From the NCBI GenBank assembly GCA_023254095.1, contig JALNLM010000003.1:89133-153132 (forward strand): DNA of 64,000 nucleotides. The letters run 5' to 3'. Positions 1-64,000 of this stretch are shown piece after piece. The notes under the pieces were generated by a model. That model was not told the origin of the DNA. It searched no databases and saw only the letters and a program-made list of their open reading frames with translations. Each line of letters starts with the position of its first letter. Positions within the stretch are counted from its first letter, which is position 1. The translations under genes were made by a program, and so were the position numbers. This stretch comes from Candidatus Geocrenenecus huangii (GTDB lineage Archaea > Thermoproteota > Nitrososphaeria_A > Caldarchaeales > Wolframiiraptoraceae).

Positions 1-2
1 CT

Positions 3-668
3 GAGCTGGCAAACATACTCGACTTAGAAGCTAAGAAGAATAACTCGACAATACTTGGTGTTGGTGTAAACCCTGGGTTTCTGCTAGACCTTCTCCCAGC
101 CATACTTACTACGCCATGTTTAAGAGTTGAAAAAGTCATAGCTAGAAGAATTATAGATGCTTCAAAAAGGAGAGAATCTTTCAGGAGGAAGATAGGACTT
201 GGACTTGACAAAAAAATATTTGATGAGAAGATTAAGAATGGGGAGATTACAGCACATGTAGGATACGCTGAATCTATATGTTTGATAGCGGATGCGTTAG
301 GGTTGAAACTAGACTTCATTGAGGAACGTCAAGAAGCGGTCATAGCAGAAAGAGAAGTGATGGTAGGCGGCATCAAGATAGATGCTGGAAGAGTTCGAGG
401 TGTCAGGGGATATGGCGCAGGCATAAAGAATGATAAAGAGATATTGAAGATAGAGTTTACTGCGGCTGTAGGTGTAGAAGAAGAATTCGAAGAGATAATT
501 ATTGAAGGTGTTCCGAGAATTGTTTGGAGAAGCGTTGGCGGAACACCTGGAGACCTAGCTACCGCAGCCGTAGTCTTAAACTATGTTCCGATAGTTCTGA
601 AGGCCGAGCCAGGCGTCGCAACCGTTAATAAGCTTAGACCTCCATCCTATTCTATGGTCGGAGTATAG
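3..668 (+). CDS. DapB-family (dihydrodipicolinate reductase-like / amine dehydrogenase-like) oxidoreductase, C-terminal part; 5' end lies outside the window
   Basis: Frame 3 is open from the window edge, so the ORF is truncated at its 5' end. The GVNPGF-containing segment resembles DapB-family C-terminal domains. The exact family assignment is uncertain. Confidence 0.4.
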   Translation, partial: ELANILDLEAKKNNSTILGVGVNPGFLLDLLPAILTTPCLRVEKVIARRIIDASKRRESFRRKIGLGLDKKIFDEKIKNGEITAHVGYAESICLIADALGLKLDFIEERQEAVIAEREVMVGGIKIDAGRVRGVRGYGAGIKNDKEILKIEFTAAVGVEEEFEEIIIEGVPRIVWRSVGGTPGDLATAAVVLNYVPIVLKAEPGVATVNKLRPPSYSMVGV

Positions 669-671
669 ACT

Positions 672-1934
672 CTATGGCCAGATTCCACGAGAATTAATTG
701 CATCGGCTACTCTCTCTACTGCTAGCACCATTGCAGCCTTCCTAAATGGGATTCTGTATTTCTCTACATGGTTTAAGACGTCGTTGAATGCTTTCACAAT
801 TTTATCTTCAAGCTTCTTTAATACTTCTTCTTTAGTCCATCGGAACATTTGGAGATTTTGAACCCATTCTAGGTAGCTTACCGTTACCCCACCTGCATTA
901 GCAAGGATATCTGGTATGACCTTGACCTTCTTTTCTTCTAGGATTCTGTCAGCCTCCGGCGTTGTTGGACCATTTGCACCTTCAACGATTACCTTTGCTT
1001 TGATATTGTTTGCATTGCCTTTATGTATCTGACCTTCTAGAGCTGCTGGAATCAGGAAGTCACATTCAATCTCTAATAATTCCTCATTCGTCAGATTCTT
1101 TGCATCAGCAAAGTTTACTACGCTTCCAGTCTTCTTCTTATGCTCCATAACCTTGTAGGGATTTAAGCCATCCTTAAGTAGTATCCCTCCTTTAGAATCG
1201 CTTACAGCTATTATTCGTGCTCCCCAGTCATGGAGTATCTCAGCAGCATATGATCCTACATTCCCATATCCTTGTATAACTATCTTAGCATTCTTTAACG
1301 GTATGTCAAACTTCTTCGCAGACTCTCTAACACATACTGCAACACCATATGAAGTTGCCTCGGCCCTGCCTTCCGACCCGCCCAGGCTGACGGGTTTACC
1401 TGTAACTACAGCAGGTGTCGGCTCTCCCTTCAGCTGACTGTATGTATCCATTATCCAGGCCATCGTCTGAGCGTCAGTATAGACATCGGGCGCAGGTATA
1501 TCCGTCAACGGTCCAATAATGCTGCTAATCATAGCGGTGTATCTTCTGGTTAATCTTTCCAACTCACTATTTGACATCTCTTTAGGATTGCATCTAACCC
1601 CGCCTTTCGCCCCACCATAAGGTAGGTCTACTACAGCGGTCTTCCAAGTCATAAGCATAGCTAAAGCAGTAACCTCTTCAACTGTAACTGAGGGATGATA
1701 TCTTATGCCGCCTTTATATGGTCCACGCGCACTACTATGCTGTACTCTTACACCCATAAACGTCCTGATCGATCCATCATCCATCTTAACTGGGATTGAA
1801 ACGATTAAAGTTCTCTTAGGAATCTTCAGGAACTCTCTCAACCCTTCATCGAGCTTCAAAATATCTGCAGCTTCTTCAAACTGCTTAATTGCTGATTCGA
1901 GAAATTCTTTACCACTTACAGAACTTGCCGACAA
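672..1934 (-). CDS. gdhA: Glutamate dehydrogenase
   Basis: 420 aa. It has the canonical GDH motifs, including KTAVVDLPYGGAKGG and the catalytic Lys region, and a Glu/Leu/Phe/Val dehydrogenase C-terminal NAD(P) domain. Confidence 0.9.
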   Translation of the reverse strand: MSASSVSGKEFLESAIKQFEEAADILKLDEGLREFLKIPKRTLIVSIPVKMDDGSIRTFMGVRVQHSSARGPYKGGIRYHPSVTVEEVTALAMLMTWKTAVVDLPYGGAKGGVRCNPKEMSNSELERLTRRYTAMISSIIGPLTDIPAPDVYTDAQTMAWIMDTYSQLKGEPTPAVVTGKPVSLGGSEGRAEATSYGVAVCVRESAKKFDIPLKNAKIVIQGYGNVGSYAAEILHDWGARIIAVSDSKGGILLKDGLNPYKVMEHKKKTGSVVNFADAKNLTNEELLEIECDFLIPAALEGQIHKGNANNIKAKVIVEGANGPTTPEADRILEEKKVKVIPDILANAGGVTVSYLEWVQNLQMFRWTKEEVLKKLEDKIVKAFNDVLNHVEKYRIPFRKAAMVLAVERVADAINSRGIWP

Positions 1935-2085
1935 TATGCTCTCACATATTCTAGAATACCTGGCCTATATTTAACTAATCTTTCCGATAAACATCAGATA
2001 AGGTTTATTATTTGGTCTTAAGAGGAGATCTACATTGTTAAATCTTCTCGGAAAACTATTTACAGCTTAATCCTAAGAATCATTG

Positions 2086-3507
2086 TTATATCTTCTCAAT
2101 CTTTGAATAAGATTCTACATGTATTTCAGGCTCATTGAACAGATTTAACTTCACTGTTATCCATTTTAGCCTAATCTTTTCTCCTTCGGGAATCTGAGCT
2201 ATTTCCTGAGCTTTGGAACGCCATGCTACACCTCGTATAGCCGTGTCTTCATCTTTAAGCCAGAACAGTATCTTCTCTGCAGCACCATATCTCGTTTCAA
2301 CTTTTACAATGTTTGTCTTGGTGTACAATGTTCCCTCAATGGTTACGTCTTCTAATACGTCCGGCTTCTCTTCAATTATTTTCCTCAGGCTGGTTATCCT
2401 ATTAGGTATCGGGATCTCCACGCCTGGACTCTCAATCTTCTTTATCATCTCCTTTTCTAAAGTTATCCTTCCAAGAGTCTTCTTTTCATCGGTTAATCCG
2501 TATACTTCTATGTATTCTCCAGGCTTCAAGTCTAATCCTCCACGATATGTTAACTGTATTATCTTTCTTCCGTCCGTGGCTATTATTATGCTGTAGCTTG
2601 GCTGAGTTTTCACGTCGATTATTCTTAGAATCTTCTTTCCGCTCTGCTCATCCATGATTTCTTTAACCTTATCCAAGTCCACCTTATTCACCATTGCTAG
2701 GCTACTCCTAGAAGTTAGAGAGAATCTACCATCTTGGAATTTAACGTCGGTAATGAACACCTCTACTCCTGGAGAAAGATTCCTGAATTGCTCAATCATA
2801 TCTCTCCATACATTAAGCTTTGCTAGGATAGACCCATCAGAAAGAGTTAATTCGATAACTGATGCTTCCCCATATCTTGTAGCTACTTTCTTCTCTTCAC
2901 TTATTGAGATAAGGTATCCTCTCATATCGTATACTCCCTCACCTTCCATTATTACCTGGCTTAGAGTCCTATAGAAGAGGTGAGGATCCGGCTGGGCTGG
3001 GTCAGTAGGCAGCTTCTTGATAGTACTGTTTTTACCTACATGGATTTCGACTGTTCCCGTCTCGATCTTCTCTTTCGTATATGCATTCATAACCGCTATA
3101 CTATCACCAATCTTTACTGAAAGACTAGTTAATTCATCTATCTTCTCGTTCCACGCATATACTTCAGCTACCCCTGTCTTATCCCCTATCTTTAATCGGA
3201 GTATCCTATGTTCTCCAGCGATTTTGGGTCCTATGACCGCATACACTACTCCTCTAACGTTTACACTGTTGAGTCCTGGAACTAGGTCTCCAATCATCGT
3301 ATAAGCTAATTCTTCCATTAAATCCTCTGGAACTTCCTTCGATTCTAGGACTTTTAGTTCTTCAGCTACTAGCAGTATCGCACCAACTTTATTCAAGTAG
3401 GGATGAGTCTTGACTTTCTCATTTACAAGTGCCTCTAATTCATCGATAGTTAAGCCTGGAACTGCTTTGAGGATCCTCGCCATCAACCGCCTATACTCTT
3501 CTTCCAT
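2086..3507 (-). CDS. RPA-like single-stranded DNA-binding protein with multiple OB folds
   Basis: 473 aa with at least 3 repeats of the RPA OB-fold signature, for example VNVRGVVYAV...IGDKTGVAEVYAWNEK and VYDMRGYLISI...SDGSILAKLNVWRD. It contains no Cys, so it lacks a zinc ribbon. Confidence 0.55.
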   Translation of the reverse strand: MEEEYRRLMARILKAVPGLTIDELEALVNEKVKTHPYLNKVGAILLVAEELKVLESKEVPEDLMEELAYTMIGDLVPGLNSVNVRGVVYAVIGPKIAGEHRILRLKIGDKTGVAEVYAWNEKIDELTSLSVKIGDSIAVMNAYTKEKIETGTVEIHVGKNSTIKKLPTDPAQPDPHLFYRTLSQVIMEGEGVYDMRGYLISISEEKKVATRYGEASVIELTLSDGSILAKLNVWRDMIEQFRNLSPGVEVFITDVKFQDGRFSLTSRSSLAMVNKVDLDKVKEIMDEQSGKKILRIIDVKTQPSYSIIIATDGRKIIQLTYRGGLDLKPGEYIEVYGLTDEKKTLGRITLEKEMIKKIESPGVEIPIPNRITSLRKIIEEKPDVLEDVTIEGTLYTKTNIVKVETRYGAAEKILFWLKDEDTAIRGVAWRSKAQEIAQIPEGEKIRLKWITVKLNLFNEPEIHVESYSKIEKI

Positions 3508-3593
3508 GATACCTATCTATATGATCGTCAATAGAGACTAAAAGAGTTTTGTCTTTCACTCTCCTGTATTCCAAGATTATCAATTTCATTTCA

Positions 3594-4160
3594 TTAAGGT
3601 TTCATAGTCCATTCTTTCTCCTTGTACCCTTTCTCCAAGTTGATGTATCTAGCCAGTAGGAATAGTAGTGTTGAGATCCTATTTACGTAAGCCAAGACTT
3701 CTGGCTGAATAGATTCTCTTCTTGATAGAGTTGTTAATCTACGTTCTATTCTTCTAGCTATTGACCTTGAAACATGTAGTATCGCAGCAGATTCGTGGCC
3801 CCCTGGAAATATAAATCTTCTAAGAGTAGGTAGTTTAGCTTCGTACTCCATGACCCAGGCCTCTAAGCTTTCTAGAGACCTCTTGACCATCTCGCGTATA
3901 ATCGGGTCTTCATGCTGTAATTGGATCCGGTAACCTATAATGAACAAGTGTTCTTGAAGTGTTTCTAAGATCATGCAAATATTTTCTTCTTCAATAATCG
4001 ATCTCGCCAACCCTATGAAGGATGAGAGCTCGTCGAGGCCGCCGATGACTTCAAGTCGAAGATCATCTTTCCAGACTTTCTCACCAGATAGGAGGTACGT
4101 TTCACCCTTGTCTCCTCTGCCATACTTCGTCATATCGCTCATCTGAATTTTTATTATCAT
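3594..4160 (-). CDS. ATP:cob(I)alamin adenosyltransferase, PduO/MMAB type
   Basis: The N-terminus TKYGRGDKGETYLLSGEKVWKDDLRLEVIGGLDELSS matches the PduO-type adenosyltransferase signature. Confidence 0.7.
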   Translation of the reverse strand: MIIKIQMSDMTKYGRGDKGETYLLSGEKVWKDDLRLEVIGGLDELSSFIGLARSIIEEENICMILETLQEHLFIIGYRIQLQHEDPIIREMVKRSLESLEAWVMEYEAKLPTLRRFIFPGGHESAAILHVSRSIARRIERRLTTLSRRESIQPEVLAYVNRISTLLFLLARYINLEKGYKEKEWTMKP

Positions 4161-4192
4161 GGTCTGATTTCAATCTTTACATAACCTGCTTT

Positions 4193-6334
4193 CTACTCGC
4201 TTGAAATTAGCTGTATCATCTGGAGAGGGTGTCTGCTCGGCAGAGTTGAGAGATGCTGGAATTGAAAAAGACACGCGCTACATTCTGTTACGATGAATTC
4301 TCCACCTAGTTTCTCGTACTCTCCTACTAGATATCTACCAATCTCTACACTGATATCATATCCATGCCCATCCTTCTTCATCCCCCACGTCCCAGCAAGA
4401 CCACAGCACCCAATCCTCTTGAAGTAGACCTTCGCGCCTAGTGCTTCGAGAAACTCCTTTACAACTATGCTCCCATCTCTAGTCTTAGAATGGCATGGTA
4501 GATGATACGTGACATATAACCCTTCTAGATTTTTTAATACTCTTGTAACTTCTCTCCAACCTATCATTTTTAAGAACTCGAAATATCCGTAGCTGTTCTC
4601 AGCTACTTTTCTAGATTTTTCACCATGTAAAAGTTTAGGATAATAGTTTGTTAAACATTCTTGCGCTGTAGGTTCTAAGGATACAACTTTATAGCCTTTG
4701 TCGATCAAATCGTATAGATTCTCTACGTTGTATTGAGCTATTTCTCTAGCTTCATCTAGGAATCCATATTGGATGAGGGGCATCCCGCTACTCTTCAGGG
4801 AGGGTATTATGACTCTGTATCCTAGAGCTGACAAGATCTTAGCTGCTTTAATAGCCCAATCTGGATATACATAATATATTAATGCTTCTGTGAATAATGC
4901 TATGCTGCCTTTCTCGGCTGAACCTATCTCTGTGAAGATCTCTCCTAGATTCTTCTCGGCAAGCCTAGGTAGAGGTCTCCTAGAATCTATTCCTATAAAC
5001 TTCTCTATTGATTTTCTGACAAAACTAGAGTTTAACAATTTACTTGATAAGCTCGGAGCCCTACTTGCTAAAGTAATCAATGATTCATATTTTTTCAAAG
5101 ACTTGTTTATAGATGGGTAGCCGTACTTCTTACCGTACCTTTCTTTTACTATGGAGTTCAGGTAGGGAAGGTCTATGTCTAGCGGGCAGGCTTCTCTACA
5201 TAGTCCACATGTATTGCACAATTGAGCAAAAACTGTCTTGTCTAAGCCGTGAGCTATCATCGTCCAAGCTATCCCCATCGGTCCACTGTATATATATCCG
5301 AAGACGTGGCCTCCGACAATATTGTAGGGTGGGCAGACCTGAAGGCATGAAGCGCATCTAATGCAGTATAGTATTTCTTTAATTTCTTTATCTTGTCTAG
5401 CTTGAAGTCTACCATTATCTATCAGTATGTAGATTGTTTTGCGAGGTGCAGCTGCGTCGTCTCTAGGGTAAGTATTCATCATCGGGATATGGAATGATAC
5501 GTATGAGCTTAATCTCTGTCCAGTAGCGTTTCTAGGCAAGATCTTCAAAATCTTCAATACGTCCGTAGTTGAGGATACAATCTTCTCTACACCTGCTATA
5601 ACTACATGGATTGGAGCGAAGGCTAATGCCAGTCTATCGTTTCCTTCATTCGTCACTAGAACCGTGGCACCGTTCTCTGCAATGATAAAGTTTGCTCCAG
5701 TAACAGCCATCCCAGCCTTCTGATACTTCTCTCTAAATTCTCTTCTTACCTCTAAGACTATTTGATGAGGATCTGGGGGAACTGTTCTACCATAGTATCT
5801 CGAGAATACTTCTGCTACTTCATTCCTAGTCATGTGGAAGGCGGGGCCAAGTATATGTGAAGGCCTCTGACCTGCAAGCTGGACTATTCTCTCCCCTAAG
5901 TCTGTCTCGATCACTTCTACACCTTCCGATTCTAGAAGCCTGTTTAACTCTATCTCCTCGGTTGTAAGAGATTTAGATTTTACTACAAGCTTAACATTGT
6001 GCTCTTTGCATAGTTTTAGAACCATTCTTGAAGCTTCTAACCCATCTTTAGCGATTTTTAGCTCAGCACCTCTACTCTCTAAAGCTCTTCTCAGCTTTTC
6101 AATATTCTCTTCCAATTTCTCTACAGCCTCTTCTTTAATCTTTCTAGCTTCTCTTAGTATATCGTCGCTTATCTCATGTAATACTTTCTCCTTTCTCTCT
6201 CTAATCCTAAGATTATTTCTTAACATAGGCCAATTATCTTTGAAGATAGAGATCTTCACTAAAACATCCTCAGGCAATGCTCTTTTATCATTTTTCCCCA
6301 TTTCCCGGATCTGTAAAGCAATCAAACTGCACAT
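4193..6334 (-). CDS. LutB/LutA-like fused Fe-S oxidoreductase (LUD domain + 2x[4Fe-4S] + two CCG cysteine-rich domains)
   Basis: 713 aa. It has a LUD/DUF162-like central region and ferredoxin motifs CIRCASCLQVCP and CNTCGLCREACP. C-terminal CCG-type motifs are HLPCHSK, GCCGLAGTWG and ECSACLF. Confidence 0.7.
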   Translation of the reverse strand: MCSLIALQIREMGKNDKRALPEDVLVKISIFKDNWPMLRNNLRIRERKEKVLHEISDDILREARKIKEEAVEKLEENIEKLRRALESRGAELKIAKDGLEASRMVLKLCKEHNVKLVVKSKSLTTEEIELNRLLESEGVEVIETDLGERIVQLAGQRPSHILGPAFHMTRNEVAEVFSRYYGRTVPPDPHQIVLEVRREFREKYQKAGMAVTGANFIIAENGATVLVTNEGNDRLALAFAPIHVVIAGVEKIVSSTTDVLKILKILPRNATGQRLSSYVSFHIPMMNTYPRDDAAAPRKTIYILIDNGRLQARQDKEIKEILYCIRCASCLQVCPPYNIVGGHVFGYIYSGPMGIAWTMIAHGLDKTVFAQLCNTCGLCREACPLDIDLPYLNSIVKERYGKKYGYPSINKSLKKYESLITLASRAPSLSSKLLNSSFVRKSIEKFIGIDSRRPLPRLAEKNLGEIFTEIGSAEKGSIALFTEALIYYVYPDWAIKAAKILSALGYRVIIPSLKSSGMPLIQYGFLDEAREIAQYNVENLYDLIDKGYKVVSLEPTAQECLTNYYPKLLHGEKSRKVAENSYGYFEFLKMIGWREVTRVLKNLEGLYVTYHLPCHSKTRDGSIVVKEFLEALGAKVYFKRIGCCGLAGTWGMKKDGHGYDISVEIGRYLVGEYEKLGGEFIVTECSACLFQFQHLSTLPSRHPLQMIQLISSE

Positions 6335-6582
6335 ATATAAATTATCCTGATATGTCGCAAATCTTACTCAAACAGTATTAATTAAATACAAGACAAGATT
6401 CTAAGATGTTTGAAGGCATTCTTGATGATTTGGAACACATAATTTCTTAGAGTTTACGATTATTTATTAACTTCTCGAGACATCAAATTACAGATCTGCT
6501 CAATTTCCACCATTATCAATACGTAAGAAGGAGGCAGTAATGTTCCGGGAATATTTATATAATAGATAAAAGATAGTAGTTC

Positions 6583-8205
6583 ATGAAATACTACAATAAA
6601 TTCTTCTCAGCGTTGATAGTATTGATATTGGGAGTATTAGTCTTGGAAAATGCTATAGCTGCTTTTCCCACTCCTTCACAATCTGATATATCAAGTTTAA
6701 CGGAGGGGTGGGTGAAAGTTGTCTCAGGAGGTTTTAACGATACAAATAATGTGGGTATAACCAATTTCGTCGATTTTAAAGGATACCGATACATAGGTGT
6801 AATTAACTCTGAAAAAGGTGGAGAAATATGGAGGACTCAGGATGGTGATAACTGGGAGAAGATAGGCCCTGACGGATTAGGAAACCCGAATAATCACGAA
6901 ATAACATTGTTCGTTTTTAGAGATAAGCTCTATGCTGGTACAAATAATAATGAAGACGGAGCAGAAATATGGTTTTCCCATGATGGAATAAACTTTAAAA
7001 AATTAGTTTCAGGCGGACTAGGTGATAAAGATAATGTCGGCGTGGGGTTACCGATAATATTCAATGATAAGTTACTAGTCCCTGTACAGAATGGAAATCT
7101 TAGATCTCTAAGAGATGGGGCTGAGATCTGGGCATCTGAAGATGGCGAGCATTTCCGAAGGAATGTGAAAGATGGGTTGGGGGATAGATCGAACTTCTTA
7201 ATATACTTCTTCCCTCAGGTCTTTAAAGACCACAAATTCATCGGGTTCGAGGCCACAACCTTTAATGAACACGTATTTCTAGGAACTTATAATCCGAATG
7301 GTGCGGAGATCTGGAGAAGCAAGGATGGTGTAAACTGGGAAAGAATTATTGATAACGGATTTAACGATACAGGCAACATTGCTATCGCTAATATGCGAAT
7401 ATTCAGAGACCAATTATATGTCGTTACTTTTAACCTGAAAGGGCTAAATGTATTTAGGACATATGATGGCAAGAACTGGGAGAAAGTAGTGGAGAATGGT
7501 TTTAGGGCTGGAGAATATAAAAACATGTTCGGGGTCTTGACGGAGATCAACGGGGCACTTTATCTAAGTACTTTTAGTACACCAACAGTTGGAGCTTTCC
7601 AGATATGGAGATCTAACGATGGCAAGAATTGGACGCAATTAGGCTTGACAGGATTCGGTAATAAGAATAACCATGGAGCTGGTATATCTTTACTATCGGA
7701 TGGCTGTCTTTACGTCTCGACAACAAATACAGTAGATGGGCTCGAAGTATGGAAGTCTAGAGATAGTTTAAACTGGGAGATAATATTTAAAGAAGAGATT
7801 ACTAGCAAGACTCACATAGGTGGAGGAATAGTTGAGTTCAACAATCATCTCTACATGTATATCTATGACTCTGAGAATGGTATAGAGATTTGGAAATATA
7901 CGTCTCCACTGCGACCTATCACTGTAATTCAGACTTCCACTCAGACAAGCATCTATACTATACCTACTACAAAGACTACAACTTCTAAGCTACCTACGAC
8001 TCAAATAACCACAGCGGAGAAATTAACGGCTGCTGAGTCCACATCGGTGATCTCCACTCAAACTGTGACTATATCTGAGACTGGTTGGGGAGCTCAAGAA
8101 TACGCAATTATTGGCATCATCGCCGTTGTTGCCATTGTTGCAGTCTTCTTTATCCTCAAGATCACAATCTGGTCTCGTCCATTGCCTCCTCCACCACCTC
8201 CATAA
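6583..8205 (+). CDS. Secreted/surface-anchored repeat protein (7 x ~50-aa DG.NW/GAEIW repeats, Thr-rich stalk, C-terminal TM anchor and poly-Pro tail)
   Basis: It has an N-terminal signal peptide, MKYYNKFFSALIVLILGVLVLENAIAA. Repeats of the form DGxNWEKI..G(L/F)G and GAEIW recur about 7 times. A T/S-rich segment (TTKTTTSKLPTTQITT...) follows, then the hydrophobic helix AIIGIIAVVAIVAVFFIL, and the protein ends in PPPPPP. Confidence 0.5.
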   Translation: MKYYNKFFSALIVLILGVLVLENAIAAFPTPSQSDISSLTEGWVKVVSGGFNDTNNVGITNFVDFKGYRYIGVINSEKGGEIWRTQDGDNWEKIGPDGLGNPNNHEITLFVFRDKLYAGTNNNEDGAEIWFSHDGINFKKLVSGGLGDKDNVGVGLPIIFNDKLLVPVQNGNLRSLRDGAEIWASEDGEHFRRNVKDGLGDRSNFLIYFFPQVFKDHKFIGFEATTFNEHVFLGTYNPNGAEIWRSKDGVNWERIIDNGFNDTGNIAIANMRIFRDQLYVVTFNLKGLNVFRTYDGKNWEKVVENGFRAGEYKNMFGVLTEINGALYLSTFSTPTVGAFQIWRSNDGKNWTQLGLTGFGNKNNHGAGISLLSDGCLYVSTTNTVDGLEVWKSRDSLNWEIIFKEEITSKTHIGGGIVEFNNHLYMYIYDSENGIEIWKYTSPLRPITVIQTSTQTSIYTIPTTKTTTSKLPTTQITTAEKLTAAESTSVISTQTVTISETGWGAQEYAIIGIIAVVAIVAVFFILKITIWSRPLPPPPPP

Positions 8206-8322
8206 TTGCAATTAACAATCTTTAGGATTAATCCTCACATAGAAAAAACAGGTAACACTCGATTAAGAGGAATACATATTGTTCATCTCTTTACTAGAAT
8301 GAGAATTTATGTTGGATTATTT

Positions 8323-8871
8323 TTAATGGATGTCCAAGACAGATACGTAGAATCTCCTGGGACCGTGAACGCCTTTGACTATCTCTCCTTCAATGTCTGC
8401 AGTACTGCTCGGACCTGTAACGAGATAGATGGATACACCATTTCTAAGAAAGTCATTAAATGATCTTTCTACGTCATCGAGATCGTATACAATCCTATCT
8501 GCAGATATTATTGAGATATGGGTTTCTGGAAAGTATATTGATGCTTCTTCTATTCCTGAAGAAGCCGTGTAGATGACTGTGCCTGTACTTGCTATACCCA
8601 GTTCAGGGAAACCTATAGATAACTCGACATCAGTTATCGGGGTAGTAGAATCAGCTCTTACGATCCTTATGCTCACACCTTCTCCTTCTAATCTTTCAAT
8701 AAGCTCTTTCCTGTAATCGGTCTCGGAGCCGACTATGAGTATCTCCTTTTCCACGTTCTTAACTAGATTATATATAGTCTGAAACAAGTCTTGCATACTA
8801 TGACACACATATGCTTTTGCTCCAAGATCTTCTAGCCTACTGATGAAGAGCTTTAAGGTATCTGGCTGCAT
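8323..8871 (-). CDS. LUD-domain protein (LutC-like lactate utilisation protein C family)
   Basis: 182 aa, the typical size and composition of a DUF162/LUD stand-alone subunit. It lies about 2 kb from the LutB/A-like fusion. Confidence 0.55.
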   Translation of the reverse strand: MQPDTLKLFISRLEDLGAKAYVCHSMQDLFQTIYNLVKNVEKEILIVGSETDYRKELIERLEGEGVSIRIVRADSTTPITDVELSIGFPELGIASTGTVIYTASSGIEEASIYFPETHISIISADRIVYDLDDVERSFNDFLRNGVSIYLVTGPSSTADIEGEIVKGVHGPRRFYVSVLDIH

Positions 8872-9120
8872 ATCTTAACCAACTCTCTCGACTAGCTACA
8901 TCTCATAATCTCTCCTTGGTATGCAATAAACTTACCTTCTTAACAGGAGATATATCCAGGCAAGCTAGAGCTTTACGTGGAATACGGTCTAGTATTCGAT
9001 GAAGGCCGAGTTCTACGAGGACAAGGTAATAGGTGGATAATGTCTAGGTTCTAAGCGTGAAGCTAATGTTTTTTGGAATACTTAAATAGTTTAATAATGT
9101 ATGTGTTGAATGCGTGAGCT

Positions 9121-9519
9121 TTGAGCTATAGTGAAGTTTCTCTACTCAGAGATAGAGCGTTAAGAATGCTTAGATCAGGAAAGAGAAGTCTACTTGAAGG
9201 AGACTATGATGTTGCCGCCTTCATGGCTGATCAATCTGTTCAACTATACCTGAAGTCAGTAATATTCGAGTTAACTGGTGAGGTGCCTCGAGTTCATGCT
9301 GTTAGGCAGCTGATGAACATCCTAAAGGACCTTATGGGAAATCCAAATATTTTTGATGAGTTCGTTCGAGAAAACAGAAGTTTGCTTATAAGGCTTGAAG
9401 AAGCTTATATAAGTTCACGCTATATGCCGAGAAACTATGATAGAGAAGAAGCTGAAGAGCTCTTGAATTTTGCTGAGAAGGTGATAGAGTTTGTTGAGTC
9501 TACTAAAGGCCAAGCTTAG
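9121..9519 (+). CDS. HEPN domain protein (PF05168-type)
   Basis: 132 aa, all-alpha, with the C-terminal YISSRYMPRNY ... EEAEELLNFAEKVIEFV pattern typical of archaeal HEPN proteins paired with minimal nucleotidyltransferases (MNTs). Confidence 0.7.
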   Translation: MSYSEVSLLRDRALRMLRSGKRSLLEGDYDVAAFMADQSVQLYLKSVIFELTGEVPRVHAVRQLMNILKDLMGNPNIFDEFVRENRSLLIRLEEAYISSRYMPRNYDREEAEELLNFAEKVIEFVESTKGQA

Positions 9520-9883
9520 GATTAGTCAGATTACCCGCCAGTGGCGTTCTTGGTCTGAGGCTATAGCTAAAGCCGCCTACGAGGTTTTAGGTTCATGTAA
9601 TCTTTACGTCTTTGGGAGTGTTGTTAAGGAGCGTGTAACAGGTGGAAGCGATGTAGATGTGCTGATAGTTGCTGATAATCTACCTGGAGATTTTAGAGTG
9701 AGAGGAGAATTGATAGCTAAGATAGAGGAGGAGGCTAACCTACCACTATATCACTCCTTCCAAATACACTTGGCCACTTGGGAAGAAGTTGAGGTTAACC
9801 CCATATATAGAGAGGCGGTGAGTAAGGGGATTCCCATATTCGTTGGCACATTGAGGGGACGAGGCGAATTTAAGAGAAGCTAG
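9491..9883 (+). CDS. Minimal nucleotidyltransferase (MNT), the partner of the upstream HEPN protein
   Basis: It has the Pol-beta-type NTase motif FGSVVKERVTGGSDVDVLIV (GS...D.D). It overlaps the HEPN ORF by 29 nt and starts at a TTG. Confidence 0.75.
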   Translation: MLSLLKAKLRISQITRQWRSWSEAIAKAAYEVLGSCNLYVFGSVVKERVTGGSDVDVLIVADNLPGDFRVRGELIAKIEEEANLPLYHSFQIHLATWEEVEVNPIYREAVSKGIPIFVGTLRGRGEFKRS

Positions 9884-10027
9884 CTTGCATGCAGTAGAGA
9901 TTCTAAAAACTAAACTTATTCCTAACTTGTTAATGCTCTACAATTATACTGTAAATTCATGAAGATGCAAGAACACTTATTCAAGCATCATCCAGCAAAA
10001 AAGTTATCTATTATTAATTCATAGGTA

Positions 10028-11365
10028 TTGAATATGTCTGAGGATATTATCGACTTATCGAGAAGACATGTATTCGGAACATGGAGGATTCAGAAAACCT
10101 GGAAGCCTGTAAATATCGTCTCTGCTGAAGGATGCTACTTTACAGATTCGAATGGAAGAAGATATCTGGATTTCTCTTCACAACTGATATGCATAAACAT
10201 AGGTCACGGAAACAAGAATATAATCGATGCGATTTATCAATACATGAAGAGGCTCCAGTATCTCAGCCCAGCGTTTACATGCGATGTTAGAGCAGAGCTC
10301 AGCAGGATGCTTCTCGAGATCATGCCTAATAATATTGTTAAATTCTTCTATTCTACTTCTGGCACTGAGGCCGTAGAGGCTGCATTAAAGATCGCGAGGA
10401 TGTACACTAGGAAGCATAAAGTAATCTCACGCTACAAAAGCTATCATGGAGCCACTGCAGCTTCGATATCTATAACTGGTGAGTGGCGTAGAATACCCGT
10501 CGAAGGATATCATACTGTTCCAGGAACACAGTTTGCACCAGAATGCTATTGTTATAGATGCCCATTCAAGTTAAACTATCCAAGTTGCGGCATAACATGC
10601 GCCGAATACATAGACTATATGCTACAGCATGAAGATGATGTAGCCGCAGTAATAGTTGAACCAGTGGTTGGCACGAACGGCGTACTTGTACCTCCACCCG
10701 AGTACCTGCCTCGTCTAAGAGAGATAACTAGAGAGTATAATGTACTGTTGATAGCTGACGAGGTTATGTCTGGGTGGCTCAGGACAGGTGAATGGTTTGC
10801 TGTTCAACACTGGAGAGTTGAGCCAGACATTATAACGACGGCTAAAGGTGTTACTTCAGGTTATCTACCTCTAGGGGTTACAGGCGTATCTAAAGAAATA
10901 TCAGACTATTTTGAAGAACATCTATTCGCTCATGGACATACATATGAAGCACATCCGGTAACACTTGCTGCAGGTATAGCTACCATAAACGAATACCATA
11001 AACTGGGAATTAAGGAGAACGTTAAGAAGGTTGGAGAATACTTAGGTAGGAGGCTGAGGGAACTTGAAGAAAAGCATCCAAGTATAGGTGAGGTAAGAGG
11101 GCTTGGATTATTCTGGGCGGTAGACCTTACAAAAGATAGAAAAACTAGAAAACCGATGAATAATCCTAAAGACAAACTGTACGGTAAGCCTATCATCGTT
11201 GAGAAAGTAGCTTCAAAGGCATTTGAGCAAGGAGTATTTGTCATCGGCTGGATAAATAATATACTAGTTGCTCCACCTCTAATAGCTGTGAGGGAAGATA
11301 TAGACAAGGGTGTAGAAGCATTAGATGAGGCATTAAAGATAGCTGACCAGGAGGCAACTCCGTGA
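10028..11365 (+). CDS. Class III PLP-dependent aminotransferase (GABA/ornithine/beta-alanine-pyruvate aminotransferase family)
   Basis: 445 aa. It has the aminotransferase class III fold signature, with the PLP-lysine region LIADEVMSGWLRTGEWFA...TTAKGVTSGYLPLG. The true start is probably the ATG at 10034. Confidence 0.8.
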   Translation: MNMSEDIIDLSRRHVFGTWRIQKTWKPVNIVSAEGCYFTDSNGRRYLDFSSQLICINIGHGNKNIIDAIYQYMKRLQYLSPAFTCDVRAELSRMLLEIMPNNIVKFFYSTSGTEAVEAALKIARMYTRKHKVISRYKSYHGATAASISITGEWRRIPVEGYHTVPGTQFAPECYCYRCPFKLNYPSCGITCAEYIDYMLQHEDDVAAVIVEPVVGTNGVLVPPPEYLPRLREITREYNVLLIADEVMSGWLRTGEWFAVQHWRVEPDIITTAKGVTSGYLPLGVTGVSKEISDYFEEHLFAHGHTYEAHPVTLAAGIATINEYHKLGIKENVKKVGEYLGRRLRELEEKHPSIGEVRGLGLFWAVDLTKDRKTRKPMNNPKDKLYGKPIIVEKVASKAFEQGVFVIGWINNILVAPPLIAVREDIDKGVEALDEALKIADQEATP

Positions 11366-11595
11366 AAAACAGGTCAAGAGCGTTATAATCACTGTTGGGA
11401 GAAGTCGTAAATTCGAGAACCTGCCTACCTAGTTGAGCTATAGCTAGTACTTGTTAGTTGGAAATCTACGTGAAGGGAGACCACCATATTGTCATATCCT
11501 CATTATTATCTTTTTAGGAGCTTACAGAGTTCTCCGAAGATAAAATACGTTGTCTTGTTAGAAGGCCGTAGCGATGGTCGAGTCCTCTTTTTTGT

Positions 11596-11865
11596 CTACC
11601 CTCCTAGAGTAGTCTTAACGTATGTTTTTACACAATACCTGTTCTCAAGTAGATGGACGATTAGTACAATCGTTAAGAAGATGGATATCTGCATGTGGAG
11701 GTCTCTCCAATCATCTTTCCTTAGACTAAGGAACTCTAATCTACCAGATTGCGGTCCTCTAGGCCATACATATAGAATCAACCCAGTTATAAGAACTGCT
11801 ATCCCTAAGATAACCATAACATAGAAGAGTGCCGCTCTAAAGGTTATTCTCGGACTCATATACAT
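11596..11865 (-). CDS. Small membrane protein (2 predicted TM helices), hypothetical
   Basis: An 89-aa ORF with two hydrophobic helices. It competes with an overlapping plus-strand ORF, and this assignment is weak. Confidence 0.25.
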   Translation of the reverse strand: MYMSPRITFRAALFYVMVILGIAVLITGLILYVWPRGPQSGRLEFLSLRKDDWRDLHMQISIFLTIVLIVHLLENRYCVKTYVKTTLGG

Positions 11866-11907
11866 ATTAACAAGGAGGGTTAATTTAGGTTTTAGGTACA
11901 GATTGTG

Positions 11908-13131
11908 TTAAGTTGTTTCTCTATACAGTCTTGAGAGGATTATAGGTGTTATGAATGATGTCAGGATCACCATTCCGACAGCCTGAATATAAATAGTTTG
12001 GCTTATTAAACCTCTGCTAAGTCCTAGACTTGCTATCACTAGCCCGAGTTCACCTCTAGGAACCATTCCAACCCCTACTCTTACAGCCTTAATCCAGTTT
12101 CTAAGTTTCGGTAACGAGGTTAGAGCTGAGCCTAGAAACTTTGTAGCGAATGCTATTCCAGTAAGAATTAGTAGACCGAGCATGACGTTTTCACTAAACA
12201 AGGTTACATCCATTCTCGCGCCCACAAATGTAAAGAATAGGGGGCTGAAAACCTGGTTTAGATGTTTAATAAAATCCTTAACTCTTACTAACGCTTTCGA
12301 TTCCGCGACAGATAAACCTGCAGCATACGAGCCTATGATGGGTGAAAGCCCTAGGCCGGCAGCTATCGCCGACATTATGAATGCTGAGCCTATAGCAGCT
12401 GCTTCGACAGCTCCCTCAGCTTTAATCAATAATGCACGCTCAATAAATCTAGGGATCACGTAGACTCCTACTATGAGCATCAGGAACCAGGTGATGAAGA
12501 ATATTGAGGTAGTCCTCAATGCGCTCATTAAATCTAGTCTTCCCTGAGGCGCTGATAATGCTGAGGAAACTACTGCAAGTATTGATACACCTATAACATC
12601 GTCAACCACCGCAGCGTTCAATAGTAATATGCTTTCATCAGTGCCTAGTGCTCCAAAGTCTTCCATTACTCTAACTGTTATAGCGAGGCTTGTTGCAACC
12701 ATTATTGCTCCGGTCATCAGAGCAGAGCCCTCTGGGTAGCCTAGCCATGAGTAGAAATAGTATCCCCCAATGAAGGGTAGAAGTGCTCCGCCGGATGCTA
12801 CTATGAAAGCCCATATTCCGGCTCTCCTCAAGCTAGTAGCACCCATCTCCAATCCGGCGGAGAATAGAATCATTATAGCTCCTATCTCTGCAAATGCTTC
12901 AACGAACTCGTTAAGGACTACTAGTGGCTCCCCGAAGATAACTATTGCTGTGCCAAGCATTGAGGGGCCGAGAATTATCCCAGCCAAAAGTTCGCCTATA
13001 ATTGAGGGGAGCTTAAAGCTGGAGAATACTCCTCCCAACACCTTCGCGAAAAACACCAAGACGCTTATGGTTACTATCGCTCTCATTATAGGATCCATAC
13101 TGCTTACAGACATCATTATTAATCTCCCCAA
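11908..13131 (-). CDS. Cation:proton antiporter (CPA1/CPA2, NapA/KefB-type Na+/H+ exchanger)
   Basis: 407 aa and polytopic. The N-terminal IIGELLAGIILGPSMLG motif is typical of Na+/H+ exchanger family transporters. Confidence 0.75.
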   Translation of the reverse strand: MGRLIMMSVSSMDPIMRAIVTISVLVFFAKVLGGVFSSFKLPSIIGELLAGIILGPSMLGTAIVIFGEPLVVLNEFVEAFAEIGAIMILFSAGLEMGATSLRRAGIWAFIVASGGALLPFIGGYYFYSWLGYPEGSALMTGAIMVATSLAITVRVMEDFGALGTDESILLLNAAVVDDVIGVSILAVVSSALSAPQGRLDLMSALRTTSIFFITWFLMLIVGVYVIPRFIERALLIKAEGAVEAAAIGSAFIMSAIAAGLGLSPIIGSYAAGLSVAESKALVRVKDFIKHLNQVFSPLFFTFVGARMDVTLFSENVMLGLLILTGIAFATKFLGSALTSLPKLRNWIKAVRVGVGMVPRGELGLVIASLGLSRGLISQTIYIQAVGMVILTSFITPIILSRLYRETT

Positions 13132-13256
13132 AATCTCATTTAAAGCTATTCATAAATATAGCTTACAAATACCTATCGATCCACAGTAACCTCATGCATT
13201 GAAAATTAAAATACGTGCCAGAGTCTGAGATGGTTTGGAGGTTAAGAATGTAGACC

Positions 13257-13886
13257 ATGGTTGAAGTAGATGCTGTAGTCTTCGATGTAGATGGTACAAT
13301 GTACAGGTCTAGGAGGTATGAGGCCCATCTGAGGGAGAGTATTCACAGAGTATTAGGAGAACTCTTAGGGATAGACTATCTTAGAGCGGCTGAGAAGCTT
13401 AAAGCAGTTAAGAAGAAGACTAAGACAGTCAGTTTAAGTGTTGAGATGATGGGGGTTGATAGAAGAAGGTTTTACGATCTTCTCGCTGAGAGAATCGACC
13501 CCTCAAAATACATTAAACCTAGACCTGAAGTTAAGAAACTTCTACAAGAGCTTAAGAAGGCTGGAATCAAGATTGGATGCCACACTAATTCTGGGAGAAG
13601 CCTATTCTTAAAAGTGTCAGAAGCGTTAGGCATCCATGCATCCGACTTTGATGTAGTTGTGACGAGTGATGATGCCCCTCCTAAACCACTTAAGGATGGA
13701 TACATACTCTTATCAAAACTTCTAGGGACTCCTTTCAACAGAATACTGTATGTAGGAGATAGATGGGAAGTTGAAGTAAAGCCAGCTAAAGAGCTCGGCA
13801 TGATTACTGTGCTCGTCCATTCTAGAAACGGTGAACCAGACTTCTATCTTAGCGATATAACAGAATTATTCAAGATTATCAAGTAA
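13257..13886 (+). CDS. HAD-superfamily hydrolase
   Basis: It has motif I VVFDVDGTM (DxDGT) at the N-terminus and a C-terminal GDR/D motif, YVGDRWEVEV. Confidence 0.7.
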   Translation: MVEVDAVVFDVDGTMYRSRRYEAHLRESIHRVLGELLGIDYLRAAEKLKAVKKKTKTVSLSVEMMGVDRRRFYDLLAERIDPSKYIKPRPEVKKLLQELKKAGIKIGCHTNSGRSLFLKVSEALGIHASDFDVVVTSDDAPPKPLKDGYILLSKLLGTPFNRILYVGDRWEVEVKPAKELGMITVLVHSRNGEPDFYLSDITELFKIIK

Positions 13887-13914
13887 TGTCTAACCTGCAC
13901 TATGCAAATATGTT

Positions 13915-15705
13915 TTAGGCTGCTAGATAATAGTATTCTCCAACCTCTTTCTGTATTTTATCTAGCTGAGAGCCGGGCTTGTTCGCTCTAGGTCTACCTG
14001 TCTCCGGGTCTCTTCTAAACGTTATATTCATTTCTTTAAGAAATTCGTTAAATCCCGTATGTAGATCTATTGGAGGATTAGCCACACCATATCTTCCAGG
14101 CTCACCTGTGAAGACCATCAACTTACTTGATGAGAAATCTAGAACCATTAAGTCGTGTTCAACGAGGAACGTGTATGCTTTTTTCTCTCTCGTAATCCTC
14201 TTCAGGATCTTTGATATAGCGTATCTTTCTTCAACGTCTAGATAAGCGCTCGGCTCATCGAAAAGATACACCTCCGCATCTCTAGACAATGCTTCAGCGA
14301 TCACAACCTTCTGGAGCTCGCCGCCACTTAGCTCTAGTAAGTTTTTGTCAATCATCCTTGCCAGCCCCAGAGGTTCTAGAATTTCTTCTCTATAAAGATC
14401 CGAGTCGAAGTGTTTTCCAGCGGCTTCCCTTAAGACTTGCTCAACAATAGCGTCTCTAGGTATAGGATACTGAGGTTTATAGCTTATAGATTTATATGAA
14501 AGCTTGAAACCTTCATCGCTTTCCTCCAATCCTGCAAGCAATTCTATGAATGTTGTCTTCCCTATACCGTTTGCTCCTACTATACCTACTACTTCACCTC
14601 TATACACTTTACCCTCTCTAACTTCAAGCTTGAAGTCTCCGTAGGTTTTAGACATGCTAGGCCAGTATAGAGGTTCAGAGCCCTCAGCTTCTAACTCTGA
14701 TGGAGGTGGTCTAACTTGGAAGATTATCTTATCTTGCCTAAACTTAACATTCTCGGAGGGGATGTATCCCTGAAGAAATATGTTTATACCCTCCCTAGCA
14801 CTGAATGGGCCTGAAACGACACCGTATACTGATGGTTTCCCATACAGTACGAATATCTTGTCGGCTAAATAATCTAAAACTGCGAGGTCGTGGTCTACTA
14901 CGAGTATTCTAGAATTCTCACTGCATGAGTCTCTAATGAGAGAGGCTATCTTAAATCTCTGCTTGATATCCAGGTATGCGCTCGGCTCATCGACTAAGAA
15001 TGTATCTGCATCTCTCCCAAAACAGGCTGCGATTGCAAGACGCTGGAGCTCTCCCCCACTCAGAACAGATACGTCTCTATCTAGCAGATGGGATAATTCA
15101 AATAACTCAATTATCTTTTCTATCTTGTCAGGCGATACCACTTTTCTCAGAAGTTCCCCGACCTTTCCTTTAACAACTTTAGGTATTTTATCTATATATT
15201 GAGGTTTATAGCTTACCCGTGTCTTTCCTTGATAAAGGAGAGTTAAGTATTCTTGGATCAATGAGCCTCTAAAATATCTTGCAACTTCTAATAGATCAAC
15301 ATTAGATGAATCAAGTCTGCCTAGGTTGGGTTTAAGTTGTCCTGCAAGTATCTGGGTTGCGGTAGTCTTCCCGATCCCATTTTTCCCTATCAATCCTACC
15401 ACTACGTTCTTCTCAAGGTATGGAAGCCTGTATAGTCTGAAAGCATTAACACCGTATTGATGTACTAGGTCTTCGGTTAACTCTTGTGGGAGATTAACGA
15501 TATATATGGCTTTAAATGGGCACTTGTTAGCACAGATACCACACCCAATGCATAAGGGTTCAACTATGACTGGGTAGCTGTCGTCACCCATCTTTATAGC
15601 TTCAATATCATTTCTTACTGGAGGGCAGAACCTAATACATGGTATCCCGCATTTACGGGAATCGCATTTCTCTCTATCAAGAACAGCAACCCTCAGAGTA
15701 GACAA
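13915..15705 (-). CDS. abcE1: ABCE1 / RNase L inhibitor-like ribosome recycling ATPase
   Basis: 596 aa. It has an N-terminal 2x[4Fe-4S] domain (CIRFCPPV...CIGCGICANKCP) followed by two ABC ATPase domains with Walker A (GKNGIGKTT, GANGIGKTT) and LSGGELQ signatures. Confidence 0.9.
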   Translation of the reverse strand: MSTLRVAVLDREKCDSRKCGIPCIRFCPPVRNDIEAIKMGDDSYPVIVEPLCIGCGICANKCPFKAIYIVNLPQELTEDLVHQYGVNAFRLYRLPYLEKNVVVGLIGKNGIGKTTATQILAGQLKPNLGRLDSSNVDLLEVARYFRGSLIQEYLTLLYQGKTRVSYKPQYIDKIPKVVKGKVGELLRKVVSPDKIEKIIELFELSHLLDRDVSVLSGGELQRLAIAACFGRDADTFLVDEPSAYLDIKQRFKIASLIRDSCSENSRILVVDHDLAVLDYLADKIFVLYGKPSVYGVVSGPFSAREGINIFLQGYIPSENVKFRQDKIIFQVRPPPSELEAEGSEPLYWPSMSKTYGDFKLEVREGKVYRGEVVGIVGANGIGKTTFIELLAGLEESDEGFKLSYKSISYKPQYPIPRDAIVEQVLREAAGKHFDSDLYREEILEPLGLARMIDKNLLELSGGELQKVVIAEALSRDAEVYLFDEPSAYLDVEERYAISKILKRITREKKAYTFLVEHDLMVLDFSSSKLMVFTGEPGRYGVANPPIDLHTGFNEFLKEMNITFRRDPETGRPRANKPGSQLDKIQKEVGEYYYLAA

Positions 15706-16219
15706 GGATTAACACCTCAATTACCCCTCTAGAATACCTACTTCACGTCCAACCCACGCATAGATAATCTTTTTACCTTATCTACATTCTTAACCTTTTC
15801 TAGATATGAATCAGACCATCCTGTTAATAAGTATACCAATATTACTCATGAAAACTCTAAGCCAGTTATAGAAGTCGCGTAGGCTATTCTATTTCTGACT
15901 TCTGTTAAACTCGAAAAGATACTATATTAACTGTGGCCTCCGTCTTGTTCCCTACAATGTATTAGATACCGCATGTTTACAGCGCAAGAATTAGGCTGGG
16001 AGACTAACATGGAATACATGGTCTATTTATATCGAGGTATTGTAGAATTTTCACTAAATTTATATGCATCTTCTAAGCCTCTAGGATGTATTCTTATAGC
16101 TAATGCCCCAAGTGTTCTCAGGATTATCTCCTTCTTTTCCGCTACCTCAACTATTTTTATTGCTTCGGAGATTATTTCCTCATCGGATAAGCTTACCGAC
16201 CTCATACACCTACATCGAC

Positions 16220-17182
16220 CTACACGCTTGAATTAAGTAGATCATGGATTGAGATAAAGTTTTTAGGTATGGTTGCTCTAACACCTTTCTTTGGGTCGAC
16301 TACTTGGTTTACAGCTATGTCTACCACTAGACTACCAAACATGTAAGCTTCCTCGAAACTCCACTTCCTCGATTTCATCAATGCCTGAACCGCGTACTCC
16401 GTAGCTATTTCAACAGCTCTATCCATATCCTCGTCAGCTGTAAGGATTGAGTAGTGGTCTCCGAGTTCAACGATCGGCCATTCAGGCTTCATCCCTTTTA
16501 TCGCATTGAATCTTAAAAGTATCCTGCCTTCAACTTCTATTGATGAAACACATAGTTCTCCGTCGGCTTGAACAGCGTGAAGATCTCCCGCCGCGAACAA
16601 TGCCCCATCAACGGCTACCGGTAGATATAGTCTAGCACCCCTACATACTTCTACGCAGTCGAGGTTCCCTCCATGTTTGTAGGGTACGCCTGTCGGAACA
16701 TCATCTCCCTCAGGTGCTACACCTATCGTCCCTATCATTGGCCTAACTATAAGAGGGACATCATTGAATAATGCGATACAATCTTTAATCTTGATTATCT
16801 TCGCTTTAGGCTTAAAGTCTCGTTGAGCAAGTGCTCCAGCGCCTGGAACAACTAGGATCACGCCTTCGGAGGCCACGTCTATGTCAAGAATGTCTACGAT
16901 AAGCGTATCTCCCCTCTCTACTCCATTAATGTATATTGGACCCGTGGCTTTATTGACGCTCCTCCAATCAATCTTTTCCAGAGGAGTGCCCTCGCTCCTA
17001 ACCTGCCCTCCGACAGCATCCTCAGTTTCAAGTATAATGGTCTCACCCAAATCAACATACTCCACAGGCTTATGAAATCTGCTAAAACTATATACTCCTT
17101 TATCCTTAGGCACAATCTTCATTTGCTCAAGAAAACTATCGCATCTTCGAGATAAATCTTTCGCGCAACCGATGAGAACCAT
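16220..17182 (-). CDS. Acetamidase/formamidase family amidohydrolase (FmdA/AmdA)
   Basis: 320 aa. The Gly/Asp-rich beta-sandwich pattern matches the formamidase family (GVPYKHGGNLDCVEV, DGALFAAGDLHAVQADGE). Confidence 0.7.
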   Translation of the reverse strand: MVLIGCAKDLSRRCDSFLEQMKIVPKDKGVYSFSRFHKPVEYVDLGETIILETEDAVGGQVRSEGTPLEKIDWRSVNKATGPIYINGVERGDTLIVDILDIDVASEGVILVVPGAGALAQRDFKPKAKIIKIKDCIALFNDVPLIVRPMIGTIGVAPEGDDVPTGVPYKHGGNLDCVEVCRGARLYLPVAVDGALFAAGDLHAVQADGELCVSSIEVEGRILLRFNAIKGMKPEWPIVELGDHYSILTADEDMDRAVEIATEYAVQALMKSRKWSFEEAYMFGSLVVDIAVNQVVDPKKGVRATIPKNFISIHDLLNSSV

Positions 17183-17273
17183 CTACATCACCGCAAGACC
17201 TTTAATGTTTCCTGATGGATCTTAAGAGATATATATGATTGTGATAGCATAGGATTCAGGTAGGTGCACCGTC

Positions 17274-18338
17274 TTGGTTCTGCCGAGAAATGTGATAGAC
17301 AATATTCTGAGGATTAAGAAGAAGTACCTCGAATATAGAAATGGGGAAGAAGGTGAGGGGTTTGAAAGAGAAAGGAGACAACACGTAGAAGAAGTTAATA
17401 GTATACTCAGGATAGATGAATTGGAAAATCTTGATGAAACAGGCCTTCTAAGATTAGCTAACAATCTCTACGCCTTCATATGGTGGACTAGAAAAGAATA
17501 CCTGGTTGATTATTGGATTAAAGGTGCTGGTGGATTAGACAAGTTGAGAAAAAATCTAGTAGAACTGCTCTATTCAGACCGTAGCTTAGCCGATAGATTT
17601 GATTCGTTCAGAAAGAACGTTAAAGGAATCGGAGTAGCGATGATTACAGAGATGTTAACATACTTCAATCCCAGAGAATACTGTATATGGAATAAGAGAG
17701 TTAGAGAAGCATTACTAAAGATTGGAGTAAACCAGCTTGGAGCAAACTTAGATATTAGTAGAGTAGGTATTAGCAGGCTTTCAGGTAGAGAATATGAAGC
17801 ACTGATAAAAACTCTCAAAGAGATAGCTTACCACTTAAGAGATGAGAAAGCTCTTCCGAATCCTGATCTACTCGATGTTCATTATTTCCTATACTATATC
17901 GCGGAGCTAAGCGATACTCTTGATGAAGAGGTAGACCATGAAGAAATCATTAACATGGTATTGAATATTGGGAAAGGACTTGGCTTCGATGTTTCAAGAG
18001 AGGTCCCATTAGCAACGGGTACAAGAGTAGATGTTATCTGGTCTACAAAGATAGGAAACCTAGGTGAGTTGAAATACGTATTCGAGGTTCATGTTAAAGG
18101 GAGTATTGATTCCTTACTAGTCAACTTGATGAAGGCCTCTCAAGATATAGCTGTCCAAAAAGTTATAGCTGTAGCCGTCGAAGAAGAATTAGAGAAGATC
18201 AGGAGAGAAGCCTCGGCAATAAAGATTCTCTCAGATAGATTGTTGTATTGGAATCTCAGAGAAGTTGTCAAAGCTAGTGAGTTGATAGATGAATTAATGA
18301 GTGTGATGCAGAGGCTAGGCTTAACCAAGACCTACTGA
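17274..18338 (+). CDS. Predicted two-domain nuclease: N-terminal helical (HhH-like) domain + C-terminal PD-(D/E)xK NucS/RecB/Mrr-like endonuclease fold
   Basis: The C-terminal segment GTRVDVIWSTKIGNLGELKYVFEVHVKGS has the D...E.K restriction-endonuclease-like signature. It resembles the NucS/DUF91 pattern IDLLA.D..G.LVVIEVK. The N-terminal KGIGVAMITEMLTYFNPREYCIWN segment looks like a helix-hairpin-helix-like DNA-binding module. Confidence 0.4.
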   Translation: MVLPRNVIDNILRIKKKYLEYRNGEEGEGFERERRQHVEEVNSILRIDELENLDETGLLRLANNLYAFIWWTRKEYLVDYWIKGAGGLDKLRKNLVELLYSDRSLADRFDSFRKNVKGIGVAMITEMLTYFNPREYCIWNKRVREALLKIGVNQLGANLDISRVGISRLSGREYEALIKTLKEIAYHLRDEKALPNPDLLDVHYFLYYIAELSDTLDEEVDHEEIINMVLNIGKGLGFDVSREVPLATGTRVDVIWSTKIGNLGELKYVFEVHVKGSIDSLLVNLMKASQDIAVQKVIAVAVEEELEKIRREASAIKILSDRLLYWNLREVVKASELIDELMSVMQRLGLTKTY

Positions 18339-18697
18339 AAGGCATCACTATTTCGGTAGAGAAGAATGATTCACAGTCATCTTCATGGTTAACATATTGA
18401 AAAGCTTCAACAAGATTGTTCTATTCTACTTGATTCTTCTGCTTACATGTTGATTATACCTTTAAGCCTAAACGTGTTACAGACAACTAGATCTACCAAT
18501 CCCGATATAGAGTAAAACTCGGTAACCGGGGAACTAAGATTATTAGGCTTATAAAGATGCTATAACTTCATGATCACAGTATCCTTTAACTCAATGCATT
18601 CCATATATTTAGTGTGGAAGTATGAGTTTCTTCATCTTTCATTAATGATATTATACATTATCAACTGGGGAGACACAAGCATCTAGATAATCTTCTC

Positions 18698-19834
18698 TTA
18701 GCCGATTACCATTTTCTCTTGTATTAGCTTGTTTTCTTTGAATCTTGTAGGTAGGAAAGGCTTCATCAATTCAGGTATTTTTCCCGTCAAAATGTTTTCC
18801 GCTAACAGTTCTCCTACCAATGGAGCCATCATAAAACCGTGCCCACTATATCCGTATGCTACATATAACCCTTCAGGCCATTCAGGATCTCTACCCATAA
18901 TATGGCTACAGTCAGAAGACATCATGTAGTAGCCTGCCCAGGTCCTCATTATTCTAGCATTCTTCAATACAGGGATTCTCTTTGTGATGGCTCTTGCCCA
19001 TCTAACTACGAAGTCAAATTTAGTCTCAAGCTGTATCAGGCCTGGCGTAGTCGGATAATCTAATGAGCCGAGGATCTCTCCCTTCAAGGTTTGACCCACA
19101 AATGCTCCTGAACCCGTATCTATGATTAGGGGATCGATAAAATAGTGGTAAGGCTCAGTCAAACACATTTCTTTTCTTACAGGCTCGGTTGGAAGACGTA
19201 TCCCTATATTCTCAAGCAGTTCATTCGTCCATGCACCGGCTGATAACACTATTACGTCTACATCCACTAGACCCTTCGCTGTCTTCAATTGTTTAACTTT
19301 TTTGTTCTCGATAATTATATTGTGTACAGGGGTCAATTCATGAAATATTACTCCTAGCTTTTTCGCAAGAGAATAGTACCCGAAGCATACATAATCGTGA
19401 TGTAGGCTACCGTCTTGGGGGCCGAAGAACGCTTCCAAAACATCATCAGCATTTATGTATGGGTACCTTTCCTTGACCATGCCTGGATCTAGGAAGACTC
19501 CTTGAACACCTAGCTTACTCCACATCTTGTTAGCTTCTCTAAATCTATCTATATGTTGTTCATGAAGCAATAGCCAGAGATATCCTCCCCTATGTATTAT
19601 CGGATTCCAATCCATTCTCCTCGCAAGCTTCTCAAGCCTTCTTATAGATTCCAGTGCAAATCTACTATTTTCTTCAGCCCAGAAATGTACTCGGAACCTC
19701 GCTCCAGACCTTGTACTCGACCCATACGTTATCCAATTCTTCTCAAACAGGTGTATTTCTCCTTCATTTCTTATAGCTAGATTCCATGCTATCGATAACC
19801 CGCTTATCCCTCCACCTACGACTGCGATCTTCAC
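18698..19834 (-). CDS. FAD-dependent oxidoreductase, sarcosine oxidase beta / L-proline dehydrogenase beta-like (DAO family)
   Basis: It has an N-terminal dinucleotide-binding motif, MKIAVVGGGISGLSIAWNLA. It is 378 aa and overlaps the upstream alpha-like gene by 4 nt. Confidence 0.7.
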   Translation of the reverse strand: MKIAVVGGGISGLSIAWNLAIRNEGEIHLFEKNWITYGSSTRSGARFRVHFWAEENSRFALESIRRLEKLARRMDWNPIIHRGGYLWLLLHEQHIDRFREANKMWSKLGVQGVFLDPGMVKERYPYINADDVLEAFFGPQDGSLHHDYVCFGYYSLAKKLGVIFHELTPVHNIIIENKKVKQLKTAKGLVDVDVIVLSAGAWTNELLENIGIRLPTEPVRKEMCLTEPYHYFIDPLIIDTGSGAFVGQTLKGEILGSLDYPTTPGLIQLETKFDFVVRWARAITKRIPVLKNARIMRTWAGYYMMSSDCSHIMGRDPEWPEGLYVAYGYSGHGFMMAPLVGELLAENILTGKIPELMKPFLPTRFKENKLIQEKMVIG

Positions 19835-21618
19835 TCATCTCCACCTCCAATGAACGCATATAACGGGATCGGCGTCGTAGGTGCTCTAGCCCTTGACAGC
19901 CCAACCCTGTTAGGGTCTAGCTTAGACAAGTATGAAACATACAGAGCGGTATTAACCATACATAACCTTCCCTGACACCTCCCAGTACAAACACCTAAAC
20001 TTCTCTTAACCAGTTCAAGTAACACGTATCCTTTCTCGTAGACTGTCCTCGAAACGTCCTCAGCAGTTATATCCTCGCAGAAGCATATGAATGCGTCTTT
20101 CCTCGGCTTCTCGATGAATAGTGTAGGTGGACGATTCGACACATGATCACCTATAGGCTTACCTCTCGAAAACTCGAATACAACACTCTTCCATCCTACA
20201 TTCATCTCTCTTAACTTTTCTTTATATTCTCTGATTTTTTCATCGGTTGCTGATTCAGCTTCTTTCACTCCCAGCATGTATGCAGCTGATAAAGCCGATA
20301 TCTCTCCCTCCTTCATGTGTAGGATGCTGTAGGGGGTGCCTGAAGCACCTCCAGCTATGAAGATGTTATCTTTTAGCCTCATGTATTCATCATGTACGGG
20401 CACGAAGCCTACACCATCTATGAATACCATCTTAGAATTCAACTGATTTAGAATTCTTACATCTGGGCTGGGAAAAGCTGAGCAAACTATGAAATCAGCT
20501 TTTAACTCGTCTCTCCTACCATCATGCACTATTTTTACATTCTTTACGCATGTCTTCCCTAACGCCTCGATTTCTTCTACGTTTCCAAAACATTCTCCGA
20601 TACTTGATAAACTATACTGTATTTTCTCAGGTTCGGAATAGTCTACCAATGCGACGTTTATACCTAGTTGTTTCAATTGTTCAGCAACTCTTAGACTGTT
20701 CTGATTGAACCCTATTACTAAGCCTCTTTCCCCTGGTTTTACTCCATACATATTAACCATCTCTAATACGGTTGAGCCGGAGAATATTCCTGGCAAATCA
20801 TTATTTCTGAAGACACATGGTATATCAATCTGCCCAGTTGCAATAATATATGCTTTAGCCTTCAAGATGTAGAGGGATCTTTCTTCCTGAGAGTAAGCTA
20901 TGGGATAATCTTCGAAGAACCCTGCAAAGACAGTCTTAGTAAGAATCGATAAATTCTTTAATAAAGAAATCCTGCTGATAATATTTTCTAAAAGTTGCTC
21001 TCTGGGCATCGAAATCCCTGGAACATCTAAGTAATCATATCTTAGCCTGCCTCCAAGCTGTAGAGATTTATCTATCAAGAGGGTTCTTAAGCCGAGCTGG
21101 CTAACCGTATATGCTGCTGTCAGCCCCGCTAGACCTCCCCCAATTATAACAACATCTGATTCGAGCTGGATGGTCTTTACAGCCTTGACGGTCTTTACAG
21201 TTCTTATATCCGGATGATTTGCGAATTGCCTGATCTTGTCAACTGCCAGCCTCCATAGAAACCTATTTCTTAACAGTCTTCTATGTTGAAAGTATCCATT
21301 GAGGAATGGTGAGAAAAATTTAACCAAGAATGGGGTTGAGAGGCTTAGCTCTATCTTCTGACCATCTCTACAATATACTTCACATGGATTCAGATACTCG
21401 TCTCCGATCCTTGTCAATAGCAACCTATCTTCGGGTTCCAGACTGTAGAATCCTCTAGGCCTATACAGTTTTTTACTTCTACCAATTACTTTAAAACCAT
21501 TAGAGTAGAGGGCGACGGCTACAGGTTCTAAAGAATACCCCTCAAGATTCAGATCATCGAGAAAGATGTTAACCCTATCTCCTTTTCTACTCTGAGCATG
21601 ATGCGAAGAATCATCCAT
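19831..21618 (-). CDS. SoxA-like alpha subunit (2Fe-2S-binding N-terminal domain + FAD/NAD(P) pyridine-nucleotide-disulfide oxidoreductase domain)
   Basis: The FAD motif is VVIIGGGLAGLTAAYTVSQLG. A Cys cluster occurs near the C-terminus, CFCEDITAEDV...CTGRCQGRLC, as in sarcosine/opine oxidase alpha subunits. The N-terminus is SoxA-like. Confidence 0.6.
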   Translation of the reverse strand: MDDSSHHAQSRKGDRVNIFLDDLNLEGYSLEPVAVALYSNGFKVIGRSKKLYRPRGFYSLEPEDRLLLTRIGDEYLNPCEVYCRDGQKIELSLSTPFLVKFFSPFLNGYFQHRRLLRNRFLWRLAVDKIRQFANHPDIRTVKTVKAVKTIQLESDVVIIGGGLAGLTAAYTVSQLGLRTLLIDKSLQLGGRLRYDYLDVPGISMPREQLLENIISRISLLKNLSILTKTVFAGFFEDYPIAYSQEERSLYILKAKAYIIATGQIDIPCVFRNNDLPGIFSGSTVLEMVNMYGVKPGERGLVIGFNQNSLRVAEQLKQLGINVALVDYSEPEKIQYSLSSIGECFGNVEEIEALGKTCVKNVKIVHDGRRDELKADFIVCSAFPSPDVRILNQLNSKMVFIDGVGFVPVHDEYMRLKDNIFIAGGASGTPYSILHMKEGEISALSAAYMLGVKEAESATDEKIREYKEKLREMNVGWKSVVFEFSRGKPIGDHVSNRPPTLFIEKPRKDAFICFCEDITAEDVSRTVYEKGYVLLELVKRSLGVCTGRCQGRLCMVNTALYVSYLSKLDPNRVGLSRARAPTTPIPLYAFIGGGDE

Positions 21619-21763
21619 GAATAATTCATAATATTTTTATCCAGACTATATTTAACTCTATTCAGCTATCGTCTCCACAAATAAAGATTATGATAGAGTT
21701 AAGCTATAGATGAAGACATAATAGCATCCACTGAAGTCTTTTAAGTTTTTATCGTGGAGAAAA

Positions 21764-22207
21764 ATGGAATGCTTTGAAAAGAATATGTCCACTCTAGTGC
21801 ATGAGGTCAAGAGGCTTGCTGTGCTTGATTCAGAAAGATGTGTTGGATGTCAGCTCTGCATGTTTGCATGTAGTAGAAGGTTCGGGGAAGGGGGGCTTGC
21901 TAAATCAGCTATCTTAGTTAGGAGTGTAGGAGGAATTGAGAAGGGATTAACAGTTATCGTTTGTAGAGCATGTGAAAATCCTCCATGTGCTAGAGTCTGC
22001 CCAACGGATGCTTTAGGACAGAGAAAACATGGAGGAGTAATCTTCGACTCAAGTAAATGTATAGGATGCGGTAATTGTGTAAGGGCATGCGATATAGGAG
22101 CAGTCTTCTGGGATGATGAAACAAATAAGCCGATAATATGTGTTCATTGTGGTTACTGTTCACGTTTCTGCCACTATAAAGTTATAGGGGTTGAGAAGAT
22201 AAAATGA
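21764..22207 (+). CDS. Polyferredoxin-like 4x[4Fe-4S] protein
   Basis: 147 aa with four CxxCxxCxxxCP-type clusters (CVGCQLCMFAC, CRACENPPCARVCP, CIGCGNCVRAC, CVHCGYCSRFC). It is translationally coupled (4-nt overlap) to the AOR gene. Confidence 0.7.
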   Translation: MECFEKNMSTLVHEVKRLAVLDSERCVGCQLCMFACSRRFGEGGLAKSAILVRSVGGIEKGLTVIVCRACENPPCARVCPTDALGQRKHGGVIFDSSKCIGCGNCVRACDIGAVFWDDETNKPIICVHCGYCSRFCHYKVIGVEKIK

Positions 22208-23970
22208 ATCCGAGAGAACCTCTGAAAAGAGTACTATACATCGATTTGTCGAAGAAGAGTTTCTGGATAGATGAAAGAGAAGACTTATTTGAAAGATGGC
22301 TTGGAGGAGTGGGCGTAGCGGTACAGCTCTTTAAAGAAGAGGCTTCGAAGAACGTCGATCCTCTATCTCCAGAAAACCCGGTGATCTTCTCTGTGGGACC
22401 ATTGACGTCACTCTACCCACTTGCCTCCAAGACAATCGCTATTTTCAAGAGTCCTCTTACAGGTAACCTAGGTGAAAGCCATGCAGGTGGAAGAAGTGCT
22501 ATCGCTCTAAGGCTTGCAGGCTATGGAGCAACGGTAATCAAGGGTGCCTCCCAGCTACCCGTATACCTAGTCATTAAAGAGGAAGAAGTAGAGTTTAGAG
22601 ATGCTTCAGCATTGTGGGGCGTATCTAACGCTATAACGGTTGGAAGAATATTGAGAGAAACAGCTCCAGGTCAAGGAGTAAGAACCATAATGAGGATAGG
22701 GAAGGCGGGTGAAAAACTTGTATCATATGCAGCTGTTATGACGGAAACGTATAGACACTTCGGTAGGCTGGGTTTAGGTGCAGTCTTAGGTTCAAAGAAA
22801 GTTAAGGGAATAATCATATACGGTAAGCATACGATACCTGTAGAAGACAAGAAAAAATATAGAGAAGTATATGATAGACTCTACAAGCTTTCAGTAGAAT
22901 CTGATGCTATGAAGCGATACCATGATATAGGTACCGCGATGAACATATTACCATTAAACTATATCGGAGCCCTTCCAACACGGAATCTTAATTCTAGCAG
23001 GTTTGAGGGGGCTGAAGAAATAAGTGGAGAGAACATAGCCGAGAAAAAGCTTGCTAGGAGGATCGCCTGTGCACATTGCCCAGTAGCATGCATCCATATT
23101 GCCAGTATTAGAGAACCATATCCTGATGAACCATACTTCTATAAGACAACCTTCATCTCATACGACCACGAACTAATCTATTCTCTAGGATCAATGCTGG
23201 GTGTAAAGAAGATAGACAATGTTCTTAGATTAATCGATATCGTTGAGGCCTTTGGGTTAGATGCAATAAGTGCAGGGGTATCTCTAGCATGGGCCACGGA
23301 AGCATATAAGAGAGGTATAGTAACTATCAATGAAACACTAGTTGAACTAGATTGGGGAAACGTAGAAAACTATATTGAGGCAATAAAATATATCGTCGAG
23401 CAGCCGAACCACTTCTACACCACGCTTGCTAAGGGGACGAGAGAAGCTTCAAAACATTATGGTGGACAAGAATTTGCATTAAACTTCGGTGGAAACGAGA
23501 TGCCTGGATACCATACTGGATACGGAGCTATCATTGGATACTCCATCGGCTCAAGGCACAGCCACCTAGATTGCGCAGGCTATAGAGTGGATCAAACCAT
23601 TAAGGAGCCGCCCTCTCCCGAAGAGTATGTTGAGATGCTAATAAAAGAAGAAGAGTGGAGACAGGTTTTAACAAGTCTTGTAATATGCTTATTCGCAAGA
23701 ACAATATACACTGTTGAGAATGTAGTCGATGCGCTTAAACCATTAGGCTACGACTGCACAGAAGATGAGTTAAAAAAGCTAGGAGAAGAAATATACCTTG
23801 AGAAGCAAAAGCTGAAGATAGAGCTGGGATTTAATCCTAGAGAACTTAAGATACCTAGTAGAGTCTTCGAGACATCTACACCGCATGGACTACTCAGGAG
23901 AGACTATGTAGAGAAAGCACTCCAACATTACGCTGAACTCATTGAATACAAAATAAATACATCAGACTAG
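22204..23970 (+). CDS. Aldehyde:ferredoxin oxidoreductase family (tungsten/molybdopterin AOR)
   Basis: 588 aa with AOR N-terminal and catalytic domains. The [4Fe-4S] Cys are in CAHCPVACIH..., and typical AOR blocks such as GLDAISAG are present. Confidence 0.8.
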   Translation: MNPREPLKRVLYIDLSKKSFWIDEREDLFERWLGGVGVAVQLFKEEASKNVDPLSPENPVIFSVGPLTSLYPLASKTIAIFKSPLTGNLGESHAGGRSAIALRLAGYGATVIKGASQLPVYLVIKEEEVEFRDASALWGVSNAITVGRILRETAPGQGVRTIMRIGKAGEKLVSYAAVMTETYRHFGRLGLGAVLGSKKVKGIIIYGKHTIPVEDKKKYREVYDRLYKLSVESDAMKRYHDIGTAMNILPLNYIGALPTRNLNSSRFEGAEEISGENIAEKKLARRIACAHCPVACIHIASIREPYPDEPYFYKTTFISYDHELIYSLGSMLGVKKIDNVLRLIDIVEAFGLDAISAGVSLAWATEAYKRGIVTINETLVELDWGNVENYIEAIKYIVEQPNHFYTTLAKGTREASKHYGGQEFALNFGGNEMPGYHTGYGAIIGYSIGSRHSHLDCAGYRVDQTIKEPPSPEEYVEMLIKEEEWRQVLTSLVICLFARTIYTVENVVDALKPLGYDCTEDELKKLGEEIYLEKQKLKIELGFNPRELKIPSRVFETSTPHGLLRRDYVEKALQHYAELIEYKINTSD

Positions 23971-24111
23971 AAAACCAAGCTCCAAGAATCACCAAATTAG
24001 AAGAAACATAAGAAGATAATAATCGGAGAAGCTACTAACATACTCTCTTCTTATACTCTTGATTAGTTTTTAGATGAGATCGGAGAAAAGAGATATAGGT
24101 TTAAGGGTATG

Positions 24112-24206
24112 TGCCGGGGGAGGGATTCGAACCCTCGACTTCGGGGTTGCATCCTCGTTGACAGGATTATGAGCCCCGCACTCTAACCAGGCTGAGTTAC
24201 CCCGGC
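24112..24206 (-). tRNA. tRNA-Met/Ile2 (anticodon CAT) with a ~20-nt intron next to anticodon-loop position 37/38
   Basis: The minus-strand read is GCCGGGG-TA-ACTC...GAGT-G-CGGGG-CTCATA[ATCCTGTCAACGAGGATGCA]A-CCCCG-AAGTC-GAGGGTTCGAATCCCTC-CCCCGGC-A. This gives a cloverleaf with a 7-bp acceptor stem, a GTTCGAATC T-loop and a G1:C72 pair. The CCA end is not encoded. Confidence 0.7.
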
Positions 24207-24357
24207 ATGTGATGCCATGTCTTCCAATTATTCGAGTATCTTATAACGATTATATAAACTCTTTACAGCGATATTTACGATTTTTCTATAACATGTTAAG
24301 GCATTGGTCTCTAGAACCGTATTAACGTTAATGGTAGGAATAAGTTCTCGGAGATTT

Positions 24358-24861
24358 TTAGAAGATCTTGAATCTTTCTTTCGGTGCACCGCAGATAGGG
24401 CATCTATCAGGTGGCTCTCCTTCAACCGTATAACCGCATTTCTCACAAATGTATACGTTGCCTAATTCTATGTCCTTCTTTTCTTCTACTGCTTTTAATG
24501 CTTTCTGATACATGGTTAAATGGATTTTTTCTGCTTGGAGTGCCCAGTTCGTTGTTCTCTCCACTTCTACCTCTCCTTGTAGTTTTGCTACAGCATGGTA
24601 CGATGGGTACATCTCTTCAACTTCGTATCTTTCCCCTTCTATCGCATTCTTTATGTTATCAGATGTTGTTGATATCAACCCTAATGCTTGAAGATGGTTG
24701 GATGCATGGATCTGCTCAGCGAAAGCTATGGCTCTAAATAATCTAGCTATATTCCTGAATCCGTCCTCTTCAGCTTTCTTAGCAAAGATTACGTATTTCA
24801 TGTATGCTTGGCTTTCACCTGCAAAAGCATTCTTTAGATTTTCCTGACTCATCTTCTTCAT
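24358..24861 (-). CDS. rbr: Rubrerythrin (ferritin-like diiron domain + C-terminal rubredoxin-like CxxC...CxxC)
   Basis: It has E...ExxH diiron-ligand spacing and a C-terminal CEKCGYTVEG...CPICGAPK motif. Confidence 0.85.
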   Translation of the reverse strand: MKKMSQENLKNAFAGESQAYMKYVIFAKKAEEDGFRNIARLFRAIAFAEQIHASNHLQALGLISTTSDNIKNAIEGERYEVEEMYPSYHAVAKLQGEVEVERTTNWALQAEKIHLTMYQKALKAVEEKKDIELGNVYICEKCGYTVEGEPPDRCPICGAPKERFKIF

Positions 24862-25125
24862 ACTTCCAACCCTGAAGACACTTACTCAGAACTACCATGT
24901 TATTTATTAGGTTTTTGATCTAGAGGAACACTTTAAAGCTCCAAGACATGTTCTCTCAGAATAATTGTTTTAAAGCTTCTTTCTATCTAGATTTATCTTT
25001 CCGATCCTGTGTCTGTTCTCCTCATTAATATCTTGTTGTATAAGCTTTGTACCGTGCACATCCCGAATACTCCGAGTATGATTCCATCTTGAGTATATTG
25101 TAGAATCCTCAAGACAATATCCTGT

Positions 25126-25413
25126 TTAACTTCCCTGACTTTTTTCAGAGTCATTCAAAATTTCTTCTGCTTCTCTTCTCAGAGTCTGCATCCTATAAAT
25201 CATTTCTTCGAGATTCTTTACTTCCTCATCATCTATTAACTTATTCTTTAATCTTTCTAGGGTCTCTGAGTCGAGCTCCTTTTGAGACGGCTGCTTGATA
25301 ATACTTTTCTCAAGATATTTCAAGGTCTTGTAGTATACCGAGATGAAGAATAAAGTAGTTGCTATGAATACTGTGATAAGCATTGCTGAGATAAGCGATA
25401 GTAGCTCGCTCAC
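25126..25413 (-). CDS. Hypothetical small protein (N-terminal TM helix + charged coiled-coil tail)
   Basis: 95 aa located downstream of the opp operon. It shows no recognisable family. Confidence 0.3.
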   Translation of the reverse strand: MSELLSLISAMLITVFIATTLFFISVYYKTLKYLEKSIIKQPSQKELDSETLERLKNKLIDDEEVKNLEEMIYRMQTLRREAEEILNDSEKSQGS

Positions 25414-25550
25414 AAGATTAGCTATGCTTATGTACTTATTAATAGTTTCTCCCTGAACTAGCCGACCTTCTTCACCCTGTATAATCTGTAGATGTGATAT
25501 TGTCTAATGATGCGCATTTAATCTACCGATCAAGATTTATCCGACATATT

Positions 25551-26519
25551 CTAGTATAAATAGCATGAAACATGATGATCCGCTTTAACTTCTTTTAGTT
25601 CAGGTTCATTTTTATCACATGGCTCAAATCTATATGGGCATCTTGGATGGAATCGGCAGCCGGCTGGAGGATTGACTGGGCTTGGAGGTTCACCTGGTAT
25701 AACTTTTCTTTCTTTCAACCTATTGGATGGGTCTGGTTCTGGTACCGCTTCTATCAATGCTTTGGTGTATGGATGTAATGGTTCTCTAACTAGTTCTCTA
25801 GCTTCTGCCAGCTCGACAATCTTCCCAAGATACATTACTGCTACCTTATCGCTGAAGTGTCTAGCTGTAGCAATATCGTGTGTGATGTATAGGAATGAAA
25901 TCTTGTATTTTTCTTGGAGCTCTTTTAGAAGATAAAGGATTTCTGCTCTGCTGGAGGCATCTATCATTGAGACCGGCTCGTCGGCGACGATATATTCAGG
26001 TCTAAGAATTAATGCACGAGCGATCCCAACTCTCTGCCTCTGCCCTCCACTCAGCATATGCGGATACTTCCCCACGAATTCTTCAACTGGCGTAAGTTTC
26101 ACATCTGTTAAAGCTTTAATAATCATCTCCAGCCTCTCCTCGGTGTCTCCCACTTGATGGAGGATGAGCGGTTCCTCAAGTATTTCTTTCACAGTCATGA
26201 ACGGGTTTATGCTTGAGTACGGGTCTTGGAATACTGCTTGAGCGCGCCTTCTAAACCATTTTAGTTCTTTCTCTTCTTTATCGGTTATATCTAATCCGTC
26301 GAATACTATTCTACCATGTGTTGGTTTCAGTAATCTTAACGAGAGTCTACCGAGCGTCGTTTTTCCGCATCCAGACTCTCCCACAAGAGCTAGGGTTTCT
26401 CCTCTCGATATTTCTAGATTGACTCCGTCTACTGCTTTTACTGGTATAGTCTTGAATAAGCCGACCCTAAACTCGAAATACATCCTTACATCTTCTATTT
26501 TGAGAAGCTCGCTACTCAT
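25551..26519 (-). CDS. Oligopeptide/dipeptide ABC transporter ATP-binding protein (OppF/DppF type)
   Basis: It has Walker A GESGCGKTT, the LSGGQRQRV signature and the C-terminal oligopeptide-transporter extension with CRFHPRCP. Confidence 0.85.
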   Translation of the reverse strand: MSSELLKIEDVRMYFEFRVGLFKTIPVKAVDGVNLEISRGETLALVGESGCGKTTLGRLSLRLLKPTHGRIVFDGLDITDKEEKELKWFRRRAQAVFQDPYSSINPFMTVKEILEEPLILHQVGDTEERLEMIIKALTDVKLTPVEEFVGKYPHMLSGGQRQRVGIARALILRPEYIVADEPVSMIDASSRAEILYLLKELQEKYKISFLYITHDIATARHFSDKVAVMYLGKIVELAEARELVREPLHPYTKALIEAVPEPDPSNRLKERKVIPGEPPSPVNPPAGCRFHPRCPYRFEPCDKNEPELKEVKADHHVSCYLY

Positions 26520-27478
26520 GTTTTATCACCGTACAGCCAGCACATTACTTTCTGGTTTTTTTCAGGCTCGAATATTTTAGGTTCTACCTCTTTACAGATA
26601 TCCATTACGTAAGAGCATCTTGGATGAAATCTACATCCATTAGGCGGGTTTATCAAGTCTGGAGGTGCACCAGGTATGAATTCCGGTTTTTCTTCACTTA
26701 TCAGCTTTGGAGTTGCCTTCAATAGTTTCTGAGTGTAGGGATGTTTTGGTGATAGTAAGACCTGCTCAGCTGAGCCTATCTCAACTATCTGTCCAGCATA
26801 CATTACAGCTATCTTGTCGCTTATATCGCTTGACAAAGCTATGTCGTGGGTTATGAAGATCATAGAGATGTTGAGATCTTTCTTCAGCTTCTTTAGGAGA
26901 TTCATTATCTGGGCTTGTATACTTACATCAAGTGCAGATGTCGGTTCGTCTAGTATGATTATCTTCGGATTCATGACCAAGGCCATGGCTATGACTACCC
27001 TCTGCTTCATGCCTCCGCTTAGCTCATGTGGATACCTGTCGAACACTTCTTCATGTAAGCCTACAAGCATCATCTTCTCTTTAGCTATCCTGTATGCTTC
27101 CTCCTTCTCCATCTCTGCATGGATCACCAGTGGTTCCGCAATCTGATGACCAATTCTTATGACGGGGTTTAATACGTTCATCGCTCCTTGGAAGACGATC
27201 GAGATCTGCCTCCACCTAATCTTTCTTCTTACCTCATCCTCGGGCAGATCAACGATATTTATTCCATCTAGGATTATCCTTCCCTGGTATAGAGATACGT
27301 TGCTGGGAAGCATTTTTATGATCGCGTTAGCCATGCTTGTCTTACCACACCCGGATTCACCTACAACTCCTATAGCTTCACCTGCTTCAACATCGAAACT
27401 TACGTTATCTACAGCTTTAACGATACCTCTGAGCGTTTTATAATAAAGCTTCAGTTGGTTGATCTCCAGCAACGCCAT
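26516..27478 (-). CDS. Oligopeptide/dipeptide ABC transporter ATP-binding protein (OppD/DppD type)
   Basis: It has Walker A GESGCGKTS, the LSGGMKQRV signature and a C-terminal CRFHPRC motif. It overlaps the downstream ATPase gene by 4 nt. Confidence 0.85.
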   Translation of the reverse strand: MALLEINQLKLYYKTLRGIVKAVDNVSFDVEAGEAIGVVGESGCGKTSMANAIIKMLPSNVSLYQGRIILDGINIVDLPEDEVRRKIRWRQISIVFQGAMNVLNPVIRIGHQIAEPLVIHAEMEKEEAYRIAKEKMMLVGLHEEVFDRYPHELSGGMKQRVVIAMALVMNPKIIILDEPTSALDVSIQAQIMNLLKKLKKDLNISMIFITHDIALSSDISDKIAVMYAGQIVEIGSAEQVLLSPKHPYTQKLLKATPKLISEEKPEFIPGAPPDLINPPNGCRFHPRCSYVMDICKEVEPKIFEPEKNQKVMCWLYGDKT

Positions 27479-27490
27479 GTGACTACACCT

Positions 27491-28930
27491 TTACTTCATT
27501 CTTCTAAGCCTCGGATTTACTACGGGCTCCATCCCCAATGCTATTAATACGAAGGTTATAGCCGTCCATATTATTAGGAGACCTGGAGGTATTATCCACC
27601 ACCATAACCCTACATATATTCCTCCACTTCTAAAACCGTATTCGAGTATCTGACCCCATGTAGGCATGGTCGGGTCACCTAACCCGAGGAAACTTAGTGC
27701 TGCTTCCAGCAAGATGAAGGTAGGTGTAAAGAATATTAGTTGAGCGAATATGAAGGGAGCGACTTGGGGGAAAATATGTCTAAACATTATCCATAATCTA
27801 GGTGCTCCTAGAGAGATTGCAGCTTCTATAAACTGGCTAGACTTTAATTGCAGGACCATGGATCTAACAATTATTGTTAGTGTAGGCCAACCGAATGCAA
27901 CTAACAGGAATACGAGAATCCACATGTTCTGTCCAAGTATGAATGCTAAGAATATTAGGAGGGGGAGGAGAGGGATGTTGTTAACAAAGTCTGCCGCTCT
28001 CTGTATAACCTCATCTACCTTTCCACCGACGTAGCCGCCGACTATACCTAATCCTGCTCCAAGCAGCGTTGTTATCGTTGACGTTACAATCCCTATGAAC
28101 AAAGCTATCGGGAAACCGAAAAGTAAACCGATTGATAAATCTCTTCCAAGAGAATCCGTCCCCATGAATCCGTATACGTTTCCCCCGATAACCAGTTTTA
28201 CTTCTCCAACATAATCCCTAGAATCATACGTATTTATCGAGACCATGAAGATGTATTCTCCCTTCAATACGTAGAATTCTTTATCCGGTCCAGGTATGCT
28301 GAACACTATTGTATGTTGACCTATCGAATTAATCTCGCTTGGCTTGATTGATACATTGTATTCCCTCAACAAGAATCTTGCTAATACGCTGGCCACCGAT
28401 ATATCTCCAGTTATCGAGATTCTCTTAGGAGAATCATAAAATCTCTTGTAGGGTGGAGATTCCCCAGCGTAAGGAGCTGGAGCGATGTATCTGTATAGCT
28501 CGATGTTCTTCCCGTCAGGTCTCGTAACATTTAAACGAGCCACCAGCGGGTCACTGTAATAGGTTAAGTTTTCTAGAGTGAAAGAGATGAATGTGGGAGA
28601 CTTATCTGCCTGGAAATCAAGTCTGAATACGTAGAGAAGAGTTCTGCCAGATTCTGTAGATATTATATCAGAGGGTTTGTTATATATGAATACGTGGTGT
28701 TCGGGGAGCTTCTGATCTGAGAAGTAGTTGACCCAGCTTGGAGGAGCTGATTTAGGGTAATCCGCCCAGTATGCAGGATTGTTCCAGTATCTTACTCCGA
28801 AGTCGAGTGGATATGATGTGACGACGTACACGCTTAAGAATACTAGTATCATTAAGAATACTACTCCTACTTTTGAGACTTTTAGTCTCCAGAATTCCTG
28901 GAAAGCTTCTCTAAACCTCACCGACATCAA
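27491..28930 (-). CDS. ABC peptide transporter permease (OppC/DppC-like) with a large N-terminal extracytoplasmic domain
   Basis: 479 aa with a C-terminal BPD_transp_1 permease core; the EAA-like signature region lies just before the helix ending ...PTFILLEAALSFLGLGDP. A long N-terminal region follows the first TM helix. Confidence 0.75.
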   Translation of the reverse strand: MMSVRFREAFQEFWRLKVSKVGVVFLMILVFLSVYVVTSYPLDFGVRYWNNPAYWADYPKSAPPSWVNYFSDQKLPEHHVFIYNKPSDIISTESGRTLLYVFRLDFQADKSPTFISFTLENLTYYSDPLVARLNVTRPDGKNIELYRYIAPAPYAGESPPYKRFYDSPKRISITGDISVASVLARFLLREYNVSIKPSEINSIGQHTIVFSIPGPDKEFYVLKGEYIFMVSINTYDSRDYVGEVKLVIGGNVYGFMGTDSLGRDLSIGLLFGFPIALFIGIVTSTITTLLGAGLGIVGGYVGGKVDEVIQRAADFVNNIPLLPLLIFLAFILGQNMWILVFLLVAFGWPTLTIIVRSMVLQLKSSQFIEAAISLGAPRLWIMFRHIFPQVAPFIFAQLIFFTPTFILLEAALSFLGLGDPTMPTWGQILEYGFRSGGIYVGLWWWIIPPGLLIIWTAITFVLIALGMEPVVNPRLRRMK

Positions 28931-29973
28931 TACCTCACCCTAGGATCTAGAGTTACGTATAAGACTTCGAGAAGGAACCTAGCAACCACATAGACTAACG
29001 TGAATATGTATGTTAATGCGATAACTACTACTTCATCCATTACCAGTACGGCGTCGTAGAACAATCTACCTAGCCCTGGCCAGTTAAAGACCGTCTCCGT
29101 TAAGATCGCTCCAGAGATAGATGTCGCCAGACCCAAGATTACATTCGTTAATATTGGTGGAGCTGCTACTCTCATTATGTATCTTCTTCTAACTAGTTCT
29201 TCTGGTAGACCTCTAGCTCTGGCAGCATTTACAAAATCTTCTTGAGCCGTGTTTAAGACTATTGTCCTAGTAGTGTATATCCATACTCCGACGGAGGCTA
29301 TTACTAGTGTTGTTACTGGAAGGACTGAGTGCCAGAGCAGGTCAAGGAATCTCAGGTAGGGGTCTGATGGTGGTGGCGCACTATATAGACCTCCGAATGG
29401 AAATAATTTGAGAAGGAAGGAGAACACCATTATCAGTATTATCCCTATCCACCAAGTAGGGATAGCGTACGAGATAGCTGACATGTACGAAGATATCCTA
29501 TCTAGGATTCCCCCAACTTTTGTAGCTATTCTTACACCTAGTACTAGACCTATTAAAGCGCTGATAATAGTTGCGGAAGTTACGAGAATTATTGTATTGG
29601 TGAGCCTTTCTATAACTATGTCTGAGACCTTGTTCCCACCTGCGAAAGTTTTCAAAGTTCTCGCTTTACCCAAGTCTAGGGTTAACACTCTCCAAGCCAT
29701 ATCCGGTAAACGTACATACCATGGCTTAGTTAGACCATAGAACTCCATTAATTCTTGTTTTCTTATATTGATAACTCTTTCAAGTTCTTGTGGGTCTTTA
29801 ATTGTTTTAGCTAGAGACTGCCTCAGCATCATTACTTCTTCATTAACCATTGCTTGGAGAATCTTATCCGAGGTCCCTGTTGCTCCAAGTATTATGACCA
29901 TGAAAAAGACGACTAGTACGAGTACAGCGACAAGCGTCAGCGCTCGCATAGATAGTGTTCTAGCTAATCCCAT
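28927..29973 (-). CDS. ABC peptide transporter permease (OppB/DppB-like)
   Basis: 348 aa with about 6 TM helices and the typical OppB architecture. Confidence 0.8.
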   Translation of the reverse strand: MGLARTLSMRALTLVAVLVLVVFFMVIILGATGTSDKILQAMVNEEVMMLRQSLAKTIKDPQELERVINIRKQELMEFYGLTKPWYVRLPDMAWRVLTLDLGKARTLKTFAGGNKVSDIVIERLTNTIILVTSATIISALIGLVLGVRIATKVGGILDRISSYMSAISYAIPTWWIGIILIMVFSFLLKLFPFGGLYSAPPPSDPYLRFLDLLWHSVLPVTTLVIASVGVWIYTTRTIVLNTAQEDFVNAARARGLPEELVRRRYIMRVAAPPILTNVILGLATSISGAILTETVFNWPGLGRLFYDAVLVMDEVVVIALTYIFTLVYVVARFLLEVLYVTLDPRVRY

Positions 29974-30059
29974 TTCGGCTACCGCCTAATACCTTGGACA
30001 ATCTAATAAGTGTTCAAGATAAAAAATAAGTGAGAGATTTTAGTTTGTTCTAGTATTCA

Positions 30060-32672
30060 TTACTTGGGTTGACCAATAGGCTTCATTCTTCTAGAGAATA
30101 TTGCTGTTAGAGCTACCGCAACAATGAGTATGACCGCAAATACGCCGATGACCTCTACAGGTGTTGTCGCCACGGTTGATACTATTGATGTTGTTTCTAC
30201 GACTGTTTTAGTAACGGTTGCAGGAGCTACTTCATATTTTAATATGTTAAACGATTCAATAGCTTCCGAGACAAATGCTACTTGATCACTGTATGCTCCC
30301 ACTATTAGGTTGTATGTTCCTGGGCCTGTCTCCCACGTAAATCCTTTAGATAGCTTAATCTTGAAAGTTGTTGGGGATACCTTTTCCGCCTCACCAAATA
30401 GTAGGACTTGCCCCGTAGATGGGTTAACTACTAGATATTTTGCTCCAAGTGTCCCAGGTCCTGCTAGCTCCGCGGTGAACGTTACTTCATCTCCAGCTCT
30501 TACATCGCCTACCTTGACATCTATTATTTCTATTTTCTCCGGTTCTCCATAGTACCAGTCTCCAGGCTTGAATGGGTATGTTGGGTCTCTGAAAGCTTTT
30601 AATTCAGCGTACTGGGCTGCAGAATCAAACTTGTTTAGATAGTATGGTCCATTGCTTATCTGCATGTGTCCATGCTCGTTGAACCATGATATCGCTGCAC
30701 GATATCTAGATATTGCCTCGCTCTTGGTAGCATATACTTTGTCTCCAAGCTTGAAGTAGTTCTCGGGAAAGTAATCCTTCTGTACAAATTCATCCAGTAC
30801 ATTTTTTATCATCTCAGCATGATCTCTTAAAACGACTGAAAGCCATGGGACGCCGAGCTTTTCAGCAGTTGTCTGACCGTATGCAGCTTGCTTCTTAGTG
30901 AATACAAGCTCGTTCATGGCGGCCATAAGCTCCCAGGGCGGTGTCTCGCTATAATAAATTGAGTAGTCTATGCCAAGCGGGGAGCCGAATTCAGCAATGT
31001 AGTTCGTGTCAAAGTGCCAGAAGTTTACATATGTCTCCACAGTTTTCTCGTCAACAATCCTTATGCCGACAAACTTGTCAAGTGTAACTTTTACGGTTTC
31101 GGCTATCGCGCTCTCCATCGCAGCTTTATCTTCATCATACGTATTTTCTATCATTGACGCTATATAGAATAGCACGTCGGCGACAGTTATCGGTTGTCCA
31201 TGATGCCACTTCGAGTTAAAGTACCTACTCAGGTCCCACGTAACCTTGCTCGTGGCCTCCTTACCTGCAACAGATACCCATCTATCTTCTTTAGCATCCC
31301 AAGTATAGGTTCCTTCAGGTACTATTAGCTTACCGAATGGGCCAGCTGTCTCAACTTCATAACTTGCTCTAAACGGTATTGGTAGACCTGTGAAAGGATG
31401 TCTATAGATGGGTGAGTCATGGGTTGCTTTTCTTACATCCACGCTGTAGACATCTTGGAATCCTCCAATCCAGTTCCATGTAGTCGTTTCGGTCCAGACC
31501 CATAGATGCCCAAATACTAATGTATCCTTTCCAGGAATCCATGCCTCCCTCATATTCCACGTTCCTCTTAGACCTGTTCCAACATCATTCGTTACACCTC
31601 CTATCTTCGGGTTAAGGATATATGCATCAAGACGTGTTGCAACCCAGAGTCTCACAGAGTCATGGATACACAGCTCGGTCGCCTCTCTATAAAATTTATT
31701 CCTAGTTTCAAGATCTTGGAACTCGCTTAGAGATATCTTCTTCCCTAGAGCATCTATCTCATCGTTAACATAGTTCCAGTACGAGGGGTCTTGCCATCCA
31801 GGCATATATCCAAACCATGGTGCACACATCTGGTTTATCGTTGAAGAATCATATTTCTCCGGTGCGCCTTTGCCCCAAGCTTCTGTATATAGATGCCATT
31901 CGAAATCTTTAGGATCTGTCAAGTACACTTTCTCTATCGCTACACCGAATGGATGATAGAGTCTTTCAACCTCGAAGCCTAGTTTTTCTAAGTCTGTAGC
32001 AATCGCATCTCCTATCTGTCTTCTTTCATCTTCGATTCTTATTATAAACTTTAACTTAACTGGCTGGTCTCCATAATACCATTTACCTTCCCTCATTACC
32101 GCTCCTGCTTTCGTCATAGCTTCTGCAACTAGTTTCTTCGCATATTCTGGGTCATATCTAAAATCATAGTTCTTAACTATGTCGAAGATTGTTATGTAAT
32201 CTGGATCATAAGCACTCAAGAATGTAACCATCGGTGCAGCAAACCCTTTGAATATCTCTTTAGTTATATACTCTCTGTTAACAATATATTGTAGCCCGAT
32301 CCTCACTTCTGGAATAGATAATGGATTCAATTGTCCTGAAGGCGCAGGCGCAGGATTCAATACGATACTATATGATCCAGATGGTGCACTAATCATTTTT
32401 ATTTCAGGCTTCCCCGCTAGTTCTGCAGCGACGGTGGAACGTAGTCCGAAAAGGTAGGCATCGATTTCTCCTGCTTCTAGAGCAGCTGGAGCGACATCGA
32501 GAGCTATAGATTTGTAGATTAATGTTTCAGATGCAGGTCCAGGTTTCGTGTGAGGCGGAACATATTCACTCAAAGTAGGTTGATGAACCTCTGCATACGT
32601 TATCACCGGTGATACCGTCAGCATTAATACTAGCAATACTCCTATCAAGAGAAACTTCTTCATTTCAATCAT
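30060..32672 (-). CDS. Extracellular solute-binding protein, family 5 (oligopeptide-binding OppA-like), archaeal type with C-terminal membrane anchor
   Basis: 870 aa with a signal peptide (MIEMKKFLLIGVLLVLMLTVSPVITYA) and an SBP_bac_5-like core. A T/V-rich stalk (TVTKTVVETTSIVSTVATTPVE) precedes a C-terminal TM helix with basic residues after it. Confidence 0.8.
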   Translation of the reverse strand: MIEMKKFLLIGVLLVLMLTVSPVITYAEVHQPTLSEYVPPHTKPGPASETLIYKSIALDVAPAALEAGEIDAYLFGLRSTVAAELAGKPEIKMISAPSGSYSIVLNPAPAPSGQLNPLSIPEVRIGLQYIVNREYITKEIFKGFAAPMVTFLSAYDPDYITIFDIVKNYDFRYDPEYAKKLVAEAMTKAGAVMREGKWYYGDQPVKLKFIIRIEDERRQIGDAIATDLEKLGFEVERLYHPFGVAIEKVYLTDPKDFEWHLYTEAWGKGAPEKYDSSTINQMCAPWFGYMPGWQDPSYWNYVNDEIDALGKKISLSEFQDLETRNKFYREATELCIHDSVRLWVATRLDAYILNPKIGGVTNDVGTGLRGTWNMREAWIPGKDTLVFGHLWVWTETTTWNWIGGFQDVYSVDVRKATHDSPIYRHPFTGLPIPFRASYEVETAGPFGKLIVPEGTYTWDAKEDRWVSVAGKEATSKVTWDLSRYFNSKWHHGQPITVADVLFYIASMIENTYDEDKAAMESAIAETVKVTLDKFVGIRIVDEKTVETYVNFWHFDTNYIAEFGSPLGIDYSIYYSETPPWELMAAMNELVFTKKQAAYGQTTAEKLGVPWLSVVLRDHAEMIKNVLDEFVQKDYFPENYFKLGDKVYATKSEAISRYRAAISWFNEHGHMQISNGPYYLNKFDSAAQYAELKAFRDPTYPFKPGDWYYGEPEKIEIIDVKVGDVRAGDEVTFTAELAGPGTLGAKYLVVNPSTGQVLLFGEAEKVSPTTFKIKLSKGFTWETGPGTYNLIVGAYSDQVAFVSEAIESFNILKYEVAPATVTKTVVETTSIVSTVATTPVEVIGVFAVILIVAVALTAIFSRRMKPIGQPK

Positions 32673-32974
32673 AGACTAGGGAGACTGGTAAATAAAGCTT
32701 ATTAAAATACAAGTACTGATAAGTCCATATTAAGAAGCACTACCATTTGAACGACCTCATAATAGAAAACTTGTTTATTAAAATTATTATGACATTCTCG
32801 AGAATGCATGATGAATTATTAACGCGAGATACAATTGGAAAAATGAATGTTTACCTTTCTATGATGTCTCTTTCTCCTCCGTATGTGTGGCTCTTAATGG
32901 AAAAAATCAGTCTACCCATGATATAAGACGATATTATTGCTTTAATATTTGTTTATCCTATATTTTGATCGCCC

Positions 32975-33688
32975 CTAAAGTTTTAACTTCTTTCTCGCGA
33001 TGTTTATCTCTTTTATGCTATTGTCTTTTTCACCGATTATGATCTTGTCTGCTAGTTTGGGGAATAAGCCTGTCTCGAGTATTCCAGCTATAGATCTTAG
33101 AAGATTGTCTAGTCCTTCCGGATCTTCTATCTCTCCTGCATCTACATCCCCCAACAAGTTTCCATTCTCACTTATCACTGGGCCGATCTTACCAGTTGAT
33201 TCTCTTAGTTTTAGAATAAGCTTCATCTGAGTTAGAACCCTGTTAACGTGAGGATAGGCTTCTTTCAGTATCTCGAGGGGTACTGGGATACTTAATCTTT
33301 CTACGAGTTTTAGGTAGTCTGCTACGAAGATCACTTTTTTGGATGCCTGTGCAACTACCTTCTCCATCAACATCGCTCCACCACCTCCCTTGATAACGTT
33401 TCCATCCTTATCCGATTGGTCGAAGCTATCTATGGTTAAGTCAGGTTGCGGATACTCGTAAAGGCTGGAGACTCGAAGTCCATTCTCCAAGAGGAGCTGT
33501 CTAGACTGAAGAGACGTTGGTATAAAGATAAGGTCCATCTCTTTCTCCTGAACTTTCTTCTTGATGTAGCCAACCGCTTGAGCCATGGTTGTACCAGTTC
33601 CAAAAGCTATAACCATTCCATCTTCAATATACTCTAAAGCTTTTAGGATAGATGCCTCTCTAGCTTTCTTCACTTCTTCTGAGATCAT
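32975..33688 (-). CDS. rpiA: Ribose-5-phosphate isomerase A
   Basis: 237 aa with the RpiA motifs GTGTT (near the N-terminus) and KGGGGA. Confidence 0.8.
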   Translation of the reverse strand: MISEEVKKAREASILKALEYIEDGMVIAFGTGTTMAQAVGYIKKKVQEKEMDLIFIPTSLQSRQLLLENGLRVSSLYEYPQPDLTIDSFDQSDKDGNVIKGGGGAMLMEKVVAQASKKVIFVADYLKLVERLSIPVPLEILKEAYPHVNRVLTQMKLILKLRESTGKIGPVISENGNLLGDVDAGEIEDPEGLDNLLRSIAGILETGLFPKLADKIIIGEKDNSIKEINIARKKLKL

Positions 33689-34102
33689 CTATCATACTTA
33701 CCACATTCTTCCTCAAAAACTCTTTACTCACGTATTAAGTCCTAGAAGTTTCTAAATTCCCCGAGTCCTCGGACTCTCCTTTATCTATGGCCGTCCAGAA
33801 GATTAATTAAATTATGAACTAACTGGGGAATAGACTTCAAGAAAAGGCCCAAACCTAGGAATAGGATAGAAGACACTTAGTATAAGGCCGCAATGGTTGT
33901 TTAAAGGCTCCTTCAATGGAAGCGACACCACAATCAATTCTACATACATGGCTGCGGTTTTTGCCTCACATGTTGACTAACCTATATAATGGATAATTAT
34001 AAATCATCAATGCATCGATGTTTCATTTAACCTAATTTTGTTAGCTTGAATCGATTTCACTATCGTTTGTAAAAAAATATTATGTGAAACTAGTCGTATA
34101 AA

Positions 34103-34960
34103 CTAAAGGATATAATGAATTATTAAGGCTGCTGTGAGTGCTAGAATTAGAGGTATTGGTAGTCCGGGCAGTTGCCTCCTCTTGTTTAGCGTGTACAGCA
34201 CTATGATGTATCCTACTAGAATCGAGGCTGTCGAAGTAATCGCAGAAGCGATTCCGTAATTGAAGAGTATCGCTGATATCGTGAGAGAGTAGAAGAAGAG
34301 ATCTCCAAGCCCTAGAGCTATATCACCTACCTCGACAACCAGTCCTCTCAGTAATGGTGCATCAGACTTAGAAATAGATGATAGATGACCCTTGAAGACT
34401 GCGACTACATCATATATAGAGATACCAATGATAAGTATCAGGAATGTCCAGTATGGTATGCTTACGCCTAGTATGCAGCCTGCGCCCGAAGCGATAAATG
34501 AAGCTGAAATAGATGACTTGAGCTCCCCTCCCTTCAATGTAAAGTATGTGATCAATGATGCTAAGATAACCGAATAGACGAGTAAAGCCTCACTTACAGA
34601 GATTCCGAAAAACACCATGCCTAAGAACAGGTACAGCATCGATATCCCGAAAGACACGATCCATATCAAAACGTATAACAAGCTCTTAAATAGTTTAGGC
34701 ATCTTCCTAGCAATGTATAGTAGAACCACTCCAGCTATGGATATGATGACCATTATTAACAGGGTATTGAGGTATGGTGCAGGATTTACTAAGGCTTCAG
34801 AAGGAGGCACTGTAGGCTCAGGCTCTTCTAGGGGTGTAATAAATGGTCTATCAGGCTTAACATTGAGAGAGTGCACAATATATGAGAAGAACCATGTTAA
34901 ACATATTGTAAACAGGACGGGGACATAGTTCAATAAATTACTTATCCTAGCAGTCTCCAA
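34103..34960 (-). CDS. Presenilin/signal-peptide-peptidase-like intramembrane aspartyl protease (A22 family, archaeal PSH-like)
   Basis: A polytopic membrane protein with YD (ISIYDVVAVF) and GLGD (IALGLGDLFFYS) catalytic motifs in consecutive TM helices, and a Pro-rich C-terminal helix (LPGLPIPLIL). Confidence 0.55.
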   Translation of the reverse strand: METARISNLLNYVPVLFTICLTWFFSYIVHSLNVKPDRPFITPLEEPEPTVPPSEALVNPAPYLNTLLIMVIISIAGVVLLYIARKMPKLFKSLLYVLIWIVSFGISMLYLFLGMVFFGISVSEALLVYSVILASLITYFTLKGGELKSSISASFIASGAGCILGVSIPYWTFLILIIGISIYDVVAVFKGHLSSISKSDAPLLRGLVVEVGDIALGLGDLFFYSLTISAILFNYGIASAITSTASILVGYIIVLYTLNKRRQLPGLPIPLILALTAALIIHYIL

Positions 34961-35050
34961 CTCAATCGTAACTAGGTAAGGTCAAGAATAAAAACCATTA
35001 CATTGGAAAACTTAATTAGAAAACTAAAATAAGATTCTTAGTGAATAACT

Positions 35051-35437
35051 ATGAAATATAGATTGATGGATCTACTTGCATGCCCGATCTGTAAGAAGTT
35101 TCCCCTCGAGCTGAAAGTATTCACAGAATCCAGTATCCAGCCTCCCCAGAAGATCAGTAGATGCGAGCTATACTGCGCTTACCATAACATAGAGATCTCC
35201 AGCAACGTGCCCACAGACTGCTCAAAATGCTACAGCATCGAGATAAGAGATGGAATAATAATATGTAGCAATTGTGGAAGATGGTATCCGATAGAGGAAG
35301 AAATACCGAGAATGCTGCCGGACGAACTTAGAAAAAGAAATGAAGATGTAGGCTTTCTAAGTAAATGGAGATCAAGAATACCTGAGAAGATCTTGCTGGA
35401 AGGTAAACCATTCTCCCTAATATCCCAAAAAACCTAG
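35051..35437 (+). CDS. Trm112-like zinc-ribbon protein with a Cys-rich insertion
   Basis: The N-terminal LLACPICKKFPLEL and C-terminal CSNCGRWYPIEEEIPRMLPDE match the Trm112/DUF343 pattern. An internal CELYCAYH...CSKC segment forms an extra zinc knuckle. Confidence 0.5.
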   Translation: MKYRLMDLLACPICKKFPLELKVFTESSIQPPQKISRCELYCAYHNIEISSNVPTDCSKCYSIEIRDGIIICSNCGRWYPIEEEIPRMLPDELRKRNEDVGFLSKWRSRIPEKILLEGKPFSLISQKT

Positions 35438-35593
35438 ACGAGCATAAAAAACCGTGTAAAGACAGTACTATAGGAGTCTGGGAGGCTTACCATACATTTA
35501 ATTAATCAAAAACAATGAGAGGCACTATTTATAAGGTAAAGGTTTTTTAGGAGTTTTAACCTTAACATCCTCGTATAACTGAGGGGATAATAG

Positions 35594-35917
35594 ATGAGCG
35601 TAGGACCATCCGGCGAGGCCGTAATCTTGGTGGGAAGAAAACCAACCATGAACTATGTTCTTGCAACGACTCTACCATTGACTGAAGGAAGAAAAGTCGT
35701 ACTAAAAGCACGTGGAAGAGCAATAAGCAAAGCTGTGGACGTAGTTGAAGTAGTTAGGAGAAGATTCATCCATGAAGCACAAGTAGAGAATGTTAAGATT
35801 GGGACAGAGGAAGGCAGAGTTGGAAATGACGGGAGACCGAGAAACGTCAGCATCATCGAAATAGTCTTAGCACCACCAACTTCTACAGCATCCTCAACAT
35901 CCAGCAAGAAGAAGTAA
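35594..35917 (+). CDS. albA: Alba (Sso10b) chromatin/RNA-binding protein with a Ser/Thr-rich, Lys-terminated C-terminal tail
   Basis: It shows strong similarity to the Alba consensus (ILVGRKPTMNYVLA...KARGRAISKAVDVVEVVRRRF). It carries an extra tail, APPTSTASSTSSKKK. Confidence 0.85.
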   Translation: MSVGPSGEAVILVGRKPTMNYVLATTLPLTEGRKVVLKARGRAISKAVDVVEVVRRRFIHEAQVENVKIGTEEGRVGNDGRPRNVSIIEIVLAPPTSTASSTSSKKK

Positions 35918-35999
35918 AGAACCACCCTTACCTTATTTATTTTTGACAAAGTTCTCTTTAATATCTAAAATTTATAGGTAAAGAATGAACATTTATTAA

Positions 36000-36440
36000 A
36001 TGCCGAGACGTAGCCGACAAGAGAATATGAATGGATCAGATTCTTCTGAAAAGCCTTTAGTAGTTTTTCTCTTAGCATTAGTATCCGGGTTGTTGATGAG
36101 TGTTGTAAGCGTTTACGGTTTACTCATGTGGCTCTTCACACCCTATGTTGGCTGGGGTCAGCCGATGTATAGGCCGATGTGGTGCCCAATGTGTGGATGG
36201 ATGATGGGCTGGGTTGACTGGGATTTCTTTATACCATTCATCGTATTAACTCTGGCATCTGGAATAATGATTCTCCTAAGTGGTTATATGGCCTATATGC
36301 ATCCTCAAAACATACAACTTTGGGGGATAGTAATAGTCATCTTCTCAGTGCTGAGCTTATTGGGTAGCCGAGGCTTCATAGTAGGAGCGATCCTTGGACT
36401 AGTTTCAGGAATACTTGCGTTAACATGGAAGAAGATTTAG
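36000..36440 (+). CDS. Hypothetical integral membrane protein (Trp/Met-rich, ~4 TM)
   Basis: It has hydrophobic helices and an unusual MWCPMCGWMMGWVDWDF segment. No family is recognised, and the start may be the internal ATG. Confidence 0.35.
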   Translation: MPRRSRQENMNGSDSSEKPLVVFLLALVSGLLMSVVSVYGLLMWLFTPYVGWGQPMYRPMWCPMCGWMMGWVDWDFFIPFIVLTLASGIMILLSGYMAYMHPQNIQLWGIVIVIFSVLSLLGSRGFIVGAILGLVSGILALTWKKI

Positions 36441-36509
36441 ACGACATACTATAGGAAAAACGATCGTCAGTTTATATACTCGAGGCGATATAAGATTTAT
36501 GATGTATTT

Positions 36510-37373
36510 ATGGATGTCATCGAGGTCGATGAAGAATTTGTTAGGAAAGTTATCAAGCCTAGAAAAGCTTCATCGCATAAAGGTCAGAATGGCGTAGTGC
36601 TGGTGATTGGGGGCAGCTGGCTATATCACGGTGCGCCATTTCTATCTGCTATGGCTGCTTTAAGGTCTGGAGTAGACTTAGCCTACATAGCTACACCTGA
36701 AAAAACCGCGATATCTATTAGAGCGCTATCGCCGAATGTTATAGTTATACCTTTAACAGATTTGAAGCTTACTAGAGGTAGTTCGAGAAGGATAATGAAT
36801 ATTCTCCCATCAGTTGATTCAATCGTAATCGGTCCTGGGCTTGCTGAAGGAAGTGAGAAGGGAATAGAATATGTAATTCGGGAAGCTTTGGCCCTAGACA
36901 AGAAGCTCGTCCTGGATGCTACGGCACTATACTCTGGAGTACTTCAAAGAATCTCGGGGAGAAAAGTTGTTATGACACCTCACGCAGGAGAATTTAAAAG
37001 AGTCTTCAGAGAAGAATTGAGTATAGAATTGTATGGGCGGATCAACAAGGTAAAGGAGAAGGCTTCAGAACATAAAGTAACTATACTCTTGAAAGGAATG
37101 ATAGACATCATCTCGGATGGAGAGAAGATAGCCATAAACAAGACTGGAACCCCGGCGATGACGACCGGTGGAACAGGAGATGTGTTAACGGGTATCGTAG
37201 CAGCTCTACTAGCTAAAGGTTCAGAACCGTTCGAGGCTGCAGCCGCAGGTGCATGGATTAATGGGAGAGCAGGTGAAGAAGCCGCCTCAATATACGGGCT
37301 ACATATAACAGCTACAGATGTTGTAGAAAATATTCCAAAGGCAATGAAGCCCTTCGATTTTTTAGTTGACTAG
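36510..37373 (+). CDS. ADP-dependent NAD(P)H-hydrate dehydratase (YjeF C-terminal / Nnr2 carbohydrate-kinase-like)
   Basis: It has GQNGVVLVIGGSWLYHGAPFLSAMAALRSGVDL and the C-terminal TGGTGDVLTGIVAALLAKG motif. Confidence 0.8.
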   Translation: MDVIEVDEEFVRKVIKPRKASSHKGQNGVVLVIGGSWLYHGAPFLSAMAALRSGVDLAYIATPEKTAISIRALSPNVIVIPLTDLKLTRGSSRRIMNILPSVDSIVIGPGLAEGSEKGIEYVIREALALDKKLVLDATALYSGVLQRISGRKVVMTPHAGEFKRVFREELSIELYGRINKVKEKASEHKVTILLKGMIDIISDGEKIAINKTGTPAMTTGGTGDVLTGIVAALLAKGSEPFEAAAAGAWINGRAGEEAASIYGLHITATDVVENIPKAMKPFDFLVD

Positions 37374-37375
37374 CC

Positions 37376-38116
37376 ATGATTGGGGAAACATTCCTATTTG
37401 CTAGGATAAGCCTGATCTCTGCAACACTACTCTACACATCATATCTTGATTGGAAGTATCGAGAAGTAGATGATAAAGTCTGGATACTATCAGGCATAAT
37501 AGCTACAGCTTTAACGATTCTCGACATACTTTATGGATGGTCTACGGATAAGCTATTCCTCTCTCTACTTTCTATAGGTTTTTCAAGTGGTTTGGCATTC
37601 GGATTCTATTTCTTAGGATTTTACGGTGGAGCAGACGCTAAAGCCATTCTCCTAGTGTCTATAGGTCTCCCATTATATCAAGGTAGAAGTATTCATCCAT
37701 TTACTGGTTTATCAACTCTAACAAACGGTCTACTATTCTCTCTAATCCTCCCTCTCGCTATTCTCATATACAATTTAACCCAGCTAATTAGAGGAAGAAA
37801 TATCTTCGAAGGATTCGACTGTGAATCACATCTAAGAAAATTTCTCGCACTATTCTTCGGTGTAAGATTAAAGAATGCTAAGAATAAGAAATTCTGGTTC
37901 ATCATGGAGGAAAAAAATCATGTTAGGAGATTCAAGTTCGGGTTATTTTCTTTAGAGCTTTCAGAGATAGATAGAGATGATGTATGGGCTACGCCCGGGA
38001 TACCGCTCCTAATATTCATTACAGCCGGGTTCATCCACTACATATTTCTAGGAGACCTATCCTATACATTCTTTAAAACGTTGTTCCAAGCAATGAATCT
38101 AAAAATATATGATTAA
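37376..38116 (+). CDS. Archaeal type IV prepilin/preflagellin peptidase (A24 family, PibD/FlaK-like)
   Basis: The two catalytic Asp motifs lie in YLDWKYREVDDKVW and GFYGGADAKA. The protein is polytopic. Confidence 0.7.
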   Translation: MIGETFLFARISLISATLLYTSYLDWKYREVDDKVWILSGIIATALTILDILYGWSTDKLFLSLLSIGFSSGLAFGFYFLGFYGGADAKAILLVSIGLPLYQGRSIHPFTGLSTLTNGLLFSLILPLAILIYNLTQLIRGRNIFEGFDCESHLRKFLALFFGVRLKNAKNKKFWFIMEEKNHVRRFKFGLFSLELSEIDRDDVWATPGIPLLIFITAGFIHYIFLGDLSYTFFKTLFQAMNLKIYD

Positions 38117-38259
38117 GAAGAAGTTCGACCAGAATAGAATTCCTAGAATACAAGAATCAAGATCAAGAACATCCATATTATTATCTTGAAGAATTTTAAC
38201 TTAAATGCTCAGTAAGTTTAATTAATAAGTGGATATAGCTATAGTTTAGTAGAAGGGAC

Positions 38260-38589
38260 ATGGAGTTCTGTCCGAAGTGCGGCAAAGTCATGGTGTTAAA
38301 GAAGAAATCAAATAACTCTATTCTGGTCTGTCCAAAATGTGGATATGAGAAGAAAGCAGAAGAAGTCATAGTGACAAACCTTTCAAAGAAGCGTTCTAAA
38401 CCTAACCTAGTCATGATAGAAGAGAGTGAAGGAGAGAAAGTTCTACCAACGACTAGTGACGTTGTATGCCCTAAATGTGGGAATAAAGAAGCTTATTGGT
38501 GGTCTATACAAACGAGAGCCGCCGACGAGCCCATGACTTTATTCTTTAGATGCACAAAATGTAATCATACCTGGAGAGAATACGGCTAA
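38260..38589 (+). CDS. tfs: Transcription factor S / RNA polymerase subunit M (TFIIS-type zinc ribbon)
   Basis: It has an N-terminal CPKCG...CPKCG zinc ribbon and a C-terminal CPKCGNKEAYWWSIQTRAADEPMTLFFRCTKCNHTW with the acidic hairpin (RAADEP variant of RSADE). Confidence 0.8.
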   Translation: MEFCPKCGKVMVLKKKSNNSILVCPKCGYEKKAEEVIVTNLSKKRSKPNLVMIEESEGEKVLPTTSDVVCPKCGNKEAYWWSIQTRAADEPMTLFFRCTKCNHTWREYG

Positions 38590-38590
38590 G

Positions 38591-39334
38591 CTACCTTGAC
38601 AGAATATAGTATTTTTTGCAACCAGATTTTAAAGGTAGTCTTGAAAATTCTTCTTCACTCCCTATCAGCGAAAATAAACCGACTATTTCTACATTCTTCT
38701 TTTCAAGTATTTCAATAAGCTTGCCGAAGAATACACTCTCCGGAATATTAGTTGAGATCATAAGTATGCTCTCCCTCTTCTTGATTTGGTTAAAATAGAC
38801 CCAGTAACATATTGACCATATGGATTCTGAATCATTTAAGATTATAGTAAAGAATTCATGGCTATCTGCAGGTATGGGCTCTCTAGTTATTATATAGAAA
38901 TGACGTGAGGTAATAGTAGATAGATATGATGTTAATGGAATACTTAATAAGTCTAAAGCCATAAAAGACGTAATTTTCATTCCGGCAAATTCGTTTACAA
39001 TATGTGCTCCGATAATCTTAATCATACTCGGGTTAAACATTATCTTAGAAACATCAATTATACCCCCATCTTTAGTAAACTGGGATATGAGAGATGACGT
39101 ATTCAGGTTCAATATAAGATTCTTTAACAATCGTCTAGCCTTACTACCCTTAGGGATAGTCTTACCTGTTAAATATCTTGTAAGCGTAGAAACGGGAATA
39201 CCCGTCAAGTTAGAAAGCTTCCTATAATTATATCTATCTTTAAGAACCTTAAGCAGATCAACCGCAATGTGACTAACCCCATTATCAATACTAAATAATT
39301 CTCTACTAAAATTTCTACTGGTAGACATAACCAA
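38591..39334 (-). CDS. Hypothetical protein with an N-terminal HTH-like segment and a possible degenerate PRTase-like C-terminal domain
   Basis: LSNLTGIPVSTLTRYLTGK resembles an HTH motif. The C-terminal alternating beta/alpha pattern lacks a clear PRPP loop. This is a tentative call. Confidence 0.3.
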   Translation of the reverse strand: MVMSTSRNFSRELFSIDNGVSHIAVDLLKVLKDRYNYRKLSNLTGIPVSTLTRYLTGKTIPKGSKARRLLKNLILNLNTSSLISQFTKDGGIIDVSKIMFNPSMIKIIGAHIVNEFAGMKITSFMALDLLSIPLTSYLSTITSRHFYIITREPIPADSHEFFTIILNDSESIWSICYWVYFNQIKKRESILMISTNIPESVFFGKLIEILEKKNVEIVGLFSLIGSEEEFSRLPLKSGCKKYYILSR

Positions 39335-39546
39335 TAGATTATCTTTTGAATAATCAATAGATAAACGTTATATCTCTAGAACCATAGAAATAATACCCAG
39401 AAGAATATAGAAAGAAATATGGTAAAAAATACTTAATAAAATCAACTGAAACTATTTTTCACCAAACGATACAGGCACAGTCTTCATCTGTAGGAGGGTC
39501 ATCATCAAGATCTACCATGTTCAGATATTAAATAAATGCAAATGAG

Positions 39547-39634
39547 CGGGCCCGGAGGGACTTGAACCCTCGACCTCCGGCTTTCTCCTAATGTTCCGAA
39601 GGCCGGCGCCATATCCATTCTAGGCTACGGGCCC
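39547..39634 (-). tRNA. tRNA-Arg (anticodon TCG) with a 13-nt intron at 37/38
   Basis: The minus-strand read is GGGCCCG-TA-GCC..GGC-G-CCGGC-CTTCGG[AACATTAGGAGAA]A-GCCGG-AGGTC-GAGGGTTCAAGTCCCTC-CGGGCCC-G. It has a TTCAAGT T-loop and a 7-bp acceptor stem. Confidence 0.6.
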
Positions 39635-39733
39635 GGATACATTATGTATTTTTCTTCTTATTATTGCTTGTGGACTAGGCTTCAAATATTAATATTAACG
39701 TTGTTTTCAATTAATGCGAGGTGTGTTTAGGCT

Positions 39734-40540
39734 TTGTCCAGTGATTTAAGATTTGATTTTGAAGAAGCTGTTAAGGAGATAGTCTATTTTATCCAAAAAA
39801 TTGTAGGAGGTAAAGACGTAGTGATCGGGTTGAGCGGCGGTTTGGATAGTAGTATTACAGCCACTCTGCTTGTTGAAGCGTTAAGCTCCAAGAAGGTTCA
39901 TGGATTAATTATGCCTACATTCTTTACTCCTCCTGAAGATGTTGAAGATGCAACGTGGTTAGCTAACCATCTTAACATAGACTGTAAGATTATCCCGATA
40001 GATCGAGTAGTCGATAGTTATGCGAACCTACTGGATCTAAATCCTGACGATGAAAGGTACAGGATGCCTTTCGGTAATCTGAGAGCAAGGATTAGGATGA
40101 GTCTTCTATATTTTTATGCAAACCTTATAGATGGACTAGTAGCTGGAACAGGAGATAAAAGCGAGATCTTGATAGGATACTATACGAAGTATGGAGATGG
40201 TGGAGCCGATTTCCTACCTATCGCACATCTATACAAGACGCAGTTACGTGAACTAGGAGCGTACATGGGTCTCCCGAAGAGGATATATGCTAAACCCTCA
40301 GCTCCGAGACTCTTCCCAGGTCATACAGCATTAAGCGAGCTCCCAATAGACTACAGTAAACTAGACATACTATTGTTTAATATTTTTGATAAAGGATTAG
40401 GGGTGGAGGAGGCTGCAGATAAAGCAGAACTACCTGTTGATGTGGCTGTATGGGTTTGTAGAAGATATCATGCAACTGAACATAAAAGAAAGATGCCCCC
40501 CTCACTCCTGGAGATAAAGCATATTCCACCCATTCTCTAG
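39734..40540 (+). CDS. nadE: NH3-dependent NAD+ synthetase
   Basis: It has the PP-loop SGGLDSS and the NadE fold motif GTGDKSEILIGYYTKYGDGGAD. It starts at a TTG. Confidence 0.85.
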   Translation: MSSDLRFDFEEAVKEIVYFIQKIVGGKDVVIGLSGGLDSSITATLLVEALSSKKVHGLIMPTFFTPPEDVEDATWLANHLNIDCKIIPIDRVVDSYANLLDLNPDDERYRMPFGNLRARIRMSLLYFYANLIDGLVAGTGDKSEILIGYYTKYGDGGADFLPIAHLYKTQLRELGAYMGLPKRIYAKPSAPRLFPGHTALSELPIDYSKLDILLFNIFDKGLGVEEAADKAELPVDVAVWVCRRYHATEHKRKMPPSLLEIKHIPPIL

Positions 40541-40590
40541 AGACTAAGATATATTTTCTGCTTTAGGTTTCGTAAATAAAATATGGATGG

Positions 40591-41052
40591 TCACTTAGGT
40601 TTTCTGAATTGCAGTATTGTTTGATAATCTTCTTCGCTTATTCTTATTATGCTTCCACGGAAAGGCGTTTTCAGATGACGCCGAGCCTTCAATATAGATA
40701 GCTTTTCTGCTACTTCTTCTAAAGTTATGGGTTTATCCCATGCTTCTGCTTCTGAGAAATTGACTGAGTAGTCGAATGCTTCTGAAGGCATACCAATTAT
40801 ATGGAATCTCTGCTCCGGAGTCATAGGATGGGGTTCTGTAGCTACTATGCCGCATCCCTTAAATCCTCTTTCATCTTTTCCAGTTACATAGAAGAGTACA
40901 CGGTCTCCAGGCTTAATATTATTAACATTTCTCGTACGTGAGTTTAGAGACCAGAACTTGTTCTTAACACGGTCTTTCAGAACTTCTCCAGCTGGTATAA
41001 TTCTATCCATCAATCTATGATCTTTTACAACCAGTATCCAGTAAGATACCAT
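40591..41052 (-). CDS. PUA-like (EVE/ASCH-type) domain protein
   Basis: It has an N-terminal SYWILVVKD motif, and IKPGDRVLFYVTG...GCGIVATEP matches the EVE/PUA-like beta-barrel pattern. Confidence 0.45.
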   Translation of the reverse strand: MVSYWILVVKDHRLMDRIIPAGEVLKDRVKNKFWSLNSRTRNVNNIKPGDRVLFYVTGKDERGFKGCGIVATEPHPMTPEQRFHIIGMPSEAFDYSVNFSEAEAWDKPITLEEVAEKLSILKARRHLKTPFRGSIIRISEEDYQTILQFRKPK

Positions 41053-41345
41053 GTCCGTAAAAATGTTCTTTAATCATCTATAAATCTATTCCTTTTATCT
41101 CCAAGAAGATAGAACAGCATGATTATGAGAGTAAGACTTCGAGATGAGTCTGAAGATCTCATTAAATCTGTTATGTCATGCCAAGTCATAGAAGAGGTCT
41201 ACTGGAGTCTTATACGTCGGCAATCATGAAGGCGACTGTATATAAAGGACAACTATATGAAGTATTTATTTTCTAGAAGATGTTTAACACTATCTTAGAG
41301 ACGTTTATGAAGGTTATATTCTAATTCTTCAACACTCTAATAGGA

Positions 41346-42281
41346 ATGATTCAATCATTTATAAGAAGTGAGCTAAGAGATTATTTGATTAAGATACCTA
41401 ACCTAGATCTTGATCTATTGTTCGATTGTTGGAGTAAACCTCTTCCCGAAGGTTTCAGAGTTAATACTTTGAAGCTGCCAGAAGAATACATACTAGAGAG
41501 GTTGAGGGAGAAGAACACTGTTTTTAGGAAGATTTCATGGGCTAGGTATGGCTATATCTTGGAGACCGAGTTCCAGCTTGGGACTATGATAGAGCATATG
41601 CTTGGGTTAATCTATCTTCAAGGCCCAGTATCCATGGCTCCGGTGGAAGCTCTAGATCCGAGTCCCGGCGACATAATACTTGATATGTGTGCAGCACCTG
41701 GAAGTAAAAGCACCCAAATATCTCAGCTACTTCAAGGTAGAGGTGTCCTCGTTGCAAATGACCCAATAATAGATAGATGTAAAGCACTATCGTCGAATCT
41801 TCAAAAATTTGGAGTATACAATGTAGTAATAACTACTCTGGATGGAAGGGTTTTCCCAAAGATGGTTGGAGAATTCTTCGATAAAGTTCTCGTAGATGCA
41901 CCTTGCAGTTCACTAGGAATTGTGAGTAAAGACTGGCGGATAGTGAAGAACTGGTCCATGGATAACGTATACAGGTTATCTAGACTGCAGCTACAACTTC
42001 TTAGGTCGGCATTTGATTGTTTAAAGCCTGGTGGAGCTCTAGTCTACTCTACATGTACTTTAACCATCGAAGAAAATGAGCTTGTCGTCCACAACCTACT
42101 TGAATCTAGAGATAATGCGTATATTGAAGAGATCAAGTTAGATGGTTTAAGATATGAAGAAGGATTAACAGAGTGGAATAACTTGAGGCTTAATGAAGAA
42201 TTATTGAAGAGCCTAAGAATATATCCATATCATAACAGTGCTGAAGGCTTTTATATTGTAAAGATCAGGAAAAGCGGTTGA
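41346..42281 (+). CDS. NOP2/Sun (RsmB/Trm4-like) RNA cytosine-C5 methyltransferase
   Basis: It has the SAM motif DMCAAPGSKSTQI, the catalytic motifs DAPCSSLG (motif IV Cys) and TCTL (motif VI Cys), and a C-terminal GFYIVKIRK. Confidence 0.8.
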   Translation: MIQSFIRSELRDYLIKIPNLDLDLLFDCWSKPLPEGFRVNTLKLPEEYILERLREKNTVFRKISWARYGYILETEFQLGTMIEHMLGLIYLQGPVSMAPVEALDPSPGDIILDMCAAPGSKSTQISQLLQGRGVLVANDPIIDRCKALSSNLQKFGVYNVVITTLDGRVFPKMVGEFFDKVLVDAPCSSLGIVSKDWRIVKNWSMDNVYRLSRLQLQLLRSAFDCLKPGGALVYSTCTLTIEENELVVHNLLESRDNAYIEEIKLDGLRYEEGLTEWNNLRLNEELLKSLRIYPYHNSAEGFYIVKIRKSG

Positions 42282-42285
42282 GAAA

Positions 42286-42744
42286 ATGAGGATCCTAGAT
42301 CATTCTAGTAGAAAAATACTAGAGAAACTACTTTACGACCAGCATGGAGTTAGAGACGCTTTTAGAGAATTCGTCTTGGTCATGGGCGGGGATGGGAAGA
42401 TAAGAGCAACAACTCTTGAAACGGTCGAGGTCGCTGGAAAGATTAGAAAAGTCTTGCAGATTGGATTATATGTTGCAAAATATAGAAAGAGCAAAAATGA
42501 AGTCTTCCTATCTATTGATGGAAGTCAACTGCTGAATGACCAGCTAACCAAGAATGTGGTAGAATTAAGTGAAGAAGAATGTAGAGAATGGATGCGTGGG
42601 GCACCCGTAAAACTATCTACCGACTCTTATGGCAAATACGTTGTAGGCAAGATAGAGAAGATTTATCTTGGATCTGCAAGAGTCTCGAGAGACGGTAAAG
42701 CTTATCCTCAGGTCGCGGCATGGAGAAGAATTCCTGAAGAATAA
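42286..42744 (+). CDS. Hypothetical protein, possibly a PUA-like RNA-binding partner of the methyltransferase
   Basis: 152 aa located 4 nt downstream of the NSUN gene, so likely translationally coupled. It has the C-terminal YGKYVVGKIEKIYLGSARV beta-strand pattern. Confidence 0.25.
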   Translation: MRILDHSSRKILEKLLYDQHGVRDAFREFVLVMGGDGKIRATTLETVEVAGKIRKVLQIGLYVAKYRKSKNEVFLSIDGSQLLNDQLTKNVVELSEEECREWMRGAPVKLSTDSYGKYVVGKIEKIYLGSARVSRDGKAYPQVAAWRRIPEE

Positions 42745-42772
42745 TATGGTTGATTAGCTGAAGATTATGTCA

Positions 42773-45019
42773 CTATGAGGGATTCAGTTCTACCGAGAGC
42801 TTATATGGAACGTATCTACTAGTATAATATAGTGCGTATCCTCTTGTTAAGCCCATGCCGTAAAATTCTCTAGATTCCACATAGAGTTGAGTCGCGGGGG
42901 TAGTCCATCCATCTACGAAATCGAATATATATAAACTGAACAAAACCTTCTTCCTACCGTCTTCACCTATTCTCAGTAGTAGTTCATTAACATAGTTCTT
43001 ATAGTCTGTTAGGGTTGTGTTGTCGGTTCGAGCATAATATATTGTGTAGACCCATGGAGCAGTTTTCAGGACAACATAATCGGATGATTCTATGAGTTTT
43101 ATAGTTTCTTCTATACAGTATGTTGATTCCGGACCTTCGACGAATACTAGTTTTCCTCTATTTCTTAGTTCTTTGATGAGTGGAAGAATGTGGGATGTGC
43201 CTCGAATATTTTCTTTCCATCCGCTCCAACCCATCAAATATACGCCGTCAAAATTCATATCTCTTATTAGTCTAGTGATCTTTTCAGCAAAATATTCTGA
43301 GTAGAGGCGTGAACTGACATTATCGATTTCGATCGTGTTATTGAATAAGAGTATGCCCGATTCACTGATTACTTCTGGATGATTTTTAACCCAATCCGTA
43401 GAATATCCTTGTACACTGTAATGTGGCTTAATTTTTTCAATCTTGAGATAGACTCCTAACAATACTTTCACATTTCTAGAATGAAGTTCATTGATTAACC
43501 ATATGACGTCGCCTACTGTCCACTTGTTTGAGCCTGTCCGAAATCTAGTATACTCTGTTATATCATTGCCATAATCGAGTTTATCGTAAGTGTTTACGAA
43601 GTCTGGAGACCAAGTTAAGACAACATAATTTACATCATAGTGTTTAAGATACGAGTCGACACTTACACTATTTCTAGGAATAAAAGCTGAGTCAACACTT
43701 TCAGGGATGCCTATTCTAATATCTGTTCTCGGTAGAACTACGCCGGTGGGGGTAGCCATTATTGATAGCACCAAAAGAAATGATACTATAATCCCTATTA
43801 TACCCCATCTGCTAGTAATTAGCTTAAATTCTAACATTCCGAGATTGAGTAAATCAAGCATTAATCTAACCATGAATATTCCACCTAACACTGAGCTGAC
43901 CACGAGCGTCACAGCTCCAATCCCGAAGTCATAAGTGTCAGGTGTGTAGATCTTTCCTATGTAATCTATGCTGTAATTTGACAGTATCGTTACAGAAGAA
44001 GCTAGCCAGATAACCCCAGTCACCATGAATTGCGTAAACTTATATAATGTTTCTCTACTTCCAGTGAATCCATAATATAGTAAAATCAGTGGAATGAACG
44101 TTAACGTATGCTGTATATTGACTTTCGGCGACATAGCTATGAATGTTAATACGGTTGCTCCGAGAATTCTAATATACTCATTAACATTATTTGGGAATTT
44201 TCTAAATGAAGCGGCCAAGGCCACAACATAGACTACTATAGGGACGAACCAGAAGATGGATGTATTAATTACCGTAGATAAAGCTGTCCAGTAAGTAAAT
44301 GTTCCTACACTTTCTGCATGCTGGAGTATGTGCGTTAAGTATTGGAGGGGTGTGCTTAGGAAGGGTAGCGATATAAGTAGGAAGACGATGAGCGGTGCCA
44401 CCAAAAGATTCAGCAAGATTTTCTTCTTGTCTTCTTTCTCAAGTTTAATGAGATATACCAACGTGGGTGGAATAAGTAGGGCTGGCAGGATTTTAACAGC
44501 GATGCCTATGCCTGTTAGAACACCCGCAGTCATGTATTTTCTATCCAAGATTGATGAGAGAGATGCAACCATGAAGAGCACCGCTATAGAGTCGAACATG
44601 CCCCAGATGGATGAAACAAAGAACACGATTGGATTGAATAACCAGATAGATGTAAGGATTAATGATTTCTTCTCACCGTATCCAAGCTTCTTAACAATTC
44701 CATAGATGAGAAAACCCACTAGTATATCTGATATTATTATTGGCAATTTTATCATGAAAATAGTGAAGTACATGTTTTCAACTATTCTTCTAAGCATAGC
44801 TACGATGGCTAACCAGAAGAGCCATACGGGTGGATAAGCATAGAACCCCCAAGGATAATCAACTGGATTCTCCTTTAGATATATGTTTATGTTGGATAAC
44901 GCAAGTTCTCCTGATTTGATCCAGATATACATGTCCCATGGATGTCCAAAGAAAGGTGAAAAGACTAGACGTAGAATGAATGCTGATAAAAGTATCGCTG
45001 TAAGTCTTCGATTCACCAT
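42773..45019 (-). CDS. Large GT-C-fold-like membrane glycosyltransferase (PMT/ArnT/DUF2029-like N-terminal TM domain + ~350-aa C-terminal soluble domain)
   Basis: 748 aa with about 12 N-terminal TM helices, beginning HPWDMYIW...DYPWGFYAYPPVWLFW. No WWDYG motif was found, so it is not called AglB. Confidence 0.4.
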   Translation of the reverse strand: MVNRRLTAILLSAFILRLVFSPFFGHPWDMYIWIKSGELALSNINIYLKENPVDYPWGFYAYPPVWLFWLAIVAMLRRIVENMYFTIFMIKLPIIISDILVGFLIYGIVKKLGYGEKKSLILTSIWLFNPIVFFVSSIWGMFDSIAVLFMVASLSSILDRKYMTAGVLTGIGIAVKILPALLIPPTLVYLIKLEKEDKKKILLNLLVAPLIVFLLISLPFLSTPLQYLTHILQHAESVGTFTYWTALSTVINTSIFWFVPIVVYVVALAASFRKFPNNVNEYIRILGATVLTFIAMSPKVNIQHTLTFIPLILLYYGFTGSRETLYKFTQFMVTGVIWLASSVTILSNYSIDYIGKIYTPDTYDFGIGAVTLVVSSVLGGIFMVRLMLDLLNLGMLEFKLITSRWGIIGIIVSFLLVLSIMATPTGVVLPRTDIRIGIPESVDSAFIPRNSVSVDSYLKHYDVNYVVLTWSPDFVNTYDKLDYGNDITEYTRFRTGSNKWTVGDVIWLINELHSRNVKVLLGVYLKIEKIKPHYSVQGYSTDWVKNHPEVISESGILLFNNTIEIDNVSSRLYSEYFAEKITRLIRDMNFDGVYLMGWSGWKENIRGTSHILPLIKELRNRGKLVFVEGPESTYCIEETIKLIESSDYVVLKTAPWVYTIYYARTDNTTLTDYKNYVNELLLRIGEDGRKKVLFSLYIFDFVDGWTTPATQLYVESREFYGMGLTRGYALYYTSRYVPYKLSVELNPS

Positions 45020-45106
45020 ATCTAATCATTCTTAGACGATAGATATCTGATAAACATTATGTGGACATAATCTTTATAGTATAAGATATGGTATGAGTGT
45101 GAGACA

Positions 45107-45982
45107 ATGAAGGATGACGTTCTACGATTCTACCTTAAGAATAAAGTGAGCTTGTTCGGCGTTGGAGAAGACTACGAAAAAGCTGAATACATAGTATTTG
45201 GAGTCCCATTTGACTCTACTACTACTTTTATTCCAGGATGTAGATTCGGCCCATTCGCCATCCGGCTATTCTCGGAGAATATAGATCATCCAAACATAGA
45301 TGAAGCATATTCGAAGATTGCCGACCTAGGAGACCTGGCCCCTACACTTAGTGTTGAGTGGATGTTGAAGAGAGTCTACAGGGTAGTCAAGGAAATAATT
45401 GGATACCGTAAGAAGCCAATCATACTAGGCGGGGAACACACCTTAACACTCGGCTCAATAAAAGCTTACGCAGAATATGTTAAGCCCATGTTATTGGTCT
45501 TCGATGCGCATCTCGACTTACGCAGCGAGTTCATGGATACTAGAATAAATCACGCAACATGGCTTAGAAGATTATTGGAGAAGAGAGCTGATGAGAAGGT
45601 AGCGATAATAGGTTACAGAGATTTCTCCAGGGAAGAGTTGGAATACGCTAAAAAGAATATTGACTTACTCATCTCAACTCAAGACGTAGAAAGAGATGTG
45701 GATAAGGAATTAGATAGATTCAATGACTTAATAGAAAGCTCTGAGAAAGTATACGTTAGCATAGACCTAGATGTAATAGGTTTGGAGAATAACGTCGGTG
45801 TATCCAACCCATCACCGAATGGTTTAACTCTCCCACAGATAACTAATTTTTTCAAAAAGATACCTAGAGAAAAAATCGTCGGCCTAGATGTTACAGAAGT
45901 AAACCCATTGATCGATAAGGGAGCATCAGCATCTCATGCAGCCTACTTAATCTCCTACATTCTCTTCCATAAACAAGACTAA
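45107..45982 (+). CDS. speB: Agmatinase / arginase-family ureohydrolase
   Basis: It has the Mn-binding motifs GGEHTLTLG, DAHLDL and SIDLDV. Confidence 0.8.
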   Translation: MKDDVLRFYLKNKVSLFGVGEDYEKAEYIVFGVPFDSTTTFIPGCRFGPFAIRLFSENIDHPNIDEAYSKIADLGDLAPTLSVEWMLKRVYRVVKEIIGYRKKPIILGGEHTLTLGSIKAYAEYVKPMLLVFDAHLDLRSEFMDTRINHATWLRRLLEKRADEKVAIIGYRDFSREELEYAKKNIDLLISTQDVERDVDKELDRFNDLIESSEKVYVSIDLDVIGLENNVGVSNPSPNGLTLPQITNFFKKIPREKIVGLDVTEVNPLIDKGASASHAAYLISYILFHKQD

Positions 45983-46050
45983 GTATGATATAGCTATAAT
46001 CCAGCTGAGCTTGACGCAAAAATGTCCCGAGAATAAGGTGATCTAAACCT

Positions 46051-46602
46051 CTAGGAGGCGGGCTTCCTCAATGTTTCCAGTACTTTTCTTGAAATATCAT
46101 TTGGGACTCTATCTCTATTGGCTTCATTTAAAGTTATTAGGTTGCTACCTACCGTCTTCTTAACCTCATTGACTATTGGGTGAGACGCTCTATAATGGAC
46201 TGTCAGAATGGCTGGAATACTATGTGATAGAATCTTTTTAACTGCATTAATAAATTTGCTGCTGTAGAGTTCCATAGGTCCAACTTCATCAACGATTACT
46301 ACTTCCGCAAAGTTCAAGCCATTCAATATCCCGGCTACTCCTACGTTCTCCAGAATCTCTAGGTCTACGAAGTATTTTCCGACCCGATATGAAGTCGTGA
46401 AGTCTACGTGGGCCATTACTTCGCTTTCGCCGGTGGCTATTCTAGTTACCTTGAACCCCACACGTCTTCCGGAAACCCGTATCTCCTCAGTGTACATTCC
46501 ATCAACCTTTACATTCGACGATTCCAGTATGTTTTTTATCTTGAGTATGGCCGTAGTCTTACCGCATCCGGGTGGGCCTGTCAAGACATACAGGATTCTC
46601 AA
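46051..46602 (-). CDS. THEP1-type nucleoside triphosphatase (MJ1559 family)
   Basis: It has Walker A GPPGCGKTT at the N-terminus and Walker B-like VIVDEVGPMEL, in a 183-aa protein. Confidence 0.7.
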   Translation of the reverse strand: MRILYVLTGPPGCGKTTAILKIKNILESSNVKVDGMYTEEIRVSGRRVGFKVTRIATGESEVMAHVDFTTSYRVGKYFVDLEILENVGVAGILNGLNFAEVVIVDEVGPMELYSSKFINAVKKILSHSIPAILTVHYRASHPIVNEVKKTVGSNLITLNEANRDRVPNDISRKVLETLRKPAS

Positions 46603-47267
46603 TATACTTCACACCCATATTCTTCTAGTCTGGTCTGCATAACTTTATCGATTGTTTCCCAGCTACATCTAATGAATTCTCTTGCTATGCTTCCCGACGC
46701 CAATACCTCTCTTACAAATCTTCTAGTCTTAGGGTCATGTGGATAACCTGAGCCGAAATCTCCAAATCTATCTTTAAGCTTACTTATCTCTCTATCTCTG
46801 GTTACCTTAGCTATTATGGACGCTGCAGAAGCTACTGGATAGTTCTTGTCTGCTTTATGTTCTAGAACAAGGTGACATTCATGTTTAAGCATTTTAGATA
46901 TTAATGACTTGAGTTTTTCAGAATCTCTAAACGGCGAATCAATGTAGGCTATATCTGGTTTAAGCTCATCTATTATCTCTACGAATTTTTTTGCTTCCAG
47001 CTTGTTTATCCCCTCCATCTTGTTCTTTCTAGTCTCAGAGTCTACTTCCTTAGCAGTTAAAATTACTATCTTACATCGTATAGCTAACTTCAGAATCTCT
47101 TCATAAAGTCTTTCTCTTTCTTCTGGGCTGATTTCTTTCGAATCTCTAACTCCTAGTTTTACTAACCCTCCTACTCTGTCTTCATCTATCAAGATGCCCG
47201 CTATAACCATCGGTCCTATTACGGAGCCTCTCCCAGCTTCATCTATGCCGCAGACGGATCTACCCAT
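46599..47267 (-). CDS. rnhB: Ribonuclease HII
   Basis: It has the N-terminal GIDEAGRGSVIGPMVIAG with catalytic DEA, and is 222 aa. Confidence 0.85.
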   Translation of the reverse strand: MGRSVCGIDEAGRGSVIGPMVIAGILIDEDRVGGLVKLGVRDSKEISPEERERLYEEILKLAIRCKIVILTAKEVDSETRKNKMEGINKLEAKKFVEIIDELKPDIAYIDSPFRDSEKLKSLISKMLKHECHLVLEHKADKNYPVASAASIIAKVTRDREISKLKDRFGDFGSGYPHDPKTRRFVREVLASGSIAREFIRCSWETIDKVMQTRLEEYGCEVY

Positions 47268-47268
47268 A

Positions 47269-48645
47269 TTACTTCAACATTAATTCCTCGTATCTCCTAA
47301 GCTCTTGTACGCTCCTCTTTATATCGCTGAATAGTTTTTTAGCCTCATAGACGTCTTCAACCCCTATTTCTTCCCTATTGTTCGCTTTCGCTATCTCCAT
47401 GCTCGGTCTAATAAGCTGTACAGCGTATCTAAGCGTTGACTCAACACCTATGTCTGTCAAGGCTTCTAATGCTTCATTCGATATCTTTACTTTTTCTTCA
47501 GCCGCTCTTATCTCTAGGATTTTCTTAATTTCATCTCTTGCATAGGGCCTGGTACTTATTATCAGTAATCTATCTAGGAGATCTAGGGGGATCCCGTGAG
47601 GAGATTCTATATCTGTTCCTCTGACTCTTGTTACTCCACGGTTGCTTGCAAATATTAGTATCGGTGCAAGCTCGCTCTCCATAGCTGCGTTTAAGAAAGA
47701 GAACGCTTCTACATCAAGTAAATGCACTTCATCTATGAACAGTACTCCTGGGATTATTTCCGCTGTCCCTTCTTCAAGCCTCTTCTTAACCATCTCGTCA
47801 ACTTCTTTCCTTATCTCAGAGTCTATCTCTTTAGTCGATGGCCCACCGAAGAGTAGACTGAATAAACTTCCTCCCCGATGCTGTGCAGATATCTGGTCTA
47901 GGTCGTGGAGCGTGAGAACATAGACGAATTCTTTATTCTTCTCTACTGGTCCACTAGGTCTAGGTACAGGCTTCTCATCCCATGAAGTTATCTCATATTT
48001 CTCGGTTGCTTCTTCTGATCTACCAAGCTTTGTCACTTTCCCCGTCTCCGCATCTATCATTATTATGTCGCCTATTGTTACTCCCTGTTGGATCATGTGA
48101 AGAGCGATGCTCTGACCCGCTCTGAACACCCTCTTATCATCCTTAGTTGCTAGACCGATAACCACGTGATCGGGAATTTCCTGGTATGGGTTGTAAGGAT
48201 GCTTTCTGGACTTTATATCTAGCTGAGTTACTTCACCCTCGTATACGTGCCTCTGCTCTCTCAATCTAACGCCTATCGCTTTCCTCATAGCTTGAGTGAG
48301 AACCTCAGTCTTCTTTAATTCCGACGAATAGATCTCGGAGCCGCTCAACGCAACGAATGGAACATCTTTACCAAGTTCCTTAGCAATACCATATGCGATA
48401 GCAGTCTTACCTGTACCGGGTGGACCAGCGAACAATACTGCTCTACCAGCCATCTTGCCCTCCTTGATCATCTTAACAACGATTCCAGCTGCTTCTCGAG
48501 CTTCGGTCTGTCCAACCAATCCATCAGCTATAGGTTTCGCTCTCAAACCATCAAGTCCGAGACCTTTAATGTGGGAATGTGCACCTATCCTCGTTATTCT
48601 TCTACCTGAATATTCTGTAATATCTGTCAACGCCATCCTACCCAC
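47269..48645 (-). CDS. TIP49 (RuvB-like 1/2, Pontin/Reptin) AAA+ ATPase
   Basis: It shows very strong similarity to eukaryotic RuvBL1. The matching blocks are HSHIKGLGLD, GRAVLFAGPPGTGKTA, the domain II OB-fold insert, GVLFIDEVHLLD and HGIPLDLLDRLLII. Confidence 0.85.
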   Translation of the reverse strand: MGRMALTDITEYSGRRITRIGAHSHIKGLGLDGLRAKPIADGLVGQTEAREAAGIVVKMIKEGKMAGRAVLFAGPPGTGKTAIAYGIAKELGKDVPFVALSGSEIYSSELKKTEVLTQAMRKAIGVRLREQRHVYEGEVTQLDIKSRKHPYNPYQEIPDHVVIGLATKDDKRVFRAGQSIALHMIQQGVTIGDIIMIDAETGKVTKLGRSEEATEKYEITSWDEKPVPRPSGPVEKNKEFVYVLTLHDLDQISAQHRGGSLFSLLFGGPSTKEIDSEIRKEVDEMVKKRLEEGTAEIIPGVLFIDEVHLLDVEAFSFLNAAMESELAPILIFASNRGVTRVRGTDIESPHGIPLDLLDRLLIISTRPYARDEIKKILEIRAAEEKVKISNEALEALTDIGVESTLRYAVQLIRPSMEIAKANNREEIGVEDVYEAKKLFSDIKRSVQELRRYEELMLK

Positions 48646-48766
48646 CCCATCTTAGAGAAAATAGAAGTAAGATAAATCTCTCACTCTATTATGTTTTTCT
48701 TTTATTTTAAGGTAAACCGAACTAACATATAGAAAATATTAATAATCCTTTAATGAATGTGTAGAC

Positions 48767-49438
48767 ATGACTTCTATTAGATGGCTGGGCCACGCAGCCT
48801 TTGAGATAGAGATAGCGGGTAAGAGAGTTCTAGTAGACCCGTTTTTAAGCGGGAATCCATCTTCTCCCCTGAAGCCTGAAGATCTCCAACACATAGACGT
48901 TATTGTTATAACGCATGATCATGGAGACCATTTCGGCGATTCTGTGGAGATTGCGAAGAAACACAACTCTACAATTGTATCAATTTACGAGACAGCTAAT
49001 AAGGCAGGTGGTGAAGGTGTACAGAATTGTATCGGGATGAATATTGGTGGGACGGTTAAGATAGATGGGTTATCAATATCTCTGACGCCTGCACTTCATT
49101 CGTCGTCTTCTAATCCATGCGGGGCAATATTATCGGATGATAGAATCAGTGTATACCATGCAGGGGATACGACCGTATTCCACGATATGAAGCTTATCAG
49201 ACAATTATACAAACCTTCTATAGCTCTGTTGCCGATCGGCGGATTCTATACTATGGGACCCAGAGAAGCAGCATTTGCGACAGCTTTGATCAAGCCTAAA
49301 ATCGTTATTCCGATGCATTATAATACTTTCAATGTGATAAAACAGGACCCTGAAGAATTCAAGCGTGAGTTAAAGCGTATGAAAATCAGAGGGGTAAAAG
49401 CAGTTGTATTGAAGCCTGGGGAAGTATTCCAAGTCTAG
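48767..49438 (+). CDS. UPF0173-family metal-dependent hydrolase (metallo-beta-lactamase fold)
   Basis: The N-terminal IRWLGHAAFEIEIAGKRVLVDPFLSGNP and HDHGDHFGD match the UPF0173 pattern. Confidence 0.75.
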   Translation: MTSIRWLGHAAFEIEIAGKRVLVDPFLSGNPSSPLKPEDLQHIDVIVITHDHGDHFGDSVEIAKKHNSTIVSIYETANKAGGEGVQNCIGMNIGGTVKIDGLSISLTPALHSSSSNPCGAILSDDRISVYHAGDTTVFHDMKLIRQLYKPSIALLPIGGFYTMGPREAAFATALIKPKIVIPMHYNTFNVIKQDPEEFKRELKRMKIRGVKAVVLKPGEVFQV

Positions 49439-49464
49439 CAGAAGGATAACCATGGTCAGCTACT

Positions 49465-49926
49465 TCAGTATATTGGTGTAAGTATTGGCAAAACCTGTTT
49501 GGCTTTTCCGACACTCCTAATCCTATCTGATAGATGCCTAATTCTAGATGCCGCTCCTTTTACAATTATTACTAGTAGACAGTCTTCTTCCGTTAAATGT
49601 AGATGTAATGCTGATGGTATTATATCCATAAAATCATGTTGTACATCCGTCAAATCTTCTTCGAGACCTTTGACGTCATGAGAATAATGTACCATTATGA
49701 CGCCTGCTACGTTCTCTCTACCACTTAGCCTCCAGCTATTTACTGTTATGAAAGCTCTTATAGCCTCCTGTAAGCCTTGAGATCTTGAAGCGATGCCCAT
49801 CTCTCTTAATATCTTATCAAAGTTTTCTAGAAGCTCAGCGGGGAAAGATACGCCAGTCTTAACAGTAACTTTTCTATTCCTTGAAACTTTTCTCGCCGCT
49901 CCCATAGATTCCGATAACCTCTTCAA
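49465..49926 (-). CDS. nikR: NikR-family nickel-responsive transcriptional regulator (RHH + ACT-like metal-binding domain)
   Basis: It has the RHH segment VSFPAELLENFDKIL...SRSQGLQEAIRAFI and C-terminal VHYSHD...VQHD...HLHL...C metal-binding residues. Confidence 0.75.
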   Translation of the reverse strand: MKRLSESMGAARKVSRNRKVTVKTGVSFPAELLENFDKILREMGIASRSQGLQEAIRAFITVNSWRLSGRENVAGVIMVHYSHDVKGLEEDLTDVQHDFMDIIPSALHLHLTEEDCLLVIIVKGAASRIRHLSDRIRSVGKAKQVLPILTPIY

Positions 49927-50116
49927 GACATTAATCTAAGAATTGTCTTATATCTATTTTCTCCATAACTAACTGGGAGATGCTCTATTATAGCTCCAGC
50001 AATGTAACTTCTCTTAGAGATAACCATCATCTAGGTAATTTCCTGAATGATTCCATAAGAATAAGTTTTAGGGAAAAAATGGTACGATGCCAAGCATGTC
50101 TCAAGCTATTATTAGC

Positions 50117-50413
50117 TCATATTTTTTTCTTCTTATGTATTACTTGTTTCGGGTCTTTTATCAGTAAAGCTATCTCCCATATTATTAATGCAGTTACTAC
50201 TAGGACAAATCCTAGGATAGTTGATTCAAGCGTTATCTCTAAGAGTTCTGCTCCTTCTGTAAAGTATCCTATTAAATTATCTATGAAAATCATCAATGAT
50301 GCTCCCCAAAAGATCAAACTCAGGAACTTCAACATGTATCTATCATCTTCAGCTTTAACATACCATAATGCTGTAGAGATTGTTGCAGAGAATAAAAGTA
50401 TTATTAACCACAT
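50117..50413 (-). CDS. Small membrane protein (2-3 TM), hypothetical
   Basis: 98 aa and strongly hydrophobic, ending in a KKKKI tail. It is preferred over an overlapping plus-strand low-complexity ORF. Confidence 0.35.
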   Translation of the reverse strand: MWLIILLFSATISTALWYVKAEDDRYMLKFLSLIFWGASLMIFIDNLIGYFTEGAELLEITLESTILGFVLVVTALIIWEIALLIKDPKQVIHKKKKI

Positions 50414-50476
50414 CTCTATCAGTAAAGTTTAATAGTAACAATTATTTAACTATTTGGTGTTACCGGAGGAGATAAC

Positions 50477-50842
50477 ATGGCATGCTTTTTAACACCCATG
50501 TTTATAGCTATGGTTACTACGTTTCTTCAGAAGATTTCAATTAAGAAGGCTGAAAAATTGAAGCTATCTATATTGAATACGTTACTTTGGGGTGGTTCCA
50601 TACTTCTAGCGGTAGAACATGTATGGCATGGTGAAGTGGTTCCATGGCCACCTTTCTTAACAGCTATGGCTAACCCAGTAGAGGTGCCAGTCATGCTTCA
50701 TGAAATGATGTTTACCGGAGGATTAATGACGGTGACTATCTTCACGATCTGGGGACTTATACTAGCCATCCCGAACATAATGTCTAAACTTCCAGTAACA
50801 ACTCAAAGACTAAAGGATACAACGCTACATAGAACAGCTTAA
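50477..50842 (+). CDS. Small membrane protein (3 TM), hypothetical
   Basis: 121 aa with 3 hydrophobic helices and a His/Trp-containing loop (EHVWHGEVVPWPP). Confidence 0.35.
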   Translation: MACFLTPMFIAMVTTFLQKISIKKAEKLKLSILNTLLWGGSILLAVEHVWHGEVVPWPPFLTAMANPVEVPVMLHEMMFTGGLMTVTIFTIWGLILAIPNIMSKLPVTTQRLKDTTLHRTA

Positions 50843-50874
50843 CCGAAAATCTAAGATTAGGTTTCCACTCAGAA

Positions 50875-51351
50875 TCATGCCTGTCTAAATGATTTCTTCT
50901 TTACCAGGTCATAGACTTTTCTCGTTATTTCTTCTAGCTTCTCTTTTAATTGTTCTGAGACCTCTTCAGATATCGTGTAGACGTCCGATACCTCTATCCC
51001 GATAATCTGAATCTCTCTCGGCATAGGTATGCCTAGTTCCTTCATGACCTTCAGTGTTTCAGATAGATTCATATAGTGGGGGCTCCATACAGATTGTTTC
51101 CCTACTTCATCTATGTCAACTTCTACTACTTCTCCAACCGGATGCTTAGATGTGACTACACTGTCGACTATTATTGCGAGCTCTCTACCTTCGATGTAGT
51201 CTATTAATGGGAGACCAGACTTATCCATGATCTCAACTTCAAACCCTTCATTCTCTAATACAGGTTTTAATTTTTCTCCTACGAGCAGAGATACTTTATC
51301 ATCTCTAAATAGGTAGTTTCCGATAAAAAGTATGAGGGGCTTACTGTTCAT
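50875..51351 (-). CDS. [NiFe] hydrogenase maturation endopeptidase (HycI/HoxW/HyaD family)
   Basis: 158 aa with N-terminal LILFIGNYLFRDDKVS (Asp Ni-ligand region) and IIVDSVV...HP. It is located directly downstream of the hydrogenase large subunit. Confidence 0.8.
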   Translation of the reverse strand: MNSKPLILFIGNYLFRDDKVSLLVGEKLKPVLENEGFEVEIMDKSGLPLIDYIEGRELAIIVDSVVTSKHPVGEVVEVDIDEVGKQSVWSPHYMNLSETLKVMKELGIPMPREIQIIGIEVSDVYTISEEVSEQLKEKLEEITRKVYDLVKKKSFRQA

Positions 51352-51464
51352 TCGGGATATTTATTCTCTAGGAGACTCTATATACCTTATGGAGTGTGAG
51401 TCCTCAGTTATCTCTAAGATGAAGTGACTGGATTGAGTATGGTCTCGGTATTCCTTATTCACTG

Positions 51465-52958
51465 CTATTTCCCAATTCTTGATACTAGTTCATCTGAGTC
51501 TATGATTTTCAGCAATTCGCCTTTAGAAGAGTAGAGGTGTAACTTAAGCGATATTCTTTCGGATAGGCTGTGTGTCCCACATGCATGACATGGATCGTAG
51601 GCTCTGAAAGCCATCTCCACCATGTTTAATATTCCTTCATCTATCTGCCCCGCCCTAATTATGGATCTCGCGGCCTTATCTACTGAGAGGGCTATCCGCG
51701 CAGCGTTATGTTGTGTTGCCACGAGCAAGTTTGCTTTCTTCAATACTCCGTTCTCATCTGTCTCATAATGATGTATTAAGGTTCCTCTAGGCGCTTCAAC
51801 CACACCTATCCCTACGTCCGGAATAGCTGAGGGCAGATTTCTTACATCCTTGCTTTCTATATCTGGATCATAAGCTAGTTCCCTGAATCTTTCAGCCGCG
51901 TAGACTATTTCTATTACTCTTGCCCAGTGGTTCGCCAGTGTATGATGTACAGGTCTTCCTCCTAGTGTCTCATACATTTCCTCATATGCTTCCTGCGCTT
52001 TCGGTGTAGCCATTCCATCGGCGGCATTTAGCCTCGCTAGAGGCGCTACACTCATAATCCCGCTGTCTTCCCCATCTGTAAATCCCTTCCACCCAATCTT
52101 TCTAAGGTAAGGGAATTTTATATACGTCCATGGTTCTACATGTTCTGCTATATAGTCCAAGTATTGGTGAACGTCGAACTTTGCATATTCTGTCCCTCTA
52201 GGTGAGACAACTCTAATTCTGCCGTCATAGAAGTTTACTCTATTCCTATCGTCTACGAGGCCCATGTAGTATGTTCTATGAGTGTATGCTTCACTCGTTA
52301 TGAGATCGACGTACTCCTTGTTGCTTAAAACTATGTCTTTGAAGACTCTGTAGGTGAATTCCGCGAATTCCACTGCTTCGTCAGAGGTTTTCTTAGCTGT
52401 CTCTATTGCTTCTTCAGACAATGGCTTAGAGATTCCCCCAGGTAGACCAAAGACTGGATGTATTGTTTTTCCACCAATCATCTCCATAAGCTTCCTCAAC
52501 TTCTTCCTCATCTGGATAACCCTCAAACCTACCTCTACTCCAACCTTCTTGATCACCCCTACAACGTTTCTCTCCTCCTTGGAGGCCTTCGGCCCGACTA
52601 TGAAGTCAGGTCCGGCCAGAATGTAGAAATGCAAAGCATGATCTTCCACCATGAATATGTTGTAGAACATTTCTCTAATCTTCTTGGCTGGCTCCGGCGG
52701 ATCGACCTTATACAAGTCATCCAACGCTTTCGTGGAGGCCATATGATGCGCTGTTGGACATACACCACATATTCTAGGCGTTATCTGAGGCATATCTTCT
52801 GCATGCCTACCTACAGCGAACTTTTCGAAGCCTCTAAGCTCCGGTATCTGTAGATATGCTTTAACGCAGTTTCCAGCATCATCCAGCACTATTACTATCT
52901 TACCGTGACCCTCCAATCTTGTGATAGGATTGATCACAACCTCCTTCATGTTTATCAC
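51465..52958 (-). CDS. mvhA: [NiFe] hydrogenase large subunit, Mvh/F420-non-reducing (group 3c-like) type
   Basis: It has the N-terminal RLEGHG...RICGVCPTAHHMA (L1 motif) and the C-terminal DPCHACGTHS (L2 motif), followed by a ~30-aa extension that a maturation protease would remove. Confidence 0.9.
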   Translation of the reverse strand: MINMKEVVINPITRLEGHGKIVIVLDDAGNCVKAYLQIPELRGFEKFAVGRHAEDMPQITPRICGVCPTAHHMASTKALDDLYKVDPPEPAKKIREMFYNIFMVEDHALHFYILAGPDFIVGPKASKEERNVVGVIKKVGVEVGLRVIQMRKKLRKLMEMIGGKTIHPVFGLPGGISKPLSEEAIETAKKTSDEAVEFAEFTYRVFKDIVLSNKEYVDLITSEAYTHRTYYMGLVDDRNRVNFYDGRIRVVSPRGTEYAKFDVHQYLDYIAEHVEPWTYIKFPYLRKIGWKGFTDGEDSGIMSVAPLARLNAADGMATPKAQEAYEEMYETLGGRPVHHTLANHWARVIEIVYAAERFRELAYDPDIESKDVRNLPSAIPDVGIGVVEAPRGTLIHHYETDENGVLKKANLLVATQHNAARIALSVDKAARSIIRAGQIDEGILNMVEMAFRAYDPCHACGTHSLSERISLKLHLYSSKGELLKIIDSDELVSRIGK

Positions 52959-53935
52959 CTCTCTGCTAATATTATCTTTCCTCTAAGCCTTGAAGCTGGT
53001 AAAGAATATCTATAGAATACGCCCATTGGGTCCAGGATCTTCCCAAGTACTTTCTTGATCTCTTCTTCGTCTGCATAGTCTACTATACTCGCAAAATATG
53101 ATATCGCTTTCCCACCGTAATCTATTACTTCGTCTAGCGGGCCAAAGCATCCAGTACACGGCATAGCTGCTTTTATACAGAGTGCACCGCATCCTCCACG
53201 AGTCACTGGTCCAAGACATGTTAACCCCTGTGTGAGAAGACACTTAGATGGGTCTGCCAATACTTCATGTGGCCTCTTAACATCCTTGATTAACACTTTA
53301 TCGGGCTTGGTTTCGTTTAGCGGGCAATCGTAGCATAGGGATTTATCGGATGCTCCTAGTACAGAGCCTCTAGGTGGAAGATTGCCTGAGAGTAGCGTCT
53401 CTATAGCTTTCCACGTAACATCAGGTGTTGGAGGACAGCCGGGTACATAATAATCTACGTCTACTACGAGATCTAGTGGTAGGAGTCGTGGAAGAAGATC
53501 AGGCAACTCCAGTGTTATCTCTTCTTCTACTTTGGTTTTTAGCTGTGGTCGTGTTTTGTCAGGGTTTTCTACTGTTGGTGCTTCATGATAAACATATCTC
53601 AGTATTTCTTCTCTACTATAGAGGTTTGCTAGCCCTGGGACCCCGCCCCATGCTGAGCATGCTCCGTAAGCGATAACCAGTTTGGATTTCCTCCTAAGCA
53701 ATTTTACTACATGTTCATGTTCAGTAAGTCTAACTCCACCATTTATGAAGCTTGCAGTAATCGATCCATCAGGCAAATTTTCTACGTCTTGGATTTTGTA
53801 ATCCATAGCCACTGGCCAGAACACAATATCTACTAGGTTAACGACGTCAAGGATCTTATCGGCGAGGTCTACTACCGCTTCCTCGCATCCTCCACAACTT
53901 GCACACCAGTATAATGCGATCTTGGGTTTCTCCAT
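52955..53935 (-). CDS. mvhG: [NiFe] hydrogenase small subunit, Mvh type
   Basis: It has the N-terminal ALYWCASCGGCEE proximal-cluster motif and further Cys clusters (CPPTPDV, CYDCPLNE, CLGPVTRGGCGALC...CTGC). Confidence 0.85.
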   Translation of the reverse strand: MEKPKIALYWCASCGGCEEAVVDLADKILDVVNLVDIVFWPVAMDYKIQDVENLPDGSITASFINGGVRLTEHEHVVKLLRRKSKLVIAYGACSAWGGVPGLANLYSREEILRYVYHEAPTVENPDKTRPQLKTKVEEEITLELPDLLPRLLPLDLVVDVDYYVPGCPPTPDVTWKAIETLLSGNLPPRGSVLGASDKSLCYDCPLNETKPDKVLIKDVKRPHEVLADPSKCLLTQGLTCLGPVTRGGCGALCIKAAMPCTGCFGPLDEVIDYGGKAISYFASIVDYADEEEIKKVLGKILDPMGVFYRYSLPASRLRGKIILAER

Positions 53936-53937
53936 AT

Positions 53938-54357
53938 CTAGACCGTCTCCTGCAGTTTTAGTGGACCTAGAGACTTAATTTCCTGATACATCTCATTCGC
54001 TACTCTAACGAATTTCTCTGCTTCAGATGCAGAGATCCATTCAAGTCTAAATCTTTCTTTCTCTATCCCGAATCCTTCAAGAACCCTCCTTAGGAGAGTC
54101 ATTCTCCTCAATGCTTTAATATTCCCCTCGATGTAGTGGCAGTCGCCTGGATGGCATCCTGCAACGAGGACTCCGTCGGCACCTCTCCTAAAAGCTTCAA
54201 GAATGAATTGTGGATCGACTCTCCCTGAACACATGACTTTTATTACTAGAAAGTTTGGAGGATACTTCATACGACTTACGCCAGCTAGGTCTAGAGCAGC
54301 ATAAGAGCACCAGTTGCATGCAAAAACAACTATTCTCGGCTCAAGGTCTTGACTCAC
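53938..54357 (-). CDS. mvhD: Methyl-viologen-reducing hydrogenase delta subunit (MvhD)
   Basis: It has the IVVFACNWCSYAALDLAG ... CSGR...GADGVLVAGCHPGDCHY pattern typical of MvhD [2Fe-2S] proteins. Confidence 0.85.
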   Translation of the reverse strand: MSQDLEPRIVVFACNWCSYAALDLAGVSRMKYPPNFLVIKVMCSGRVDPQFILEAFRRGADGVLVAGCHPGDCHYIEGNIKALRRMTLLRRVLEGFGIEKERFRLEWISASEAEKFVRVANEMYQEIKSLGPLKLQETV

Positions 54358-54417
54358 TTAAACCACCTTTATTATTCACATTTTTTAACTTTTTTGCAGT
54401 ATTTAGCGATATCAGAA

Positions 54418-56367
54418 TTACTTATAGAGAGCCGCGAGAACTTGGCTCTTTAATTGAGCATCCTTGAAGCCGAACTGCTGCATCGCACCCGTCGGGCATG
54501 AGGCTACGCATGCCCCGCAACCTTTACATACTGCTGGGTCTACTTCTGCAATTCTCCTATCTTCATAGGTCTTTATTCTTATAGCATTGTATGGACATAT
54601 TCCCACGCATATTGAGCAGGCACTACATCTCTCATCATCTACTACTGCTACCAATGGTTCAACTATTGCCTCTTCTTTTACAAGCAATGTCAAGGCTTTA
54701 GAGGCTGCAGCACTTCCAGAATCTATCGCCTCTACGATGTTCTTCGGTCCAGTGACTGTGCCCGCAAGATATACTCCATCAGTAGCGGCTTCAACGGGTC
54801 TGAGTTTTAAATGAGCTTCTCTAAGGAATCCTTCTGGACCGCATCCTACCTTCACTATTGTTCTAATTCTATCGATATCTTTAGGAGGCTTCATTCCCAC
54901 TGATAGTACTACTAGGTCGGCGGAGATGGATACTTCTTCCTGGATTGTTTCTTCAAAGAATCTTACGTCTATGCTTCCATCAGGGTTGACGAGAACGTTT
55001 GGAGCTTCTCTATATCTTGCAAACCTGATCAGTCTCTCTCCAGCTCTGAGATAGAGTTGTTCATCTCCTCTACTGTATGTTCTTATATCTTTATGAAGGA
55101 TGTATATGTTCGTTTCAGGATATCTCTCCTTGATTACGAGAGCATTCTTTATCGTGGATGAGCAGCACATCCGGGAACAGTATGGATACGCGTTCGGAGT
55201 TATATTAAGCGACCCTACACACATTATGAATACTATGCTCTTCGGCTGTATACCGTTTATCTTCAGTTCACCCTTCGTCGGGCTCTCTTCGTCAAGCATT
55301 CTTTCAAGCTGGAATAATGTTAACACTCTACTGGATACACCATAACCGAACTCTCCAATCAGAGGTTCATATGGTTCATGTCCTGCTGCAAGTATTACTG
55401 CTCCCACGTTTAACTCTATTTCTTCAGGCTTCTCTGCAAGATTTACAGCGTTCCTCGGGCAGACTTTAACGCATTCGAGGCATCTAGTACAGTTTTCATG
55501 GTCTATGACATAAAGTGGTGGGTATGCTCCTAGATACGGTAGGTAGATTGCTTTCCTCTTCGTTAACCCGAACTCATACTCGTTTGATACCTCGACTGGA
55601 CATACTCTAACACATTCACCGCATAGATTACATTTTTCATTAACGTGCCTTGGCTGTCTAACCACTCTTATCTTGAAGTTTCCCACTGACCCGCTAACAT
55701 CTATTATCTCCGTATTTACGTAAATATTGATGTTCGGATTGTCTACGACTTGCTTCAACAATTCACCTACTACATCTTTTCCTTTCAATTCTGTATGTGC
55801 AATTCTTCCAAGCCTAGCGGTATTTCCACCTAATACTGGTCTTCTCTCAATGAGATAAACCTTGAAGCCTTTAAGAGCCAGTTCTCTGGCAGCAGATAAT
55901 CCTGCTACTCCGCCTCCCACGATCAAAACGTTCTTGTTTACCTTGAAAGTTATATCCTTAAGTGGTTCAAGCAATGATGCTTTAGCTACGGCGACTCTTA
56001 TCAATGTATAGGCTTTCCATGTTGCAGCTTCTCTACTCTCTGAGTGAACCCATGAACAATGCTCTCTAATGTTTGCTATTTCTAGCAGGTATGGGTTTAG
56101 TCCGGCTTCGATCAAAACATTTCTAAAAGTATGCTCATGCATAGTTGGAGAGCATGCTGCTACGACAATCCTGTTTAGATTATACTTCTTTACTCCTTCT
56201 TTAATAATTTCTTGACCTGGAGCAGAGCACATAAAGATGTAATCTCTTACCTCTACAACGTGTGGGAGATTCTTAACGTATTCAACTACTTCTTTTATGT
56301 TTACGGAGCCGGCTATGTTTACTCCACAGTGGCAGATGTATACCCCTATTCTAGGCTCCTCATTCAT
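54418..56367 (-). CDS. hdrA: Heterodisulfide reductase subunit A-like flavoprotein (HdrA)
   Basis: 649 aa with the FAD motif VLIVGGGVAGLSAARELA, multiple ferredoxin CxxCxxCxxxCP motifs and the thioredoxin-reductase-like insert. Confidence 0.85.
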   Translation of the reverse strand: MNEEPRIGVYICHCGVNIAGSVNIKEVVEYVKNLPHVVEVRDYIFMCSAPGQEIIKEGVKKYNLNRIVVAACSPTMHEHTFRNVLIEAGLNPYLLEIANIREHCSWVHSESREAATWKAYTLIRVAVAKASLLEPLKDITFKVNKNVLIVGGGVAGLSAARELALKGFKVYLIERRPVLGGNTARLGRIAHTELKGKDVVGELLKQVVDNPNINIYVNTEIIDVSGSVGNFKIRVVRQPRHVNEKCNLCGECVRVCPVEVSNEYEFGLTKRKAIYLPYLGAYPPLYVIDHENCTRCLECVKVCPRNAVNLAEKPEEIELNVGAVILAAGHEPYEPLIGEFGYGVSSRVLTLFQLERMLDEESPTKGELKINGIQPKSIVFIMCVGSLNITPNAYPYCSRMCCSSTIKNALVIKERYPETNIYILHKDIRTYSRGDEQLYLRAGERLIRFARYREAPNVLVNPDGSIDVRFFEETIQEEVSISADLVVLSVGMKPPKDIDRIRTIVKVGCGPEGFLREAHLKLRPVEAATDGVYLAGTVTGPKNIVEAIDSGSAAASKALTLLVKEEAIVEPLVAVVDDERCSACSICVGICPYNAIRIKTYEDRRIAEVDPAVCKGCGACVASCPTGAMQQFGFKDAQLKSQVLAALYK

Positions 56368-57658
56368 GGACTACACCTTCAGCAAGTATAGATGCTTTAA
56401 CCGCTGCCGAGCTAGCCTGTATAACTGAGTCTGGAATATCTTTTGCACCTGCTGCTACGCCAACGACGTAGACTCCGTCTATATCTGCTGCTACAGGCTC
56501 TATAATTGGATTCTTTAAAAGTATGTATCCGTCTTCTCCGATCGGTAAAGATAATGCCTCCGGATAGACAGGTTTAACCCCTACGGCCAGAACAACCATC
56601 TCTACTCTTATAGATTTCTTGACGCCTGTGAATGTATCTTCATACGTTATTATCAAATCTTTAGTCTCGGGATCCTCTTCAATCTTCGCAGGTTTAGCTC
56701 TAATGAATTTCACCCTGAATTCTCTCACGGCTCTATTATAGAATTCTTGATATCCTTTCCCGAATGCTCTGAGATCCATGTAGAATATTGTGCAGTCAAC
56801 TTCTGGTAGATGTTCTTTAGCGAGGATTGCATGCTTAACGGAGGCCATACAGCAGAAAGCTGAACAGTTCGGGTTAACCTTAACATCTCTAGAACATACA
56901 CACTGTATGAAGGCTATACTTTTCGGATGCTTATTATCAGACCTTCTCATAATCTCTCCCCCAGTCGGTCCAGTAGATGATAAGAGTCTTTCGAATTCCA
57001 GCGATGTATATACATTTGGATATTTTCCGTAGCCGTATGTTGGAGCAATACGTGGATCCATTAATTCGTACCCCGTAGCGACGATTATCGAGGCTACGTT
57101 AAGTTCTAGAGTTTCAGGTTTCTGCTCAAAGTTTATCGCCCTGGTTGGGCAGAATCTTTCACATACACGGCATATCCCCTTAGTAAAGTAGAAACAGTGT
57201 TCTCTATCTATGGTTGCTTTCAGAGGTACCGCTTGAGGGAAGGGAAAGTATATTGCCCTCCTATTACTCATCCCTAGATTAAACTCGTCTGGAACTTTTG
57301 ACGGGCACTTGGAGGCACATTCACCACACCCTATACATTTATCTTCATCAACATATCTAGGCTTCTTAAGCACCTTAACATAGAAGTCCCCCGCCTTCCC
57401 TTTAACCTCAACTACCTCCGAATATGTTAAGAGCCTTACCATAGGATGTCTCGCGACAGAGACCATCTTAGGAGTAAGAATACATGAAGAGCAATCAAGC
57501 GTTGGAAACGTTTTATCTAGTTGAGCCATTCTACCACCTATACTCGGACTCTTCTCGATGAGGTACACTTCTACTCCTTGATCTCCTAGATCTAAAGCAG
57601 CTTGTATACCAGCAATACCTCCACCGATAACCAAGACAGATTTAGGCATGAATACCAC
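56360..57658 (-). CDS. Second, shorter HdrA-like FAD/Fe-S flavoprotein
   Basis: 432 aa with FAD motif VLVIGGGIAGIQAALDLG and ferredoxin motifs CIGCGECASKCP and CRVCERFCP. It overlaps hdrA by 8 nt. Confidence 0.7.
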   Translation of the reverse strand: MVFMPKSVLVIGGGIAGIQAALDLGDQGVEVYLIEKSPSIGGRMAQLDKTFPTLDCSSCILTPKMVSVARHPMVRLLTYSEVVEVKGKAGDFYVKVLKKPRYVDEDKCIGCGECASKCPSKVPDEFNLGMSNRRAIYFPFPQAVPLKATIDREHCFYFTKGICRVCERFCPTRAINFEQKPETLELNVASIIVATGYELMDPRIAPTYGYGKYPNVYTSLEFERLLSSTGPTGGEIMRRSDNKHPKSIAFIQCVCSRDVKVNPNCSAFCCMASVKHAILAKEHLPEVDCTIFYMDLRAFGKGYQEFYNRAVREFRVKFIRAKPAKIEEDPETKDLIITYEDTFTGVKKSIRVEMVVLAVGVKPVYPEALSLPIGEDGYILLKNPIIEPVAADIDGVYVVGVAAGAKDIPDSVIQASSAAVKASILAEGVVHE

Positions 57659-58793
57659 CGCCCTTAGATTGAAAATGTTTCTTCAAGTCTGAAAAATATA
57701 CTGCGAATGGTCTATAGGCTAAGTGAGCCCACTTAGCAAAAGGCACTTCAAGCAATAAGAATGGGGCCACTATCATTAAGTGTATCGAGTATGTTACGTA
57801 TGTTGCAAGTGGTAGTCCGATGAATCTAAAGATTCCTACGAGGATTCCTGTAACAGTTACTATGAGAAGCATAGTTATGAACATCCAGTCTGTTAGATGG
57901 GAGTAGCTCCACATAGGTTGAGATCTCCTTATCCTTCCACGGATAGATATAGAAGCTCCGTAGAGCAAGGCTAATGTGGAGAATATGCCGATGATGCTTA
58001 GAGGATTAACTATGAGGAATGGCTCGTTGGTCTGGGTAAATCTTAGGAGTGGCACAAACAATATGAAGGCTGCAGCATACCCGTAAACCATGATTAGATG
58101 GTTTATCCAGTTGCTCACCCTACATAGCTTAAACTTCATCTGTGTAAAGAAGTGTACTGGAACGGTCTTGACGAAGTCGGCGACCAAGAACTTTAGGGGT
58201 ACCCTGACTCTTTCCCCATACTCGTCTCTCATAACGAACCTATACATCCGATACAGGTTTGTTATGAGGAGCACGGCAAGTATGAAGAAGACTGCTAAAC
58301 CAGCTGTATCAACTATGTGTATCGGTGCAAAAGTTTCTAGCTGAACTCTATCTAACACAACGGGTCCATGTAGAAAGTATATTAGCAAGCCTACTATTGC
58401 TGCGACGATCATTATTGCCATTATCTCTACTTTCTTAGAGAGGTAGAGTAGTCTCGATATGCCAGTCCAATCATATTTTGTTGTAAGATATCTTCTAAGA
58501 GCCATCATAAAGCTTCCAGGATCAGCATCTCTAGGACAATAATCACTACATTCACCACAATAATAGCACAGCCATGGATCAATAGAAGAAACTATCTTAT
58601 CTTCTATACCCATGATGGCGTAACGTATAAGCTTCCTAGGATACGACACATTATCTTGAGTTAATGGGCAGATAGCTGTACAATTACCACAATTAAAACA
58701 TCTAATGAATTTTCCTGCTCCAAGTTCGATGAGCCTTGCTGATAACTCAGGAGCTACCTTCGTAGGTTTCTCATAAACAGTAATGACCTCCAT
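57642..58793 (-). CDS. Membrane subunit: N-terminal HdrC-like 2x[4Fe-4S] domain fused to an HdrE/NarI/DsrM-like multi-His (cytochrome-b-like) integral membrane domain
   Basis: It has N-terminal CFNCGNCTAICP and CYYCGECSDYCP clusters. About 6 TM helices follow, with conserved His in helices (HIVDTAG, HLIMVYGY, HLMIVAPF), which suggests heme b and a quinone-facing function. Confidence 0.5.
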   Translation of the reverse strand: MEVITVYEKPTKVAPELSARLIELGAGKFIRCFNCGNCTAICPLTQDNVSYPRKLIRYAIMGIEDKIVSSIDPWLCYYCGECSDYCPRDADPGSFMMALRRYLTTKYDWTGISRLLYLSKKVEIMAIMIVAAIVGLLIYFLHGPVVLDRVQLETFAPIHIVDTAGLAVFFILAVLLITNLYRMYRFVMRDEYGERVRVPLKFLVADFVKTVPVHFFTQMKFKLCRVSNWINHLIMVYGYAAAFILFVPLLRFTQTNEPFLIVNPLSIIGIFSTLALLYGASISIRGRIRRSQPMWSYSHLTDWMFITMLLIVTVTGILVGIFRFIGLPLATYVTYSIHLMIVAPFLLLEVPFAKWAHLAYRPFAVYFSDLKKHFQSKGGGIHA

Positions 58794-58954
58794 ACCTCGA
58801 AAGTATTTACCAGTATAAGGAAGATATAAGATTTTTTATAACATGAATAAATATGTGCGGTACCATATTTGTCTATACTATATATACTCTGGTCGCGTAG
58901 TTGACAATGCTTAAAATCATGATATATCTTAACTTGACTGGAGAGGAATATTAA

Positions 58955-59998
58955 TTAGCATATTCTAGGAACTATCTCGCCTACTGGTGGTTCAAGTATT
59001 CTATAGCCTCCGATACTTGTCCTCACTACAACTAAACTGATCTCTTCTTTCTTCTCTCTAACTTCTCCGATTATCTCAGCATTCCTATAGCCTATTCTAT
59101 GCATCGTTTCAAGCATATCTTCTGCATACTCTTCTTCTACTCCTAGAACCGCTACTCCTTCAGAAGCTAAGGTTAACGGGTCTAATCCAAGCATTTGGCA
59201 GTAACTCATTACAGGTTCTCTTACCGGTATCTTTTCCTCATCTATGATTATGGTTGTGTTCGACAATGAAGCCCAATTATTCAAAGTCATTGCCAGACCT
59301 CCTCTAGTAGGGTCGCTGGCAGCATGAATATGCTTGCCATACTTTTTTATGAGGGGTATCATTAAATCCGTTAGAGGTTTAACGTCACTTCTTAATTCAT
59401 GTTCTTCAAGCATGAGACCTTTCTGGGCAGCGTATATTGCCGCTCCATGTTCAGCTACTGGCCCTGAGACGATGATTTTGTCTCCAGGCCTTAGATTCTT
59501 ATCTACTATCAAGTATTCCGATATACCGATTCCGACCGTTGTGATTATTATCTTGTCTATCTCTCCATAAGGCATAACCTTAAAGTCTCCGCCGATCAGC
59601 TTTACTCTCAGGTTAGCAAATACGTCAAACATAGATTCTAATATCTTTTCCAATGTTTCTCTCTCTAAACCCTCTTCAACTACTATGGAATCTAATGCAG
59701 CTACCGGGTTTCCACCAAGCATCAGTACATCATTTATCGTTCCAGAAGCAGCAAGTTTCCCAATATCTCCACCGGGGAAAAATATTGGGTTAACAGTGTA
59801 GGAGTCGATAGTTAAGACCATGTATTTGTCTTCGCTTAAAGGGATGGCCGCTGCATCATCTGGGAAATCTAATCCTAGACCACCTTCAACGAGCTTCATC
59901 CAGGAGGGTAGTCTACTGAAGACTATCTCTTCAAGCAGCTGATTCATTTCTCTTCCGCCAGACCCATGGGCTAGAGTAATCTTCTCCACATCGACCAC
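58955..59998 (-). CDS. hypE: Hydrogenase maturation factor HypE
   Basis: It has an AIR-synthase-related fold with the N-terminal LAHGSGG and a C-terminal PRIC Cys. Confidence 0.85.
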   Translation of the reverse strand: MVDVEKITLAHGSGGREMNQLLEEIVFSRLPSWMKLVEGGLGLDFPDDAAAIPLSEDKYMVLTIDSYTVNPIFFPGGDIGKLAASGTINDVLMLGGNPVAALDSIVVEEGLERETLEKILESMFDVFANLRVKLIGGDFKVMPYGEIDKIIITTVGIGISEYLIVDKNLRPGDKIIVSGPVAEHGAAIYAAQKGLMLEEHELRSDVKPLTDLMIPLIKKYGKHIHAASDPTRGGLAMTLNNWASLSNTTIIIDEEKIPVREPVMSYCQMLGLDPLTLASEGVAVLGVEEEYAEDMLETMHRIGYRNAEIIGEVREKKEEISLVVVRTSIGGYRILEPPVGEIVPRIC

Positions 59999-60292
59999 CT
60001 AGTATTTCTTGCTTAACCACTTATTTACCACCTTATCTATTTCTTCAAGCTCTTCAGTTGACATCTCTCCCTCTTCAACGAGTCTTTCAACAGCTTCTCG
60101 AATATACCTGAAGCTCTCTAGGAATTCTTCTTCACTCAGTTTAGAGATTATAAAGCCTGCGTGGACAACTACATAATCTCCTGGCGAGAGGTCATCTATA
60201 GCTGACAATACCTCTTTAACTACTCCACCAAAATCTACTCTAACAAACTCTTCTGACACTTCTAGCACTTTACCGTAGACGCCCCAGCACAT
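59999..60292 (-). CDS. hypC: Hydrogenase assembly chaperone HypC/HupF
   Basis: It begins MCWGVYGKVLEV, the essential N-terminal Cys2 of HypC, and has an OB fold with a C-terminal helical extension. It abuts the hypE start. Confidence 0.7.
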   Translation of the reverse strand: MCWGVYGKVLEVSEEFVRVDFGGVVKEVLSAIDDLSPGDYVVVHAGFIISKLSEEEFLESFRYIREAVERLVEEGEMSTEELEEIDKVVNKWLSKKY

Positions 60293-60455
60293 TCTACAAT
60301 AAGTATTGTAGGATAGAATTTAAAAACATAAAGCTACAACCTACACTATCGTACCTTTTATTAATTGAGCATCATTCTCCAGCGATGATGATACGCTATT
60401 TTGGCTATTTCTAAATCTCGGATTAAATGTGAAATAGATAAACTACCACAGAGGT

Positions 60456-60938
60456 CTATCTCGTTAAGGCTTGTTCAGGTCTTGCGAACAGCTCGAGATA
60501 CTGCTTAACTCTCGCTTCGAATATATCGGGTCTAAACTTCATCTCCATCGCTGCGATAGTGTTCAAAGGATCTTCGGGGTTGGGATTGTTTAACAGGTTT
60601 CTAAGAGTCTCTATCAACGTTATCACGTGGAGAGAGGGGGACCAATCTTCTTTCAGTATTGATTCGCATACTCTAGCTGGAACTTCATCTGTAAAGTTAG
60701 GATGCCATATACGTGTCCACCATACGACGTCTGGTGGAGTATATGGGAAAGTGCGAGGGATAAGTATCTCTACTTTAAAGTATCCACCTTCATATAGTCC
60801 TTCACCGATAATCACTCCTCTATAATGTGTTAAATCACCATCAACAACATCGAAAAGGGGTTCATGCTCGTGTACCAGCTTATACTCGAGGGCCAACCTC
60901 TTATACCAGAGGAGCTCTGGAAGCTCAGCATCCATCAT
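60456..60938 (-). CDS. Ubiquitin-conjugating enzyme E2-like protein (UBC fold)
   Basis: The alignment to UbcH5 is clear by eye. It has YEGGYFKVEILIPRTFPYTPPDVVWWTRIWHPNF (HPN motif at ~79-81), the catalytic Cys in RVCESILKEDWSPSL (Cys ~91, with WSP at position +9), and C-terminal NNPNPEDPLN matching CDPNPDDPL. Confidence 0.85.
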   Translation of the reverse strand: MMDAELPELLWYKRLALEYKLVHEHEPLFDVVDGDLTHYRGVIIGEGLYEGGYFKVEILIPRTFPYTPPDVVWWTRIWHPNFTDEVPARVCESILKEDWSPSLHVITLIETLRNLLNNPNPEDPLNTIAAMEMKFRPDIFEARVKQYLELFARPEQALTR

Positions 60939-61130
60939 TAGGTCCCTCCATCTAAAATCTAGATCTTAACAATCCTGGATTAATACTTATACCCTATTCG
61001 GTAACCATCTTTCCATGTTTTACCAATATGTGTTTTCTATGAGTACTCTCGAATTTCATACGTCACTTTAATACATCAGTGAATCGTTCTTACGAGGTTA
61101 TTCTAGATAGACGTTCTGTCCTTCAATATC

Positions 61131-61379
61131 TTACTCTACATATACTCCTCCTACAGTCCTCGTTATCAATACGAGCTTGTCTCCGTCTTCCACACCTATA
61201 TCCTGAAGTGTCTCAGTATCTTTTAGTGCCCTACCTCTGAATGTAAGTCTCGTAGTATCAGGGGGGAGCTTCTTCATAGCGCATACTTTTGCTCTTATAG
61301 CTCCAATAGTTGTTGTAGGTGAAACTTCTAATTCTATCGGGCTTCCACCACCCACTGCAGGAACGACCTTAATCTTCAT
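61131..61379 (-). CDS. Ubiquitin homolog (beta-grasp) ending in a Gly-Gly motif followed by a 4-residue extension (precursor form)
   Basis: The 82-aa sequence IELEVSPTTTIGAIRAKVCAMKKLPPDTTRLTFRGRALKDTETLQDIGVEDGDKLVLITRTVGG-VYVE aligns along its whole length with ubiquitin ([63 protein letters not shown]). Confidence 0.8.
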   Translation of the reverse strand: MKIKVVPAVGGGSPIELEVSPTTTIGAIRAKVCAMKKLPPDTTRLTFRGRALKDTETLQDIGVEDGDKLVLITRTVGGVYVE

Positions 61380-61414
61380 TAAACCTTCTCTCCTAGAATT
61401 TTCTGTTTATCCAC

Positions 61415-61424
61415 TATATATAAA
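61415..61424 (-). promoter_or_regulatory. Putative TATA box (TTTATATATA) for the ubiquitin-E2 transcription unit
   Basis: An A/T octamer lies about 36-45 nt upstream of the ubiquitin-like start codon on the minus strand, in a 320-bp divergent intergenic region. Confidence 0.3.
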
Positions 61425-61662
61425 CATTTGTATCTCGAGTATTCTACGAGAATTCCTAGAAAATGCTTATAGAAATACTCGGCGAACCTACAATCAAGAT
61501 ATATTAGACAAGATTGCTCGGGTTTCTAACCTTGAATCTTCTTACTACTCATCAACACTTAACTTACAGGGATGTATCCTTGTAGAAGAGTTGTGCATAG
61601 GAGATTGTATTTGCTAAAAATACATATTCCTTCTCTGTTAAAGAAGCTAATTAGATAACAAT

Positions 61663-61670
61663 TATATTTT
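61663..61670 (+). promoter_or_regulatory. Putative TATA box (TTATATTT) for the JAMM gene
   Basis: It lies about 30-36 nt upstream of the TTG start at 61699, which is consistent with a short-leader or leaderless archaeal transcript. Confidence 0.3.
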
Positions 61671-61698
61671 AGAGCATTTCCTAGAGTGTAGAGAAGAG

Positions 61699-62334
61699 TT
61701 GAGAGTGAGGATCTATCCTCTAGCATTAGGCAAGGCTGTAAAGTATACTTTAATGGATCTCGAAAGAGAAGTGGCAGGACTATTAATTGGACGATATGAA
61801 AAGAAACAAGATGTGTTAGAGATATGGGATGCTATATCAGGAAACCAGAAAGCTTCTTCAGCATTTGTATATCTAGATGAAGAAGTTATGGCCGCTACTT
61901 TCGAGTGGCTTTCGAGAGAGAGACCTGGACTATATATTGTAGGATGGTATCATTCACATCCAGGCTTCGACCTCTTCTTATCGACAATAGATATACAAAC
62001 GCAGAAGAGATATCAGATGATGTTCCCCAAAGCAGTCGCCATGGTCATCGATCCACTCGAATACGCTAAGACTAGAAAACTTGTAGATCTAAAGTTTAAG
62101 GTATTCCACATAGATAAGCAGGGAAGGGTAATACCCTTGAGGGCCTCGATAGGTATACAGAGAAAGAAGGTAATAGAAAGTACTATAAGGGGAATGGATA
62201 CAGTAGAACTATTCTTTATTCAACCTCCTGAACTGCAGGAACCCGAAAACTACAAGTTTACAGGTTTCTCAGGTTTAGGGGAAAGAATTAAGAAGCTAAA
62301 AGATAAATTCATGCCTTTCTATCAAGAGAAGTAA
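61699..62334 (+). CDS. JAMM/MPN+ metalloprotease (Rpn11/CSN5-like deubiquitinase/ubiquitin-precursor processing enzyme)
   Basis: It has a complete JAMM motif: upstream Glu (LEREVAG) and H85-S-H87-x7-S95-x2-D98 within GWYHSHPGFDLFLSTID. It is transcribed divergently from the ubiquitin/E2 genes. Confidence 0.85.
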   Translation: MRVRIYPLALGKAVKYTLMDLEREVAGLLIGRYEKKQDVLEIWDAISGNQKASSAFVYLDEEVMAATFEWLSRERPGLYIVGWYHSHPGFDLFLSTIDIQTQKRYQMMFPKAVAMVIDPLEYAKTRKLVDLKFKVFHIDKQGRVIPLRASIGIQRKKVIESTIRGMDTVELFFIQPPELQEPENYKFTGFSGLGERIKKLKDKFMPFYQEK

Positions 62335-62395
62335 ACATTTTATCCCTACTTTTAAGATTTTTAAGTAAGTAAAACATTGTAAAACTGAATGAAAA

Positions 62396-62689
62396 ATGCC
62401 GAAATCTAAAGGATTTAGATATAAGTCGAGAAGTATACTTACTAAGCCTAGGGGGGTTAGACAAGGCTATAACCCTGAGATCTATTTAACAGAATTTAAG
62501 CGTGGAGATAAGGTAGTGATAAAGATCAATCCATCAGTACATAAGGGTTCCCCCCATAGAAGATACCATGGTAAAATAGGGGAGATAGTTGGTAAACGTG
62601 GTAAAGCATATCTCGTCTCTGTATCATTAAAAGAAAAATTAAAACAAATAGTTGTTTTACCTGACCATCTTGTTAAGTGGAGCGGGTGA
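62396..62689 (+). CDS. rpl21e: 50S ribosomal protein L21e
   Basis: It has the N-terminal PKSKGFRYKSRS...RGVRQGY and SPHRRYHGKIGEIVG, characteristic of L21e. Confidence 0.85.
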   Translation: MPKSKGFRYKSRSILTKPRGVRQGYNPEIYLTEFKRGDKVVIKINPSVHKGSPHRRYHGKIGEIVGKRGKAYLVSVSLKEKLKQIVVLPDHLVKWSG

Positions 62690-62693
62690 ATAA

Positions 62694-63053
62694 ATGTCTA
62701 AGAAGATCATTCAACAAACGCCTTTATCTTTACCAGAAGTAAAAGAGCTCCTTGAACAGAAACAAGAAAGACTAGACGCTATGCAGCTCAGAGTCTTAGA
62801 GTATGTTAGAAAATATTCTAAGCTTTCCCCCAATAGAGCTAAGCAGCTCATAGAAGAACTTATGTCGAAATTCGAGTTAACACGAGAAGAAGCAGTACAG
62901 ATAGTAGATATATGTCCAACCAACATAGAAGAGCTACGTTCTATTTTAAGTGGCTATAAACGTCTCGTATCATTTATCTTATTCTCGGAAGATAAACTAG
63001 AAGCTATAGTTAATCTAATCAAGAAGTATCTTATGGAAGAAGAAAGAGAGTAG
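62694..63053 (+). CDS. rpoF: DNA-directed RNA polymerase subunit F (Rpo4)
   Basis: 119 aa. Its pattern (EVKELLE...LEYVRKYSKLS...ELR) and its position directly after rpl21e match the conserved archaeal L21e-RpoF arrangement. Confidence 0.7.
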   Translation: MSKKIIQQTPLSLPEVKELLEQKQERLDAMQLRVLEYVRKYSKLSPNRAKQLIEELMSKFELTREEAVQIVDICPTNIEELRSILSGYKRLVSFILFSEDKLEAIVNLIKKYLMEEERE

Positions 63054-63091
63054 TCTTAATTAAGAATATATCTAGATGGATGTGAGGATAT

Positions 63092-63685
63092 TTGTATAAG
63101 CAGAAGAAGTATGAGGATTTTGCATACGTATTAGACATATTCTCACCTCAACGTCAACTGCTACAGCACGGCATACCGATAGGCAGACATGAATCAATTG
63201 CACAATTACTGGGAGAACAATTCTTCACACTTCTAGAAGCCGCCATCAACGAGAAACATAAACCGATGATAAGTATAAGAATATACATTGGGAGAGATAT
63301 TCCAAAAAACATATTGAGAATAATCAGAAGAATAAGATACGACGAGTTAACGCAGAATGCTAAAAACGAGTTACCTAACGTCATTAGAAAGATAGTTGAA
63401 ACAGATGAAGCCAGATTCATCGATTTCTTCAACAACTCTACACCTGTAACTCCTAGAATGCATGCTCTAGAGCTAATCCCAGGAATAGGTAAGAAGATCG
63501 CTATGAAGATTCTGGAAGAAAGAGAGGTGCAACCATTCGTAAGTTACGAAGATTTAAGAAAACGGGTTGGCCTACAAGACCCTGTTAAGGCATTGGTCAA
63601 TAGGATACTGTATGAGTTAATGAATACAGAGGAGAGGTATAGGATGTTCGTTAGAGAACCGGTCAGTCAACTAAGACAATTATGA
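63092..63685 (+). CDS. DUF655/COG1491-type predicted nucleic-acid-binding protein (HhH motif)
   Basis: It has the HhH segment LELIPGIGKKIAMKILEERE. It sits between rpoF and ksgA, as in many archaea. Confidence 0.6.
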   Translation: MYKQKKYEDFAYVLDIFSPQRQLLQHGIPIGRHESIAQLLGEQFFTLLEAAINEKHKPMISIRIYIGRDIPKNILRIIRRIRYDELTQNAKNELPNVIRKIVETDEARFIDFFNNSTPVTPRMHALELIPGIGKKIAMKILEEREVQPFVSYEDLRKRVGLQDPVKALVNRILYELMNTEERYRMFVREPVSQLRQL

Positions 63686-64000
63686 GAAAGTTAGGTCAGC
63701 ATCTCTTAGTAGATCCTCATCTTTTAGATAGACTTGTAGAGTATGGAGAAATCTCAAAGAAAGACGTAGTCTTAGAGGTCGGGGCTGGAACAGGAGAACT
63801 TACATGGAGGATAGCGGAAAGAGCCAGCAAAGTCATAGCAGTCGAGATAGACCGAAAATTGGTGGAGGAAGCATCTAGGAGACTAGACATGTATAATAAT
63901 GTTGAACTAGTCAATGGAGACATATTGGAGGTGAAAGATGAGGTAAAGGAATTTAATAAGGTCGTTTCAAATCCACCTTATCAAATCTCTACGAAGCTTA
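63682..64000 (+). CDS. ksgA: 16S rRNA (adenine1518/1519-N6) dimethyltransferase KsgA/Dim1, N-terminal part; 3' end lies outside the window
   Basis: It begins MRKLGQHLLVDPHLLDRLVEY...VLEVGAGTGELT and continues to NPPYQIST at the window edge. The start overlaps the DUF655 stop (ATGA). Confidence 0.8.
   Translation, partial: MRKLGQHLLVDPHLLDRLVEYGEISKKDVVLEVGAGTGELTWRIAERASKVIAVEIDRKLVEEASRRLDMYNNVELVNGDILEVKDEVKEFNKVVSNPPYQISTKL

Follow-up and report, generated by a model that had tools for sequence, protein, structure and literature searches.

Is a ubiquitin gene cluster that has no E1 or RING gene beside it a reduced system, a split one, or one that borrows its activating enzyme from another pathway? 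The question is posed by a 64,000-nucleotide stretch of DNA (hereafter the window), in which an earlier note made from the sequence alone recognised adjacent genes for a ubiquitin homologue (Ub), an E2 conjugating enzyme and a JAMM metalloprotease, and entertained all three possibilities. Our analysis indicates that these genes are very probably one half, comprising Ub, E2 and Rpn11, of a complete E1-E2-RING ubiquitylation system of the Caldiarchaeum type, the operon of which has been split in Geocrenenecus-like Caldarchaeales. The description of the genome as 'crenarchaeal-type' proved imprecise; the host belongs to the Caldarchaeales ('Aigarchaeota'), family Wolframiiraptoraceae, probably genus Geocrenenecus, and shares its order with Candidatus Caldiarchaeum subterraneum. 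The lineage is already known and is close kin of that species, whose ubiquitin system has been reconstituted. All genomes compared here are MAGs.

Table 1. Coordinates of the ubiquitin genes, their spacers and the adjoining hyp genes (positions in the window)
Feature	Position	Strand	Remarks
hypE	58955-59998	-	AIRS/AIRS_C
hypC	59999-60292	-	Pfam HupF_HypC 5.7e-19
E2/hypC junction spacer, 163 bp	60293..60455		One rearrangement breakpoint; synteny ends here
UBC-fold E2 conjugating enzyme, 160 aa	60456..60938	-	HPN, catalytic Cys in RVCESIL, WSP
Ub/E2 spacer, 192 bp	60939..61130		GGAGGG ~10 nt before E2 ATG
Pro-ubiquitin, 82 aa	61131..61379	-	Beta-grasp modifier, ...LVLITRTVGG + 4-residue propeptide VYVE
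Divergent Ub/JAMM intergenic region	61380..61698		TATA-like 'tttatatata' ~40 nt upstream of Ub ATG
Rpn11-like JAMM metalloprotease, 211 aa, TTG start	61699..62334	+	Divergent from Ub-E2

The three adjacent open reading frames lie exactly where the earlier note had placed them (Table 1), and profile searches uphold its assignments. The modifier is scored by Pfam as ubiquitin (2.7e-15, 56.3 bits), with ThiS reaching only 0.11 (13.5 bits, below the cutoff of 22.5), so that an assignment to ThiS alone was not obtained; it matches the solved CsUb structures 2MQJ, 6FJ7, 6FNN and 5ZEW at E ~1e-39 and is 94% identical to the Ub of G. dongiae and 85% to a Caldiarchaeum-type Ub (contig L009). Its C-terminal Gly-Gly is followed by a short tail (TRTVGG+VYVE), and the residues after the Gly-Gly differ between relatives. 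In the E2 the motifs can be read directly as WHPN...C...WSP. The protein matches UQ_con (2.5e-28) and, at 1e-23, eukaryotic E2 structures with UBE2K among them, its HPN and Cys lining up with theirs; it shares 94% identity with the G. dongiae E2 and 70% with its Caldiarchaeum-type counterpart (L009). The conservation of HPN and Cys in orthologues, on which the E2 assignment had been made to depend, holds in 61 of 68 related loci, that is, in every locus containing the full E2 region. The signature E...HSHx7Sx2D of the JAMM protein reads E...HSHPGFDLFLSTID and is kept in relatives; the protein matches JAB (1.1e-17), aligns from residue 1 with the CsRpn11 structures 6FJU (2.9e-62) and 6FJV (3.5e-55), and is about 60% identical to a Caldiarchaeum-type protein (E 3e-62). 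Its gene diverges from Ub-E2, as had been described, and the region between them is presumed, from its sequence, to carry promoters for both Ub and JAMM.

The flanking genes, hypC/hypE on one side and the L21e-RpoF-DUF655-KsgA cluster on the other, were likewise confirmed with Pfam. The further claim that no E1 or RING gene lies within 25 kb on either side stands for the 64-kb window as a whole; on the JAMM side it could not have been seen, since the window ends 1.7 kb beyond the JAMM gene and the search for an E1 there is limited accordingly. On that side, longer contigs from this organism contain no E1 within 10 kb. Across the window, E1 and RING proteins of the Caldiarchaeum type and from Wolframiiraptor gave no tblastn match, the sole match to an E1 profile was the Ub gene, found through the ubiquitin-like (UBL) domain at the C terminus of the E1, and the RING cross-brace pattern occurred in no stop-to-stop segment of at least 40 aa, both positive controls having worked.

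A genome-wide search for E1 and RING genes had been proposed; look-ups in the same assemblies revealed Caldiarchaeum-type representatives of both at a second locus, in the order hypD, E1, RING86, hyp130, hyp288, RING243 (TM) and ProRS. The 395-aa E1 combines a ThiF domain (2e-60) with a C-terminal ubiquitin-like domain (1.1e-06) and retains the ATP loop, both of its zinc CxxC pairs, the AECTLRRR loop and all invariant columns of the family; it is 79-84% identical to the E1 proteins of other species with the split layout, 70-75% to the E1 proteins of the closest relatives without the split, and 55% to a Caldiarchaeum E1. The gene that follows encodes a small, E3-like RING-finger protein (srfp; RING86, 86 aa, L097:11264-11524, zf-RING_2 1.3e-11), and a second RING protein (RING243, 243 aa, RING score 1e-10) carries an N-terminal hydrophobic region. 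Exact-protein look-ups, which provide the same-genome evidence, placed the E1 (P0186/P0187) together with the window locus in GCA_038844655.1 (contigs 4 and 9), GCA_038880875.1, GCA_023268175.1 and GCA_038829265.1; the assembly from which the window comes has the two halves on separate contigs. Of the options raised earlier, 'split' was therefore the right one.

The ubiquitin system of C. subterraneum consists of Csub_C1473 (Rpn11), C1474 (Ub), C1475 (E2), C1476 (E1) and the RING protein srfp (Nunoura 2011, PMC3082918; Hennell James 2017, PMC5654768; Fuchs 2018, PMC6043591). The same five components occur here, including the Gly-Gly modifier with its short tail, the UBC-fold E2 with HPN and catalytic Cys, the Rpn11-like JAMM encoded divergently beside Ub, a dedicated E1 (ThiF plus C-terminal UBL domain) in the same genome and the small RING protein encoded after it; the nearby membrane-anchored second RING matches the 'second E3' of Fuchs et al. 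(PMC6043591). The differences concern details and arrangement. The propeptide has 4 residues (VYVE) rather than 9, and Ub and E2 are separated by a 192-bp spacer, whereas the two genes overlap in C. subterraneum, in G. arthurdayi (L189) and on a Caldiarchaeum-like contig (L009). Furthermore, hypC-hypE follow Ub-E2 and hypD precedes E1-RING, and the components are found not in one operon-like cluster but at two loci ~60 kb apart, a departure in gene order and not in content or mechanism. Asgard clusters (Jord-, Frey- and Promethearchaeia) hold the same set of Ub-E2-E1, RING and JAMM, but are much more distant (E1 ~40%, E2 46-48% and Ub 31-41% identical), with RING and JAMM positioned differently and Vps4-like genes nearby. 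In the archaeal SAMP/Urm1-UbaA pathways, too, a beta-grasp modifier with a C-terminal GG works with an activating enzyme of the ThiF family and with a JAMM deconjugase; these pathways differ in having modifiers of the ThiS/MoaD/Urm1 families and neither E2 nor RING, whereas here an E2 is present and the modifier scores as ubiquitin. SAMPs are not processed by CsRpn11 (PMC6043591).

Comparison within the family bears on how the layout came apart. In Wolframiiraptor the standard order is JAMM, divergent from Ub-E2-E1-RING-hyp-hyp-TM-RING-ProRS, and almost every one of 68 Caldarchaeales and Asgard loci has E2 directly upstream of E1. Two modules shared with Wolframiiraptor sinensis, W. gerlachensis, W. 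allenii and Geocrenenecus dongiae are identical here, namely the left flank L10e-KsgA-DUF655-RpoF-L21e-JAMM with divergent Ub-E2 and the right-hand E1-RING-coiled-coil-hyp-TM-RING-ProRS-PhoU_div-EndA; in those genomes the modules are adjacent, whereas here they are apart. The Wolframiiraptor Ub stops at the Gly-Gly, in contrast to the VYVE tail found here. The window's synteny with the standard layout (Wolframiiraptor, G. dongiae) runs from KsgA through E2 and ends immediately 3' of E2. The hypC-hypE pair now directly downstream of E2 once formed the distal end of an ancestral hypD-hypC-hypE operon and has been displaced from it; in some 64 of 72 more distant metagenome loci the three genes are contiguous. 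The odd layout is a rearrangement of the standard operon that is specific to this lineage.

The split might instead be an artefact of assembly or binning, with the operon contiguous in reality or the E1 locus contributed by a co-occurring relative, given that every sequence comes from MAG contigs and that the halves fall on different contigs in the window's assembly. This is highly improbable in the face of the junctions themselves: upwards of 20 independent contigs, drawn from many samples, span the one between E2 and hypC, and so does a second species, G. arthurdayi, where the reciprocal E2-hypC-hypE junction recurs; the one between hypD and E1 is read through in more than 30 contigs, in three further species and in JGI metagenomes. 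Seven metagenome contigs and three other GTDB species, G. arthurdayi among them, share the wider Vps4-hypD-E1 junction. Both halves are, moreover, attributed to the same 465-kb contig, and no contig of the split clade shows E2 beside E1.

The absence of E1 and RING from 64 kb, together with an Urm1/ThiS-like gene ~9.5 kb away in some strains, would suit a reduced system that had lost its dedicated E1 and RING and relied on a SAMP/Urm1-type MoeB/UbaA E1 from elsewhere or on no E3 at all; neither the reduction nor the borrowed SAMP/MoeB-type E1 envisaged in the earlier note is supported, and the idea is in effect refuted by the cognate E1, with its invariant residues and UBL domain, and by the two RING genes that accompany it. 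The disrupted operon and the unusual Ub-E2 spacer could also mark Ub, E2 and JAMM as non-functional leftovers decaying after they were parted from E1 and RING, but the frames are intact, the catalytic motifs are kept, and all parts of the system are under strong purifying selection, with dN/dS values of 0.01-0.14 (Ub 0.05 against G. arthurdayi, JAMM 0.07, E1 0.06-0.09, RING86 0.06-0.13 and RING243 0.10-0.14). The E2 is 97% identical to that of G. arthurdayi despite a dS of ~1.5, and its dN/dS of 0.011 is tighter than the 0.055 of the neighbouring ribosomal protein gene L21e, which leaves decay with hardly any credibility. Anti-phage Ubl conjugation systems (Bil, CBASS Cap2/Cap3 or 6A-MBL type) likewise combine E1, E2 and JAB domains, and the JAMM protein has a weak NCBIfam match to the 6A-MBL cap2_3 model (E 0.014). 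PADLOC, however, found no match for Ub, E2 or RING, its JAB matches are generic (35 bits, compared with 213 bits for CsRpn11), its matches of the E1 to Cap2 fusions cover the Rossmann region only, and the locus sits not in a defence island but beside ribosomal and other housekeeping genes with which it is vertically conserved across the order; the chance that it serves defence in place of housekeeping ubiquitylation is close to nil.

The distance and orientation of the two halves of the split operon can be estimated from contig L192, on which Vps4, hypD(+) and E1(+) occupy 325-329 kb of the 465-kb contig 1 of GCA_038874635.1 (MEM3397763/764). The E2 of this accession series, MEM3397697, is numbered 66 genes lower than hypD/E1, and was returned for the 465-kb contig only among collapsed 'similar places'. 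In a second assembly the accession order is HypE 555, HypC 556, E2 557, Ub 558 and L21e 560, followed by Vps4 626, HypD 627 and E1 628; the MEM2016xxx series agrees with MEM3397xxx, the only series tied to a contig (via L192). The MEM1584xxx and MEM2068xxx series have differing gene orders, which we attribute to separate contigs. A 135-gene gap with E1 and E2 in the same orientation on JAWCGD010000004.1 was considered and dropped, as MEM1584xxx carries a 347-aa HypE variant that this contig does not. On the hypE side, in the 60 kb covered by the window, the block of Nuo-like genes, Vps4, hypD and E1 is absent. Taken with the order of accession numbers, this suggests that the E1 lies on the JAMM side of E2, some 55-60 kb off and in opposite orientation.

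The reciprocal rejoining of E2 with hypC-hypE and of hypD with E1-RING, which at least three sister species share with the window's organism, fits one inversion of ~60 kb, and an old chromosomal inversion probably moved the E1 and RING genes to their present distance. We infer a single causal event with end points in the E2/E1 spacer (54-63 bp in the closest relatives with an unsplit operon) and the hypD/hypC spacer. The inverted segment would have run from hypD through Vps4 and ~66 genes to L21e-JAMM-Ub-E2, and its reversal would give hypE, hypC, E2 and Ub on one strand, JAMM and L21e diverging from them, then, further on, Vps4 facing back towards these genes and hypD leading into E1 and RING, which would account for the unusual gene order. 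Neither a repeat nor a mobile element was detected at the junctions, where comparison of the junctions with each other and with ancestral-type spacers gave only chance matches of 7-13 nt. The closest unsplit hypD loci (L115/L116) have no Vps4 upstream of hypD, so that the predicted ancestral arrangement is not directly observed.

A sequential, ATP-dependent cascade from E1 to E2 to lysine, assisted by RING and preceded by JAMM processing of pro-Ub, has been demonstrated only for C. subterraneum proteins (PMC5654768, PMC6043591), and it is on this reconstituted system that we model the activity expected of the split one. The JAMM protease would cut pro-Ub after the Gly-Gly and release VYVE; the E1 from the second locus would adenylate Ub, form a thioester with it and hand it to the E2 Cys, from which RING86 and/or the membrane-anchored RING243 would stimulate transfer to substrate lysines. 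The JAMM is also predicted to deconjugate Ub and so to reverse the modification.

CsRpn11 is blocked by bulky residues immediately after the Gly-Gly (Fuchs et al., PMC6043591). The propeptide here opens with Val-Tyr directly after it, which merits attention since bulky residues at +1/+2 were those that blocked the enzyme.

Because the E1 and RING genes have merely been relocated by ~60 kb, the system is complete and fairly ordinary. The hope expressed earlier that the locus would bear on the origin of eukaryotic ubiquitin signalling is not borne out: the host is close to the species with the reconstituted system (PMC5654768, PMC6043591), and as components, sequences and predicted mechanism all belong to the Caldiarchaeum system, the import for that question is small. 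The fused units Ub-E2-hypC-hypE(-hydrogenase genes) and hypD-E1-RING could, if co-transcribed, couple expression of the cascade to [NiFe]-hydrogenase maturation, in which case the retention of the layout could denote a functional link and not neutral drift; we regard this as very unlikely, but if true, a layout kept in at least four species could reflect, for example, the ubiquitylation of Hyp or hydrogenase proteins. The locus offers a worked example of how 'no E1 nearby' in a window differs from 'no E1'. With the split layout inherited by at least four species and dN/dS values down to 0.01, contiguity of the operon is not required for function; the archaeal ubiquitin cascade tolerates the separation of Ub, E2 and deubiquitinase (DUB) from E1 and E3 over evolutionary time, and the inversion provides a cleanly datable marker for a subclade of Geocrenenecus.

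The ubiquitin (Ub), E2 and JAMM genes lie exactly where the earlier note had placed them (table), and profile and structure comparisons bear out its assignments. The 82-aa protein is not a ThiS/MoaD-only protein; it belongs to the Pfam ubiquitin family (2.7e-15; ThiS, at 0.11, is under its cutoff) and matches four Ca. Caldiarchaeum subterraneum Ub structures (2MQJ, 6FJ7, 6FNN, 5ZEW; E ~1e-39). The 160-aa protein has the UBC fold (UQ_con, 2.5e-28) and aligns its HPN and active-site Cys with eukaryotic UBE2K, UBE2N and UBE2D structures (up to 1e-23). The JAMM (JAB, 1.1e-17) matches the C. subterraneum Rpn11 structures 6FJU and 6FJV from residue 1 (2.9e-62 and 3.5e-55). Every locus covering the full E2 region has kept the E2 motif intact, as is the JAMM catalytic motif in all relatives whose JAMM gene was recovered; the loss of conservation that the earlier note named as speaking against it was therefore not found. 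Pfam likewise bears out the flanks that the note had described: the locus sits between hypC/hypE and a cluster of L21e, RpoF (Rpb4), DUF655 and KsgA.

Features of the window and of related loci. Locations without a locus number are window positions. dN/dS is from comparison with G. arthurdayi-type sequences, where dS is ~1-1.5 and near-saturated.
Feature	Location	Strand	Length	dN/dS	Remark
Ub	61131-61379	-	82 aa	0.05	
E2	60456-60938	-	160 aa	0.011	97% amino-acid identity
Ub-E2 spacer	60939-61130		192 bp		non-coding
JAMM	61699-62334	+	211 aa	0.07	TTG start, divergent from Ub/E2
L21e				0.055	neighbouring reference gene
E1			395 aa	0.06-0.09	
RING86			86 aa	0.06-0.13	
Coiled-coil protein (hyp130)	L097:11637-12029	+	~116-130 aa across loci	0.05-0.08	no significant Pfam match
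~280-aa protein (hyp288)	L097:12019-12885	-		0.05-0.08	no significant Pfam match
Membrane-anchored RING (TM-RING)	L097:13214-13945	+	~217-243 aa across loci	0.10-0.14	
Vps4/CdvC-like ATPase	L097:7280-8392	-			MIT + AAA + Vps4_C
hypD-E1 gaps, G. arthurdayi type	L110:8177-9744, L109:8177-9101, L113:8177-8927		~0.75-1.6 kb		
Urm1/ThiS-like	L002:370-636		88 aa		also L194, L195; Pfam Urm1 3.9e-07
Strain-variable region	L001:1-5000 vs L002:1-5000				outside window's right end
tRNA gene	24111-24206	-	96 nt		
tRNA gene	39546-39634	-	89 nt		
Hydrogenase cluster	~50000-58800	-			downstream of hypC-hypE

Geocrenenecus is a genus of Wolframiiraptoraceae, a family in the phylum Nitrososphaerota (PMC9246946). 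Its order, Caldarchaeales ('Aigarchaeota'), is where the archaeal ubiquitin system was first found, and a comparative study reported the full component set in 6 of 6 genome bins (PMC6053391). An E2 protein identical to the window's is encoded on at least 24 contigs of NCBI 'Nitrososphaerota' MAGs, and the reverse complement of JAWBRD010000004.1 (GCA_038844655.1) is 99.99% identical to the window. The closest named relatives are Ca. G. dongiae (Ub and E2 both 94% identical) and Ca. G. arthurdayi (same 90% cluster; E2 97%); identity is 85% to a Caldiarchaeum-type Ub and 65-70% to Ca. Caldiarchaeum/Caldarchaeum E2s. In G. arthurdayi (L189) the Ub and E2 genes overlap by ~11 nt; in a Caldiarchaeum-like contig (L009) the overlap is 26 nt.

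In relatives the system usually forms a single run of genes: Ub-E2-E1 (ThiF, 397 aa)-RING (81 aa) in the Caldiarchaeum-like contig, and L10e-KsgA-DUF655-RpoF-L21e-JAMM<= =>Ub-E2-E1-RING77-hyp116-(hyp279)-TM-RING217-ProRS-PhoU_div-EndA in Ca. Wolframiiraptor sinensis. Scanning the GTDB representative genomes for E1 yielded 80 loci, and in 61 of 68 (L017-L084) an E2 with the HPN...Cys...W.P motif lies directly upstream of E1. The window follows the Wolframiiraptor layout from KsgA to E2 (59-83% amino-acid identity); synteny stops right after E2, and the window contains none of the downstream genes. Neither Caldiarchaeum-type E1 and RING nor the Wolframiiraptor E1 and both its RINGs gave a tblastn match in the window; an HMM of 14 E1s matched only the Ub gene, through the E1 C-terminal UBL domain (E 1.5e-4), and the RING cross-brace pattern was found in 0 of 510 stop-to-stop segments, both searches scoring strongly on a control E1 locus. 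The earlier claim that E1 and RING are missing within 25 kb on either side holds throughout the window; on the JAMM side that distance could not have been seen, since the window ends 1.7 kb past the JAMM gene. In longer contigs of the same organism, the 10 kb to either side of the locus are free of ThiF and RING genes.

The missing module is encoded elsewhere in the genome. Three GTDB species (L034, L038 of G. arthurdayi, and L040) carry an 'orphan' E1 without upstream Ub, E2 or JAMM; these cluster with the E1 P0069, as do P0186 and P0187, whose NCBI accessions share a numeric series with the window's Ub, E2 and HypE. Exact-protein look-up placed the E1 on contig 9 of GCA_038844655.1 (the window locus is on contig 4) and in GCA_038880875.1, GCA_023268175.1 and GCA_038829265.1; all four assemblies also contain the window locus. 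The second locus reads Mbh/Nuo-like complex-Vps4-like AAA(-)-hypD(+)-E1-RING86-hyp130-hyp288(-)-TM-RING(243 aa)-ProRS-PhoU_div-EndA, precisely the module missing downstream of the window's E2. Its E1 combines ThiF (2e-60) with a C-terminal ubiquitin-like domain and keeps all invariant family columns (GVGAxGCE ATP loop, SNLSRQ, CLEC and CFxCG zinc pairs, AECTLRRR loop); the two RING proteins match zf-RING_2 at 1e-11 and 1e-10. The coiled-coil, ~280-aa and membrane RING genes follow E1-RING in nearly all Caldarchaeales loci, stayed together with E1 when the split occurred, and evolve under purifying selection; they may be uncharacterised accessory components of archaeal ubiquitylation.

Of the options in the earlier note, the second locus favours a split system; the cognate E1 and two RING proteins in the same assemblies speak against a reduced one that borrows a MoeB/UbaA-type E1. 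An artefact of assembly or binning is contradicted by dozens of independent contigs, from several species, in which both junctions are read through. Decay of the Ub, E2 and JAMM genes is contradicted by their dN/dS values, and an anti-phage Ubl system by PADLOC, which returned generic JAB and Rossmann matches only and none for Ub, E2 or RING, and by a neighbourhood of conserved housekeeping genes.

The junctions suggest how the split arose. HypD precedes E1-RING in L034, L040 and metagenome contigs L107, L109, L110, L112-L114 and L117 (HypD at least 75% identical), and precedes E1 in L038, where the RING region was not recovered; the reciprocal E2|hypC-hypE junction recurs in G. arthurdayi. 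Of 72 hypD loci from more distant relatives, ~64 have hypD-hypC-hypE contiguous. Two ancestral operons were thus each broken at a single intergenic spacer and their parts joined crosswise, before at least four species diverged. On contig 1 of GCA_038874635.1, which is 465 kb long, Vps4, hypD(+) and E1(+) lie at 325-329 kb (L192), in ascending order like accessions MEM3397763 and MEM3397764; E2 (MEM3397697) is 66 genes lower, by accession order well inside the same contig. A second series (HypE 555 < HypC 556 < E2 557 < Ub 558 < L21e 560 ... Vps4 626 < HypD 627 < E1 628) has the whole order as predicted. The Nuo-like/Vps4/hypD/E1 block is absent from the 60 kb of window on the hypE side of E2, so E1 should lie on the JAMM side, on the opposite strand. 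One inversion of a ~60-kb segment from hypD to E2 would yield this order and is its probable cause, a reading we temper because the halves were read on separate DNA stretches. No repeats or mobile elements were found at the two junctions, whose spacers have grown to 163 bp and 243 bp (hypD-E1) from 54-63 bp and ~102 bp in ancestral-type loci. AT-rich TATA-like boxes in the new upstream spacer of either half are only suggestive of independent promoters. In the G. arthurdayi-type lineage, extra sequence entered the hypD-E1 junction (table). In every locus of the split clade the Vps4/CdvC-like gene immediately precedes hypD|E1, an adjacency that looks like a by-product of inversion; Asgard loci L076 and L079-L083 have Vps4-like matches 3-4 kb downstream of E1.

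Other features lie nearby. The hydrogenase cluster, which now shares its direction of transcription with Ub-E2, encodes an Fe-S protein, two HdrA-like FAD/Fe-S oxidoreductases, FlpD/MvhD, [NiFe] hydrogenase small and large subunits and a HycI-type maturation protease, and resembles an Mvh/Hdr-type soluble hydrogenase module. On the JAMM side, ~9.5 kb from E2, an Urm1/ThiS-like gene, with a syntenic homologue in Wolframiiraptor, adjoins CGI-121, thioredoxin-like and cysteine desulfurase-like aminotransferase genes, which suggests a separate SAMP/Urm1-type sulfur-carrier module alongside the ubiquitin system. Beyond an Rce1-like gene, some MAGs carry photolyase/UvdE/2-thiouracil desulfurase-like genes and others RNase H/aminotransferase/thioredoxin/CGI-121/Urm1-like genes; such strain polymorphism probably explains why many assemblies break off on this side 4-8 kb or less from E2. 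The length of two tRNA genes, one tRNA-Met(CAT), the other without an ARAGORN anticodon and both at the Rfam tRNA gathering score, suggests introns.

The peptide past Gly-Gly varies (VYVE in the window, SDRAC in G. arthurdayi, NI in G. dongiae, 8 residues in several other relatives, absent in Wolframiiraptor), as propeptides typically do. The Rpn11 of C. subterraneum takes off a 9-residue propeptide, the E1 there cannot activate unprocessed pro-Ub, and Rpn11 is also a deconjugating protease (PMC5654768, PMC6043591). Retention of the JAMM even without a propeptide agrees with a deconjugation role.

We found no published account of this split: ubiquitin goes unmentioned in the Wolframiiraptoraceae paper, and the Aigarchaeota comparative paper lists components only (PMC6053391). 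The original observation was correct, and the window locus is an ordinary ubiquitin system with rearranged gene order, its gene content and predicted mechanism being those of the known, reconstituted system of the same archaeal order.

What the first reader, a model, noticed from the sequence alone, without database searches (positions are those of the whole stretch)
61131..61379. Ubiquitin encoded as a precursor with a 4-residue C-terminal tail (..TVGG-VYVE)
The Gly-Gly motif at positions 77-78 is followed by VYVE. The protein must therefore be C-terminally processed before any E1 can activate it. The only candidate processing enzyme in the neighbourhood is the divergently encoded JAMM protease. 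This mirrors the Rpn11-dependent pro-ubiquitin processing shown for Caldiarchaeum. Seven Lys residues are present, giving potential chain-linkage sites.
Basis: seen in the sequence. Interest (0 to 1): 0.6.

Follow-up and report, generated by a model that had tools for sequence, protein, structure and literature searches.

The report
Archaeal ubiquitin precursor, short variable tail
This is a genuine archaeal ubiquitin gene encoding four extra residues after the Gly-Gly end; it closely matches the Caldiarchaeum system, where the neighbouring Rpn11-like protease was shown to trim such tails, so it is a new example of a known mechanism.

Summary
Window 61131-61379(-) encodes an 82-aa ubiquitin with Gly77-Gly78 followed by VYVE and seven lysines. 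The exact protein recurs on about 30 contigs from independent MAGs, so the tail is not a sequencing error.

It is 81% identical to Caldiarchaeum subterraneum ubiquitin. The divergent JAMM (61699-62334) is 60% identical to CsRpn11 and has an intact catalytic motif.

Three qualifications:
1. Across 43 orthologs LITRTVGG is fixed, while there are 29 different tails of 0-23 residues, and some orthologs end at GG. The tail looks unconstrained rather than functional.
2. Bulky residues after the cut (C79E, G80W) blocked CsRpn11, and this tail has Tyr at position 80.
3. No E1 or RING lies in the window. In this lineage (near Ca. Geocrenenecus) the ancestral Ub-E2-E1-RING operon is split: E2 now abuts hypC-hypE, and hypD abuts E1-RING about 134 genes away in the same genome.

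Verdict: a new member of a known kind, of modest interest.

The parts
61146..61379 (-). Mature ubiquitin coding part (codons 1-78, ending Gly77-Gly78)
   Evidence: Pfam ubiquitin E=2.7e-15. It is 81% identical to CsUb structures 6FJ7/2MQJ/6FNN. The AF2 model is a beta-grasp with mean pLDDT 84.5. LITRTVGG is near-invariant in 43 orthologs.
61134..61145 (-). Four-codon C-terminal tail, Val79-Tyr80-Val81-Glu82 (GTA TAT GTA GAG), the putative pro-peptide
   Evidence: Read directly from the sequence. AF2 pLDDT is below 50 for residues 77-82. There are 29 different tails of 0-23 aa among orthologs. The tail differs even among near-identical cores: VYVE, SDRAC, SDRVC, SDCAC, FDRAC, NI.
61131..61133 (-). 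TAA stop codon of the ubiquitin ORF
61699..62334 (+). Rpn11-like JAMM/MPN+ metalloprotease, divergently transcribed; the candidate maturase and deubiquitylase
   Evidence: Pfam JAB 1.1e-17. PDB 6FJU (CsRpn11) E=2.9e-62, 59.9% identity over 172 aa; motif E24, H85, H87, S95, D98. The N-terminus MRVRIYPLAL matches CsRpn11, which supports the TTG start at 61699.
60456..60938 (-). E2 ubiquitin-conjugating enzyme (UBC fold), downstream of Ub
   Evidence: Pfam UQ_con 2.5e-28. HPN at 79-81 and catalytic Cys91. Best PDB matches are eukaryotic E2s such as UBE2K at 1e-23. It is 77-87% identical to the E2 of sister operons.
61380..61698 (.). 319-bp divergent intergenic region between Ub and JAMM; presumed bidirectional promoter region with A/T-rich TATA-like boxes about 40 nt upstream of each start
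   Evidence: Read from the sequence; the promoter assignment is inference. No Rfam family matches here.
60939..61130 (.). 192-bp Ub-E2 spacer
   Evidence: In sister lineages L098, L100 and L103 the Ub stop overlaps the E2 start by 20 nt instead.
60293..60455 (.). E2|hypC junction: the synteny breakpoint where the ancestral operon continued into E1-RING
   Evidence: In about 20 sister loci E1 (ThiF) and RING follow E2. Here hypC follows. All five same-species MAG loci share this junction.
58955..60292 (-). hypC (59999-60292) and hypE (58955-59998), hydrogenase maturation genes now fused to the Ub-E2 transcription direction; context of the rearrangement, not part of the Ub system
   Evidence: Pfam HupF_HypC 5.7e-19 and AIRS/AIRS_C. 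The ancestral order hypD-hypC-hypE-hdr-mvh is seen in L106. hypD now precedes E1 in L107-L110 and L104.

Best explanation
The ORF is the ubiquitin of a Caldiarchaeum-type (Aigarchaeota/Caldarchaeales, family Wolframiiraptoraceae, near Ca. Geocrenenecus) eukaryote-like ubiquitylation system. It is translated as an 82-residue precursor. The four residues after Gly78 (VYVE) are a disordered, evolutionarily unconstrained run-on. The divergently encoded Rpn11-like JAMM metalloprotease binds the Ub C-terminal strand and hydrolyses the Gly78-Val79 bond, exposing the Gly-Gly carboxylate. Mature Ub is then adenylated and thioesterified by a ThiF-type E1 and passed to the adjacent E2 (Cys91). With a small RING and a membrane RING E3, it is conjugated to lysines. 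The same JAMM reverses conjugation. In this lineage the E1 and RING genes are not next to E2. The ancestral Ub-E2-E1-RING operon has been split, so that E2 is followed by hypC-hypE and hypD is followed by E1-RING about 134 genes (roughly 115 kb) away in the same genome. Shown here: gene identities, motif integrity, invariance of GG, variability of tails, the split, and co-occurrence of E1 in the same genomes. Inferred: that this JAMM cleaves this tail, and that the tail has no function of its own.
For: Identity: Pfam domains for Ub, E2 and JAB. PDB sequence hits to CsUb (2MQJ, 6FJ7, 5ZEW, 6FNN/6FNO; E about 1e-39, residues 1-78) and CsRpn11 (6FJU, 2.9e-62). The AF2 beta-grasp has a disordered segment at 77-82, and Foldseek's top hit is 6FJ7 with TM 0.86. 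Catalytic residues are present. Mechanism in the ortholog: the precursor is refractory to E1 while Rpn11-cleaved or GG-truncated Ub is active (PMC5654768); cleavage is precisely after Gly-Gly, and the SAMP-type JAMM does not cut CsUb-pre (PMC6043591). K4, K53 and K68, the three lysines found ubiquitylated on CsUb, are conserved here. Tail unconstrained: 29 distinct tails of 0-23 aa over 43 orthologs, with LITRTVGG fixed. Four tail variants occur among Ca. G. arthurdayi strains with zero core changes. Tail-less orthologs still have a conserved JAMM (L001, L011, L016, L017). Not an artefact: the exact sequence is on about 30 contigs and in 5 NCBI MAGs. E1 present: NCBI accessions place HypE/HypC/E2/Ub/JAMM at MEM1584168-172, and TM-RING/RING/E1/HypD/Vps4 at MEM1584301/304/305/306/307. 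All report the same 158,995-bp longest contig, which is the length of L007's contig. A 465,213-bp contig also carries both sets. The complementary junction hypD-E1-RING-...-aaRS-PhoU-EndA is seen on 22 contigs of matching GC (40.5% against 40.7%).
Against: There is no experiment on this protein pair. Fuchs et al. found that bulky residues just after the cut abolished CsRpn11 processing (C79E, G80W), and the window has Val79 and the aromatic Tyr80. Tyr at P2' is unique to this lineage in my sample, although one natural ortholog has Trp there (P0009). The JAMM is only 60% identical to CsRpn11, so its S' side tolerance may differ in either direction.
Confidence: 0.75

Rival explanations
1. The tail is a functional pro-peptide, a lineage-tuned kinetic gate. 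P1'/P2' residues (Val-Tyr here) set how fast the JAMM releases activatable ubiquitin, making the protease the on-switch of the pathway. This could matter more now that Ub-E2 and E1-RING are transcriptionally uncoupled.
For: P1' to P3' substitutions change the CsRpn11 rate from faster (C79G, E81W) to none (C79E, G80W). The exact VYVE tail is stable across about 30 contigs of the species. Ub and JAMM share a divergent promoter region.
Against: The tails share no sequence, length or composition: 29 variants of 0-23 aa, including several lineages that end at GG. Four tail variants occur within one species with an invariant core. In sister lineages the tail is merely the out-of-frame read of the E2 start. 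This is the pattern of neutral drift.
Confidence: 0.12
2. The precursor is poorly processed or not processed, because Tyr80 sterically blocks the JAMM. Ubiquitin in this lineage would then be largely non-conjugatable, and the system would be decaying after the operon split.
For: G80W abolished processing of CsUb-pre. The operon is disrupted.
Against: All components remain intact ORFs with catalytic motifs across many MAGs: Ub, E2, JAMM, E1 (395 aa), RING86 and TM-RING. The Ub core is under strong conservation, with 0-2 changes in 78 residues between species. GG is retained. A natural ortholog carries Trp at P2'. Tyr is smaller than Trp, and the enzyme is a different ortholog.
Confidence: 0.07
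3. A different enzyme trims the tail, such as the SAMP-type JAMM or an unspecific carboxypeptidase, and the adjacent JAMM acts only as a deubiquitylase.
For: A 4-residue tail could in principle be nibbled by exopeptidases. Archaea of this group also carry a SAMP/JAMM system (PMC6043591). An Urm1/SAMP-like gene lies about 9 kb beyond the JAMM in L006.
Against: CsJAMM did not cleave CsUb-pre, whereas CsRpn11 did so precisely. No other JAMM homolog is in the window (tblastn). A carboxypeptidase has no obvious way to stop at Gly78.
Confidence: 0.05
4. The extension is a sequencing, assembly or gene-calling artefact, and the true stop follows GG.
For: None was found. Some orthologs do stop at GG.
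Against: The identical 82-aa product is on about 30 contigs from independent samples and assemblers (NCBI, JGI, ENA, Logan). The codons GTA TAT GTA GAG TAA are read unambiguously.
Confidence: 0.01

Closest known systems
Candidatus Caldiarchaeum subterraneum ubiquitin precursor (CsUb-pre, Csub_C1474) and its Rpn11 homolog (CsRpn11, Csub_C1473); Hennell James et al. 2017, Fuchs et al. 2018
   Same: The 78-residue core is 81% identical and ends in TRTVGG at the same position. It is encoded as a precursor, next to a divergently transcribed Rpn11-like JAMM (60% identical, same motif) and followed by E2. K4, K53 and K68 are conserved. The fold is the same (TM 0.86-0.89).
   Different: The tail is 4 residues (VYVE) rather than 9 (CGEPIRRAA), with no similarity and with Tyr at P2'. 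CsUb K48 is Arg48 here. E1 and RING are not in the operon but about 134 genes away beside hypD. A 192-bp spacer separates Ub and E2.
Eukaryotic ubiquitin precursors (polyubiquitin with a C-terminal extra residue, Ub-ribosomal protein fusions) processed by DUBs
   Same: Ubiquitin is synthesised with residues after Gly-Gly that must be removed before E1 activation. The fold is beta-grasp, with 38-40% identity to human Ub.
   Different: It is a single-copy monomer gene, not a poly-Ub or ribosomal fusion. [quoted passage not shown]
Archaeal SAMP/UbaA/JAMM1 (HvJAMM1, PfJAMM1) sampylation systems
   Same: A beta-grasp modifier with C-terminal GG, sometimes with a tail, is matured by a JAMM protease and activated by a ThiF-type E1.
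   Different: SAMP systems have no E2 and no RING E3, and their modifiers are ThiS/MoaD-like. Here the best Pfam family is ubiquitin proper, the JAMM is nearest to Rpn11 (6FJU, then yeast and human Rpn11 at 1e-17 to 1e-18), and a UBC-fold E2 is adjacent. CsJAMM and CsRpn11 do not cross-react.
Asgard archaeal ubiquitin operons (Heimdall-, Hel-, Hermod-, Jordarchaeia)
   Same: They have the same Ub/E2/E1/RING gene set. The Ub ends in TRTEGG/TRTTGG, sometimes with short tails (SPKN, FPN, ST, F) (loci L033-L045).
   Different: They are more distant (Ub 38-53%, E1 30-38% identity), with a different gene order (RING upstream of Ub) and no adjacent JAMM detected in those loci at the tblastn threshold used.

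Membership tests
Ubiquitin family (Pfam PF00240), Caldiarchaeum-type archaeal ubiquitin | Sequence membership above the curated threshold | tested here: met
   PF00240 E=2.7e-15, 56.3 bits against a cutoff of 25.4. It is 81% identical to CsUb.
Ubiquitin family (Pfam PF00240), Caldiarchaeum-type archaeal ubiquitin | Beta-grasp fold | tested here: met
   The AF2 model has mean pLDDT 84.5 with a beta-beta-alpha-beta-beta-(3-10)-beta order. Foldseek's top hits are 6FJ7/6FNO/6FNN CsUb at TM 0.86-0.89, then human Ub at TM 0.82-0.86.
Ubiquitin family (Pfam PF00240), Caldiarchaeum-type archaeal ubiquitin | C-terminal di-glycine at the end of the flexible tail, conserved among orthologs | tested here: met
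   G77-G78 are present. LITRTVGG is found in 42 of 43 orthologs; the exception, P0014, looks like a chimeric or truncated call.
Ubiquitin family (Pfam PF00240), Caldiarchaeum-type archaeal ubiquitin | Covalent conjugation to lysines via E1/E2/E3 | not testable with these tools
   Shown only for C. subterraneum proteins in vitro (PMC5654768). Here only the genes are shown to exist.
Pro-ubiquitin processed by an Rpn11-like JAMM (CsUb-pre/CsRpn11 type) | Residues encoded after Gly-Gly | tested here: met
   VYVE at 79-82, reproducible on about 30 contigs.
Pro-ubiquitin processed by an Rpn11-like JAMM (CsUb-pre/CsRpn11 type) | Cognate Rpn11-like MPN+ protease with an intact E...HxH...S..D motif, encoded next to Ub | tested here: met
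   61699-62334(+), 319 bp from Ub. Motif E24/H85/H87/S95/D98. 59.9% identity to 6FJU.
Pro-ubiquitin processed by an Rpn11-like JAMM (CsUb-pre/CsRpn11 type) | Steric compatibility of P1'/P2' residues with the protease | tested here: inconclusive
   C79E and G80W blocked CsRpn11. The window has V79/Y80. Natural tails include F/L/R/D at P1' and W at P2', so the in vitro rule may not transfer.
   Demonstrated for the ortholog only.
Complete Caldiarchaeum-type Ub operon (Ub-E2-E1-srfp/RING with divergent Rpn11) | E1 (ThiF with C-terminal ubiquitin-fold domain) and small RING immediately downstream of E2 | tested here: not met
   There is no ThiF or RING in the 64-kb window by regex or tblastn, and hypC-hypE follow E2. 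About 20 sister loci do have the contiguous operon.
Complete Caldiarchaeum-type Ub operon (Ub-E2-E1-srfp/RING with divergent Rpn11) | All components present in the genome | tested here: met
   E1 P0295 (MEM1584305), RING86 (MEM1584304) and TM-RING (MEM1584301) fall in the same accession block and on the same 158,995-bp contig as Ub (MEM1584171). The hypD-E1-RING locus is L107-L110.

The most novel reading that the evidence does not exclude
The tail is not neutral. It is a lineage-specific kinetic gate: Val79/Tyr80 slow or condition JAMM cleavage, so that the protease, sharing a divergent promoter with Ub, becomes the rate-limiting on-switch for ubiquitylation in a genus where Ub-E2 and E1-RING have been transcriptionally uncoupled by a genome rearrangement. 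On this reading, tail sequence and the JAMM S' pocket co-evolve.
Probability: 0.1. Interest if true: 0.5.

Novelty: new member of a known kind. Interest (0 to 1): 0.25.

Why it matters
Archaeal ubiquitin systems of the Caldiarchaeum and Asgard type are the best available models for how eukaryotic ubiquitylation arose. This locus adds no new mechanism, but it gives a natural experiment. Closely related genomes carry tails of 0 to 23 unrelated residues after an invariant GG. This indicates that a free Rpn11-like protease makes the sequence after GG selectively invisible, the same permissiveness that later allowed eukaryotes to encode ubiquitin as fusions and polymers. The Tyr80 tail is a ready-made test of the steric rules derived from CsRpn11 mutants. 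The split of the operon in the Geocrenenecus lineage shows that the cascade does not require co-transcription of Ub-E2 with E1-RING.

Tried and rejected
1. E1 and RING in the window. I looked with motif regexes and with tblastn using sister-lineage proteins, and found nothing.
2. E1 loss. I suspected that E1 had been lost from this lineage, because the E1 clusters nearest to it showed very few contigs. I rejected this when one search showed that the 'contigs' column describes only the cluster representative, and one search showed the E1 on 21 contigs in the same accession blocks as the window's Ub.
It missed even L001's own E1, so it could not show presence or absence. It did yield L024, the first detached hypD-E1 locus.
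4. Look-ups of six E1 candidates (P0045, P0053, P0057, P0086, P0073, and P0078 via P0002) all returned intact operons of other lineages.
5. A single-inversion model for the split. The two new junctions are co-oriented, with E1 on the JAMM side of Ub (accession order). One inversion cannot produce that, so at least two events or an excision and reintegration are needed.
6. Aligning the E2|hypC and hypD|E1 spacers with the ancestral hypD|hypC spacer of L106, to locate the breakpoints, gave no significant similarity.
7. An Rfam scan found no structured RNA in the long intergenic regions.
8. No other Ub-, proteasome- or JAMM-related gene was found among the 20 largest other ORFs of the window.

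Full report
**Observation.** The minus-strand ORF at 61131-61379 encodes an 82-residue protein. It ends ...LITRTVGG-VYVE, with Gly77-Gly78 at 61146-61151, the tail at 61134-61145 and a TAA stop at 61131-61133. It has lysines at positions 2, 4, 31, 36, 37, 53 and 68. Pfam assigns it to the ubiquitin family (E=2.7e-15). The gene downstream on the same strand (60456-60938) is a UBC-fold E2 (2.5e-28). The divergently transcribed gene (61699-62334) is a JAB/MPN protein (1.1e-17). The description is accurate in every detail.

**Not an artefact.** An exact-sequence look-up finds this 82-aa protein, tail included, on at least 24 contigs read (about 30 in the cluster table). These include five separate NCBI MAG assemblies, all with the same neighbourhood.

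**What it is.**
- The protein is 63/78 (81%) identical to Candidatus Caldiarchaeum subterraneum ubiquitin. It matches the solved CsUb structures (2MQJ, 6FJ7, 5ZEW, 6FNN/6FNO) over residues 1-78.
- An AlphaFold2 model from the ortholog alignment is a beta-grasp (mean pLDDT 84.5) in which only residues 77-82 fall below pLDDT 50. Foldseek returns 6FJ7 first (TM 0.86, 81% identity), followed by eukaryotic ubiquitin (TM 0.82-0.86, 38-40% identity).
- The JAMM matches CsRpn11 (6FJU) at E=2.9e-62, with 59.9% identity over 172 residues. It shares the N-terminus MRVRIYPLAL, which supports the TTG start at 61699, and has the full E24...H85-x-H87...S95..D98 motif. The next-best hits are yeast and human Rpn11.
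- The E2 has HPN(79-81) and Cys91.
- Source names in the protein clusters and related loci place the organism in the Caldarchaeales family Wolframiiraptoraceae, closest to Ca. Geocrenenecus arthurdayi (Ub core 76/78 identical).

**How it most likely works.** The mechanism was established for the C. subterraneum proteins.
- The full-length pro-ubiquitin (nine-residue pro-peptide CGEPIRRAA) is refractory to E1. Rpn11-cleaved or GG-truncated ubiquitin is activated and conjugated (PMC5654768).
- CsRpn11 cuts exactly after Gly-Gly, and the co-resident SAMP-type JAMM does not cut CsUb-pre (PMC6043591).
- By homology, the window's JAMM should hydrolyse the Gly78-Val79 bond and release activatable ubiquitin.
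- The three lysines found ubiquitylated on CsUb (K4, K53, K68) are all conserved here, while CsUb K48 is Arg48.

Among 43 orthologs, LITRTVGG is essentially invariant. The sequence after it takes 29 different forms of 0-23 residues, and P1' can be S, F, G, V, D, R, N, L, C or A. Within the tight cluster around the window the tails are VYVE, SDRAC, SDRVC, SDCAC, FDRAC, NI and SSYAGGTP. The core differs from the window's by only 0-2 of 78 residues for the first five of these and by 6-7 for NI and SSYAGGTP. The four Ca. G. arthurdayi variants have identical cores. Several lineages (L001, which is Ca. Wolframiiraptor allenii, and L011, L016, L017) stop directly at GG yet keep the divergent JAMM. 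In L098, L100 and L103 the tail is simply the out-of-frame read of the first E2 codons, because the Ub stop overlaps the E2 start by 20 nt. I conclude that the tail is an unconstrained run-on. It is tolerated because the JAMM, whose conserved role must be deubiquitylation, removes whatever follows GG.

**A caveat from the literature.** Fuchs et al. found that residues distal to the cut matter sterically. C79G and E81W accelerated processing, whereas C79E and G80W abolished it. The window has Val at P1' and Tyr at P2'. Tyr at P2' is unique to this lineage in my sample, though one natural ortholog (P0009) has Trp there. This leaves a real but minor possibility that processing is slow or needs a co-adapted enzyme.

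**Surroundings: the operon is split.** In about 20 loci from at least eight sister lineages the layout is JAMM <-|-> Ub-E2-E1(ThiF)-RING-(two coiled-coil proteins)-TM-RING-aaRS-PhoU-EndA. On the JAMM side the flank is L21e-Rpo4-DUF655-KsgA, which the window shares. In the window and all same-species MAGs, E2 is instead followed by hypC-hypE-hdr-mvh. Neither E1, RING nor any of the ancestral downstream block is present anywhere in the 64 kb.

The complementary junction exists. On 22 contigs with the window's GC content (40.5% against 40.7%; sister lineages are 51-55%), and in KUA_Bin06-type contigs, hypD is followed by E1-RING-...-TM-RING-aaRS-PhoU-EndA. A related low-GC genome (L106) keeps the un-rearranged hypA-hypB-hypD-hypC-hypE-hdr-mvh cluster.

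NCBI accessions tie the two halves to one genome. HypE, HypC, E2, Ub and JAMM are MEM1584168-172. TM-RING, RING, E1, HypD and Vps4 are MEM1584301, 304, 305, 306 and 307. All report a longest contig of 158,995 bp, the length of the contig that carries the Ub in L007, and a 465,213-bp contig also carries both sets. The same non-adjacency holds in Ca. G. arthurdayi (Ub MCL7383837 and E2 ...836, against RING MCL7383679).

The system is therefore complete but dispersed, with E1 about 134 genes away on the JAMM side. Because the two new junctions are co-oriented, a single inversion cannot explain them, so the rearrangement path is unresolved. This linkage rests on accession order and contig length, not on reading the contig. 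I mark it as strong inference.

**Comparison and novelty.** This is a new member of the known Caldiarchaeum-type archaeal ubiquitin system. It has a different and shorter tail, and a derived, split gene arrangement. It is not a SAMP system, because it has an E2 and RINGs, a ubiquitin-proper sequence and an Rpn11-like JAMM. The two family-level papers I checked on Wolframiiraptoraceae and Caldarchaeales do not discuss the ubiquitin system.

**Verdict.** Interest is modest (0.25). The small open questions are whether Tyr80 affects maturation, and how the cascade is coordinated now that E1-RING sits beside hypD rather than E2.

Noticed in passing
window 60293-60455 (E2|hypC junction); L107 9234-9476 and L104 9820-10000 (hypD|E1 junction); L106 2869-2970 (ancestral hypD|hypC): The ancestral Ub-E2-E1-RING operon and the hypD-hypC-hypE cluster have exchanged partners in this lineage: E2 is now followed by hypC-hypE, and hypD by E1-RING. 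The two junctions are co-oriented and about 134 genes apart, so more than one inversion, or an excision and reintegration, is needed. Ca. Geocrenenecus arthurdayi shares the split, judging from accession numbers.
   Followed up: yes
L027 9078-9359 (Ca. Terraquivivens tengchongensis Ub); also L004 10001-10291, P0013, P0015, P0021: The 15-residue tails of the Terraquivivens group (GG|DASGDLLRITRTSVE and variants) resemble a degenerate repeat of ubiquitin's own C-terminus (GDKLVIITRTVGG). The ITRT motif is kept through synonymous codon changes. This suggests an old 3'-end duplication whose peptide may still be under some constraint.
   Followed up: partly
L098 5148-5167; L100 5482-5501; L103 772-791: In several sister lineages the ubiquitin stop codon overlaps the E2 start by 20 nt. 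Their 8-residue tails (SGRAGGTP, GGGACGAP, SSHAGRAP) are the out-of-frame translation of the first E2 codons, which explains the recurrent ...G(A/T)P endings. The window has a 192-bp spacer instead.
   Followed up: partly
L107 9417-9443 and L104 9894-9920: A 27-nt element, TCATCTTAATTAGATAGTTTAC(T/G)ACTA, is conserved upstream of the relocated E1 in two species whose spacers are otherwise unalignable. It is possibly the promoter that now drives E1-RING independently of Ub-E2.
   Followed up: no
L107 6756-7868 (-), L104 7340-8452 (-): A Vps4/CdvC-like MIT-AAA ATPase, and beyond it a membrane-bound (Mbh/complex-I-like) hydrogenase cluster, lie immediately upstream of hypD-E1-RING in the rearranged lineage.
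   Followed up: no
window 47269-48645 (-): A TIP49 (RuvBL/Pontin-Reptin-like) AAA+ ATPase (Pfam TIP49 E=6e-145), another protein with a eukaryote-like affinity, lies 12 kb from the Ub genes.
   Followed up: no
window 22204-23970 (+): An aldehyde:ferredoxin oxidoreductase (AFOR_N/AFOR_C, E about 1e-66). This is consistent with the tungsten-enzyme-rich Wolframiiraptoraceae assignment.
   Followed up: no
window 6583-8205 (+) and 17274-18338 (+): Two sizeable ORFs (540 aa and 354 aa) have no Pfam match at E<=1e-5.
   Followed up: no
window 24111-24206 (-) and 39546-39634 (-): Two tRNA genes are longer than usual (96 and 89 nt). ARAGORN reports an irregular anticodon for the second, probably because of introns. 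Both pass the Rfam tRNA threshold.
   Followed up: no
protein clusters: The 90%-identity cluster holding the window's ubiquitin also holds its E2, presumably seeded by a fused or overlapping Ub-E2 gene call. JGI names several of these ubiquitins 'small subunit ribosomal protein S27Ae'. The 'contigs' column of the homology search describes only the cluster representative, which misled me for a while about E1 abundance.
   Followed up: partly
L006 584-850 (+), about 9 kb beyond the JAMM, outside the window: A small Urm1/SAMP-like protein (88 aa, weak Pfam Urm1) lies next to CGI-121. It is likely part of the separate SAMP-type modifier system of the same genome.
   Followed up: no
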